A stretch of DNA of 64,000 bases, taken from positions 13,826,001 to 13,890,000 of the forward strand of contig OU015567.1 in assembly GCA_907165135.1 (NCBI GenBank), in the 5' to 3' direction. Source of the DNA: Oikopleura dioica (taxonomy: Eukaryota > Animalia > Chordata). Under the pieces are notes generated by a model that had not been told where the DNA came from, ran no database searches, and saw only the letters and a program-made list of their open reading frames with translations. The translations under genes were made by a program, and so were the position numbers. This document shows positions 1 to 64,000 of the stretch, piece by piece (positions within the stretch are counted from its first letter, which is position 1; every line of letters begins with the position of its first letter).

Positions 1-93
1 CTTCGATTCTAACCCCGCTGAAAATACTAAAACCTTATTATTTCGCCAGAGAAATGCGTCCGTAAACTTGCCCTTCCATCCACCTAATCCGCC

Positions 94-1034
94 ATGAATC
101 CAGTTCAGCTCAAGCCCAAAACCATTATCTATTTTTTGACCATTTTCCTGACGGGCCTTGCTTTGCTTCATGAAATTTTGAAGCAAACGGGAATTGAAAA
201 GATAAAAGAACTCTACCTCAAGAAGATTTCCGCTTCGATACATACTGTAGGGCTGTTGGAGAAAGATCCAGAGTATGGACTTTACATTTCTGGTGATTTT
301 GCGAAGCTTCAAGAGGTAAACAGGGGGTTTGAATTGTTGTTAATTGTTAATTAGAGTCAAGTTTATTTCTTGGATGCACAAGTCAAGGGCCAGGGCGATC
401 GACCGATAATTTTGCTTTTTAACTCAATGCAGTACTCATCCAACATGTGGTTAAAACTCGGCGTAATTCACGAGCTCGCGAAAAATGGTAAATTAATGTT
501 AACACGCCAGATAATTGTTTAACGATTGAAAAAAAAGGATACCGCTCGATCTCAATCGATCTTCCTGGATATGGCGGTTCCGACAAAGTTCCCATCATCG
601 ACGACGATGCGCGACGAATCAGACTTATGGAGCAAATCGTCAAGTTTTTTCAACTTGATGAGTTTGTCGCCGTGACGCCTGGATACTCGGGCGAATATTT
701 TCTGCCTTTTATATTCGAATCTCATGCAGCAGAGAACGCGCTAGGCTGGGTTCCCATATCTCCAGGTTTGAGACTCCGTTTTCAGTGTTTTTTTTATTAC
801 TTTGGCCTTTTAGACGGAGTCAAGAGGTTTTCTCTTGATGAGATTTCGCTGCTTCCCCTTCCAACGCTAATCCTTTTCGGCGAGTACGATTCCGCGGGCG
901 AGCAAGACGCGCGCACCCTCGCCAAAATGCCAAACTCGTCAAAAAAGATCTTCTACTCATCCGGCAAACACTGCTTCGTCGACGACCCACAATACTTTAT
1001 TTCTTCATTGCTGAACTTTATGCAGACTGTGTAA
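94..1034 (+). CDS. ABHD14-like alpha/beta hydrolase (multi-exon)
   Basis: Hydrophobic N-terminus; spliced exons give LGVIHELAKNGYRSISIDLPGYGGS and LPTLILFGEYD...GKHCFVDDP, which match ABHD14A/B motifs; short introns at ~317-354, ~488-537 and ~767-812. Confidence 0.75.
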
Positions 1035-1067
1035 TTTATATAATTTAATACAAAAAGTGCAAAAGAA

Positions 1068-1141
1068 TGGCCAGTACGGGGATCGAACCCGCGACATTCG
1101 CGTTATTAGCACGACGCTCTAACCAACTGAGCTAACCGGCC
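1068..1141 (-). tRNA. tRNA-Ile (anticodon AAT)
   Basis: Reverse complement GGCCGGTTAGCTCAGTTGGTTAGAGCGTCGTGCTAATAACGCGAATGTCGCGGGTTCGATCCCCGTACTGGCCA forms a cloverleaf with A and B boxes; T-runs follow downstream. Confidence 0.97.
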
Positions 1142-1416
1142 CTGATGAAGCAGACAAATCTAATTAATTAAATATCGACCTTGGATCAAAACACCGATTA
1201 TTTTCGCTCGAATCCCTAGGAGCGCCACCACTACGAATACCAAGCATTTCGATTGGCTGTGCTCGAAAATTGTCGCCAAATATGGCGACATTTTTATAAA
1301 GACTTCAAGGTAGGCTCAGAGGTAGGTTTGTCATTTTGTGTGGTATATCTACAGCTAGTATTTATTCTACGTAAACTTTGAAGAAAGAACTTGAAAAAAG
1401 CGCAGCAAAATTAATT

Positions 1417-4400
1417 TTATTCATCCTTGTTTTTCTTTCTCAGCCTTGTTTGAAGCTTGAGTACGCTTGCTCTCAATCGCTCGAGTTTTTCGTTCATCTG
1501 TCGCATCACTTCTTTTGGCTCCTCGTTTTCATCCTCCTTGGTTTCAATTATGAGCAGTTTGAAGGTGGACTGAGTCTGTTACCTTTTCTTTGGCAGTAGC
1601 AACTTCGACTTTTTCGAAGTCAATCAGGTTGTTGATCAAGGAATCAATCGTGTTGTGCTTTAGCGAGTTGATGGAGTTCTTCGCGTCTGAGTCTTTTCCT
1701 GTCGGAGGATATACTTTCAGCTAAAGAAAGAGAGCGCTAGAAATAATTGGTACGCTCAAGAATCTCACCGGAAATTGCCTCAAATTTACAGCGTGATCGC
1801 CAGGTATACGAGGCCAGCAAACAATCGTCGTTCGCCTGCTCTTCTTTTCGCCAAACGAGAAACGAATGTACTTGATCAACAATAAGACATGGTAGACGAG
1901 AATTAGTGGCGTTGGGATCGGGTCCTTTCCCCAGTAGTCCATGACGAGATCAAATCTGTTGAGTTTCCAGATCTTGTCCGAGTCTTCTTGGACCTGCTCG
2001 TACGTAGTCGCAAACAGAGCTACCAGAAGATTGATAAGCATCACATTCGCAGCCATCATATAAACGCCAAGAAAGAAAGAATTCACAAAATATCGTTCTG
2101 AAAAGATTTGCGAGAAATTGAAACCAAGGCGATAAAATCTTCCAAACCTGGACATCTGCTGAATTTTTCGCGTAAAAGAGTAAGAGTGTCTTTTGATGAA
2201 CAATTCCTTGAGGAATAACTGCAGTTTCTTTCTCCGTCTTTCCGTCTTCTGCTAAAATTCGACTCAGTTAATACTAACACCAATAATCGCCAAAGATTAC
2301 TTTCTGTCTGAACCGAGATATAGTCGACATCATCGTCGTGGAAATATTCTAGCAAAAGCATTTCCGATGTCAAATCTTTTCGCACCACAGATTTGTCATC
2401 GGGGTACTCGGGAAAGTAAAGGGTTTTGAAGTTTTGGAGCTTTTGATTCTTGTTCTTGGATCCTTCGGCTGGAATGTTGCTCATGAAATTGGGATTTGTG
2501 TAGTTGAAGCGTCGTTTGTCTGTTTTGCGGTTGGGAAACAATAAAATTGACAAATAGCCCTATGATCATTATTAACCGTTCTCGAAAGAGTAAACGATCA
2601 TCGCCGCTAGTACAACTGGCTGTTTTTTGCTTGAAGTACAAGGATCGATTTTCTCATCAACAGAACAACTTGGCAGCAGATCATTGAATGTTAGCTTCAC
2701 TCCCTTTGTTACGCGTCTATGAAAGACATCCAGTTTCCACTCCGCTAAACTCATTTTTAGCAATATTTTTCAAAGGTAACATACTTTCGCCCAATCGATC
2801 TGAAACGGGGATTTCTTCATTTTCGAATTTGTAAACATCCTGTGTTGGAAAAATGTGAAGGCCTTCCACGGGTGTATTTATGTGATTGCCGATTGCTTTG
2901 TACAATTCCATCGCTGCTTTTTGGCTGTCACTGGGGTCTTTATTCGCTGGGTCATTTTCAGCATTCAGAATATCTTCCTCCATAAATGGGCTTTATTGGC
3001 GAATATAAATTGGCTAGACAAAAAATTTTCGAAAAAAAATCAAAATTTCAATGATTTTAATTTCATTTTCGTCTTTTCCTGAAAACAAAGTACTCGTAAT
3101 TCTCCATGTCAGTACCTTCGAAGTCTTGAAACATATAATCAAAGTCACCACTTTGGTCAGAATCTCGTTTGCTTTCAGTTGGTAGCAAAGGCCTAAATTT
3201 TGCGATTTCATCCTTCGAGATGCGCAAGACGCGAACTTTGCTGAAGCAATCACCGAAAATCGCCGTCAGTGAGACAGGAGGTAACTCTGTAGCGTTTGCT
3301 TCGTTGCTCTTCAAATACGAGTCAATCAAAAGCTTGCTCGGTTAAATTTACCTCTAAGAAGGAACACTCAATGGTTCCAGAAGAAGTAGTATTTGTGCTA
3401 GAGCCTTCTCCGAAATTGCAATCGTAATTTGTCAAATAAAAAGCAGTAATCTGAGTCATGTGCTCAGGAGAACATTCGTTCCATAATTTGATGTCGCGTT
3501 CCCATTCGTGTGTAAAGTTTTTCATTATCGGAGTAACTCGGACAAAGTCGAAGCCCGAATACAGATCGTTTTCAGTTTCGATGGACCGAATGTCTTCTGC
3601 CTCCACGCATCCGTCGAGCTCGCTGTTGAACTCGTAGTTGGTATATTCTGTGAGAAACAGGTCTCCGTAGAGATTGAGGATTGGCTTGAAGAAGATGCCC
3701 TCCATACAATCAGCAAGTCTCACTTCGTTCGGATACAGTAAAGCTGTAGTAATGACACCATACGGGACAAGGAAAACTGCAAGAATAAAAATAAACATCA
3801 TCAAATCGCGCATCATTCTTCCAATAGAGATCGCCAAGGGACCCAAAAGCTTGTGAATATCATAAAAGTGAAGAACAGCCATGCACATGATTAGGTAAGT
3901 GATGCCGTAGAAGATCTGCGCCCACTTCAAGAATTTCGGGTTTTCGAATGAAGAGTTCTCGAGGATATGAAGTGGGCAATAATTAAGTGATGCCGGATGG
4001 TCTTCCATGCCGTTGATGTATTCAAAGGGGTAGATTCCGTAGTTGTCTTCGACGAATTTTTTTGCTTCCGGAGACATTTCTGTGTAAAGCGGATTGTTGG
4101 CATTCGAAAAGAAGGAAGAGATGACGGAAAATTTGTATTTATCTTGAAAGTCCTCCCAGCTCGACGTATTGTAAAGGTTGATTTTTTTATTCGGGAGATT
4201 TTCAAAGGACTTCATGTTGATCAAATAAATATCCTCGTAGGAAACGATTGAGCTTGCCCTGAGAATAATGCCAGCCAAGAATGTAGCGATCGCAAGGAAG
4301 TATAAAATATTCCAAGTGTCATGGTACATGAGTCGTATCTTTTCGCTCTTTGTCTTGTCCGCTATTGCTATAAACTTCCTAATTCGTTCGAGTTGAATAC

Positions 4401-5803
4401 TGACCATCCAAATCATAAGGAGGTATTCGAAGAAAGTAATTCGGATGCAAAATTTTAGCAGAATAACGTAAGCAAAGAGGCCAAGAAAGGCGAGGTAGGA
4501 AACGACTTCAATGATGAAACAATAGAGCGGTGACGTGCAGAAGTTGGAAATCACCATCAATTTGCTTTCATAAAGTCTGTCAATTTAATTGGCAATTAGA
4601 CTTCCGCGATAAGTCTAGGTCGTATCATTTACGATTAATGAGATATTTATTGCTTTCAGACTTTGCCTTGGGTTGTCTTCTTCATTTGTGGACATTCCCA
4701 AGCTCTTGACTTGCTTGCCGCCCCAGAAGAAGCCCGACTTCATATAGGAAATCCTGTCAATGTACGGGTCTTTTGAGGGCTTCATGAAAAATGGCACTAA
4801 CAACGGGCAGACTGAACACATAGCAAGGCGAAAATTCGTGGTTGGTTCAAGTCCACCAGTCCAAATTTTGTCAAGCAAGTCTTGAACAGCGTCTGTTGAC
4901 ATGAAGTTACCTAGACGAGCTTGTTCTGCCAGCTGAAGAGCTGTCCTCTTTCCCCAGTGTCGATTCTCGATTCTGATCAAAAGAAGACACTGATCGTAGT
5001 CCATCTCGTAGCATGAAGTTATCAGCTCAACAGTGTACTCCTCAATTTTTTCCTGCTGCTCTTTGTACGAGCTCTGCAGTTCTGATAAAGTGATGTACTT
5101 TTCGGTGACCAAGCGGCAGTTGTGAATGAGAAATGCAATGCCAAGTTCAACCCCAAGAACTGTTCCTAGATTTTCTCCTGCATCTTCTTCAGAACACCTG
5201 GCGTCTTTTGAAACGCTCTCTTGCTCCTTCACGTGATCTCGGATTGTATCTACAAGCTCCCATCGGTTAAAAAGGCAGCTCCACATCGCCAGCTCGCGCA
5301 CGACAAATGCTCTGCCGCATTTTTCTTCAGGAGGATCTTCCTCTTCTCTTTCTTCGTTCTCTCCTTCTCGAAAGGCCTTTTCCTCAGCTTTCCAGTTTTC
5401 GGGAAGGATCCATTCCATGTCCATAATCGGCTTGTCAGGAGCTCTAACCCATTCTTGACGTCTGGTCTCAAAAAAGGAATTGTCCGAAAGAAGCTTTTCA
5501 TCGAAAATGTTTAACAATTCGACAAAAATAGAAAGATTTGGTGTATTTGGCGCAGCTTGCGGTGGAGCTAAAATGAATTATTGAAGAAGGTATTTCAGTT
5601 ATTTGAGCTAGTCAGCGGAATTAATATTCTAAATTACCTTCAACATCTTTTTTGACTTTCTTTTGGCGATTATTTTGTCTTATGGCATCATCTATTTTAT
5701 CATTGAGTAATTTCTCGAACAATGTTCTCTGGTAATTAAAAGTATAGAGCTCGAATAGTAACCTCGGTGTTACTTTTTTTGGATTCTCTAGTAGGTCCTC
5801 CAT
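1417..5803 (-). CDS. TRPM-like transient receptor potential channel (multi-exon; 5' end uncertain, may extend to ~6050)
   Basis: MHR4-like WGKRTALQLA..QDLLDKIWTG; S1-S5 in ORF 3322-4560 including LGPLAISIGRMMRDL; S6 and TRP helix NVMLINLLVALFATTYEQVQEDSDKIWKLNRFDLVMDY; C-terminal coiled-coil exon ending at TAA 1417. Confidence 0.85.
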
Positions 5804-6272
5804 TTCGTATTCGAAAAAAACAAGGGGAGAGAGGAATGAGACCTTTTCTCGATCTGTGAGATTAAATGGGAAAGGTTGTCTGCAATCGTAAAATTTAGTT
5901 AACGCTTCGGAAAAGTCGTAAATTGCTTTTGCGTTGTTTGTGGCAGTATCTTCAAGAAAAGAGTGTTCTGATAGTAAGAAACAAGTTCTTATTCAAAATA
6001 AATTATCTTTTATGATAACCAGCGTAACCTCTATCCACCCGCCATGTTTATAGCACGATATAAATCTCCATAATCCAGCACTACTTTCAAACCTTTCTCA
6101 GCTTAGCTATAACTCCAACTACACATCAAACCGCAAGAACTACAAAAAAAGAGACAATAGGGAAAATTAATTATATAACCCCCTTTATTGAACTAAAAGA
6201 ACAAGAAAGAACTAGCAGAACAGTAAAGAGGGAACAGAATTAAAAAGGTTTGAAAGGGAGGGGTGAGAGTGT

Positions 6273-8238
<1,966 letters not shown>

Positions 8239-8936
8239 GTTGTTACTTCTTTCTTAGCTTGTAAAGCAATTCAGAATGAAGTGTTTTTCACTTTTCCGGC
8301 GCTTTTATACTCCGCGGCGAAAAATCGTTTCTAGAATTTCGCGTTCGAGAGATTTTTGCAAAACTCGAAGCTGAATTTTTCAAACTTCCAAGGCGCGGCA
8401 AAGGACGAAGATGACGAATTTCTTCGAGATTTTTAGCGAATCGGAAAGAGCAAAACGCGGACTATCGGATGGTAGCTAAATAAGACGAATTTGATGAATG
8501 GGTTGTGTTTTATGGACGAAAAAGCCCCAATTTCTCCGGAATTTCGATCATCAGCCGAGGTTGTTGTTGAGATTTGTTTTCATTTCTTGGCTCTAGAATT
8601 CTAGAGATTTCCGGAGAAAATCAACATTTTCGCGCGACTTTTGACTAAATTTGCCCACTTTTTCGTCGAAAATCGCCATTTGCGAGAAATCTCACCGTTA
8701 AAAATTTTTGTGAAAGAGTTTAATGCAAAGAGTTGACTACCGGCAAGGTTTGGCCAAAAAATTTTTCAAATCTATCGGTTGAATTTTTTTCTAGAGCTCT
8801 TTTTGTACTCTTATTTCCGTTTTTGATGAACAATTGTCGATTGGTTCTTTTTCTTTCATGTTTATTCACCTTCATGATGAAATACTCTCTTATTATTTAT
8901 TTATTGATGTATTTTTGAGCTTTTTTTAATCGAAGT

Positions 8937-10345
8937 TTATGCTGATTGTTGAGTCATGGAGACTTGTTGGAAGGTTTGTTGTTGTTGAATCGTTGGAACT
9001 AACGAAGTTCCATTGGGAAAGCTGTTTTCTGCTGGTGGACATTTTGTCAGGGTTGATTCTTGACCGATGATTTGTCCTGGAAGATATTGAGGACCAGGGG
9101 GAGAAGCCTTCTTATGACATGCGTAGATTGAAAGACCCACTAAAAATGTCAACTGAGTGGCCACTATAAGATACCCTACATAGAACAGTTCCGGTTCCAA
9201 CACAGGTAAGCGGCAGAATCCACCAAAATGGATGTTCATCAGAACTGACTCCAGAATAAGATGGCTCATCAGTGTTGACTATGTTGCCATTGTCGATCGG
9301 AGTAACTGGCACAACAGGTTTCGTCGTCTTTTTTCGGTCGTACTTGCTGCCGATGGAGTCATTGATGGTGGTGGTGGTGCGGATCGAGAGGTTGTTGTCT
9401 TTTTCTCGGTTGTACTTTCTGCCGCTGGAGTCGTCGATGGTGGTGGTGGTACGGGTCGAGAAGTTGTCGTCTTTTTGTCGCTGGTAGTTGATTCCGGTGA
9501 AGTCGTTGATGGTGGTGCAGGTCGAGAGGTTGTCGTCAAAGAATCAGTTGATTCTGGAAGTCCATTCTGTGGTCGAGACGTGGTTCCCTGTCCATTAAGA
9601 GGATCTACAGTAGTATCAATGGTGGTGATTCCGTCGATGTCGATATTTTCGGTCACGACGGGAGTTTCGATTGTGTCGTTGGGAATACACATTCCACCCA
9701 TCGGCGGTCTTGAAAATGTTTTTTTTTTCTGAGTTTTATTTTTATATTAAAGTTCATGTAAGAGGGTAAGTATTCGGCTTGACACAATTTTAGGAGTTAA
9801 GAAGATTTGGAGTAAGCTAAACGGAGCAATTTTATTTTCCGGAAATACTCCAAATCGGAGCAAAATTTCAAAGTCGATTTTAATGGTGTTAAGGGCCTCC
9901 CGGCCCTGTCAAACCCCGGCAAAAACGCGCCTCGGGGCCCGGGCTTTCTTTTGAGCTATTCAGATACCCTTAAATATTTCTGCATCACCCTTAAAATCGG
10001 CTTTGAAATTTTGCTCCGATTTGGAGTATTTCCGGAAAATAAAGTTGCTCCTTTTAGCTTACTCCAAATCTTCTCAACTCCTGAAATTGACCATAGGCTA
10101 AGTATTCTATAGATCAATTTAGTCATGAATCAAAGAAGATTTGAGAATAACTTACCTTCCTCCTCTTGGACATTTGACACCATCGACTGCAGTCATATCC
10201 GGTCTAAAAATGAGTTTCATTATTGAAAGAAAAAAGTAGTCCTACGGTAGGACTCCTACCTAGCTCCTCTATCAAGTGCACGTTTACCAGCGAATGTATC
10301 GTCAGCGAACACAACTGCTCCAAAAATCAAATTTGAAATTTTCAT
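8937..10345 (-). CDS. Type I membrane protein with mucin-like Thr/Ser/Pro repeats
   Basis: Signal-like MKISNLIFGAVVFA; three KKTTTSRP(V/A)PPPPSTTP-type repeats; TM segment FWWILPLTCVGTGTVL/LVGLSIYAC; Gln-rich tail. There is a 1-nt frameshift in an A6 run at 9329-9334. Confidence 0.65.
9776..10098. mobile_element. Mutator/MULE-like foldback MITE, copy 1 (323 bp)
   Basis: ~110-bp terminal inverted repeats; 9-bp TSD TAAGTATTC at 9767-9775 and 10099-10107; lies in an intron of the mucin-like gene. Confidence 0.9.
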
Positions 10346-10718
10346 TTTTCTCTTTTTTTTCTTATTTTTAGTTATTCTCAGGGGGACTCGTGTTTTAAAT
10401 AGTTGCTGATTAGGAACCTTGATGTATTTGACCCTAATTTGCTAATCAGACTTTTTTATAATATCAACTGCAAGGAGGAAGCAATAAAATATTACCGGTA
10501 ATACCGCACTTTGAGAATCAAAATCTTAGTTGCCCTCTTAGTTGCTCTTTTTATTGCCGTGTTCATCATCAATAAGATACTGAATTGTTAAAACATGCTG
10601 TCAACTCTGTTTAATTTATTCAAATAATATATTTTTCTACATGCAGCATGTAAGATGCGTGTACATGTATATAGTTAAATTGATGATGATCGATTCAGCA
10701 GGGAAACAAGAAAATCAA

Positions 10719-11041
10719 GGCTATGGTCAATTTTAGGAGTTAAGAAGATTTGGAGTAAGCTAAAAGGAGCAACTTTATTTTCCGGAGATACTCCAAATTG
10801 GAGCAAAATTTCAACGCCGATTTTAAGGGTGTTAAGGGCCTCCCGGCCCTGTCAAACCCCGGCAAAAACGCGCCTCGGGGCCCGGGCTTTCTTTTGAGCT
10901 ATTCAGATACCCTTAAATATTTCTGCAACACCCTTAAAATCGGCTTTGAAATTTGGCTCCGATTTGGAGTATCTCCGGAAAATAAAGTTGCTCCTTTTAG
11001 CTTACTCCAAATCTTCTTAACTCCAAAAATTGTGTCGAGCC
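10719..11041. mobile_element. Mutator/MULE-like foldback MITE, copy 2 (323 bp)
   Basis: Near-identical to copy 1; GGC...GCC termini; 9-bp TSD GAAAATCAA at 10710-10718 and 11042-11050. Confidence 0.9.
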
Positions 11042-11046
11042 GAAAA

Positions 11047-11849
11047 TCAAACTGCTTCTTCTTTAGTTTCGTCTTCTTGAGCGTCAGTTGGCTCCTGAAG
11101 AGTATCCTTTTCGACGAAGTTTTCCTCAATCCATTTGGCGTCGTTTTTGTTCCAGGCGCAGCAGGTCTAAAATCATCGAAATATCGCTTCACAAAAGAAG
11201 CAATACCTGCATGATCAATGTAACGAGAACTAGAAAGAAAAGGGCGATATTGAAAATAAAATTGATGACTCTAAAAGGGTCGACATATCCAATGGATCCG
11301 GCAATTATTGCAAGTAAATCGAGTCCAATATTTCCAAGAAGAGCGAAAATGAACACGAGGGACTAATTTAGTAGTTAAAGTATCCCTCAACAATATTTTC
11401 AATCAAAACCGTCATGCTGAACAGCGCCTTTTTCACTGCCATATCCGGGCCTTCCTGGTTTTGAGAAGTGTAAATGCTCGTTCCGAATCCAGCAGCGATC
11501 ATTCCAATGACGACACCACCAGTGTTGTACAACAAAAAAGACTTCTTAGTGGTGCCAAGCAGGCCAAGACCATCGACCGCGAGAATTCCCTCAATGATGG
11601 TCAAAAGAAGGAGAACTAAATATGTTTTCATCAAACTCAGATAGAAGATTAACCTGAAAGAAGAACCCATTGAGAAATAATAATCCCTCGAAAGTGAGGA
11701 ACTGTTATCTCGCCGACACAGCCCCAAACAGCTGGGAAAAATTTCTTAAAGAATTTATTGATGTTTCTTCTTTCTATTCTCTCAAATTTTAGAACTATTA
11801 GTACCTTTTTAGCGGTCTTCAATTTATCGACAACATCATTGAAAATCAT
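11047..11849 (-). CDS. Uncharacterised multi-pass membrane protein
   Basis: Several hydrophobic segments across short exons; acidic tail WIEENFVEKDTLQEPTDAQEDETKEEAV*, whose TGA overlaps the TSD of MITE copy 2. Confidence 0.5.
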
Positions 11850-12217
11850 TTTTCTTTTTGAAAATTTCAGATTGAACGAAGTATGATTTGCTTGTGCTCT
11901 TTTTCATTTCCGGTCTCTGAGAGAGTTCATCATCAGTGGCTCTGCATTTAAAATTCAGTGGTTTCTCGTTAGAAAAGTCCCTATTATAAAAATGTGATAA
12001 TGCAACGGCTTCGATAAAGCCCGCTGGAAATAAAAACGATGTCGGAGTTTTTTCTGTTCTTATTGCAAGAATTCTGAATCAACAGTGTTGCCTAACATAG
12101 GAAAATCATCAGAAAGAAATCATTAAAAAAAGGATGATTTTGTTAAAATTGTTTCTAGAACGCGGAAATGTTTTCGATGAAGTTTTCAATCCGGTCAGAA
12201 GTTAGAAAAGGAGCGCC

Positions 12218-14992
12218 ATGGTCACGAAAAATCTCCGAAATGCGAAGTTCGAAGAAAAGAAAAAGTCAACTCGCAGGCGGAGTATTATGAGCAGCGATTA
12301 CTCCGGCAACGTTCCGACCAACTTATCCGAATCTTACTCTGGGCAATCGGTAAGTCGCAAAATCAATTTTTAGATGTAAAATGATAAGAGGGTTATATAA
12401 AGAGCTGGATGCAAAGAAATCATATTCTTAATACCTTTTTAGTTGGATTTGGAATGCAAACGGAGTAACGCGAATATCAAGCCGATCATCGACCATGGCA
12501 AAAATCTGACCCCAAAGGACCTCTACACTGGCAAAGCGCACACAAAGCACGGCGCAGTAAAACTGACCGACCTCGACCACGCCAAAGATAACGACTTCAA
12601 AAGTATGACTTCGGTCTTCAACGGGCCCAACTCTCGTATCTCTGCCAATAGCATCGGCGGCGGGAGCAGCATCTTCGGAAGATCGCTGCTCGACAGTAGT
12701 ATGCGCCGTATGTCTGTAACAAATAAAAGGTAAGCCTTCATTCCCCCCTCTTCTGTCCACAACCCTTTTTTAGTCTTATGTCCTTGGGATCTCCATCAAC
12801 GCTAATTTCCAACGCCAGTTTGCTGTCTTCCTTCCATTCCGATAATCTCACGCCGACGAATTCCCAGCACTCAAATCTCAGCAGTTTACAATCTTCAACC
12901 ATCAGCTTACTAAACAAGAAAGAAACTCCTAAATTGTCCGAAGAGGAGCTCAAAAAGGTAAATTCTCGATGAAAATCATTGTCCTTTTAAACTTTTAGAA
13001 TATCGAATACAACTTGACGGAAACAGACACAGAAATCATTTTCAAAGTAATCGGCACTGCTGTTGAAGAAAACGAGAACCTGGAGCAGGTGAAAGAGCAA
13101 AACGATAGATACGACAAAATCCTGAAAGAAGCTGGGCCGGGTAACGAAAAGTACGTGGCACGGGCGATGCTGACGTTTAACAATGCGCTCAAGCACAAAG
13201 AAGCTGAGACAGATAAAATTGACAGGATCGACACGGCAAATCAAGTTTCCAACTCAGCAATATGGGACGCATTTGTAAGTAAAACACTTGCTTTCCCAAT
13301 AAATTTTTGTTTCAGAATTCACAAACAGAAGAAGATGACTTTTTCAAAGAAGAAGAGCCGGAGCTGGTTCCTCAAGCACAAGTCCCAGCGGATCAGGCAA
13401 CATCGAATACATCGTCGACTACTTCTGAGAGCTCGGGAAGCTTCAACCTCTCATCAACAGGAAATCTCGTTCAGCGCCGACCAAAGATTGTCGATAAACA
13501 CGATATCAAGATACGACATGACGGTAAGCCCAGTTTTCGAAAAAAATTCTAATATTTTTCTAGCAATTTTGAACTCGCCAAATCTCTTCTCAAAATTACT
13601 GCTGATGGAGCGCGTAATCTCGCAGAACATCCACCAGAGCCAGCTAAGCCGCTACCGTTCGCTAGTGCCCCTCGATCAGAACGGCAACCGAACGTACGAT
13701 GAGTCGGATATGACTGACTTTGATCACGGGCTGATCAGGCTGTGGTCATTTAAGGATGCGCAATTGAAGGGCTTCAACGTCAATTCCATCGCCTTCAACA
13801 GGGTCAATCCGGATATTGTCGCTGTTGGTTATGGTCACAGCCAGAGAGCAAAGGTAAGTTTTATTTTTGACAAAGATTGTTGAATAATATTCTTTATTTA
13901 GGGAGCATCAAAGAGTCCTGGTCTCGTGTGCGTCTGGTCGATGAGAAACTTGCAATACCCAGAGCGCATCTTCCACCTTCAAGATAGCGTCACGGCCGTT
14001 GATTTCAGCTCTGCAAGTCCGAATCTGCTCGCTGTCGGTCTTGCCAACGGAACCATTCTGATTTACAATATTACAAGGAACAAGGATGAGCCAATTGTCG
14101 ACTCGGTTGATAGTGAATCTAAACATTTAGGTAAGATTTATTTTTGACTTTTTTCTGAATGATTTTTAAAGGCGTCGTTTGGTCGTTGAAATGGACCGAA
14201 AGAGAGCGCGGAACCGAGGAGAAAAAAGAAGTGTTGATTTCGACCTCGTCCGACGGAACAGTAGTTCAGTGGACGATCCGCAAGGGCTTCGAGAGTATCA
14301 TTCTCATCAAAGTCAAGCGCACCTCCTCGAATAAGAAGCTCAAAAAGGATCGCAAAACGGAGAATGCTGTCATCTCGCAGCTCTCACCGGCTACCTCTTT
14401 CAACTTCCATCCAACTGACGGCAACACGTAAGTTCCATTTTCTTTATATTTTCCTTAAATTTCACTGTTCAGCTATCTTGTCGGTACGGAAGAAGGTCTG
14501 ATCCACCGATGCAGCTGCAGCTACAACGAGCAAACGCTGGACAGCTACACTGGCCACCGGGGCCAAGTCTACGGCGTCCAGTGGCATCCGACGATTCCGA
14601 ATATTTTCATCTCCTGTTCCGAAGATTGGTCGATCCGACTCTGGCACCAGCGTCGCTACGACGAGCCGATCACCTCGATCCAATGCTCTCAAAAGCCCAT
14701 CCGCGCAGTTCAGTGGTCTCCTTATTCGCCCAACATCGCAGCGAGCATTTCCGCCGACGCAATCGACATCTGGGACTTGAGCATTTCGACGTTGGATCCA
14801 ATCTTCTCGCTGCCCGTCGCATCCGGCCTCTTCCTCACCTGCATTGCTTTCAGCCCGACTTCGAACTCCATCCTCGTTGGCGATTCGGAAGGAAGCGTGG
14901 CAATTTATCAACTCAAGGGATTCAAAAACGCGCCGGAACAAGATCTCATCGATTTCATCCAAAGCGTTGTTGGAAACAAAATTATGTACTAA
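12218..14992 (+). CDS. DNAI4: Dynein axonemal intermediate chain 4 (WDR78), WD40 protein
   Basis: LLMERVISQN; VNPDIVAVGYG; CVWSMRNLQYPERIF; VTAVDFSSASPNLLAVG; YLVGTEEGLIHRCSCSYNEQ match WDR78/IC138-type intermediate chains. Confidence 0.88.
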
Positions 14993-15535
14993 CACTCATT
15001 TATCTGCAAAAACAACAAATATATCTATCTATTTTTTACTTCAAAAGAAAGGATGCTGGGGACACTTATTTCCAGACGTGACTTGCTCTCCTTTGTTTCG
15101 GTTATTTCAATCAAAATGTCAATGTATAAATAAGGGTTTGAATCTGTTTGGGCCTTCCGAAAATTGCATAGCCATGAAAATTAAAAATAAATCGAAGAAA
15201 TGAGTAGATTGACAATAAATGGGCGAAGAATTATAAATCTTTTTGCTGGAATATTTTTGATAATTAACAAAACTAATAAAATCAACTTCTTTAATGGAAA
15301 TATTATATTTTTATTTTCTTTGGTTCATTCCTTTTGAGTTCATCTGTCATATTTCCTTAAAAATGCAAAACAAAATTCCCCCGAAAAATCAACACACTTC
15401 AAAATCTAAACGACTCGAACTGATATTATAAAAATTAAAAAACCGCCGCAGAGAATTTTGAAAAGGTTAGCCAAATTTCTTTCTGGGACTCTTTCTGTTA
15501 AAAAAGAGAAATAAAAAAATAACTATTCAGAAAAA

Positions 15536-17210
15536 ATGCCGCAGAAGAGCATTCTCACATTTATCATGAAATTTTTTCTTGTTGTTGCAGGAGTCTGGAT
15601 TTTGCACGGGCTTGTGAAACTCACGACAAATGTCCAAGTTGAAGTTGATTTTGGAAATTTCAGCCGAATGGCTATAACAGGAAAGGGAAAGGAGCGAGAT
15701 GAGGAGAGAAAGAAAGTCGTCTTGCTTTTAACCAGGGTCCGATAATTTGAGCTCACGATAAAACTCATTTTTGGCTGAGTTCTCGATTTTCTCAAATTGA
15801 GAACTCAGTTCGACTTGAGAAATCATTTGGAGATTTTCTGAGATTTTGCTTGAGAGCAGGGAAATCTCATGAGTTTTCAAAAACTCCATTTTAGCGAGCG
15901 CGCGGATTGGCCCGCCGGTTCGCCCGGCGGCGAGTCGGCGCAGCCACAGCATATCGTAGGCGCGTTGCGTAAGGCTGCGCACGTACTAAAATCGTCCACC
16001 CCGCCTTGACTGGCTCGTGGATCGCGAGCGCCACCACAAAATTTGATTTCTCATGCGAGCTCTCATCTCTGAGTTTCTGAAAACTCCAATTTAAAAACTG
16101 AGTTCTCAAGCTTTGTTTCGTGGAGTTTTAGCGTGAGCTCAAATTATCGGACCCTGCTTTTAACTGATTATCGAACTGGCTCAACTTTATCGGTAACCGA
16201 ATTAGTAGAGGCGGAAATCAACTCATATTTTGAAGGGCGAGGTTTTCAACAGACACGAAGACGCATTTTACATGTTTGAGCCTGATCACGTGGTTCTGTG
16301 GAACTCGACAACGCAGGTAAAAAATATTAAAAAGATAATATATTTACATAATTTTCGTCTTAGGTTGACTGGCTGATGGACTACTTCCGCTGCAATTTTG
16401 CGAGCTTGAGCGAGTCGAAGATTGAAAACACATTGGTCGACTGGAGTTCTCACCGCGATTTCGTTTTCGCGTTCAAAAGTGCTCGTCTCTGCAAGCCACC
16501 TTTTTGCTGGGCGGACTTTTCAAATGATCCGGTAAAATGCACGAAATGTCCAAAGGTGGATATTTCGATGGCACGCTCAGCGTGTGAAAGACACACACCG
16601 GTGATCAAGACAGTGAGGACCAAAGACATGAAGAAACTAAAATATGCGTTTTCGAAGACGCAGAATAAACTCGATCCACGAATCGTCATCAACGTGCGAG
16701 ACCCACGAGCTGTTCTCAACTCGAGAAAGCGTCTTGAAGAACAGGCTAAGAGTTGCGAATTTTGAGACAAAGGACACATAAGCTCACATCAGGTAAAAAA
16801 ACAAAATTTGCAACCGTGAACAGACCCCAGTCACCTTGGAGAGCATCAAGAAGTATTGCGAATATAAAGTAGAACAGAAAAAGATGGTTGAAGATGACCA
16901 CTGGTTTGGCAAGAGGACAACATACATACGATACGAAGATCTGGCACTTTATCCGGTGGTAGAAGCAACGAGACTTTACGATTTCACTGGTTTCGCACAA
17001 TCTTCAAGTGCAAAGAAAATCATGGTGCAACTTACTCACACGACTAACAGCCACAACAGTGAAGCCTATGGCACTGTCAGGAACGCTACAGAAACCGTCG
17101 AAGCCTGGCGAAATAATTTAAGCGAGGAAGACATTTTGCTGATAAAGAAAATTGAAGATGTCTGTTCAGAAATGATGCGAATTTTCAAATATGAACCAAT
17201 AAAAGCTTAA
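15536..17210 (+). pseudogene. Gal/GlcNAc-6-O-sulfotransferase (CHST1/3/4-like), first exon interrupted by a MITE
   Basis: Type II anchor; removing the MITE plus one TSD restores VVLLLTDYRTGSTLSGEVFNRHEDAFYMFEP (5'-PSB); 3'-PB motif NVRDPRAVLNSR; IRYEDLA. Confidence 0.85.
15733..16156. mobile_element. hAT-family MITE (424 bp)
   Basis: TIR CAGGGTCCGATAATTTGAGCTCACG / CGTGAGCTCAAATTATCGGACCCTG; 8-bp TSD CTTTTAAC at 15725-15732 and 16157-16164. Confidence 0.93.
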
Positions 17211-18577
17211 ATTCAATCAAAACCATGTTCTTTATTAAACAAGTTAAATCAATCACAGAAAACAAAAATTTCTTAGATGTGCTCTTTCACATCTTTTAGT
17301 GGGTATTGACTTGTAAGAAGATGATCGTAGTATAGAATTGTTCCAGCGAGCGTTAAAAAAGCAATGATAAATGTAAACTGGTCGATTTTCCGCACAACTT
17401 CTTTTCGGAGATTTTTTAGGTTTTCTTCTTTTTCCGTTTCATCGTACTTTCGCTTATAAAAATTATTGACTCAAGATTTGATAAATGCTTTGAAAACCTG
17501 CAGCTGTTTCCGTAAGCGACTGACTTGAAATGTCAGTCTCGTAATTTTGCAGTTGACCTCGCTTGCTTTCAGCCCAGACATACTGTCAGCCATAAAACTG
17601 TGCGTCTCTTGCGAATCGTACAAACACCCTCTTCGGCCATCGTCGATATTTGAGAAGGTCTTGAAACTTTTCATCTTGCTGGAAAAAATTCCAGTGAAAA
17701 TGTTTCGAAATCTAGGGTAGATATTCGCGACAAAGAGCATCTTTTTGGGTTCCATCAATAAAATTTTTGATTGGTCGGTAGGCTAAATAGAACCTTCTGA
17801 TTGGCTTAAAACTAGATGGAACCAAAACCCACGCGGGGACAGTTTTTTCTGAAGAATGAAGCTCCTCTGTCACGATAGTTGTTTCTATAAATGCAGCGAT
17901 ACAAACACTAGAGAATACATTCATCGATACAGTATAAATCCACTTACAAATTAATGTAGAAAATGATATCAAGCAAAAGAGGAGTGTTAGCCAGGGTGTC
18001 AAATCGCGGGGGATTTTGAAGGGATCGCGCGCCACAGCGCCGTTTCGATCCCACGGTGTAAGGGATCGCCTCGCAGCGAGAGGCAACGAGAAGGGAGCGC
18101 TCACATAAACAAAGGGATCGCGCCGATCCCTTCGCGCGTGGGATATCCCTTCGCGCAAGGGATCTTAAAATTCCGAAAACGAGCGACCTTGTAAAAATTC
18201 AATAACAATCAATTTTTAATGCAAAAAAAGATCAACATATAATAATCCTTACTTTTTTAACGAAAATACTAAGAAAAATTATGCCATAATTAATCCGACT
18301 TTGGGTTATTCAATGAAAAAAATAATATTATTCATGTAAAAATTCACCATGATTCTGACTTCATCACAGCTGGTTGGTACCTCGAGTCTTTTCACGTCTT
18401 TTCTGTGATTTCATCTCCAGCTGCTTGGAAATAAACCCTTCATATCTGATTCTCGCAGCGGGGTGTTACTCAGATACTTTACTAATGATCGGAAATCAGT
18501 CCATCTGCAGAAGGACGCCATCTTTCCAGATGTACTGTCAATATAAAGTCCGTCAAAAATGAAATTTTTTCGTAAAT

Positions 18578-21500
18578 ATGAGTCAAAAACGGCCATTTGA
18601 TGAAGGTCCTTTGCTTTCTCCGCCATCTACTCCATTCGAGAAAAAGAAAAAAACCAAAGATGAGTTCAAGAAAATTGTAGAGATTCTAGAAGAAGATGAG
18701 AAGCTCGTTTGCACTTCAGAGATCCATCACAATTACACAGCAGATTTCAAACTAGAGAAAATCACGAAGTCAGACCAGACGCCGACGCCATATCTCATTT
18801 GCCGGAGCCCCTTCTGCACTAATGCTGAATACAAACATAAGGTAAGAAAAAATTGACCAGATTTGAGTTAAAATTAACCTTTTTCATGTTAAAATTGACC
18901 CCTTTCCATGTAAAAATTGACCTTTTTCATGTAAAATTTGACGCATTTCATGTAAAAATTGACCCCTTTTATGTAAAATTTGACCTTTTTCATGTTAAAT
19001 TTGACCTTTTTCATGTAAAAATTGACCTTTTCATGTAAAAATTGATCGGTCGTGAGAAAAAATTAGCCGTTTTAATGTTAAAAACGACCAGTCAAGTAAG
19101 ATTAACTCTTTTATAGGTTTTCTTTGGCATTCGAGGCAATTTGGCGAAAGCGAGCCATGCGACTGACTACTACGTGAAACGGCACATCCAAGAACACCAT
19201 CGTTCAATTACAACCGACGCCGAAGAGCTTGAGGAAATCGCCGCGGAAGCTGTTGCGAACGATGGTCTTTCAATTGGTGCTTTCGAAACCGAAACAATGA
19301 AGAAATTTTGCGCAAGGGCTCATAAGGCAATAGCGAATGGAATAAGCAGTCACAAAATTGTGAAGATTCTCAGGTAAAAATTAACCATTATATTTGGATA
19401 TATAAATTTTTAAGGCGCAAAAGTACCGTTTCGAATGGTATCGTCAAGTCCAAGCTGCCTGGTCTCATCCAGGAAAACAGATGTTGCTTGGTCCTTGATG
19501 GATTCGACTGCCCTCGGCTAACGAAAGAAAGAAGTAGCAAATACCTTGGGGTCTTCATCGGCTTTTACGATTCGAACCTGCGAAAGACACGATTTTTCTT
19601 CTTCATTACGGGGTCATCTTCAAAGCAACTGATGCGAATGTACGTCGACAACTAGAAAGCGTCCTCTCGGATTGGAATATCCTCGAGTTTTTTCACGCAA
19701 AACGACTTCCAGTTGTTGGAGATGCGCCAATGGCTCAGGCCTTCTCCGACTACTTCGCCGTTGTCTGTGCAAGCCACACGATTTCGAATCAGTTAAAAAG
19801 GTAAATACATCATTCTTATTTTATCAAATAACGTCTTCACTTTAGATATATTACCCTTGTCCAGAGCGATGCAATCGTCGGCGATAGCTGTGTCGAGATC
19901 GAGAAAGCGGTCTCAGCATGCAATCATCGAGCTGAACGAGACGACTGCTCCGAGAAATCCTTCAATGATCTGGTGAAAAGCTACACTCCAACTGAAGACG
20001 AGCTCAAGCACATCAGGCAATTCTACCCGAATTACGACAAATTCGTTACGATCGACAGGATCTATTACATCAGATTCAGGTTTGTTCTTCATCATTGCAT
20101 GTAACAATTGACCTTTTCCATGTAAAGATTGACCCATTCCATGTAAAAATTGACCCTTTTCGTGAAAAATTTGACCCTTTTTATGTAAAAATTGACCGTT
20201 CCAATGTAAAAATTAACCCTTATATGTAAAAATTAACCCTTTCAATGTAAAAATTGACCCTTTTCATGTAAAAATTAACCGTTTCACGATAAAATTAACC
20301 GAGGTCATGTTTAAACTAATCGAAAATATGTAATTATTAACTTTATCTTTCAGATCTTTCATCACGACCTACAAGCAGCTCATGGCAAACGAACCTCTTC
20401 TTCGTCGCCATCAGAAGTACCTGACTGACTCAAAGTCGATCTTACACGAAATCGACTGGAAGCTCGTTCATTACCTCCACTCAGTCTCCCAAGTCTTCGA
20501 GCCTGCTCTGGCGTCGACCGATTCGGATCACTTCTCGGTTGGTGACACTCTTACAAAACTGTTCGACTTGCTGAAATTCTTGCTTCAAATTGATCCGGCT
20601 GACTTCAAGGAAATCCACCAGGAGCTGATTCTGACCGTAGCAGACTACATTTTCGGTGCTAACATCACTGGACGGAAGCCATCGAGAGGATCCTACATCA
20701 AATCGAGAGCAAATCCAGCTGCTTTGATCGGGCTCTCCCTTGACTTCTTTAGCCGTCACTTCGAATTCACCTTGATCCGTAACCGACTTGACGACGCCTT
20801 TGAGAAGGATTCGTTCATCACGAAGTCTACATACGACACCCTCATCAATTGCTTCGATACTGCAGTTCCTGTCTGGAAGGAGACAATGCGCAAGACCTTC
20901 TTTGACCTAGCTGAGCAAACCAAACCAATTGAGGAAATCTTCATTCTTGTAAGTAAAGGTTAATTTTTACCCGGAGCTGGTTAATTTTTTCCCAAAAAAG
21001 GTTAATTTCTACCAAGTTTCGATTAATTTTTGCATTAAGCGGTAAATTTTTACACGAAATCGGGTGAATTTTTCATAGAAAAGGTCCATTTTTACTCAGA
21101 CGCGATCAATTTTTACATAAAACAGCATTAATAATTAACTTTATTTTAGGTTCCTGTTGAAAACCAGCAACAGAAGACACCATCAGCAGCTCCTTCATCA
21201 CAGCCAAAGACGTTGACTCCTCCAAACTCACAGGAGCGCGCTCCGCCGACACCTCCATCTTCTCAAGCAAAGTCGACTTTCGAGGAAGAAATGGAGCAAT
21301 ATTCGAGCGACGAGGATGAATGCGAAAAATCATCAACTGATGAGTTCTCTGCATGGTTCAAGAGGGAGAGCAAGATGGAGCGCAAAGAAAGCGTCAAAAG
21401 ATACAAGCAATGGTTGAACCAGCTCGATCCCATGTTCAAGACCTCCGCCAGTACGGCCGAACGGAGCTTGATGTATTTCACGCATCACGCTGGAACTTAC

Positions 21501-21683
21501 CCGACATTCGCCAGAATCGCACAACTCATACGCTCAACTCCTGGCTCAAGCGGCAGCATCGAACGTCTCTTCTCAAAAGCGAACGATATCATGTCTTCAA
21601 AACGAAACTGCTTGAACACCAGTACTGTTGAACTCATTCTACAAGTGTCTTCTTATCCAAATGTACAGAATCTATTTGAATAA
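18578..21683 (+). CDS. hAT transposase (about 6 exons)
   Basis: NLS-like KKKK; BED-like CRSPFC...HIQEHH; putative catalytic D in CLVLDGF and VVGDA; CxxH motif CASH; C-terminal YPTFARIAQLIRSTPGSSGSIERLFSKA with the catalytic E. One frameshift in the T5 run at 19593-19597. Confidence 0.9.
18850..19045. repeat. 21-bp minisatellite (CATGTAAAAATTGACCYTTTT) in transposase intron 1
   Basis: About 9 tandem units seen directly. Confidence 0.9.
20098..20310. repeat. Same 21-bp minisatellite in transposase intron 4
   Basis: About 9-10 tandem units of ATGTAAAAATT(G/A)ACCC. Confidence 0.88.
20958..21120. repeat. Degenerate 21-bp minisatellite, reverse orientation, in transposase intron 5
   Basis: GGTTAATTTTT units recurring at ~21-bp period. 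Confidence 0.7.
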
Positions 21684-21714
21684 ATGTTTTTTGCTGACAA
21701 TTTCCCGTCGAAAT

Positions 21715-21965
21715 CATGCATTTATTAACCTTTTGCATGCAAAAATTAACCAAATTCATGAAAAAATTAACCTTGATCATGCAAAAATATCCCTTTTTTA
21801 AGTATAAATTGACCGAGGTCATGTAAATATTAACCGAATTCATGAGAAAATTAACCTTGATCATGCAATAATTAACCCATTCTAAGCATTAATTGACCGA
21901 GGTCATGCAAATATTAACCATTTTCAAGAAAAAATTTACCTTAGTCGCGCAAAAATTGACCAAAA
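21715..21965. repeat. 21-bp minisatellite downstream of the transposase stop
   Basis: CATGCAAAAATTAACC-type units at ~21-bp period. Confidence 0.82.
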
Positions 21966-22005
21966 TCGGATAAATCAGGCTTTAAGTCGATTAAAACGCC
22001 CTTAA

Positions 22006-22445
22006 ATGGCCCTTAGCCAATCAAACCGATCTCAAATGGCTCTTAGCCAATCAAAACGCTCGAAAATGTCTATCAGCCAATCAAAACGCTCGAAAATGCC
22101 CCTTAGCCAATCAAAACGCTCGAAAATGTCTATTAGCCAATCAAAACGCTCGAAAATGCCCCTTAGCCAATCAAAACGCTCGAAAATGTCTATTAGCCAA
22201 TCAAAACGCTCGAAAATGTCTATCAGCCAATCAAAACGCTTGAAAATGCCCCTTAGCCAATCGAAACGCTGCAAAATGTCTATCAGCCAATCAAAACGCT
22301 CGAAAATGCCCCTTAGCCAATCAAAACGCTCGAAAATGTCTATTAGCCAATCAAAACGCTCGAAAATGTCTATCAGCCAATCAAAACGCTTGAAATGTCT
22401 ATCAGCCAATCAAAACGCTCGAAACTGTCTATCAGCCAATCAAAA
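22006..22445. repeat. 30-bp tandem repeat; each unit carries AGCCAATC (CCAAT box); 15 copies
   Basis: CCAAT starts at 22017, 22047 ... 22377, 22406, 22436; unit AGCCAATCAAAACGCTCGAAAATGYCYMTY. Confidence 0.95.
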
Positions 22446-22596
22446 ATCTACGTATCAAAAACGATTTTGAGGCCTCATTTTTTGAGGGTCTTTGAGCCGT
22501 TAAGCATTCAGAACCAAGAATATGTTATTTTTGAAAATTCTCTAGAATTATTATTCTTACGTTTGAAAAAAAAACGAAAAAAATCAGTTTAGAAGT

Positions 22597-23719
22597 ATGA
22601 CAAGAAAGGCTTGGAAGTTCCCCATGGCGTGCACGATTTGTTTGAAATCTGTGAAGCCACAAACATTAGACTGGCACTTTTCTCATTACCATGTGGAAAT
22701 ACGACCATCTGATCGAGTCAATTATGTAACCAAGTGCGTTATTTCATCAGAAAAAATAACTTTTCTCAGGAAAATGTTTGAACAGGGGTCTAAATTCGCA
22801 GTGCCAATTCGCTTTTTTTTGCGAAACCCTAGCACTTATTCCATGCACAGAAATTATCAAACAAATAAAAGATCTCTTGAAATTGATGAGAACGACCCGG
22901 GTAGATCGAAGATTCGAGCAACATTCGTGGATAATATGAATAGATCTAAGTCTCGCTTGATTGAAGTTAATTCAATCTTAAAGTCTAAAGCAAGAGTTTC
23001 ACAATAAAAAAATTATTTAAAGAGAAGTTACTTATCACAACGAAACGCGTGAAAAGAGCCGTTGCTGTTTTTGATCAACCATTTGGTGAATAATCGCATA
23101 TCAACGCTTCCTGCCAATGTTTCTTATATCGGTAGGTTTATCAAATTCAAAACTCTATAAAAAGCAAAAAATGATAAAAAGATGCTTAAAAAACACGTCT
23201 TCACGACTCGAAAGCGTGCCGCGGCATCTCGAAATCATTTTCGACTTCGTTTATTGAATATATTTGTCTTACAAATATATGGAGATGACCCTCTCCAAAT
23301 TGATCCTCCCGTTCTTCTTATTCCCGCTGATCCAATGGAGTGGTAAGCTAGGGTCGGACTTCCTTCCTTAATTTTTTGCTTTCTAAGGGTCCTTTCCTTA
23401 GTAAGGTAAGGATGTTTTACTTACCTTTTTTCGGGTTTCGGCGGAAAAAAATCCTTCCAATAGTTCCTTTCTGAGTTTTCAGAGATCATCAGATTCATCA
23501 ATTTCAAAACCCTTACCCTTAGTAACTAAGGAAACCTAAGTAAGGGGTCCGACCCCTTCACATTTTAACATATTATTTAGTCCCATTGGTCGAGATGATT
23601 GTCAAAAAGTATTTGCTGCTGCTCAATGCGAAAAGTGTCCACCAATGTGCTTGGCGTGTCACAAAAGAAGCCTTCCTCCTCATTACCGCTGTCCCTTTTG
23701 TCGACAGACAATGATGTAA
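22597..23719 (+). CDS. Transposon accessory gene: C2H2-like zinc finger at the N-terminus, RING-like domain at the C-terminus
   Basis: CTIC-x11-H-x4-H near the start. The last two exons (23165-23342 and 23581-23719) splice GT-AG in frame to give ...DPME-CPIGRDDCQKVFAAAQCEKCPPMCLACHKRSLPPHYRCPFCRQTMM*. The junction near 22990-23075 is ambiguous. Confidence 0.65.
23351..23556. mobile_element. Small nested inverted-repeat element filling an intron of the accessory gene
   Basis: Imperfect TIR GGGTCGGACTTCCTTCCTTA / TAAGTAAGGGGTCCGACCC; internal CCTTA/TAAGG repeats; no clear TSD. Confidence 0.45.
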
Positions 23720-25514
23720 TTTCTTTCTTTTTTTAAATAATATAATCAGACAAACTTATTAAACTTAATTTGAACATGAGTTTAATTTCAATCAGAAAAA
23801 GGAGGAGAAAAAACTACACTAGATCTGAAAAATTCATAAAATTTGAGACAATAACGAAGAGTTCTGAGTTTTTGAAAAGCGGCGCGAGCTTGATCGGAGA
23901 AAATTCCACGCATGAAGCCTGGCGCTAGCCCGCGCGTTTGCTCTGCTATTTTCGCCGCGATCCCTTTCCGTTCAAAAAGCGCGCGAGCGATCCCTTCAGA
24001 CTTGGGATCGAGCGTGGGCGGTGGCGCGCGATCCCTTCTCGATCCCCCGCGATTTGACACCCTGGTGTTAGCGGATTGAGGAACAAGCGAATCCAGCAAA
24101 TTCAGCGTAAAAACCATCGACAAATGAATCGCAATTGTGTAACCAACCCTAAATAACCATCATCCTTACTTGGATTATCAATTGCTTTACCGTTCACCGG
24201 TCTCGATGGGGATCATGAAAATAGCGAGTGATGCCAGTCCAAGAATATACAAGGGGAAGACGACGATCATTCTCCCATGGCGATATCTACGGACGACCTC
24301 GATTTCGCCGGACAGAATATGCGCATTGAACAGTCGAGAAGACTAGAATTTGTTAATGAATATGATTTACATATTGCTGACTTACATTTTTGTCGAGCAT
24401 TGTTTCATTGTTCGGAATCGCGTCTGAAATCAATGAAATCAAGGAAGAGAACAAAAATAGACTCACTTGTGACTTCTGAGCGCGTGTCAGTTACCAGCCA
24501 CTTTGTGTGAAAGGTATTTATCGACGGATTGACGAATATCTTATTCGATTCCTGGGCCAAATGAACATCCGTCCCTTGCGACATTGCTTGAATATAACAG
24601 TAGTGCCTGTCGTACGGGTAAAACTTCGACTCGATGTTGCAAAATCCGACGTACTTAAAATATTCATAAAACTGGTGCTTACTAAAGGAGACATACGTAA
24701 AATGTCTTGAGAACCCAGACGCGTCCGTCGCTGTGAACAGTCGCCAGCTCTTAATGGATCGTTACGTAATCATACAGTTACTTTACTGTCCTCCCGATTT
24801 TACCTTCATCGAGATCGCCATTTTCTCCCTCTGTGTTGATGTTTTGAAATTTCAACTTGGGGAACCAAATTTTATCGATCGGAACAGTAATGTTCGCGAA
24901 ATCAAATTCGGACGCGTTCCACGTGAGCCGAGGGTCATTCCACTCGTAGTACGCCATAAAGTTGCCGTCGAATTTCGACTCCGGGCAATCAACGTTATTG
25001 AGCCAGATCATCTGGATTCGTAATTTGACGACTGTTTGATTTCGATTCTGAATGTTTTCAGTGAAGCAATAGAAAATGGACAGATGTCATTGAAAAATTG
25101 ACATTCAATAAAAACGATAAAGGGTCCAAGAGGTCATCATTTGTGGTAGACGGTTCATGATGACCCCTACAAAGTTTGTTAATTGAAGAAAACCTTAATT
25201 GATGGCACAAGTTGCAAGGCAAATCTTTTGACTCTCCTACAGTAGATCGTCAATTTTCTAAGCTCAGCATTTTGATGAGGAAAATCGACAATCTTGGGCC
25301 ATCAATCTGGATCTCCAGTCAACAAACTTCGAGAAGTAAACTTTAAAAAATAAGATGAGAAAATGCAATTTCAGTTTTCGCACCAAGAATTAAGATATTT
25401 AAAAATTCGACATTTATCTGACTTACTAACTTTAAGAAGGCACAGGTTTTCTCACATTTTTTTCAACAAGAAAATTCAAATATAGAAAATAATGAAGATT
25501 TTTCAGAGTCAAAA

Positions 25515-25730
25515 TCACCTGAAATTGCGGCGCTTCTTGATTTTCATAATTTCCGAATATTTTCTCGTGGATTTCTCTGCTTCCAGGAACGGCTGAATTT
25601 TGACCTTTTTGGGGTTGGAAACAATTCCGGGTTTACCTGTCACTAATTGCAGAAGAATGAGATTTCTCATTTGCACGAGTGGCTTTGCGAAAAGTCGCTT
25701 TATCTGCTCGGCAAGCGTAGCCATTTTCAT
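25515..25730 (-). CDS. Small basic hypothetical protein
   Basis: 71-aa ATG ORF with a TATA-like TATATAAAA ~85 bp upstream; no recognisable family. Confidence 0.25.
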   Translation of the reverse strand: MKMATLAEQIKRLFAKPLVQMRNLILLQLVTGKPGIVSNPKKVKIQPFLEAEKSTRKYSEIMKIKKRRNFR

Positions 25731-27104
25731 CTACTCTTTTATAGATTTTAATTATTTACACATCTCCCCCTCTTCTTTCGGACTGAAGCTGCTCAGCTCT
25801 GATTTCGGTTTTATATAAGGCTCGTTTCTATTCATTCTGACGAAATGAATATAATTCTTGTGGTCTCTTTATTTTACCTTCTTCAGTCACGGGTCCTTTC
25901 AGTGCAAAAACGGTGTTTTAGCGACGCATCCTCTTTAAAAAGAGATCTCTGTAAGACCTTCCCGAAAGATCTGATCCTTTCTAAATAAGAAAAAGAAAGA
26001 TATTGGTTCGGAATGTCCAGCAAACCTCAATATCTATTATCGCTTAATTTCAACGGCCAGAAAGCAGGTCACGTGGGAATAAGGAGAATTAAATGTTCCA
26101 AAACCATTGAAAATCATGGATTTCCCTGAACGAGAGGGGTTAATTCTGTGTAACGTGAGGCGTGGTGGCTTTGGGTTGATACATCAAGAGTCTAAAAATG
26201 GGGTCTAAAAATTAAGTACTGTAATGTGTCTAAAAGTATTTTAGACAGAACAAATTTTCAAACAGAAGATTTTTGATTCTCAGTGAGAATTTCTCACAGT
26301 TATTTTTTAATTATTTATTTCAGTAATTACAGATCTACGTCAAGTTCATTTGGCAAAGTCTTTGCCAACATGCAGTTATCCGGGACTACATTGGTCTCCC
26401 TGATTCCAATCCGATCGCAAGAAAACTGCAACTGTGAAGTTTTGCGATCCGAAGTTCAAGCAAAAACAACCAAGCTGCAGATTTCTTTGTTTCTTCTTCG
26501 AAAAAAGATCTATGTTACGCCTTTGTTCGCCAGGATTGCTTCATAACACTGCTCAGAAGAGAACATTTATCGAAGCGAAGTTATGTTTCTTGCGAAATTA
26601 ATTGAAGAGGTAATTTTTCGTTAGAGTAAAGAAATCGAGTAAACTGTTTAGCCGTGCGACTTTGAAGAGAGGAACAGTGGATACCGATAATTGTCGATTT
26701 GCGATTCAAATTCAATTTTAATCAACCTATTTTCATTACAATTCATTTCAAATGCCCATTTTCGTTATTTTGAGAATATCCAATATCTTTCACCCAATAT
26801 CTGCCGGTTCAGCGTTGATAAGTTTCATTTAAAGTGCGTAAACAATCTACTTTGGGCAATTTACTTCAGCTAATCTGACTTTTTCGCAGGAGAAAAAACT
26901 AATTACACTCGTCACTTTTTTTGGGCAAAGAATGATCGACCAGCAAAATGGCATCCAAAGTAAAAGTGCGAAGAGAAATAAGAGATTCTTAAGAAAAAGG
27001 GTTTTAAATTAAAGAAATTGCCATCAAAATGCTCAGACTCTATTTTCATGACCCTGTGACAGTCACAGACTTGTAGAACTTTCCGCCCCTGCTCCTCGAA
27101 AAAG

Positions 27105-28300
27105 AGACGATGGAACATCTGACTACAAGCCTCAATACCCTCTTCCCGAGTGGCGAACCCAGGAGCCCATTAGCCGGGGTTTCTCGTGATCCCTCCTTTT
27201 AAAAAGCAGAACATTTTCGGAGAACCCGACCACAGATCAATTTCAAAGGCTGCGCTGCGTCATGTGGCCTCGATCCGAACGTGTCAATTATCCCGACCAA
27301 AGCAGCTTTTTGCTGATCGAATAAACTCCATCTCCGGAACATCTAGGTAAGCCAAATTGACCTCGCGTTGACGAAAATGGGAATCAAGGAGCTTGAACTT
27401 TATAAAAATCGAAGATCTGGCGACGCCGAGGAGCCGAAGAAGAAAGTTTTATGAGAGCTTGGATTTAAGGTACTACTACCATTCTTTCTTAATTCTCCAT
27501 CAATCATACTTTCAAGGTCATAATCCTTATCATTTTTGTTTTATAAGACGTTGATTTCTTTAACTAGTCCTGAAGACAAGCCACAACTTCCAAAATACAC
27601 CCCGATGCGGAGCGCTAGAATGGTTGAATCTTCGAATCCACTGTACAAGTCTATCAAAGCCAAAACAAAGCAAGACAGACTAATAATCCCACGAAAAGTC
27701 GACGAGCAACGACTAATCGGTAAAAAGCAATTGCCTGTCTATTGAGCCAATATCTCAACTTCAGAATTGGCCCAGCCAAAATCGGATCATCGAGCGGCCA
27801 CTCCTCCGAACTTGCCAAATGGAAACCATGTGTTCGTGTCTGAAAAAATTATTGAACTGGCGAAGCCAAAGACAAAGGCTAGAGGTAGCGATAGACAACC
27901 TTGCTCTTTCGAAAAGTAGACAGGTACATTTTTTCTTAAGAAAATGCTGATCAACGAGGAACAGCTGTAAACAGGACAAACAGTAAATTGCAAAAAGTAA
28001 TTTCGTCAAAAACAGCGTCAAAAGCTGCAAGTAACAGTGTAGGTTTTTTCTTTCTTTTTGTAATTCTTAATGATTTCCTTGCATAGAAAACCAACAACAA
28101 AGAAGATTAAGAAAGAGTGTTCAAAAATAAGTTCGCAAATTGCATTTTGCAAAAACCGCTCAGAATAATTAAGAACACAAAACAAGCAATTACAGCGCCG
28201 CCGTGAGGTCAAAATCTAAAAATGCATTAGCAATGTCCGAAAATGTTCCGTCTAAAACATCTCTTCCGACTTCGCTGCCAAGAATAAAATAGGTCAGAAT
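27105..28300 (+). CDS. Hypothetical multi-exon protein with ELAxPK (THEG-like) motifs
   Basis: Spliced segments give RLI/ELAQPK and IIELAKPK; short GT-AG introns; boundaries poorly defined. Confidence 0.3.
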
Positions 28301-28365
28301 ATTCAAACTCATTATCGTGATCATGGTTTATTTGATATGTACATATACACAGGTGACTGTTTTTG

Positions 28366-28800
28366 TTATTTGACCAAAAGTTCATTCGCTCCTTCTTCCC
28401 AAATTATAATTCCAGATGAAATTTCTTGCTCCGTTCTTCTCAAAATTACTCGTGGCTTTTGTTCTTCGTTACAGTGGTGTCGCATTTTTACAGTCATCGA
28501 TCGGAAGAGTCGGTTTTTCCGGTTGAAATACGGAGTCGTTGGTTTTTCCTCGGAGTTCAAAGTTGAGCGATCGAAGATTTTTGCGAGATTTTTGAAACTG
28601 CTTCTAAGGGTCTTGATTTTCTTGGCCCGGACGCTGGAATTGGATTTGTTGAGAATTGAGCTTTCAGCGACGGCTTCGCGGCGGAGATCGAGCTCGGATC
28701 GAACTGTCCCGTCTTTTCGGAGCTTTAGAGGTGGTGGAACCAGGTTGCGATCCATGATTGCTGGGTCAAAGCTTCGTCGGGTTTTTCTGATAGCAGGCAT
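28366..28800 (-). CDS. Hypothetical basic protein (144 aa, single exon)
   Basis: ATG ORF with AATAAA ~35 nt after the stop; no recognisable domain. Confidence 0.4.
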   Translation of the reverse strand: MPAIRKTRRSFDPAIMDRNLVPPPLKLRKDGTVRSELDLRREAVAESSILNKSNSSVRAKKIKTLRSSFKNLAKIFDRSTLNSEEKPTTPYFNRKNRLFRSMTVKMRHHCNEEQKPRVILRRTEQEISSGIIIWEEGANELLVK

Positions 28801-30635
28801 TGTATTCTTTTTTACGAGGATTCTTGCGTTTTATTGGAAACGAGAGGATGATATGACTTCCGGATGGAATTAACGATCCTTAAATCGGTATTGGTGGCGC
28901 TGTTTGGTCACCTGGTCACAGTCGCCTGGTCGCGAGAAATGAACCTGCTGGTAATCAAGCGCATGTGCGCGCAGTCTAGCCGGAAGATCGTCAGCTGGCA
29001 CGAGCGACACGGATATACATCCCCTGCCAGGTGCACCTGCTGATATGGTGACAGTTCCTGAGAAAACAGAAACAATTAAACCCATCTCAAAGTTCATCGA
29101 TGCTTTTCTTTCAAAACAAGAATGGTCAGTTTTAATCACTCCCCTCAAAATTTCATGCTTTCAAAAACTGGCAAAAGAAAGCTTCGCGGCTTGAAATCAA
29201 GAAAAGTGCACCCCTCGGTATTTCGATATTCGTTTAGATGACTGTAATTTCTTGATTTTCAAAAGATGCTGCTTCTTACTAATCAAGAAGCAATATTCAA
29301 ATAAACAAAAAATACATTTTCGAGGAATTTAAAAAAGGGTTGAGAGTGTTTCTTTTTGTTTCCGCAATTCGAAGTTTGTTCATTGTTTTGACAAATAAAG
29401 GAAGAGGATAAAAGAGGGAGAGAGCGGCGAAGAAGAGTACTATTTATTCAGTGATACGTTCAACCCCTTTTGAGTGAGTCAAACCAACGACCAGAGCACT
29501 TTCAGCGAACAATACAGGGCTCTCTACTATCGTCTCTATTCATGTCTTTTGTTACTTCCTTTTTTATATTACTTTCATCCCTTTGTTTTAAAATTAGAGC
29601 AGCGCTCTTTTGGGCTTGAAATTTCTTCTGGCTATTTTTCGAAAAATCAATTAGAAACCCTAACCCAACCCTACTAAAAGATTTTTTGTAAGAATTCTAA
29701 AAAGAATTATTAAGGGGGTATCTGAGCTAAATTCATGACAAATTTCTTCGACTTTTTATAAAGAAATCATTTATTTTCGATGTGTCTTTTCTTCAAGCCC
29801 AGAATAATAGGGTCTCGGTTGTTTGAAAGTAACAATTTTTGTAGAAAAATGTCTTTCATATAAACCCTTTTTATGTTTTCCCGCGAAATCTTTCAAACAA
29901 AAAGTCGACCAAAGAATGTCTCCAGTTATTGTGTTTGCAAGATAAAAGCGTTATTGTATCGACATAATGAAATTGAAAAGAAAGCATAATGCGCCAAACA
30001 AGGTACATTTCTTCTATTCTCCCTTATTGTCTTTTTTTTGTCGCCACTTGAAATCCTATGTCTCGGCGTTATTTTACGAGCCAGCTCGTCCATCAAAAAA
30101 TGCGAAGTCGTTTTTTCACGGTGGCTAAGCTCAAAAGGCCCCTTTTTTCGTAATAATTTTTACGACCCAACTTTTTTCTTCTTTTCCAACAATAGTAGTA
30201 ATAATTTTTCTAGCGCTCTCTTGCGCTGGCCAAAAGAGAAAACGCGAGTTATTCTTCTTTCAAAAAACGGCTCCGACCAGAGCGCGACAAAGACCCCAGG
30301 AGAGGGACAAAAGAGCACAGCAGCTAGTAGACTCCTTAAGACAATACACTGAACAGCCACCCTTACTCCTGGGCGAGCTTTTCAAGCCGCTCTTAAGAAA
30401 ACTTGAAGCTCCCCTCTTGCCATTCAGTTTTAAACCAACTCCGAAAACAGAAAAAAAGAGAGGGAGAGAGAGCCCTAAGAAGAAAAAAAATAAAGAAAAA
30501 GAAAAACACAAAGTTTCGACTTTGACTTTTCGCCGAGTTCGGAAGTTGATTCGAATTTTTTCACCTTAGGCTCGGCCCAGGCGAGCTGAGAAAAAACACG
30601 AGCTGGAGCAGAACACGACGAATACAACGAGCAAC

Positions 30636-32897
30636 ATGGAAAACAAGGAAGTGAGAGTGAAAAGACCGATGAATGCCTTCATGGTCTGGTCGAGAGAACA
30701 GAGGAAGATTTTATCAAAGGTAAGAGAAGAATTTTTTTCTTTGTTTATTGTAAGGTTTATTTCTTTTTTTTGATTTTTTGAAATCATGGAGGAGTAAGAA
30801 ATTAAGTATTTCTTTGTAGCAATTTCCAAAGATGCATAATTCTGAAATTTCGCGAAATTTGGGCGAGCGCTGGAGGCAACTAAACGAGGATGAAAAGATA
30901 CCATTCGTGGACGAGGCGAAACGGTTGAGAGCGCAGCACATGAAAGAGCACCCGGATTACAAGTACCGTCCTCGTCGCCGCCAACGGGTTAGTCTTTTTA
31001 ACCTTTCGAGAAATTAAATGTTGAATTTTCGATTGCGACTATAACGAGTCTTTTTTAGCCAAGTGACTCTTCAAAAGCCGAAACAGCTAGAACAGAGCTT
31101 CCAGCCCCTGCTCAGGTAATAATAAGTGCATCAGATGATAAAAATACGCTGATGCCAATTTTGTTTTATGAATTGAAAATATCTCCTTTGAGCTCCCATT
31201 CTAAAGGGACAATAGGGCTTGATGAAAGACTTGAGTTGTTGGGAACTAAATGGAACAATGGAGCATATTGTACTGCGCTCGGCTCAAGTTCTTTGACGCA
31301 GGAGCGCAATACTGTGCCTTATCTCTGTAAAATATAGCCAGAATTTGAATATTTTCTATCTCATCGCAGGCTTTTTTTGCTTGATTATCCAAAATTATCT
31401 TCGCTGATTTGAGCCGAAAACTGCTCTTTGATTGCCCCAAATATCTTTGGGAAAAATCTCTAGGGCCTCTGAATCGTCAAATCAACTATTTAGGGACCTT
31501 TTTCTGAAGAAATATTGATTGTTTTGGCCTTATAGATTTAGTTTCAATCCAAAAATTTATCAGAATTAGGAATTTTGACCTCGTCTTTTGGGTCCAAATC
31601 CCAGATTCTTCAACTAGAAAGTCACATGGGCATTATTTTGTTACGAAAGTTACTGATGCCTGTGAACAACAATTTGACCTCTTATTGTGATGGACGAGCT
31701 AACAATAGCGCGCCAAATTGGTGGCCTCACCAAGCTGGCGAAATTGATTTCGCCATGAATGGGAAAAATAAAAATTCTTGAATAGCTGGGTATTATGGTG
31801 AGCCCATTGTTGCAGCGAACTCAAGTCGTTTTTATCAAGAGGCATTGTCCCGGACACAGAATGGGTTTCAATGGGCCGGCTTTTTTAACGCTTTGAATAG
31901 CGCTAGAATCTACGTTTAGGCGCCGAAGTTGTCCGTTGGCGAGCCGAAAGTGACTACAGTAGTCGCTGGAAATGGCGAAATCAGAAGCCCACTGCCAGTG
32001 GTTCAGATGCAGCCTGGAACGAACATTATGCAGTCCTCGCTCAACTTCATTCCTTATCAAACATACACCCAGCATCCTAACATTCAACATGCAACTGTTT
32101 TACAAGAGGTAACCTCATTTCATTCATTCATCCTTCATTCAGCTTATCAATTTTTAGACGATGGACGTAGAGCCAAACGTAGTCCCAATTGACGAAGGAG
32201 AAAACATCGTCCTAGGAAAAGTAGAGCCAATCAAGTCTGAACCGCTAGAAACCGTCACTTCCACTGGACAAGAGCCCAGCATAGATATTCCTGTCACTTC
32301 TGTCGCCGAATTTAGCCAGCTTCAAGCCGGTCAGCCCCGTTTCTCAAATATTTTTCTCATGATTCTTTTAGTCGATCAAAAGCCAATAATAAGAAAACGA
32401 GAGCCATCCCGTCTTTGTCTCATCAAAGGAGATCATTTAGTACACATTGAAGAATCAGAAGCGTTAGCGGAAATTTTAGGTAAAATCTTAATCATGAACA
32501 AAATTTTAATTCATTTTCAGCGAAGCAAGAGTCGCCCTCCTTGCGGGATGTCACCTTTCACTTCAAATCAGAAAACATGAGCCAGATAGCAAGGCAATCT
32601 TCCCATCCCGAACCACAGTTTGTCCCGCAGGTCCAAACAATCTACACCAGAGCCGATTCAAATGGGAAAATGTTGACCCCCGTATCGATACACAATCACG
32701 TAAGCCCATCAAAACCCGACAAGCACTAACCCAATCGCTAGAGTCAGCCAGCAATGATCCAGCCTTCTCAATTTCAACCATGGTACGCAACAGGTGGTCA
32801 ACCCGGCCACGTGATCATCGTCCCAACACCGTCAATGATTCCCCAGTCCGGTCTAGTCCCAGTCGACCAGTCTGTCCGAGTAGAGGGACAGTTCTGA
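30636..32897 (+). CDS. Sox-family (SoxB-like) HMG-box transcription factor
   Basis: [75 protein letters not shown]; Gln/Pro/Val-rich downstream exons. Confidence 0.92.
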
Positions 32898-33061
32898 TAT
32901 TTACTTGAAAAAAGTTCAACAACTTATACAAAGAATAAACAATAAATCACACAAAAACGTTGATAATCAATTTGCGATTCTAGTTCATATTTTCTCTAGA
33001 CCAGCAATTCCATGAGCGTTGAAATGATTTTATTGACATTGAAAAGAAAAGCGATTTACTA

Positions 33062-33827
33062 ATGCCAGAGAATATAAGTCTCCAAACTACGACTGAAACA
33101 GCTGGTTCAGCAACAAACAGACATCCTCGTATAAATGACCCTCCACCACCTTACAAACGAGGGGATCCGCCACCAGCATATGCAGAGATAGAGGTATCAA
33201 GATCTTACTTTGAAATTTGAACTGAATCTTATTCCATAAAAGTTCAATTCACGAAGAGATTTCATCCTCGAAGTCATTCCAGAGAGTCCAACGCCATCGT
33301 TTCAAACATCATTGGGAGACACATTCGCAATTTACGAAAACCCAACTCTCGCAGGCTCCACTAGAGGAGGGCGCCAAGATAAATTCTCGAGGGTTTACTT
33401 GTGGCTTGTTCTATTTCTCGGGTAATTTTTCTAAGAATTTCTTATTGTCATTGTATCCTTCATTCAGACTCGTTGCATTGAGATATCTTTTCTTTACATG
33501 GCAGCTATCAAGAGTTGCATCTAAATTTGATCATCACGATTCTCCCGATTACTTTATTTCGTGGAAAGAGGACCCTGATTTGTTACATGACGAGACTAAA
33601 ACGGTATGATTTTTATTAAATTAAATTGGTCTCTACCTTTTAGGAAGGAGCTAGAAGGAGAAAAAGTCCACTTTTACACAAACACAGAAGAAGAGGAAGA
33701 TAAGGAAATTTTCTTCGTGACTAAAAAGCATTCATCTTCTGGTTCAATGAATTCAGTGTCGATTACTTCTCAGAAAACTTCTGACACAGGCAATAATTCC
33801 AACACAACCTCGAATCTCCCCCCTTGA
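33062..33827 (+). CDS. Single-pass membrane protein with two PY motifs
   Basis: PPPPY and PPPAY in exon 1; TM segment VYLWLVLFLGLVALRYLFFTW; four exons. Confidence 0.55.
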
Positions 33828-35184
33828 ACACCCGTAAGAGGGACTTTTTAAAGCTTTTTTTCTGAAGTACTTACTGTTCCACCTTTATCAATAAAAATTA
33901 ATTCACACACAAAATGTCTCGCAATTTGAATTTCACGTTCTCGTAGCTATTAAAAATTGGCGACGAGTCGCTGCTAATTCCCGATCCAGCTCGTTTATTT
34001 GAAAATCGGGTACTTTGACGAACCAGATCAAGCTAAAAATTATCCGCTAATACATTCAATCTTGTAGATTTTTTCGGGAATAAATTTTGTTGAACATCAA
34101 ATTTGACGAGTTCATTTTCAAAGAGAGAGCGTTAAATCGAATGAAAACTTTTCATTACCACGCCTTGCCACTAAGCCCCTTGATGTTAAAAACGAGAGAA
34201 TATGGTTATACAGAATTATTATTAAGAGTTGGTCGTTGTTCAGCATTTCGCAAGTTTCGTTAATTTTACTAACATGCATGGACACTAAAGTCCTCTTTTG
34301 TGGTTCAAAACAAGTTTAGGGTAAGGTTTCCCTCACTTAGCATAATTTTTGGGTGTGGGATTACCGTTTGTCATTGAAATAAAGAAAAAAATAATACCAT
34401 ACAGAAGTATACAAAAGAAGTGGACTCGTTTAGCAGGATTTTTGTAGAAGGCAAACTTATAACAAGGCTCGACCGGTCGGGCGGTTGAGGAAACTATCAG
34501 ATTATTGACCAATACGTATGACCTTGTAGCCCTAGTGTGATCTTGCCGTCCGCTAAGCCATTTTTTCATGAAAATGAAGGCTTCAGGATGAAACTATGTG
34601 TCCATCCACTGGTTGATTACGAGTTTGGTATTAATACTGTTTAAATTATTGATATAATTTAATCAAATATTTCGGATAATATTTTAACGCACCTTATCTG
34701 CTCGTTTTCTACTGGAAACATTTTTGCGGGTTGTAGTTCTTAAGTGCTATTCAAGAGGAATTTCCAGTACCCGGTCTTCCTTTAGACTCTCATGCTTGGA
34801 GATCTTGAACTCTGATGACTTGGAACAGTTAAATTAAATTGGATCGCTTCGCAGTGAATTTCAAAGGATCTTTTTCTTTCTAAAATGCGCCATGAATATT
34901 CAGAATATTCTAGTTTCGGAGATTTTTCTTAAATTTTCAGTTTTTTCCGTTAATTTTAATTACATGTTAGCGGTTGAATTTCTTTTCTTTATTTGGTGTC
35001 CAGCACGACCAAAGCAAAGAATTATCTGAAACATCGATGCTGACTTAATGGTTTTGTTTATGGTGCAACCATAACCCTTCACGTTTGTAACGGTGCTCAG
35101 GAGCGCCGCACTCGATTTCACGAGCGCGCGCGCAGTGTTTTTATGCTAAAAAGGCTAAGATACTGAGCCCGAAAGAGTACTAAA

Positions 35185-36902
35185 ATGAAGTTTTCCAAGA
35201 TTGTCGCTTCCGCCGGTTTCACTGCAAATGCTGCTAGAGATGCCTGTTCACATAATCCTTGTGAATTCAAATGCACACGTAAGTTTTAAGGTGGAGTTTT
35301 TTTCATTGCAAAACAAATATTCTTTCGTACTTACTTATGGTCATTACAGTCGAATCTCTGTTAGATAGAACATGCATTTTTTGTTACAATTAAAATAATT
35401 AGTAGTACATTATTTCCGTAAATAGCCTTTAAACTAGAAATTCAAGCAGTAAAACGACTGAAAAACGATTAATTTAAAACCGCCGAAAAATTTTTCTCGT
35501 AGCTTTATCGAGGATATAACCCTAACGTCAGCAATGCTGCAGTAGAAAAATTTTGATCTGGTGTAACTTAATTATCTCAAGTCAGAATTCCAACTAGTAA
35601 GTGATAGTTTCGTTCGTCGTGTGTGAAATTGATTCCTCGAGTGATGCTCAAATAATTTACCATGGAAAATCTTGTACTCCAATCTGTCTTGTGACGGATT
35701 TTGTAAGATAAAAAATGTTTTGATTTTTATTATCTCAGCGTTTTCGGAAAGCTGCTCATTTCGTTCGGAAGGGTGGTATTTTCTAACTTCCTAAAGATGA
35801 AATTTTGAATTAAATTTAGAAATTTAGAATTTAGAAAAATTTAGAAATTCTAAAGCACTCACTCTTATTGAATCACTTCAAATTATACGAGATAATTGTT
35901 TATACGAGTCGTATAATACGACGGTTATTTTGGTTGTTATCACATCCAGTTAATTGCTTTCGTTATTAGCGTTAATAACAGCCCTAGTTGTAATGTTAGC
36001 CACAAACATCAAATCTAAACCGTAAACTTTGCAAGTTACAAGCTGCTACCCTAGCTTCATTGAAATATTTTGCCAACTGCGTATTACTAACGTGACGAAG
36101 TTTTCAGTAAAAACAGGAGCCGGAGGTTTTCTTTGTCTTTTCGCAAAGTAAAAATGAATGTTTTTAGTTTAGATTAACGTCGTTTTCCGCAACGGAACAA
36201 GCCTTTGTCGGCTTAAGTTGAGTGGAACACAAAACATAAGCTTTCTTTTTTCTAGCGATCGACGACGTCAAGTTCACCTGTTCCTGCCCTGAGGGGTACG
36301 ACATCGCTGCTTTCGATAAAAAGCGCTGCGTCGATATCGACGAGTGCGCAAATCTGGACTTATCTCCGTGCTCCAAAGCCGAGAGTTGCTACAATTTCGA
36401 TGGCGGTTTCGAATGCGTCTGCGACAAAGTCAACACTGGATTCAAAGATGGAAAGTGCCAATTCGAAGATCCCTGCGAAAGCTTTCCTTGTGGAAAACTC
36501 AGAAATTGCGTCTTGGATGAAGATAATTCTCCCCGATGCGAACTCAATATCCTTACTTATTACAAAAAAGCTAAAAATTTAAGTGAAAACATTCGCGCCC
36601 GTCTTGGTTCAGCGCTGAATCGAGGACGAGGTCGAAATTTAAAGCGACTTCAAGTGGTCGAAGATCAGTTCAGAAAATATTTGATCGAAAGAAATGACGA
36701 TTGTGAGTATCAGGTAGATGCGTTAGAGACGGTTCTCAAATCGGTGGAGAGCAAGTTGGACCATCTATCCGATGCCGAGGTGGAGGAACATGTTTTCATG
36801 CTGGAAGAAATCTTTGGCGGCAAAATGCTTTGCTTAGATAGTGTAGGACACGAACTGGCGATAGAAATGAAGATTGATAGGAAAAAGCACGCCAATAATT
36901 AG
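35185..36902 (+). CDS. Secreted EGF / calcium-binding EGF protein with a helical C-terminus
   Basis: Signal-like MKFSKIVASAGFTANA; CSHNPC..FTCSCPEGY; CVDIDECA..CYNFDGGFECVC; DPCESFPC; intron 35279-36255. Confidence 0.85.
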
Positions 36903-37636
36903 TTAAAAAGCTTCAAATATTATTTGCTAACCATATTCAATTGTAAATAAATCCATTCAAGAAAATTATTCTTTATTATGTGTTCATATTAAAAAAGAAT
37001 TCTTGCGGTAAGTTTATGAAAAAGATTTTTGAGCAAATCGAAATTTTTTTTGTGTTCTCTTCCATGTCTCCAAGTAGGCATTGTAAAAATCAAACGGGCG
37101 AATGAAATTACAATTTATAAGCATAACCCTTTGTTTCTTAATATTAAATATCAAGAAGAAAACATAAAATTGTAAGTACATGTCAAGTGTCGTAATGTTA
37201 TTTATGTTGCATAAACTCACGTTTGTTATTAATAATAGCGCGTCGTGGCCGACTTGTAATCATTTTTTTAGATAGTAATGTTTATGATGATTACTCAACT
37301 TAAAATTACTAATTTGCAACTGCAAATTGCCGTCAATACTTTCGCTGGATTTCTCAGAAAAGCATCGGAAAGGGCAAAAGTAAATACAGTGCTAACTTTT
37401 ATAGATTACTGTTCTCGCATTTATTTGCATGGTGGTCGCAGTCTATTGACCTTGCTATATTGCTATAAAAGTGCCCGGTGTTTGCCGAACTTAGAAGAGA
37501 AAAGAAATCTAATTTAACGATATTCTAGTTGAATTACAAAGCATAGCATAACAAGTGCAAACATTACGTACCTAATAAATATAGCTTTAAATACTTGTTC
37601 CGTCTTGGCCTTTCCGTTCAGAAAAGAGAGAAAATC

Positions 37637-39208
37637 ATGAGTGAAGGAAAAGCAACAATTTTTCTTGCTGTTTTGGAGACATTTCTTTGTTGTGGGACAA
37701 TTTTTGGCTGGGCGAACTTAGTGAAGATATTTTACGAAGAGGGTTTTTACAGGAAATGACTTTCAAAGTATTTATAGCGATTTCTTCTTCATGAAATAGA
37801 GAATCATCATCTCGATCGGACGAATTTGTAAGTCAAAAAAGTGAAGGGAGAACCGATGCAGAGCAAAAAGCCGAGCTCAATTCGATATTCGCCATTGGGT
37901 CCAGCTTAACATCTTTTGGAACAATCGTCTTTGGCGCTGTTTTTGACAAATTCGGAAGCTTCTGGACCCGAACCTTTGCCGTCTTCTTATGCTTCATTGG
38001 AAACGCCTGTCTATTTCTTGCTTCTCCGAATGAGACCGATATGTAGGTCGTGTTTGTCCAAACAAATATTAATTCTGTTTTGTAGACTTGTCACAGTTGG
38101 CCTTGGATTCGTGGCTGTGGCGGGAGTGACCTTGTTGATAACTCAAATGCAAATCTGCAATTTGTTTGCTGAGTCGCGCGGCAAAGTCCTCAGCCTTTGT
38201 AACGGAGCGATGGATTCTAGCTCTGCATCTGCGCTGCTTCTCTATTCGATCTATTCTTGGTCGGGAAGCTATCACCTCGTCTGGATTTGTTTTACTTCAT
38301 TTCTTTCCTTGGCGATTTATCGGACAATGTTTGTTCTGCCAAAAACCATCATTCCTTACCCCCTTCCTGATGATTACAATCACACTCCTGCAGTTCGAAA
38401 TCTGTGTTCCAACGAAACGCAGTCTTTGGACGAATTCGAGGAAGAGAAAAAAGAACTCAACCCAGTCAAACCTAACATTGACCCATTTTTGTCTACGAAA
38501 GTGCTTTTCTCTCCACTTTTTTGGTCAAACACGATTTTCTTCACCATCCAAGTGTACCGTTCTTACAGTTATCTGGCGCTTGTGACTGATAGTACCGCGG
38601 AAATTATTCAACTTGCTGGGGAGAATTTGACGCTGGCGGAAGCGCAAGAAGAAGCTGGGGAGATGACAAAGCATTTTGCTTATGTTCAGTTTTTCGGAGT
38701 ATTCATTGCGTTTTTGAACGGATTTATTATCGACAAAGGTAGCACTGAAAAGTTGTATTTGAAGTTAGCTTTTTTAGTCATCGAAAAAACAAATGACATC
38801 CACAAAGGCCTATCCGCCGGAGTAGCCTGCACAAGCTCCCTTGGCATCGCCTTTTCAATCCTCTATCTCATCCCTTCCAAATATGCGCAGTACGGAACCA
38901 TGATCTTCTCTGTCTTTCATCGTTCATTTACATTTGGAATCAACGCCACTGTTATTGCGATGAGTTTTCCAATGGAGCATTTCGGCAAACTCTATGGCAT
39001 CGCTGGGGTAAGACTAAAATAATCTAAAGCAAGAGATTTATTCCTTATTTAGCTTGGAGGAGTAGTAGCGAGTTATGCAATCAATTTGACGATAAATCTC
39101 CTTCCCGAATACGGTCATTTTACTGTAAATAAGTTTATACTTCTGTTGGAAATTATCTCTTTTCTACATGCTCTGGTTGTACTCAGATATAGAAATCAAA
39201 AGCAATAA
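37637..39208 (+). CDS. SLC43-family (LAT3/4, SLC43A3-like) MFS transporter
   Basis: ETFLCCGTIFGWANLVKIFYEEGFY; GAVFDKFG; FPMEHFGKLYG; multiple TM segments. Confidence 0.85.
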
Positions 39209-39980
39209 ATTCATTTTTTCTTGAAAATTTCTTGAACTCAAATTTTCTTGCGAGGAAACTTGTGTTTATGGCTAAGCAAGAAAAATATATGCTGGTTGAG
39301 GTTTGCGCGAAAGATACGTTTTGGCGTGTAGTACTTTGCGGGCGAATTTGGCCGAAAATTATTTTTCCTTCTTGCTGCGGGAAACATAATGCTCGTGCAA
39401 AGTATTTTTGGTGAAAATATTTACAGGGCAAAGAGCGACGAGAATAAGGGCCCTCCCTGCCCTCTCAGAACGCCGCTCAGCCTAAAAATGCATTTTGCCG
39501 CTAATGAGCTGCCCACTTTTTCAAACACAGAGAAACGGGGGAACTGAAGAAGTCTGAACTTCTTTCTCTTTCAAGCGGTAAGTTTATGTTTTGCTTGAAA
39601 ACGAATCGAGGGGGGACGCTGCTTTCTGTGGAAATACGATTTCCGACTTTAATACAACTCGAGTCAAGGCTCGTTTTTACAAGCTCGAACTTGGAAAACA
39701 CGTGTTTTTCGAATTCAAGTCTGAGAAAAGGACTTTAGACTCTAAAGTTTAGAGGAAATAATTTATTCAGCGAGGGAAAATCGAAAGGAACCAATTGACA
39801 AAGCCGAAGTAAAATCGCGCCAGGAATAGACGTTTTCGCGCCTCCAGGATCCGAGGGGGAACCATCCCTTCGGTTCGTTGTACATCTTTAAGGGGGCCAC
39901 AATGCTATCTTCTATAAAAAAACTAAATTTTCGAACCATACCATAGATATGTTCGATTCTCTTTAGTTGACGGAGAATAT

Positions 39981-40000
39981 AACCCTAACCCTAACCCTAA
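39981..40000. repeat. Short telomere-like (AACCCT)3 tract
   Basis: AACCCTAACCCTAACCCTAA; possibly inside a small TTAA-flanked GGG...CCC element at 39892-40018. Confidence 0.6.
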
Positions 40001-40855
40001 TTTTTGACCCCTACACCCTTAATGGAGTAGCCCAGCTGGTTGAGCATATTGGTTATTCCTCGACTTCTTCCTCTTTCTCGACTAATCAAGGGGGTAAACA
40101 GAAACGACTGAATTCATAGAAGAGAAATTTGCACCCTTTTTATATCTCTCCGGATTAAAAATCGCTTCTTCTCTGTAAAATTGCAGATTTTCTGGGTGAC
40201 GAGCTGAAATCTGAAGAATAAAAAGGAGCACCAACAATTTCATCTTTGACAAAATGTTCAAACGATCTTGGGAGCCACTTCCTTTTATACCAAACTAGCT
40301 GAGCCGTTCCATTTTTAACTGAACCTCTGTCAATGATCATCGGTCTCTATTGAGCAAATGTCATTAGAATAACTGATTGGATTTTGAGCACTTGAAATCG
40401 GAGCTTTGAAAAAATGAGATGAGCTAATTTATCGCATTCACGGCGCCCATAGCGGAATATTTTCGCACGTGGTAAAACGTGCTCCAGTTTTTTCGCGTCC
40501 AAAATTCAAATATGGAAGATTTTTGAAACAATACCTATTTTTCTTGAAAAAACAGATAAGCCCTCTGTTTACGAGCATCTGTATAAAGAGGCACATTGTG
40601 GTGGTTGTGTTTTAATTTCGCCTGTCGCTGTGGTATTTCAATTTGGCCGCCCGGCGCAGATTGTGAACAGAGGACGCCCTTGATTTACCACGGGGCGGTC
40701 GCGCCACGAACCGGTATTCCGCTGCAATGCGTCCAAATTGCGACTTAATCGAATCCACAAAGAAACTCAAACGGAAAAGTTCAGGAACACTATCTGCACA
40801 ATGAACAACAACCGCAGCAAGAGAAAGAGTACAGAGACAAACGAAGAAGACGATC

Positions 40856-42913
40856 ATGAAGCACTGCACGTTTAAATTTATCAGCAATCTGAGCGTTTAT
40901 GGACTTGTTGCGGCGCTTTTTTATTTGTTTATTATTGGAACCTTAGGAGCAGGTATAAGAATAATTTTCATAAAAGCATGATTTTAAATTTCCAATCAAA
41001 AAATTCTTCTAAAAACTGATCAAAACTGAGCAAAAATCAAAGGAACCGTACATATTCGCTTCGATCCATCCTTCCAGCCTCGCAAAATCGTGAACTGCCA
41101 TCGCGATGACTTGATTTCTCCAACTGGCAAGCTCAAAACACCCCTTGACCACACTCTTGATGGAAAGCATCCATGGCACTTGGAGACGTATCCAGATATT
41201 CCGCAGCTCAATATTATCAAACTCCCTCTCGCAGCGAAGGAAGAGTTTATAAACTTTGAATTTTCTTCAATTAGAAAGAAGTGCTTCTGTTTTATAAACC
41301 GACTCTAGTTAAAGAAGACGCTGGAATTTAAACGTTTTCAAGAGCGCAAATTAGTACTTGAAAACGCTTGCTCGATGGCGCGCAGCCTCATTTTCACCAA
41401 AAATACGACGTTTGAAGAATTGAAAAGGCTGCAGCAGGCGACACTGACAGGCAAAATGAAGGATGAGGAAAGTTGCACGCCAGTTCTGCCGATTAAAAGT
41501 GCCAAGAACGAGAATTTTTACAGTGATCAATTCAAGTATTCGATGTGTTTACCACCTAAGGAAAGCTTCATATTTCGAAATTAAAAATAATAAAAGAAAT
41601 CTTCAAATTTAAAATAATGTCTTAGTGATTATTCTCGCTGATGCCCGAGGCTTAGTTTAATGCTGTTTCTAAAGCTTGTAATAGACTGGATGTACGAATT
41701 GGCAGCGTGGTCTTGTGGCTCTTCTCAAAAATGGCGAGAAAACTCCCGAAGACCTTACCGATTATGAAGTATTCAAATTTCTGCTCAATCACCTATAAAA
41801 ATGTCTCCTAGGTTTTCTACGACCTCGACCGTTTCAATTCGACCGACATGAAAAAAGAGCGCGCAACTCGTGGATCCTCCGAGGGCTACCTAACTTTAGT
41901 CAACACTCGCCATCCTCTAGCACGGTTACTTTCTGCTTGGCACGACAAATTTCGAAAAGGCCATCCTTGGATGAAATACATCGAAAAAATGTACGGGAAG
42001 ATTTTGAAAAAGCTAGAATTGCGAGACATGACGCTCGAGAAGTTTACGTACAGCTTTGAAGCTTTCATGGAACTAGGAACGGGCGCAAATCAAACTCCGT
42101 CTTGAACTAAGTCTTCTAAGCCACGCGTGAATTTTCCGTAACTTAGTGATTGAGCCTCTTACAAGCCGCAGCATCGAATCATGACTGGATGAGGGATCAG
42201 CATTGGCGCAGCATTTTTCATCACTGCACTCCTTGCGCCAACGAGTTCGACTTTATAGTCCGCCAAGAATCTGCTGCTGAAGACCAGGTGGGAGGGAATC
42301 GTTGTAAAAAATGCTAACGGAGGTCTTAGAGGTTTATACTCAAGGCGCTTGAAGTGGACAATATTACCCACATTCCGGGTGCGTATTACACTTCTCTCAC
42401 AAGCCGAAACTCGATCACGTTTTATTTCAAGGAAAGGTTCAAAGTATTTTTCAAACTGTCTTTTTCGATGTATATTTTATCATCAAGAGAATTTTCGGAG
42501 CAATACAGACATGAACTAGACCAATGGGTATTAGAAAATGTTAGATATATTTAAGGCTCATTTCATTACGTCGCAAGATAATAAAAAATCAGGCTTATAT
42601 AAAAAAAGATAACAATCGAACCCGTAAAATTTTTCACCATTTTGAAAATTGAACCACCTGAAAATGAACCATTCCTTCTCAAAATCGAACCATATAAAAG
42701 CACGTTCCAAGAGTCGTCCTCAAAGAAATCTATCGCAATTACTTCCTTGATTTCGCGATGTTCAACTACACCATCGACGAATTCTTAGAAGAAGCAGTCG
42801 ATGAAACTGGTCAAATTTCAGAGGTTGACAGAAAATGGGCCCGAGTACAGTTGAACGAGAATTTCATCGCCTGGGCACCTAATTTCAAAGAGTACACCTG
42901 CCAAGAAAACTAG
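40856..42913 (+). CDS. Carbohydrate sulfotransferase, HNK-1/C4ST (CHST8-14) family
   Basis: Type II anchor; 5'-PSB CLPPK/TGCTNW; 3'-PB RHPLARLLSAWHDKF; DQHW...CTPC; YFLDFAMFNY. Confidence 0.9.
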
Positions 42914-43055
42914 TTTTTGAGTCGTTGATCGACCTTTATTTCCAAACTGGGACATTCTTCAATAACGATATATGACGAAGCTTCAATCATTGTTTGTTCG
43001 AGCGCAACTACTACTACGATTATACTACGTATAATCTTTTTAATAAAAATAATTT

Positions 43056-44830
43056 CTATTGCAAGAACCTTTCTTTCGTCTTGTTAACACCAACGAGAAC
43101 GTCATTCTCCATCTTGAGCTCTTGAAGCTCTCCGCGTAATAAATGGAGTTCGACAGCCTTTTTTTTGAATCGAGTAGTGATCATATCGATTTCGTGATTT
43201 TTGAGACAGCGAAGCCTTCGAATTTTCGCCTCTGAAGATCTGTTGAGTTCATTCCGTTCGTCTGCCATACCAGATTTCTTAATAGTTTCTTGTGCTTCGT
43301 TCAGCTTTTCTTTTTCACCCTGCTGTTCTTCTCTGACGTGCTGTATCTGGTTTTTCAAGTTTTTGATGAAATTCGCATCAATCTTCTGGCGATTTATTGC
43401 TACTCTCGTGCATTCGTCTACTTGTCCCCTTAGACTTGAAATCTCTCTTTTTAGTTTCGTACTTTCTGGTTCCACAGATTGAATGTTTGTGTAAGCCATG
43501 GGACCAGGGAATCCAGGTCCTCCTGTAGGAGTCGCATATTCTCCATGCCAAGGAGTTGGAGCAGGTGGGAATAGAGAAGGAAAATTTCGTGAAAGATAAC
43601 TATCACCAGGATGTACAGGATGGCCTCCATATCTGTTTTGCTGGAATGTGCCATAATAATCTCTTATTGTTGGCTGTCAAAGCATTTCAAAAGTGACTCT
43701 GATATAAAATCTAGCCAGTTCCTTGGATGACTGTACCAGTCTGGAGGAGGTCTGTTGTAGCCACCTTCATATCCTTCGTATCCTCTTGGTGGCAATTGTT
43801 CTCTTATGTAAGGACCTCCATATTTCTCCTGGGAAGGACGACATCTTTCCATTGTGTAACCTCCATCTCCATACCTTCCCTGATCGAAGCCTCTATCGTA
43901 TCCTCCCCAGTTGTGATAGCCGCCATTCTCTTCGTTGTATGGCCGAGCATACGGATGATGACCGCCATAATACTGACGGTGATTCCAGTCCTGTGCGCGA
44001 CAGTGCTGCTGCCGTTCGCGCCTCTCTATTGCTTTCTCGATTCGGGATATAGATAGATTTTTTCGTGTCTCAACAGGACGACCAGCAACCTATATAAACA
44101 CAAGTTGTTCGCAATTATTCTTTTTTTCTCAATGACTGACCGTGTGCTCGTCGGAAACAATTCTGTCGACTGAATCATGATCTTGGAAAACGATGAAAGC
44201 TTCTCCCTTGTTTGCGAAGAGCTCCAACTCTTGAATGACCCCGTAGCTTCCAAAATATCGCCTGATTTCTGACTCCCTGAGATCGCCAATTGAGCCAATA
44301 TATAGTTTTGCAGTCGACACAGTAACAGCTGGATCCAGAGTCTCATTCCGTGAAAACGCTCGCTTTGGATGGAGTACGTGCCCGGCAACCTTTATGTGAC
44401 ATAAATTATGTCACATAAATTATGTGAAAGTTAAAAGTTTTAACTTAAAACTATGACTGCGGAGAAGTTCTCACCTTGTGAGGGCGATTATTCATTACTT
44501 CGTCGACAGCGGTGCCCATGGCGAAGGTAACAAATGCAAAACCCTTTGCATAATTTGTCCCGGGTACCTTTGGTACTACACAATCCACTATCTCTCCAAA
44601 CCTGGAGAAATAGCTCTTCAGCAATTCTGTAGCTACTGAGGTAGTTTCATTATCAAAAAGGGGGTCAGGATTTCACTCAGAAATCCTTACTGAAATTCGG
44701 ATGAAAGAGATAATTGTAATGCTTCTATTCCTGACTGCCTTTCAAAAGGCAAATTTCCAACGAAAATTTTTCTTGCTTGCTCAGGCTCATTGAATTCATC
44801 TTCGAGTATGTGGTACGAGCTCTGCGACAT
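43056..44830 (-). CDS. hnRNP A/Musashi-like protein with two RRMs, a G/Y-rich region and a C-terminal coiled coil
   Basis: RKIFVGNL (RNP2), KGFAFVTF (RNP1), KLYIGSI, KGEAFIVF; YGG repeats; coiled-coil ORF 43056-43499. Confidence 0.8.
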
Positions 44831-45265
44831 CTGAAAACAGAATGTCATCTACCAGGCCGACCGGTTTCGTAAGTTCGTGCCTAACTTCCAGCTCTACCTT
44901 TTTATCTCTGATTTTTTTTCTTTTTGACGCTCCAGAAGACTCTCGATATTCAGAGGAAATGAATCTCTAGATTGAACAGAAGTCCCGCTAATGAGAACCG
45001 AAGAAAGATTCTCCATGGAACTGGGCGCGTTCGAAGTCTAGAACCGTGCACATCTCTGATATCCTCATCGACATTTGCAAACTGCTGGTCTTGCTGATTC
45101 TTAGTTAATTGCTTCATTAAAAATGATAATAGCGAAAATGTATGATATACAGTCAAATATTTATTTAAAATAATAAATAAGTTATTTATAGCGAATAATC
45201 ATAAATTTATCATATGATTCGTTTGATATGATTAATCAGAGGGAAATTAAGATGGTCTCTTTTAT

Positions 45266-48200
45266 TCAGCAATCAGGGTCGTCTTCATCGCAATCGGGTT
45301 CAGCGATTCGGGGTAGACTGTAGTCAAAAACAATGGCACTAATTCGCCAGTTCTTTGCAACCATCATCGGTCCCAAATCAGACCAAACGCCCTCGTAATA
45401 CATGAAGACTTGGTCACTTACGGGGGCTGAAGTCGCATCGCTCACATCAACTCTTCCGCCGAAAGAAAAGACTCGATCGCCGCCGATTGTTGCTGAGGTC
45501 ATGTACGCCATTCCGAAGATTAAGTCCGTTGTCGGGACGAAGCCGTCTTCCGATGTGAAGATCTCAGAAGACTTATTGTAATCCCAATCCAGGTCGGTGT
45601 ATTTTGTTCCACCAAAAGCGAGGAGGCCGTCGCGGTAATTAGCAATAGAAGCGTCGCGCCGGTATGTATTACTCTGATAGGGTGAAGTGACGACCTCGGT
45701 TCCATCGAATGTATCGCAGCCTCTGAAATTTAAATGTCAAAACTACTCCACGAAAAATAAAAAAGGCATTTATTCACTAAAAAGGTTTCTCACCGATATT
45801 CAGAGTCTGTGAAGCAAATATAAGCTTTTTCATTTCCATCTGCTTGGACAAGAGTACGAACTTCGGGACCGTACACTCCAATTTGTGTCTAAAATAGCTT
45901 ATTTGAAATAAAGTCATTTGCAATTTTTTACCTTGAGTTTCACTGGTAGTTCTTTCATTTCACAACCGTCTACGGAGTAGATGGCATAATGGGCTTTGAA
46001 ACCTCCGAAAACGTAGTATTCTCCATTGACTTTTCCGAGTTGAGTAGCAAAGAGCCGACCCATGTTTCCTTCGTCAGCTGGTGGTGGAGTACGGAAGTCA
46101 AGATCAACTTGTGTTCCATCACTTATATTAGAGTTTAATTCTATACAGTGGAACTATCAATCGATAAGTGACGGGTACTCGAAAAAATATGTGCAAAAAT
46201 GTGCATTCTTTTCTCTTCCTCATCATTATTCATTGTACCTGAAAAAAGTAGAAGCAATTCGCTGAAGCCATCCACCTTCCAGACCCCATTTATCATCAAT
46301 TTGGCTGAAAGCACCAACAGGGTCACTTGTTGTCTCAATGAGTCCACATTCGTCGACCATGCTGAACGGGAAGAGAAGTGGTCGCATCAGTTGTTTGTAG
46401 TCTCCAACATCTCCAACGACCCTTCCTTCGCCGAGACTTTCTCCATCCCAGTCAAATCGTTGAATTACACCGCTGTTTTGTCCGGAAGAGACGATGATAC
46501 TCGCGACGTTTTCAAGTGGTGTTGATGGAAACTTTTTCATTGAAAAGTTTTTGACGCGGTATTCTGAAGCTGGACTGTACCACGGATCACTAACCCAGAC
46601 ATAGAGAGGTTGATCAATCTCAATATCTGCAGTATTTTGATCGAATTCGGCCATGAGCACACCGTCTTTGAAGAGTTTTGAAGTTGTCTTCGTGTTATCG
46701 GTCTCGTGAGGACTTTGAGAGTACTTGAAGGTTGACCATCGCTGCATTTCTGAGCTATCAATATCGCTAACCTAAATACGTTAAGATTATTTTAAAGTCT
46801 CAAAAAAGCATCACGTCCGAATTATTCGAATGTTCCTACCATTGTCTTTGTGAAGTAGCCAGGGATACTTGAGAGCGATTGCACTGCGTTCATCTGAATC
46901 TGATACTGGTTGCTCTTGCGTTTATTCAGCCACATTCCAAAGAAGCGATCGCCGAAATTGCCCTGGCGACTTCCCGTTCCCATTCGGAAGATTTGGAAGT
47001 AGTCGCTATTAACACCAGGGGCAAAAGGGAACCAAACGTCGACCGTCACTTCGAAGTTGATCGTTGGATCATCAACGGTGGCGATGAGATTGTTGTCGGT
47101 TGGGGCGATCGGGCAGCTATCGACAAATGTTTGGCAGTTTTCAAATCCGTCGCATGGGTCGTAGCATGGTGGACGCTCGGGCATCTCGTGGATCGGACAG
47201 GAGTCCCAGACATGTACGGTTCTATCGAATCTGCATGAGAAATCGAGGGCGTAAGGGTATCCACAGGGAATGTCGTTCCACAAAAGATCAGTGTCGCTTG
47301 CAGTTGCGACGCAGTCTTCGTGTCCGCCAGCGTTATTCGGCTCTCCACGTCGCCATGAGAAAAAGGAAGCCTCTTCGCCAGTCCTTGTAGCCCAGCCGCT
47401 GGCAAGTTTGGTGTCTCGTACAAGTCCAATCATTTGTCTAGTTGTGACTTGAGAGTTGAACTCGTTAAGTTCTTTCTTGTTGTTGAAGAATGGAAGATAA
47501 CCGCCTGCTAGATTGCAGTATGCTTGAGCGTCCACGAATTCTGTCTCGCCGTAGGGAGCTTTTTTGAACGTCAGACACGCTTTTTCGTAGATTTGGCCAC
47601 TCTCGCAAACTGCATGGTACTTGTTGTTACAGTCTGTAGCGCCCTCATTGAGTCCGCTCACTCCGTTTCCGTTCTCGTTGATTTCAAACCAGGAGTTTTG
47701 GTACCAGCACTCACCCTCGTTTGCTTTCCAAGAGTCGAACCAGACGAATTTGTTGGTATACTCACTAGACATGATGCCTTCTTGCTGACCGAAGTTCGCG
47801 GGACTAGCAAGCCACATATCCTGGCTGAAACAGTAGGCTCGAGCTTGATCGTAGGTCATCAGGTCGTCAGAGAGATGGAAGGAAACGTCTTGGTCCCGGT
47901 TGATGTTCTTTCGCCCGATCGTGACGATGTCGGAGAGAGCTTGTCGGACCATCTCAAAAACATTTGCGTCTTCAACGCATGCGTATGACTATTTGGTTTA
48001 CCAAATCAGAAAATAATATTTTTATAAATTAATTTTCGGCCACCCGAAAATTAATCATCAAGCCTAATTATGATTCAGTAAAATCTATTTTTGGTAAAAC
48101 TTTCCTGGATCCATTGATCTAAGAGGTCACTAAGAGCTGCAATATTCGCGCTCGGGCTTGCTTTTCTGTCAAAAATAGCATCGAAGCTGACCGGTTCGTA

Positions 48201-48419
48201 AGTCGGGCTAGTCACTCCGGAGGCACAGATTCCGCTGCTTTGGTAGTATCTCGCGACTTCTCTAACTTCATCGTACTTTTTGATGAAGCGATTGGCGAGT
48301 CCATTCTTGGGAATCGACTCCCGAATTTGGTAAGCGAAGAGATTGCTCTCTCCCCAAAACTCAAGGGGGTCAGCGCTGCTGGATCCTGCAAAAATTGCCA
48401 AAAAAGGAGAAAGTTTCAT
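45266..48419 (-). CDS. Secreted multidomain protein: two C-type lectin domains, a beta-sandwich region and a Kelch-like propeller
   Basis: Signal MKLSPFLAIFAGSSSA; WRRGEPNNAGGHEDC...WNDIPC (EPN/WND); Kelch-like YVFGG, LLVGG and FSFGG repeats. Confidence 0.85.
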
Positions 48420-48745
48420 TTTTTAGTTATCCTGGTATCCAGTTAACTAGAATGAGAATTTTGCTGAGAACGCTCCTTTTTATAGGGAGGGTGCCACTGG
48501 GCGGTTCTTGCTGCTGCGGAGTTCCAAAACAACCACCATACAAGATTTATCGGCCAAGCGATTATAGAAATTACATGTTTCAGAATGCGCGTGATGCGGC
48601 CGCAGGTTTTTATACGAAATTTTGTGCTTTAGAAACACTCGTGGGATAAGATAATTATAATCTAATCTCTTGTCGTACGCTGGGACATGCAATCTGAGTC
48701 ATTTTTTCAAAGATAAGCGGACGAAAAAACTGGAAAGTTTAAGTA

Positions 48746-49144
48746 CAGTTTGTTGCCAAATTTCCGGAGTCCAAATTTCCGGACACTTTTCAGATTTTAA
48801 GGGGTTTTAGTGGGACACTAACAAATTGACGATGACCCAAATTTCCGGAATTTTTTTTCAAATTAAGAAAAAAAATTGACGGTAGCTCATATTTTTTCTT
48901 CGAAATAAGGTACAAGAGGTTTAATACATCGACTTTCTTGTGTTTATCCTTGAGTTCTCCTATCAAACCCACTTTGTCGTCGTCTTTTTTGCGCTTAGAC
49001 GACTTCTACACGGGTAAGTGACCATGTTTCGAAAAATTTTAAGGATGCTTGGTGGGACATTATTTTTTCATAGGAAGGCCAAATTTCCGGACATTTTTCG
49101 GAAATCTGGGGACAAAATTAGTCCGGAAATTTGGAAACATACTG
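48746..49144. mobile_element. Tc1/mariner-type MITE (399 bp)
   Basis: TA|CAGTTTGTTGCCAAATTTCCGGA ... TCCGGAAATTTGGAAACATACTG|TA; internal CCAAATTTCCGGA repeats. Confidence 0.85.
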
Positions 49145-49429
49145 TAATTTTACTACTTTCTTCGCTGCTTCTCGTTGGAAATCAAGAGGCTCCTGCACTA
49201 CACGGATACGAATAAGAACGCCTCATCGGGACCATCCTTATTTTTGAAGGCTTCAGAATGATTTGAATCTTGTTTTTTGAAAGGCTTGAACAGAGGAAGG
49301 CTCACGTGAGTGTGCGATAGAATACACAGTAATTTCAAGGGTTGAATTTTGAATTTTCGGAATAGAATAGAAAAGAAACGTTTTCCTTTGAGGAAGAAGA
49401 AGAGTTGAATGAACGTTTTTCGTTGAATT

Positions 49430-51630
<2,201 letters not shown>

Positions 51631-52364
51631 TTTCGCGTTTTTCTTTCTTTTCTCGCAATTTCAAGCCTTCTCGATGTTTTGTCCTTTTCACTTCATTTCT
51701 TAAAAACTTATTTAAAAACTCAAAAACGCCGCGCAAAAATAAGTCATGCGACAGAAGAAAATGAGGAGCACGTGACATTTCTCGCAAGAGGGACGAAATG
51801 ACGCAAGTTTTTAAATTGATAAAAAGAAGGAAATTTATTCTCAGGCCACATGTAACGTAATTGTCCTAGAAATAAACTTGTTTCATTTTGAAAATCTAAG
51901 AAGTTGGGAGGGGCAGAGGGCCAAATAGGCGGATAGACAAAGCACAAAAACAACAATGACAGTCAGATTGATTAGCACAGTGACTCATTTATTTTTCTTC
52001 ATGATCCGATAATTTTATCAATCATAGCACAGATTCAATCGGGTTATTTATTTAGAGACATGTTCTGAATAAATGAGTATTTTTAATACTCTTTTAAACA
52101 CTCGACATAACCTTGTAAATGATTCATTTTGTCATGAAAATATTACCTAAGGTATTACCTTAAAGTTTATTATCAATTTTTAATATTAAGGTTCATGCAA
52201 ACTAAAGTTGTTTAACTCAAACGGCACAGTGTTATGAGTCATTTTATAAAAAGTATTTTTTTCTCTTCGAATGTACTTGACGACGAACTGTAAATTGGAA
52301 GAAGAGTCACTTATTCTCGCATTTTTTCCTCAGAGTCATTCTTCAAAGTTGAGTGAGATTATCC

Positions 52365-52612
52365 TTTTTTCTGGCGCGCGTGCTGCGCTGCGCAAAGTGG
52401 GCGCTCAAAAACGCTGTTCGATTGGCCGCGCTCTCGCCGCGCCCTGATTGGCTGAATGGCGGCTCAGGGCGCCCGATTCGATTCTCTTGAGTGATTCCTC
52501 TTCACGCGCCAAGAAAGTAATCTAGAGAAGTCTTCTTTTATTACCGAGAAAGATACTGAATCGAACTGCGCCGCCTTTGATCATGCAATTACTGTAATTA
52601 CGCGCCAAGAGG
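52365..52612 (+). promoter_or_regulatory. GC-rich TFDP promoter with E2F-like sites and CCAAT boxes
   Basis: TTTTCTGGCGCG at ~52367; CGCGCCAAG at ~52505 and ~52601; ATTGG at ~52421 and ~52447. Confidence 0.55.
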
Positions 52613-52639
52613 AAGAATTTAGCAAAGAAGAAAGAAGGG

Positions 52640-54545
52640 ATGGAGCAATTTCAACTGAGCAATGGACAGGACAGGGGTTTTATTGATTCTTCCTTTGAGA
52701 AATCATTTTTTAATTTGTTTTAACTAATTCACTAGATATTTCATAAATCATTTGTGATTGAAGTATTCTCTATCCCATCACATACTGGTTTACTGTTTTA
52801 GACTCTAGGCACTCGTAAGATACAGTCGAATTGGCGTACCATTACATATGAGTTTTGAGCAGTAGACTTGAAAGCCATAATTGTAAGTTTGCAAAACTCC
52901 AATCAGGGAATCCGAGTTCTGAATTCCAACGGTCAGAATATCCAGATCATCCAGCAATCGGACGCATCTGGAGCTGTTTCGACTTCTCGACCAGCAACAA
53001 TCCAACAAGCCACTCTCAACGGACAGCCTGTTTTACTACAGGTACCAAAACTTTTCGGGAAGTGTTTATGTATTGTTAGATCGTGAACCAAGCTCCCGGA
53101 GAAAACCAGACCGTCACGGGCGGTCAAGTGATAAATGTCCCAGTTACGAGCAAGATCGAAACTCCGAAGAAACGCCCGTTGGAGGCCACTCTTGCTGTCG
53201 CTCCTACTGTACAATCTGTTCAGCCAGCGATTCAATCGCAAACACTCAATCGTCATGGAGGGCTAAATACATCTATAATGAGTCAGGGATCGAATGGTGG
53301 CAATGCCAGTTTTCACGATTTAAACGGGCCAGCTGCTAAGAGAGCCAGGCTCGCTCGCGGTGGTCTGAGAATATGTGCAAAAGTAAGCAACTTCCTTCAT
53401 TCAATCAGTCAATGGTCATGTGTTCTTTTAGGATGTGTGTGACAAAGTCTTTGAAAAAGGAAGGACGACGTATTTCGAAGTTGCAAATGAAATCGTCGGC
53501 GACTCGCTGGGAACTGGCGATGTCGACGAAAAGAATTTGAAGCGAAGAGTTTACGATGCTCTCAATGTTCTGATGGCACTGAATATTGTTCACAAAGAAA
53601 GAAACAAAGAAAAGACTATTTCGTGGGTCGGCTTGCCGACTTCTGGGAACAGCGAGCAGAAATCCCATGTAATACCAAAATTTTCTCTAAAAATCTATCC
53701 CGTTTTTAGCTTCAAACTGAGAAATTAACCCTCCAGCGACGTGTCAAACACAAAGAGGGTGTCCTCAGAGAATTGCTCCTCCAGCACGTTGCTTTCAAAA
53801 GGTTGCTAGAAAGAAATCGCAAGAATGAAGAAGAAAAAGAAAAGAAACATTCAAAGTAAGATTCTTCTTCACAAACTGATTCTTCACCATCACTTTTAAT
53901 TTTTAGGGCGGTTGTTCAACTACCATTCATCGTGGTGAACATGTCCCGTGAGACGAAAATCGACTGTTCGATTTCGGAAGATCAATTCGAGTATCACATC
54001 AAGTTCAATAAGTGTTTCGAACTTCATGACGAGCTGGAGATTCTCAAGGAATGGGGTTGTTTTCTTCCTTGATTCCAATTCCTCAATATTCATCAATTTA
54101 TCCATCGTTTTAAATAATCAAATTCACGCTCTTCGATAAGTAAAGGTCTATTAAGCTCGAGAAGCCGCTTGCGGCTTCGAGAAACGAACAAATTAGCCGC
54201 ATTTAGCGCGGCTTTTTCCCTCTTGCAACTGGAAGCTGTAAGATATTTTTTCTACCCCCGAATAAGCTCCTGGGCTTGGCAGATCCACAAAACGCCGAAT
54301 TGATGCTTCCAAAGAAACTGCGTCACTATTTATCAAACGAGCCTCAAATGGGCGGCTCAAGCGCGTTGAGCGCGTCAATGTCCTCCCGTCTCTCCTCGAA
54401 CCACTCGATCGCCGGATCAGACTCGACGACGATGAACTCGAGCAACAACGATCACCAAGTCGAGCTCGTCGAAATCTGCGAAATTCCCGAGATCGCGCAC
54501 GTGGTCAAAACTGAAACTGTCGAAACTTCCAGAAGTTCTGATTGA
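52640..54545 (+). CDS. TFDP: Transcription factor DP (E2F dimerisation partner)
   Basis: GLR...VCDKVFEKGRTTYFEVANE; DEKNLKRRVYDALNVLMALNI; ISWVGLP; AFKRLLERN; LPFIVVN; FELHDELEILK. Confidence 0.95.
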
Positions 54546-54955
54546 AAAGAATTTATTGATAATTTATTGAATCTTTTTTTTTATCTCCAATTAATTCCCT
54601 TGTACAAAATCCTCAAAAAAGCAAGTTGATTCAACTTTTAAAAACTACTGTTCTTCTTATTGACCTTTTTCCTCTTTTCTCTATTTTCCTATCTCGATTT
54701 CAATTCTCTACTCTCTCGTTAAAGCGCCTCTTTTCCCGTGTAAAATATTCTAATATTATATTTTGGTATCTACCACCTTCAGAAACCCAACCTGGCAATT
54801 GTGAATATTGATTTAAATCGGTTTTTTTCTGAAACAAGATGAAAAATAAACAAGTTCAAAAACTCCAACTTCTGCATCGATTTCTTTTTTTCTTATTTGG
54901 CAGAGCAGAAGACAAGAGAAAGCAATATTGTAGATTCTGCAAAAGCTAATTTTAA

Positions 54956-55643
54956 GGGATCCCCCCCTGTTTTTTCAACTCTTTATCAGGGGTCTCTTTA
55001 TAGCATATTTAGATTCCCCATGTTCTGGGGATCATTTTGATGTATCATACGTCCCCTTTACGAACATCTTCACCCGGAATTTTGGCCCTCGAAAGTAGTA
55101 AAAATGCATATAAATTGTACTTAGCGTGAAAATTGCAATTTTTTTCCACTTTTCAATGTCAACGAAAACAGACGAATAAGGGGTCTGTCGATAGCTTAGA
55201 ATGCAAGGAGAAAGAATATGATGACCGCACTAGAATTTTTGGCCATATATTGGCGCTAGAGAGCTAATTAAAGCCAGAAAAGGGCTAAAGTAGCATCAAA
55301 AAGTTCTTCTCAAGAAAATTTTTTTCTTACTAGACCAAAAAAGTTCTCTGTACTAGAGATTGTAGATTAGGCTCTATTCTATCAGAATCTTGTTTCAGAT
55401 TGCGTCTTTCTAAGCCAAATTTGGCTGAATTTCGATTCAAAAATGGCCTAAAATGGCGTTTTTACGAAAATTTCTAACTTTGGCCCCTCCTAGTGGTAGG
55501 TTTGCCTTGAGCAAAAAACTTCTCTGTACTAGAGAATAGCGGATAGCACCTGGGCTATCCGTAGAGCTATTATACGCCCAAATTCATCAGCCCGAATCGG
55601 CTGAATTTCCAGTTGAAAATGGCCAAAACGGGGGGGGGATCCC
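54956..55643. mobile_element. Kolobok-like non-autonomous element (688 bp)
   Basis: TTAA|GGGATCCCCCCC ... GGGGGGGATCCC|TTAA (RR...YY termini with a TTAA TSD); internal direct duplication of ~175-bp period at 55340-55630. Confidence 0.75.
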
Positions 55644-56174
55644 TTAATTTTCGATAATCAAGAGCCAAGTTGCGAGTTTTCAACATCATCGATTACAAAG
55701 GATTGCTTTTCAAATAAATTTTTGATGAAGAGCGCGGTGAAGGGATGATACTCGTAGTACACTCCCTAAACGACCAGAGCTTAACATCAGAAAAAAAAAT
55801 AAGAATAGAAGCATTCAATAATCGCCAGTGAACTCGGGGGCAAAAATAATTGATTTGTTTCAATTTGGCAAAAAAAGAACGCTTTTTGATTTAATATTCT
55901 ACCAAATAGCGTCCCCTTATTTCGATATTCGCGAATCTCCCTAACCCGGAAAATGAATAATTTGAAATTACCAATATTTGTGAAAATCTGTTTGCATAAA
56001 TACCAATAGTACTCAAGGAATTCAGCGCCAAACAGCATAAATTTTTTATCGCGCCATAATTCTTGATAATTGATTTTTTTTCCTTCCAAATTCAGAATGA
56101 GAGAAATTGGACAAAATCGGCCTCCATTATCATAGAAAAGTATCGAAGAAAGAGCGAAATCGAAGAACGAAAGA

Positions 56175-59100
56175 ATGACGAGCCTCATTAAGAAATCGAT
56201 TTTGAAGTTTCTCACTCAATTTACGACCAACTTGACCCCGGATGACATTCAGCTCTCCTCGCTCAAGGGAGAGGCTGAGGTCAGGAATCTTGAATTGTCG
56301 ACTTCCGCGCTGCAAAATCTTCTCAACATTCCCACATGGCTAAAAGTAAAGCAACAGCAAATCTTTCCAAAAAGTCATTCTTTTAGGTCAACCATGCGAA
56401 AGTGAACCACGTTGGGTTGAAAATCCATCTGATGTCGATTCAAACCAAACCGATCAAAATCACCTTCGATCACGTGACTCTAGAAGTCGAAGCGATCCAA
56501 AGTCCCAGAGCTCCTAATGGACCCTCCCCTCTCCAAGATAATAGGTAATTACAGTTGCTTATTCTTATAAAATGTCTATTATTTCCAGCTCGGGGACGAA
56601 CAGCTACGGCATGACGGAAAGTATCATCGAAGGCATACGGGTGGAGATTAATGCTGTCTCTGTGACGTTCAAGTCTGTGGCTTTTACTGCAAATGTCTCG
56701 ATTCAGCAAGTTTTGGTGTTTTCTGCGAAAGGAGATTGGACCTTCTCGCAAGATTTGCGAGAAACTCGCGCTAAGGAACGAATTTTAAAAAGTACACTGA
56801 TTTTTTCTTGAAAATTAGGACATTGAAATCCCCAAAATAAGACGGATAAAGAAGTTATTTCCAGGAAGAAAATTCAATGGGCGAGTTTCCGCTTAGAAGC
56901 GACCTGGCCCGACGCAGCTCCGGTGAAACTGATCACGAACCAAGGAGAAGTGCGAATTCGACTGCGAAGAAGAATAGCAGATTGCGTCGTCATTGCGAAC
57001 AAACTAGAAGTGCTCCTGGATGATCTTCTCTGGATTCTTTCCGATCGACAAATTCAAGCGGCACTTCTGTGCGTGAAATCTCTCAGTGACGCGATTGAAG
57101 CTTCCAGGAGGCAAATGATGAAGCTGCAGAGGTCGAATTCGGACATGTCTTTGGCCTCATCCGATACGGCTAGTTCCACTACATCGCCGGAGAATCATTT
57201 GCAAGAGTCCTCGCAACACTTTTCGATTAACAAATTGGACTTGCATATTTGTGAAGGTTTTATTCCCTTTTTCACATTATTCCACAATATCTTTCAGAGT
57301 CAGCCGATGCTTCTTCAGTACAACTCTCGCTCTACGACCTCGCGGTTGATCTTTACCCCGGCCGTAAAGCAGCGAAGTCGCGGAAAGAATTCATTCCCTA
57401 CACTTCGGCAATGATGGCCCGTGACAAATGGGTTGAGCCAATTCTCAATGTCTTCAGAGATGAATTCAAGCTTTTGCGAGAAAAGTCAAAGCCGGTAGAA
57501 AGAGTGACGAAGCTGAAAGAAAATGTCATTGTTTTGAGGCTCAGAAATGTTGATCTCTACCAGGTAGGAAGTCGAAACAAGCATTCATTCATCAATTTAT
57601 ATCTTGCTAGATAAACCAAGTGAGTGCGAATGATTTGAGTAAGATTTTCGTCAGTTATCTCTTTTTTCAATTATCAGTCAATTCTGTTTTGCATGACTCT
57701 TTGTCGATTTTTTCTCGTTGGTTAAAAATCTCTTTTTAGGTTTCAAGCCCAACAAGACACAATAGCGAAGGAAAGAAATTGTTTTCTTTTGGAGGAAAGA
57801 AACTGAATCTCCCATCAGAAATCCCACTCTTTCATTATGAAGCTACAGAGTATTACACGCCAGATGGAAGCGATTATGTCCTGCCGCACAACAATCAGTA
57901 CATACAGGTTCACAAAGAGTACAGTACGTCAAGAGAAAGACAATCGTTTTAGGTGAATGCGCCAGTGATAGATTTCGACGAAGAAACTATCATCTGGATG
58001 TCGAAGATTCTGACGAATGCTTCAAAATGCATCAACGAAGCTCTAGTTGAGCTTGGGCTCGACGAAGAGAAAGACCAAAGTGCTGTTGATCATGTGGATA
58101 TGCTCGTAGATGTTATTTTGCCGTCGATAAATTTTGGAGATCTACATTTGGAAGCGAGCTCGATATCGCTGACGAATAGGCTTTTGCAGAAGGAATGGTT
58201 GAGAGAGCTTTTTTACGAAAATAATTTATTCATAGAAAAAAAATATTCTACAAGTAGACTCGTTGAAGATCGTTGACATTAACGGCGGCTTGGCATCGTG
58301 GACACTGTCCTCGGCGCAATATTTCTCTTCTTTATTGGAATATTCCTAGTTTTATGTATTATATGTAAAAATTGAATATCCTGGCTTATGCAAGTGTTTC
58401 CAAAGACATGCCCACAACGCGGAAGCACCATGTAATGATTTTGATTGTTATATTCTTCGTAACAAATCGTGCATTCTAGCGGCTCCGGGGCATGATTTAT
58501 CTGTCCTGGCAATGGGGGCCTAATTTGAGGGAATTCTTCAACAGGGTCTACAACTGGAGCCGGTTCAACAGGAGCCGGTTCAACTGGAGCGGGGTGAATT
58601 TCATTTTCTCCATCGACCCAGAAATCGTTCAGGTTGTTTCCAATTTGCTACAATGTGCAATAAAATAGTTCTATGCTCAGCGTACAAACTCACTTCTTGA
58701 TCATCAAACTGGTGTAAAAGTATCATGAGCGCTGCAGAGACAGAAAAGGCGTAGAGAAGAAAGCCCATAAATCCCCAAAACCCGGTTTCCGATGGAAAGG
58801 TATTTACAGCAGCGGCAGTTATCACGATTCTTTTATCCAAGTTTGATCATCGTGACCCTTATTTTTTGTTAAAAAAATAGCTTCAAACTTTCATGAAAAA
58901 GTAGCAAGCGCAGGCAGAAGCTGAGACAATAAACAGGGACCATTTTGTCTGACCAACACATCTACATTTATCCTCATTTTCTGCGAAACAATCTGTTTTC
59001 ACATAGAGAAGCCAAAAGATATTCCAGGGGACATTCAGTACCAATAACAACAGTGCGAGCTCTCTTATCATCTGTCTAACTTGACATATCGAAAAAATGA

Positions 59101-61117
59101 ATAGTTTTTATTTCTATGGAAGCAAAGCCCTTCAAATGGGTACCGCAACTTTTTCAATGTTCAAATATTGATCGAAAAGTACTAACAGATACTTACAGGT
59201 GTCACTAACAACGGAAATTAAACACAAAGCGACCCTCTCAACCAAAATCTCAGCATATTTGCCTCTTATCTAACCTGGTCGATATCTACCAATTCATCGA
59301 CAAGTCGCCCTTCCAAATCCACTCGTCTAAACTTGCCCCCTTCATCGCTGCCACAAAATCGCAATCACCAACTCTCGAAAAGTACTTGGCGCAAACGGCG
59401 AAACCCCGATTTTGTCGCGCCGCCGTGATTGCAAAAGCTCAAGATGATCTATTCACGGTTCATGTATCAGATGTCTTTATCGAGATTGGAAAAACAAAGC
59501 CAAAGAAACTTATTCTACCCATTTCTGTTGATGTTTACGCTCAGTTAGAAAAACAGATCATTGTCCATGTTCCAGATGTTTTCACTTCCGTCAATCATGA
59601 TGGTAAAAATTTCTTAGTCTTTCAATATTCAATCGTTTAATAGACTTTATAACTATTCTTCAATTTCTCGACCAACTGACTGAAATGTCGAAAAAGATGC
59701 TCCCTGAAGCTCCAGAAGATGAAGCAGTCAACAAAACACCCTCGCCAAATATCGACGTCCTCGTCAAATCCGCCGAGCTTGACCTCGAGCTCGTGCCGTT
59801 TTCTTCAAAACTCTCCGACCCTCCACCTGAGCCTGCTCTCAAAGGCATGCCAAAGGTAAAAAATCATTTTTTATTCATAGATTCTTAGTGAATTAAGCAA
59901 ACCCCCTTCCAACTCCCGAAATCCCTGTTGCAAGTAAAACTGGTTCCGATCCTCGTCAAAATTCTGCCCGACGGGGAGATGACAATTTCTTCAAAAGTGC
60001 ACCTTCTCAACAAAAGCTATTTATCCAAGACGAAAGAGAAATTCTCTAGCTACCTTCTCAACGGCGCTCGAGTTTCGTCCGTCGCCAATCAGCCCACACT
60101 AGAAGTACAGATCAAAGACGATGATATTTTCGTAAAAATTCAAAATACGAAGATTGAAATTTTAAGGTTGTTTTCTTCCTTGATTTCAGCATTTCTTAAC
60201 TCTATTTTAGCTCAATCGTATCAGACCTAGGCCCATTCGCCGAATCGCCAATTCCTCCTTCCATAGACGGACCTACCATTCACATCGCCCTTGAAAACGT
60301 CGGCTTGATTCTTCTCCCCGACGTCCCTCCATTTTATGAGAAAACAGTTGTGACAGATCTTCAAGTCGGAATCGAGCAACTTTCAATTGCCAAGCTTCCT
60401 AATGGATCTCTCAGCATCGGAAAGCTCGTTACATGTCCCGATGTTCCTGGACTTTCAGCAGGTCCTCTGTCGATACAGGAAAAAACGGAGAAAGCTCCGA
60501 AACCACCACCTAGAAATCGTTCTCTTCATGTGCAAACAAAATCGGTCGAGACGCAAACTGACCCTACTACTCCTCGTTCTCTTTCGCCAGAACAAATTGA
60601 ATACAACGATGGGATTATTGGAGATCTCCAGGTTATTATTTGATCCAAACAGGGGTTGAGTTTTCTTTAGGATCGCAATTTGGCTCTAATGCGTGAAAGA
60701 GAAGCCCTAAGAGAAACACTGGAGCAAATGCAAGATGCGATGATTGAATCCGAACAGCGAAGGTAACAAAATGTTTTATTAAAGTAGAAGATCAGCGATT
60801 TCTCTTCGAGCACAAATGGGATAAGTTTCATTTTATGCAATCATCTTCGCGACAGCGAATTAGAAATTTTTGTTGCATTTTAATTTTTTTGTGCAGAAAT
60901 GGAAAATTCTAAGCATTTATATTGCTGAACAGCCTGTTCACAACAGGTGTCCTTTTCATACAGGCCATATGTTTTTTATCTATCCCTTCTATCTGCTCGA
61001 TTCTACCTCGTGCCTTATCAAGTAAAAATCTCAACCCCGTATTCTAGTGAAGCGTACAGAAGTCAATTTATCGCGATGAAGCAGCTCCTGGAGCATCAGA
61101 AAAACGGTCTAAAATGA
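56175..61117 (+). CDS. BLTP3: Bridge-like lipid transfer protein 3 (UHRF1BP1/UHRF1BP1L)
   Basis: Chorein_N start MTSLIKKSILKFLTQFTTNLTPDDIQLSSLKGE...PTWL; PRAPNGPSP; KLITNQ...LDDLLWILSD; C-terminal coiled coil. Confidence 0.92.
58248..59071 (-). CDS. Membrane-anchored RING-finger protein nested antisense in a BLTP3 intron
   Basis: N-terminal hydrophobic segments; PAPVE repeats; CTIC...CGHVFGNTC...CPRC; AATAAA after the stop. Confidence 0.7.
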
Positions 61118-61656
61118 AGTTCCTGTATTTCAATTTTCTATAACTAAAACTGAAGTTCGTTCATATAAAAACGCACCAAACACACCCTTGTTCTTCATTG
61201 CTTTAATTTCTATATTTATTATTATCTGCGCTTGTTTTCCATGACACTCATGTACCTTTTCCTTCTGATTAATGAAAAAAAAACTGAAACTGAGTTGCTG
61301 CAATAATGTTTATTACTGTGATTTTTATATAATTCCTTTTTTCTCTCTTTCCTTGACCTAAAATGATAAGCTGATTTATTTGAAAAATCACCGTGTTGTC
61401 TTGTTTAAAAGTTTGTAAAGTCCTCTCAAAAGTTTATTTATTTTTATAATTTCCCGAACATTTCAGCAAAAAAGAAGTATCAATGCAAAAAATCCATGAT
61501 TTTAAAAATTAGGGACCCCCTTTTTAATTATTCTTTTGGTAAAATTCTTCGAAGGAAAACTTAAAAAGGTGCCCATTTTAAATATTTATTAATTAACCAT
61601 TAAAATATATATAAATTCGATTCTAATATATATTCTCAATTTCAGCTCGTTCTCAA

Positions 61657-61742
61657 CCGTCGATAGCTCAGTTGGCAGAGCGGGAGACTGTAGAGGGTTA
61701 GCAGTTATCTCTAGGTCACTGGTTCGAATCCGGTTCGACGGA
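61657..61742 (+). tRNA. tRNA-Tyr (GTA) with a 13-nt intron (61694-61706)
   Basis: CCGTCGA/TCGACGG acceptor stem, A box, CTGTAG anticodon loop, GGTTCGAATCC B box, T5 terminator. Confidence 0.96.
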
Positions 61743-61763
61743 AACTTTTTCGCCGCTGTTTTT

Positions 61764-62843
61764 ATGGAGCCGCGCATGTCAAGTCTTGGTTCGAGCATTC
61801 CAAGGCCGAATTTGAGCCATTGCAGTTCGCCGAGGTTTTTTACCGATGGAGATGAATCGGATAACACACCAAATCGTAAAGCAGATACTAGGTAAGCCCT
61901 GAAAAGCCAAAGAATCGAGTAAATCGGGCGATTTCAGCTTGGGCGCTACAGCAAAACGCTTCGTTACTCTACTAACATCATCAAATGACCAAACAATCGA
62001 ACTCAATGAAGCTGCAAGACGCCTTCAAGCTCCAAAAAGACGAATTTATGATGTAACGAACGTCTTGGAAGGTTTTTCAAGCACTTTTTCATTTTTGTAA
62101 AACCCGCTTCAGGTATTGGACTGGTCGCGAAAAAGACAAAAAATCACTTCCAATGGGTCGGTGGAGATGTAGATACTGAAAACAGCGTTGAAAACGACGA
62201 GCAAGAAATCGCAAATTTGAGAAAACGAGACGCAGAGCTAACCCAAGCAATTGAACAACAAGAGATTCAGGTATCTCCTTGTTGTCTCCCGAAATATATA
62301 TTTTTCTTTCAAGCTTCGATCACTGACGGAGTGCAACGACGAATTAGGATACGTCACTTGCGATGATTTACGGTCGATATTCCGAAATCACCTCGTTCTT
62401 TGCTTGAAAGCACCGCCAGATACGAAGGTAGAAGTTCCAGAGCCATCAGCAGGGACGGAGTTTCCTTATGAAATGCGACTCAAATCTACGAAGGGAGTGA
62501 TTGATTGTTACTTGTGCCCAGAAGATATTCAAGGCGCGAGTATGAGTGCATCAGCGCTTGAAAATAGGTAACGAGGAATTCCCGTCTTTCTTGTTCTATT
62601 TCAAAATTTTAGTAAACGAGATACGACTCTGACGACAGAAGACGAGGAATCAGAAGTCGCCGACAACGCAAACAGTTCGCACAACGATTCGAATGGAAGC
62701 ACCAGTCGGTTTCTTCCATTTTCGCCTCTCTCAGAAGCAGGTCCGTTTTTCCTCCTTTTTCTTAAGATTCAGCTCATTTTGTAGACTACCTGTTCACATT
62801 GGACGAGAACGAAGGCCTTCAGAATCTCTTCGACATTCAATAG
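61764..62843 (+). CDS. E2F: E2F transcription factor with an Rb-binding motif
   Basis: SLGATAKRF; LNEAARRLQAPKRRIYDVTNVLEGIGL..KNHFQW; marked box LKAPPDT; pocket-protein motif DYLFTLDENEGLQNLFD. Confidence 0.95.
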
Positions 62844-62973
62844 TTTCAATCTTGTCTCAACTGCCCAAAGTCATCCAAATTCAAAGATATTCTGTACAAA
62901 ACTTTCAACTGACCAATCAATTCGCGACCAGATCCTGTCAGAAACAAGTCCTTGATAACCTTTGCCTTCAGAA

Positions 62974-63464
62974 ATGGAAGTCAACTGGGAACCGGAATCG
63001 GAGCCTTCCTTCGATCTTTATTGGAGGCATTTTGATATTTCCTCGGAGGACAAGCTGTTTTGGATTTTACCTGGATTCCATCTCTTTCACTTCTGTATGA
63101 TTGATTTTACTTTGTTGTACTTGATGCTCTTTTAGTGCTGTTATTTCTTTGCTGGAACCACGAGATGTCTCAAATCTTTAACTTCGCCCTTCTTGGAAGC
63201 TTCCTCCTCGGCGCGGAAAAGATCAACGAATTCATGGCTAGTCAAACCTGGCTTTCAAAGACAAACTATTTCGACTCTTCTGGAATGTTTTTTACCTTCG
63301 CCATTTCCTTCCCCGTCATAACTCATTTGCTCATTCTTGTGATTCTATGGGTGAAAAGAACGGCCGATCAATTGGTCAAGGTGAAACGACAAGAGGTCAG
63401 AATGAAGTTGAAGAAATCGCGCGAAGGAGAAGTCAAGGAAGACGAGCCAAAGAAAGACAAATGA
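62974..63464 (+). CDS. TMEM18: Transmembrane protein 18
   Basis: AEKINE...W..YFDSSGMF motif and basic C-terminal tail. Confidence 0.85.
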
Positions 63465-63603
63465 GATCAACGATTTCTTAGACACAATTATCATTTTCTG
63501 TGCAATTTTAGTAACCCCTCTCTCTGCCTTTACTATGTTAGTAACACTTATCTGTATATCAAAATCATACCTACAATCTATCATTTATCTTTTCTCCTTC
63601 AAG

Positions 63604-63864
63604 ATGCTACGCAGTGCAATAAGAAATCGGATCGCCACTAGATCTTCTGTGGTGCTATTTGGAGACCCATCGAAATCATTCAAAATAATCGACCAGGAAG
63701 GAAAATCGAATGAACACAACTGGGGTGAAGATGCTTTCAGTCTTTTTGACCTGTCCGACTTTGATAAGAAGAAGACAATGATCGCTACACCTCTTGGAAT
63801 CACGGGACTATCGTTGATGGGATTGGGAGGATATGATCTTGGGATAGGTCCGTTATTTCATTGA
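63604..63864 (+). CDS. Small protein with a mitochondrial presequence-like N-terminus
   Basis: MLRSAIRNRIATRSS; hydrophobic C-terminal stretch; ATG directly after a pyrimidine-rich AG. Confidence 0.5.
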   Translation: MLRSAIRNRIATRSSVVLFGDPSKSFKIIDQEGKSNEHNWGEDAFSLFDLSDFDKKKTMIATPLGITGLSLMGLGGYDLGIGPLFH

Positions 63865-64000
63865 AAATCATTGTTTCTTTCAAATTTCGACCTTTTCAAA
63901 GAACAAATCTGCTTGAGCTCAATAATACTTACGGCTCCTTTGCGATCGGATACTTGGGATTTTACCTGACGCACATGGCTGTTACAAACAACTTTGCTGG

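Follow-up and report, generated by a model that had tools for sequence, protein, structure and literature searches.

The window, a stretch of 64,000 nucleotides of Oikopleura dioica DNA (Okinawa assembly), contains a hAT transposon that carries an accessory gene in addition to its transposase gene. The features of the element, in window coordinates, are:

17984-17991: left copy of the TSD GTGTTAGC, identical to 24065-24072
17992-24064, + strand: hAT transposon of lineage A, 6,073 bp, with TIRs, an 8-bp TSD and the hAT dimerisation domain
17992-18069, + strand: left terminal and subterminal inverted repeat, with the TIR CAGGGTGTCAAATCGCGGGGGAT of the CAGGG... type
18578-21683, + strand: multi-exon hAT transposase gene, with open pieces at 18578-18856, 19141-19377, 20382-20963 and 21213-21683
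18849-19045, + strand: 21-bp tandem array, between transposase ORF pieces
20098-20301, 20955-21013 and 21724-21961: further 21-bp arrays, between transposase ORF pieces
22013-22445, + strand: 30-bp tandem array of 14.5 copies, each with GCCAATCA (CCAAT box)
22597-23719, + strand: accessory gene, inside the TIRs and downstream of the transposase, between the 30-bp CCAAT array and the right end
23987-24064, + strand: right terminal and subterminal inverted repeat, pairing with the left end
24065-24072: right copy of the TSD GTGTTAGC, a perfect 8 bp

Inverted-repeat search paired the left end with 23987-24065 over 79 nt at 82% complementarity, and the TIR CAGGGTGTCAAATCGCGGGGGAT starts at 17992, with its reverse complement ending at 24064. 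The element has the 8-bp TSD, the short TIRs of the CAG/TAG type and the transposase dimerisation domain by which a hAT transposon is recognized. The last transposase ORF matches the Pfam family Dimer_Tnp_hAT (PF05699; E 2.1e-9, 37.5 bits against a cut-off of 21.4) and the C-terminus of the Hermes transposase (E 3e-5). In the ORFs 18578-18856 and 19141-19377 a C-x4-C ... H-x3-H pattern is visible, and they matched no Pfam family, BED included. The accessory gene lies where the initial annotation had placed a second gene, inside the TIRs and downstream of the transposase.

The window element is a recent insertion of a hAT transposon. Copies of lineage A on C1 are 98-99% alike to it and have identical ends, and the window copy and the C1 copies are separate insertions. 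The two-gene hAT clade as a whole is small in this genome, with about 3 + 2 + 1 full copies. The 30-bp array, whose end lies about 150 bp before the accessory start codon, is also found in lineage B (L031, about 4600-4990), and inverted arrays of a 22-bp unit akin to the 21-bp one occur in lineage C.

Exon structure of the accessory gene

The accessory gene is predicted to encode a product of about 200-215 aa from three to four short exons, the first within an ORF (22597-23007) that begins MTRKAWKFPMACTIC. Its parts are arranged as follows:

22597-22787, + strand: exon 1, with the start codon and a C-x2-C-x11-H-x4-H finger
22788-22850, + strand: putative intron 1, 63 nt, GT..AG, poorly conserved between conserved blocks
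22851-22993, + strand: exon 2, RSLEIDEN...SKA
22994-23164, + strand: filler insertion, 171 bp, flanked by the direct repeat AAAGCAA, not in lineages B and C
23165-23342, + strand: exon 3, with a basic region (KKMLKKHVFTTRKRAAA), an LLNIF motif and PPVLLIPADPME
23343-23580, + strand: RING-domain intron, GT..AG, splitting the first Cys codon as TG/T
23581-23719, + strand: last exon, with a putatively RING-derived eight-cysteine domain and the stop codon

Each exon has a counterpart in the other lineages. Exon 1 shares 53% aa identity with lineage B across 59 codons, exon 2 shares 33% with B and 45% with C in the same frame, and exon 3 shares 52% with B and 38% with C. Exon 3 ends two bases into the codon of the first RING-like Cys, and the last exon encodes (C)PIGRDDC..CEKC..CLAC..CPFCR, in which all Cys are kept in A, B and C and which has a profile match to the homologue P0002. 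The segment 22788-22850 is probably an extra intron, and the only two indels of the gene between the window and the C1 copies both fall inside it.

The N-terminal finger and the intron-split eight-cysteine end of the initial annotation were located where it had put them, at 22630-22692 and 23581-23719, and the spliced gene that it described does belong to the hAT element. Its gene model, however, was incomplete, because an in-frame stop needs to be spliced out to unite finger and RING; this stop, which lies in the filler, the probable intron 1 and the MITE sequence within the RING-domain intron had all been overlooked.

The filler stop, at 23005-23007, ends the first ORF, and lineages B and C are contiguous across the filler site. 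Pieces of the filler match C2:6766322-6766363 (93%) and C2:6767334-6767385 (100%); a MITE was considered and rejected, as the filler has no TIRs and is composed of two pieces of one C2 locus. Full accessory protein would come from lineage A only if the filler were spliced as an extra intron, and an unspliced filler would give a 115-aa finger-only protein. There is a sizeable chance, though below even, that the lineage A gene is on this account a pseudogene or truncated, the frame stopping after about 115 aa, so that the gene would be real at the family level and this copy dying. The stop lies in an insertion that B and C lack, the candidate splice sites are weak (the acceptor is ...ataaaaag), and stops and a frame-shift are present in a second C1 copy of lineage A, yet the exons downstream of the filler stay open, with 0 indels and 3/317 substitutions compared to 6/171 in the filler (small numbers), the densest of the cassette between the window and the C1 copies. 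Two removals of the filler, GA22994..AG23164 or GT22996..AG23181, keep the frame, and non-canonical introns make up 11% of O. dioica introns (PMC8008620), which also count against a pseudogene. The close relatives on C1 carry the same stop-bearing filler, all three A copies having transposed with it; as filler-bearing copies still transposed, the accessory gene may be dispensable in cis, a point that fits the pseudogene as well.

The RING-domain intron holds a truncated MITE (about 23348-23556), whose family has at least 15 further members in this genome, with the TIR CTAGGGTCGGAC and 8-bp TSDs. Lineage C (40 nt) and the relatives L042 and L044 have an intron at the same position and phase, which is precisely missing from the mRNA-like contig L043. 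We considered that the MITE had created the intron 23343-23580 and rejected this, because the C1 copy retains the 3' part of an old 51-nt intron behind the TSD of the MITE and the position is common to lineage C and the relatives. By comparison of these copies, the intron is an old one in which the MITE arrived later.

The putative zinc finger and the eight-cysteine domain

For the searches and folding the accessory exons were used singly, and exon joins served only for counting length and stops. The finger consists of Cys12-x2-Cys15-x11-His27-x4-His32. Its spacing is C-x2-C-x11-H-x4-H in A and B and C-x4-C-x11-H-x4-H in C, with a linker one residue short of the C2H2 rule (C-x2-4-C-x12-H-x3-5-H). 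Pfam rows for the finger are weak (zf-C2H2_12, E 0.058 for B), and neither the finger nor the C-terminal domain of the window protein matched any Pfam family, the transposase C-terminus being the sole match among all window pieces. The lysine/arginine-rich middle of the protein probably serves nuclear targeting or nucleic-acid contact.

The eight cysteines of the window domain are spaced C-x6-C-x8-C-x2-C-x3-C-x2-C-x10-C-x2-C. Compared to RING-HC/C4C4 fingers such as those of RNF4, TRIM and CNOT4, the domain likewise has eight metal ligands, with a spacing that fits from the third ligand onwards and ends in CPFCR. It misses the RING rule that we applied (C-x2-C-x9-39-C-x1-3-H/C-x2-3-C-x2-C-x4-48-C-x2-C), the first pair and the first loop being out of range and the other five spacings fitting: the first pair is C-x6-C instead of C-x2-C, the loop has 8 residues instead of at least 9, and the RING His ligand is replaced. 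Among the homologues the motif CGHTFCTNC...CMICR is seen, and the canonical C-x-H-x2-C-x2-C...C-x2-C core occurs in a relative belonging to a related O. dioica lineage.

In profile searches the window and B domains matched no Pfam family at E <= 10, the lineage C domain gave weak B-box and RING rows at most, and P0002 had matches to seven RING families with E values of 1e-4 to 1e-2, none reaching the curated cut-offs (20.3 bits for zf-C3HC4, cut-off 21). Against PDB profiles neither the finger nor the C-terminal domain of the window protein had a significant match, the only hits being RING tails without significance. AlphaFold2 models are of low confidence, with pLDDT 47 for the B exon and 58 for the L043 domain; the latter shows a hairpin and a helix, and RING domains make up nearly all of its Foldseek matches (best E 0.057, TM 0.54). 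By language-model comparison, the B domain has mostly RING families as neighbours. The derivation of the C-terminal domain from a RING finger, judged from sequence comparison, is therefore partly supported: the canonical core of the relative and the consistent sub-threshold matches speak for the RING-like label of the initial annotation, whereas the window domain itself fits no RING model.

Homologues, constraint and cassette exchange

Lineage B, on C4, shares 86-91% nucleotide identity with the window element over 17992-22450 and 23955-24064, the transposase included. The cassette in between shows no nucleotide similarity and only 38-53% aa identity by block. The lineage B gene (C4:381.4-382.2 kb) is open, with 204 aa and one 42-nt GA..AG intron, a type common in O. 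dioica (PMC8008620). On C3 lies the lineage C element, 4,510 bp long, which has the 17/17 TIR CAGTGTTTGAAAAAAG and the 8-bp TSD GGTTCGAC and of which short derivatives exist; its accessory gene (C3:1547.4-1548.2 kb) has an intact 4-exon model of 196 aa. Its ends differ from those of the window element, and its other gene, on the opposite strand to the accessory gene, had no Pfam match; from the motif FWTDPGIISRFPRLAKVATKV and the hAT-type element ends, this minus-strand gene appears to be the transposase.

The species O. dioica comprises deeply diverged cryptic lineages (PMC11067885), and relatives found in another of them are hAT derivatives, whose transposase exon is 48% identical to that of the window and whose accessory parts share 39-48% identity with lineage C. 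Four RNA runs labelled with the species (three oligo-dT and one single-cell), which may come from a different lineage than the window, placed no reads on 18200-24100. The order of the motifs is beyond chance, since the same order and the eight Cys recur in two other hAT lineages and in these relatives. Similar in plan is an E-type hAT element (C5:8.4565-8.462 Mb), which encodes a small protein with an N-terminal C-x2-C...H-x4-H finger and a Cys/His RING-H2-like end (...CPHCRQ). Its finger/RING gene differs in being single-exon, encoding 247 aa and lying upstream of the transposase, and the protein aligns with the A-C profiles at non-significant hhalign values (E 0.007 and 0.12, low probability).

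We also weighed the reading that finger and RING belong to the transposase gene as alternative 3' exons, which we consider very improbable. The accessory gene lies on the same strand as the transposase and downstream of it in A and B, AG dinucleotides just 5' of the ATG are possible acceptors, and the contigs L041, L042 and L044 join transposase-like to accessory exons. However, these contigs look like internal-deletion derivatives within 3' UTRs of host mRNAs, the two genes are on opposite strands in lineage C and in reversed order in the E-type element, and each lineage has its own start, conserved as M-(P/T)-R-(K/A) in all of them.

Searches with the 136-aa ORF as query, by word-indexed protein search and by exact look-up in assemblies, gave no match. 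Genome-wide searches with profiles and protein queries placed every accessory copy in hAT elements or their fragments. A roleless, decaying fragment of a host gene captured by transduplication (Pack-type) would be in keeping with a filler that is itself foreign DNA from C2. We regard it as hardly likely at all, and the reading is largely refuted already: those same searches found no parent gene outside hAT elements, and the gene occurs in three hAT lineages and in the other O. dioica lineage with its exon structure, Cys and His kept and dN far below dS. A nested element was rejected as well, as the cassette has no TIR or TSD around it and occupies the same position in A, B and C; no inverted-repeat pair was found near the cassette boundaries 22450 and 23955.

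Between A and B, dN over 180 codons of the accessory gene is 0.59 and dS is saturated, the identity by codon position is 50/63/43%, and the proteins are 45% identical overall. Between the window and C1, the accessory exons have no indels and 4/651 substitutions, a density close to that of the transposase ORFs (12/1569), whereas the cassette non-coding sequence has 20/968 substitutions and 5 indels (p 0.02 versus exons). With dN far below the saturated dS and every copy found lying in hAT elements or their fragments, the accessory gene is real and under constraint as part of the transposon, and not decaying cargo. Its presence in three hAT lineages under purifying selection speaks against the single decaying host fragment that the initial annotation had considered. 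Moreover, the copies B1 and B2 have swapped 8-bp flanks, and undoing an inversion restores 8-bp TSDs, which indicates two separate insertions and an inversion; a deletion derivative (L034) is without the accessory gene. Altogether, the accessory gene is an old, selectively maintained part of hAT elements that moves with them, and whole cassettes have been exchanged between elements.

Candidate role and comparison with known systems

The explanation that we favour, at somewhat better than even, is that the window element belongs to a two-gene hAT clade, in which a maintained finger/RING-derived gene sits in a right-end cassette and acts in trans and on the host, this copy being interrupted by filler. 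The cassette would run from the tandem CCAAT-box array to the accessory gene and adjoin the right end. We propose that the accessory protein acts in trans for the element and that its target is a host factor and not the ends or the transposase of the element, because transposase, arrays and ends are near-identical in A and B and the accessory proteins are only 45% identical, an argument that presupposes functional cassettes in both. Most likely it would work as a RING-type adaptor or ubiquitin ligase, with the finger and the basic region recruiting it to chromatin or DNA; candidate host processes are silencing, transposase turnover and break repair. The E3 activity, array binding and VANC-like anti-silencing role raised in the initial annotation are conjectural.

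A transposition cofactor without ligase activity, unlikely in our judgement, would instead bind element DNA or the transposase, in the manner of the Myb-like protein of PIF/Harbinger elements, with the Cys-rich end as a structural or protein-binding zinc module and with nuclear import or transpososome assembly as possible roles. The finger and basic region, the position beside the end and arrays kept in A, B and C, and the lack of any RING model match for the window protein would suit such a cofactor, but a specific partner fits poorly with 45% protein identity between A and B compared to 86-91% nucleotide identity of transposase, arrays and TIRs, and a relative retains a canonical RING-HC core.

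With low confidence, the host-directed reading can be narrowed to a RING-derived effector against a host factor of silencing/chromatin or of double-strand-break repair, with cassettes swapped in an arms race. Small RING proteins encoded by parasites against host factors have viral precedents in herpesvirus ICP0 and arenavirus Z. As for repair, hAT excision leaves hairpinned donor ends that need repair. Canonical NHEJ has been lost in O. dioica (Deng et al. 2018, as cited in PMC11067885). These two facts together make the repair version attractive, and a RING adaptor carried by the element could guide the repair of excision sites.

The window element shares with the canonical hAT elements Ac, hobo, Hermes and Tol2 the 8-bp TSD, short CAG-type TIRs, subterminal arrays and C-terminal dimerisation domain. 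To our knowledge these encode a transposase only, whereas the window element has, besides, a conserved cassette for a second protein, placed between its arrays and one of its ends. It resembles VANDAL21 with VANC (Mutator, Arabidopsis) in having a fast-evolving, lineage-specific accessory gene beside the transposase and tandem motif arrays in non-coding sequence. It differs in superfamily and in protein, VANC having, as far as we know, no RING, and in that A and B share their arrays but have proteins differing by 55%, which speaks indirectly against specificity for the arrays. PIF/Harbinger elements are likewise cut-and-paste elements with a second small protein of DNA-binding type conserved across the family. 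That protein is a Myb/SANT-like DNA-binding one, whereas the second protein of the window element, in the hAT superfamily, has no Myb/SANT and carries the putatively RING-derived domain.

The locus also bears on the origins of larvacean introns, as a MITE landed in an intron donor site and filler DNA in an exon. More broadly, few superfamilies of eukaryotic DNA transposons are as large as hAT, which is considered a one-gene system; accessory functions have evolved in Mutator (VANC), CACTA and Harbinger elements. A second gene retained through deep divergence and swapped as a cassette indicates that hAT elements too can evolve accessory functions, and the two-gene clade would add an instance from an animal, a chordate. 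If the protein acts as a ligase or adaptor against host factors, it would offer a handle on transposon control in a very compact, transposon-poor genome and on the transposon response to it, with a possible bearing on hAT-based gene-transfer tools.

Structure of the two-gene hAT element

The hAT element in the window has inverted ends, the left reading CAGGGTGTCAAATCGCGGGGGAT and the right its reverse complement, and is flanked on both sides by a perfect 8-bp TSD (GTGTTAGC). The window spans C5:13826001-13890000. The element's transposase is multi-exon. Its last open piece hits PF05699, the hAT dimerisation domain, at E 2e-9 and also aligns with Hermes transposase at the latter's C-terminus (E 3e-5). 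An accessory gene lies in the cassette, the DNA between the CCAAT array and the right end. Such a gene occurs in three hAT lineages, A (window and C1), B (C4) and C (C3).

Features of the window element (window coordinates)
17992-24064, 6,073 bp: hAT element of lineage A, transposase on + strand, inverted ends and TSD
18849-19045, 20098-20301 and 21724-21961: three of four 21-bp tandem arrays, between transposase ORF pieces
22013-22445: 30-bp tandem array of 14.5 CCAAT-box units
22788-22850, 63 nt: putative further intron
22994-23164, 171 bp: filler insertion in the middle exon of lineage A, absent from B and C
23343-23580: intervening GT..AG stretch splitting the first RING-like Cys codon
23348-23556: truncated MITE copy within this intron, exactly at the splice donor

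Just left of the element, at 17763-17806, the CCAAT-array unit (AGCCAATCA...) has a short match in inverted orientation, which may be left over from another element.

The accessory gene opens with ORF 22597-23007, which begins MTRKAWKFPMACTICLKSVKPQTLDWHFSHYH, giving a finger of the form C12-x2-C15-x11-H27-x4-H32. A second open stretch, 23161-23342, closes with ...PADPME and TG; after 23580 the frame resumes with T, then CCC..., and reads (C)PIGRDDCQKVFAAAQCEKCPPMCLACHKRSLPPHYRCPFCRQTMM to a stop. Both the N-terminal finger and the intron-split eight-Cys end of the initial annotation are thereby read in the sequence, but that description had overlooked the filler insertion with its stop, the MITE in the intron and the probable further intron. 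The stretch 22788-22850 is probably an additional intron, as it is the least conserved part of the gene and holds the sole two within-gene indels between A copies. In the Okinawa O. dioica assembly OKI2018_I69, introns have a median length of 49 bp, and 11% are non-GT/AG (PMC8008620). AG dinucleotides (tcag, ttag) stand 4-10 nt 5' of the accessory ATG in lineage A (window 22585-22596) and lineage B (5105-5117 of L031, a B copy). They could be candidate spliced-leader acceptors, in which case the accessory gene and the transposase might be co-transcribed in an operon-like manner. Four RNA runs labelled O. dioica gave 0 reads, a result that cryptic-species structure makes uninformative either way.

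The filler insertion is bounded on both sides by the 7-bp repeat AAAGCAA and contains the stop that terminates the 136-aa ORF. One stretch of it matches C2:6766322-6766363 (93% over 42 nt) and another C2:6767334-6767385 (100% over 52 nt), which stand 1 kb apart at a single C2 locus (L040). A transposon was rejected, since the insertion is composed of these two short pieces; it resembles filler DNA copied in during template-switching repair, a plausible origin in view of the reliance of O. dioica on microhomology-mediated end joining (PMC11067885). Between the window and C1 copies it carries 6/171 substitutions, the highest density in the cassette and as expected of non-coding sequence. Splicing out GA22994..AG23164 or GT22996..AG23181 would restore the frame; if unspliced, the predicted product ends after about 115 aa, and the window's own gene copy is possibly interrupted.

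Members of the MITE family are about 520-570 bp long, with the TIR CTAGGGTCGGAC and perfect hAT-like 8-bp TSDs. At least 15 copies, 90-98% identical, are found in the genome, which points to recent activity; complete ones include L007 (C3:2373113-2373664), L009, L010 and L013. To judge from the copies compared, intron 23343-23580 is an old intron of ~51 nt in whose donor site the MITE landed. The GTAA donor was duplicated by the TSD (GTGGTAAR), and the 3' part of the old intron is retained in the C1 copy, whereas 32 bp of it are gone from the window copy. The exon boundary is unaltered.

Distribution, constraint and cassette exchange

The whole genome (a 64.28-Mb assembly of 19 pieces, the longest 17.09 Mb) was searched with protein and profile queries, and no accessory gene turned up elsewhere than in elements or fragments of lineages A, B and C. 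Homologues in this genome were thus found only in hAT elements, their derivatives and fragments, as expected of the element-borne gene that the initial annotation had proposed.

Accessory gene loci
Lineage A: window copy; two C1 copies; a degenerate partial copy adjoining each C1 copy; a 1.8-kb deletion derivative
Lineage B: C4:376493-382430 (L031) and C4:391232-397170 (L032)
Lineage C: C3:1543877-1548386
Decayed lineage C fragment: C4:5670908-5671155, Cys residues lost

Both C1 copies belong to a segmental duplication of roughly 96 kb. In L033 (C1:729900-739899), the A copy abuts a second, truncated and frame-shifted A copy whose accessory gene breaks off at base 350, flush with the left TIR of the first; their junction has no matching TSD, and this arrangement is duplicated at C1:634-645 kb, about 96 kb away.

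Lineage B shares its TIR with the window element. Their DNA agrees at 86-91% over two stretches, one running from the left end as far as the CCAAT array and the other covering the final 110 bp. Within the cassette of about 1.5 kb, by contrast, A and B have no nucleotide similarity, and their relationship is seen in four collinear blocks of 38-53% amino-acid identity. This mosaic of a backbone about 12% diverged and a saturated cassette is best explained by recombination swapping whole cassettes between hAT lineages. The B gene is open over 204 aa, provided that one allows for a GA..AG intron of 42 nt.

Lineage C is a different hAT-type family. It has a 17/17 TIR (CAGTGTTTGAAAAAAG) and the TSD GGTTCGAC, and its ends recur in about six short derivatives. 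The other gene of the element lies on the strand opposite to the accessory gene. For the latter, four exons give a clean 196-aa model whose GT..AG introns measure 40-44 nt; the third agrees with the window's intron both in the Cys codon that it splits and in its phase. All three lineages share the eight C-terminal Cys, the finger ligands, the basic motif RKRAxA and the motif (Y/L)N(I/L)F. The C3 element (L036) also bears inverted 22-bp arrays at 6122-6237 and 9165-9318, related to the window 21-mer; their unit (CTGTGTAAAATAAGTCCC...) and the 21-bp unit (CATGTAAAAATTGACCC...) have a common TGTAAAA...CC core. Such arrays are conserved in the hAT clade of A-C and are probable binding sites of the transposase.

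The A and B proteins are 45% identical over 180 aligned codons (50, 63 and 43% at codon positions 1, 2 and 3), with a dN of 0.59 and a saturated dS (above 2 or undefined), which indicates purifying selection, a check suggested in the initial annotation. The window and C1 copies differ overall by 80 substitutions and 9 indels, of which the accessory exons hold 4/651 substitutions and no indel, compared to 20/968 substitutions and 5 indels where the cassette is non-coding (Fisher p 0.02); for the transposase ORFs the figure is 12/1569 substitutions. Together, these comparisons show that selection has maintained the accessory gene over a long period, and it has probably also acted recently.

Relatives of the protein and the nature of its C-terminal domain

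The 136-aa ORF had no match in a word-indexed protein search. An exhaustive profile search with the C-terminal alignment against 1.84 billion representative proteins yielded one true relative, P0002 (E 7e-4; E 3e-12 pairwise against lineage C). Its contig and four related JGI contigs hold internal-deletion hAT derivatives, in which a transposase exon shares 36-48% identity with that of the window and the accessory parts share 39-48% with lineage C.

mRNA-like JGI contigs
L041: Ga0314674_10145816
L042: Ga0314710_10011699
L043: Ga0314681_10018663
L044: Ga0314693_10009294

L043 contains an unbroken 443-aa host ORF whose counterpart in this genome, a gene with six or more exons, is 81-94% identical. 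This indicates that the JGI contigs are mRNAs from a related lineage of O. dioica, in which the element occupies the 3' UTR. One host gene encodes an aminotransferase, the other is mitochondrial ribosomal protein L3-like; L042 and L044 share one host gene and differ in internal element structure. A 40-nt GT..AG intron is kept at the same Cys codon in L042 and L044, and exactly those 40 nt are absent from L043; these splice sites are therefore used, at least in the relative's read-through transcripts.

The initial annotation called the C-terminal domain RING-like, which holds in part. The window pattern, C-x6-C-x8-C-x2-C-x3-C-x2-C-x10-C-x2-C, fits the RING rule from the third ligand onward, with Cys replacing His as in C4C4 RINGs, whereas the first ligand pair and the first loop depart from it. 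The A and B domains had no Pfam match and C gave only noise; in a PDB profile search, nothing beyond non-significant alignments with the final third of the RNF4 and RCHY1 RINGs came up. The relative's domain, in contrast, retains a RING core (...ECPIFTSDC-x9-CGHTFCTNC-x10-CMICR) and matches seven RING-clan Pfam families at E 1e-4 to 1e-2, each slightly below cut-off. Its AlphaFold model (pLDDT 58) shows a hairpin then a helix, and nearly all Foldseek matches to it are RING domains (best E 0.057). Among language-model neighbours of the B domain, RING families predominate, with scores at lead level only. We conclude that the C-terminal domain originated as a RING-HC finger, from which it has drifted in this genome.

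A further two-gene hAT-like element was found on C5, here termed E-type.

C5:8456450-8461950 (C5:8.4565-8.462 Mb; L039 about 2950-8450): E-type hAT-like element with GC-rich inverted ends
L039 3825-4565: its accessory gene, single exon, 247 aa, upstream of the transposase

The protein has a C-x2-C...H-x4-H finger followed by a RING-H2-like end (CAIC...H..H..C...CPHCRQ); it shares the finger-to-RING order of the A-C proteins, but sequence similarity to them is not significant.

Predicted role and genome rearrangement

The hAT element with a conserved accessory gene is a real feature, and comparison of its copies showed an element-borne gene under constraint, mobile together with three or more hAT lineages and swapped in the form of a cassette. 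We propose that it encodes a trans-acting nuclear protein, in which the finger and basic region would contact nucleic acid or chromatin and the RING-derived module is predicted to mediate protein contact or ubiquitin transfer; its function is only tentatively RING-mediated. The idea, raised in the initial annotation, that it binds the element's arrays is weakened, as the A and B arrays are alike and their accessory proteins are not. VANC-like anti-silencing and control of transposase turnover, also put forward there, would be further candidate roles. Since A and B have the transposase, arrays and ends in common but not the accessory protein, we favour a host-directed role over a specific partnership with the element's own DNA or transposase, presupposing functional cassettes in both.

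The two B copies are inverted and 99.98% identical, and their 8-bp flanks are exchanged (TGCTCCAG/AACAGGGA versus AACAGGGA/TGCTCCAG), which fits two independent insertions with perfect TSDs followed by an inversion. The 8.8 kb between L031 and L032 was apparently flipped by recombination between the inverted copies, an example of transposons mediating a rearrangement, here in a genome noted for scrambling.
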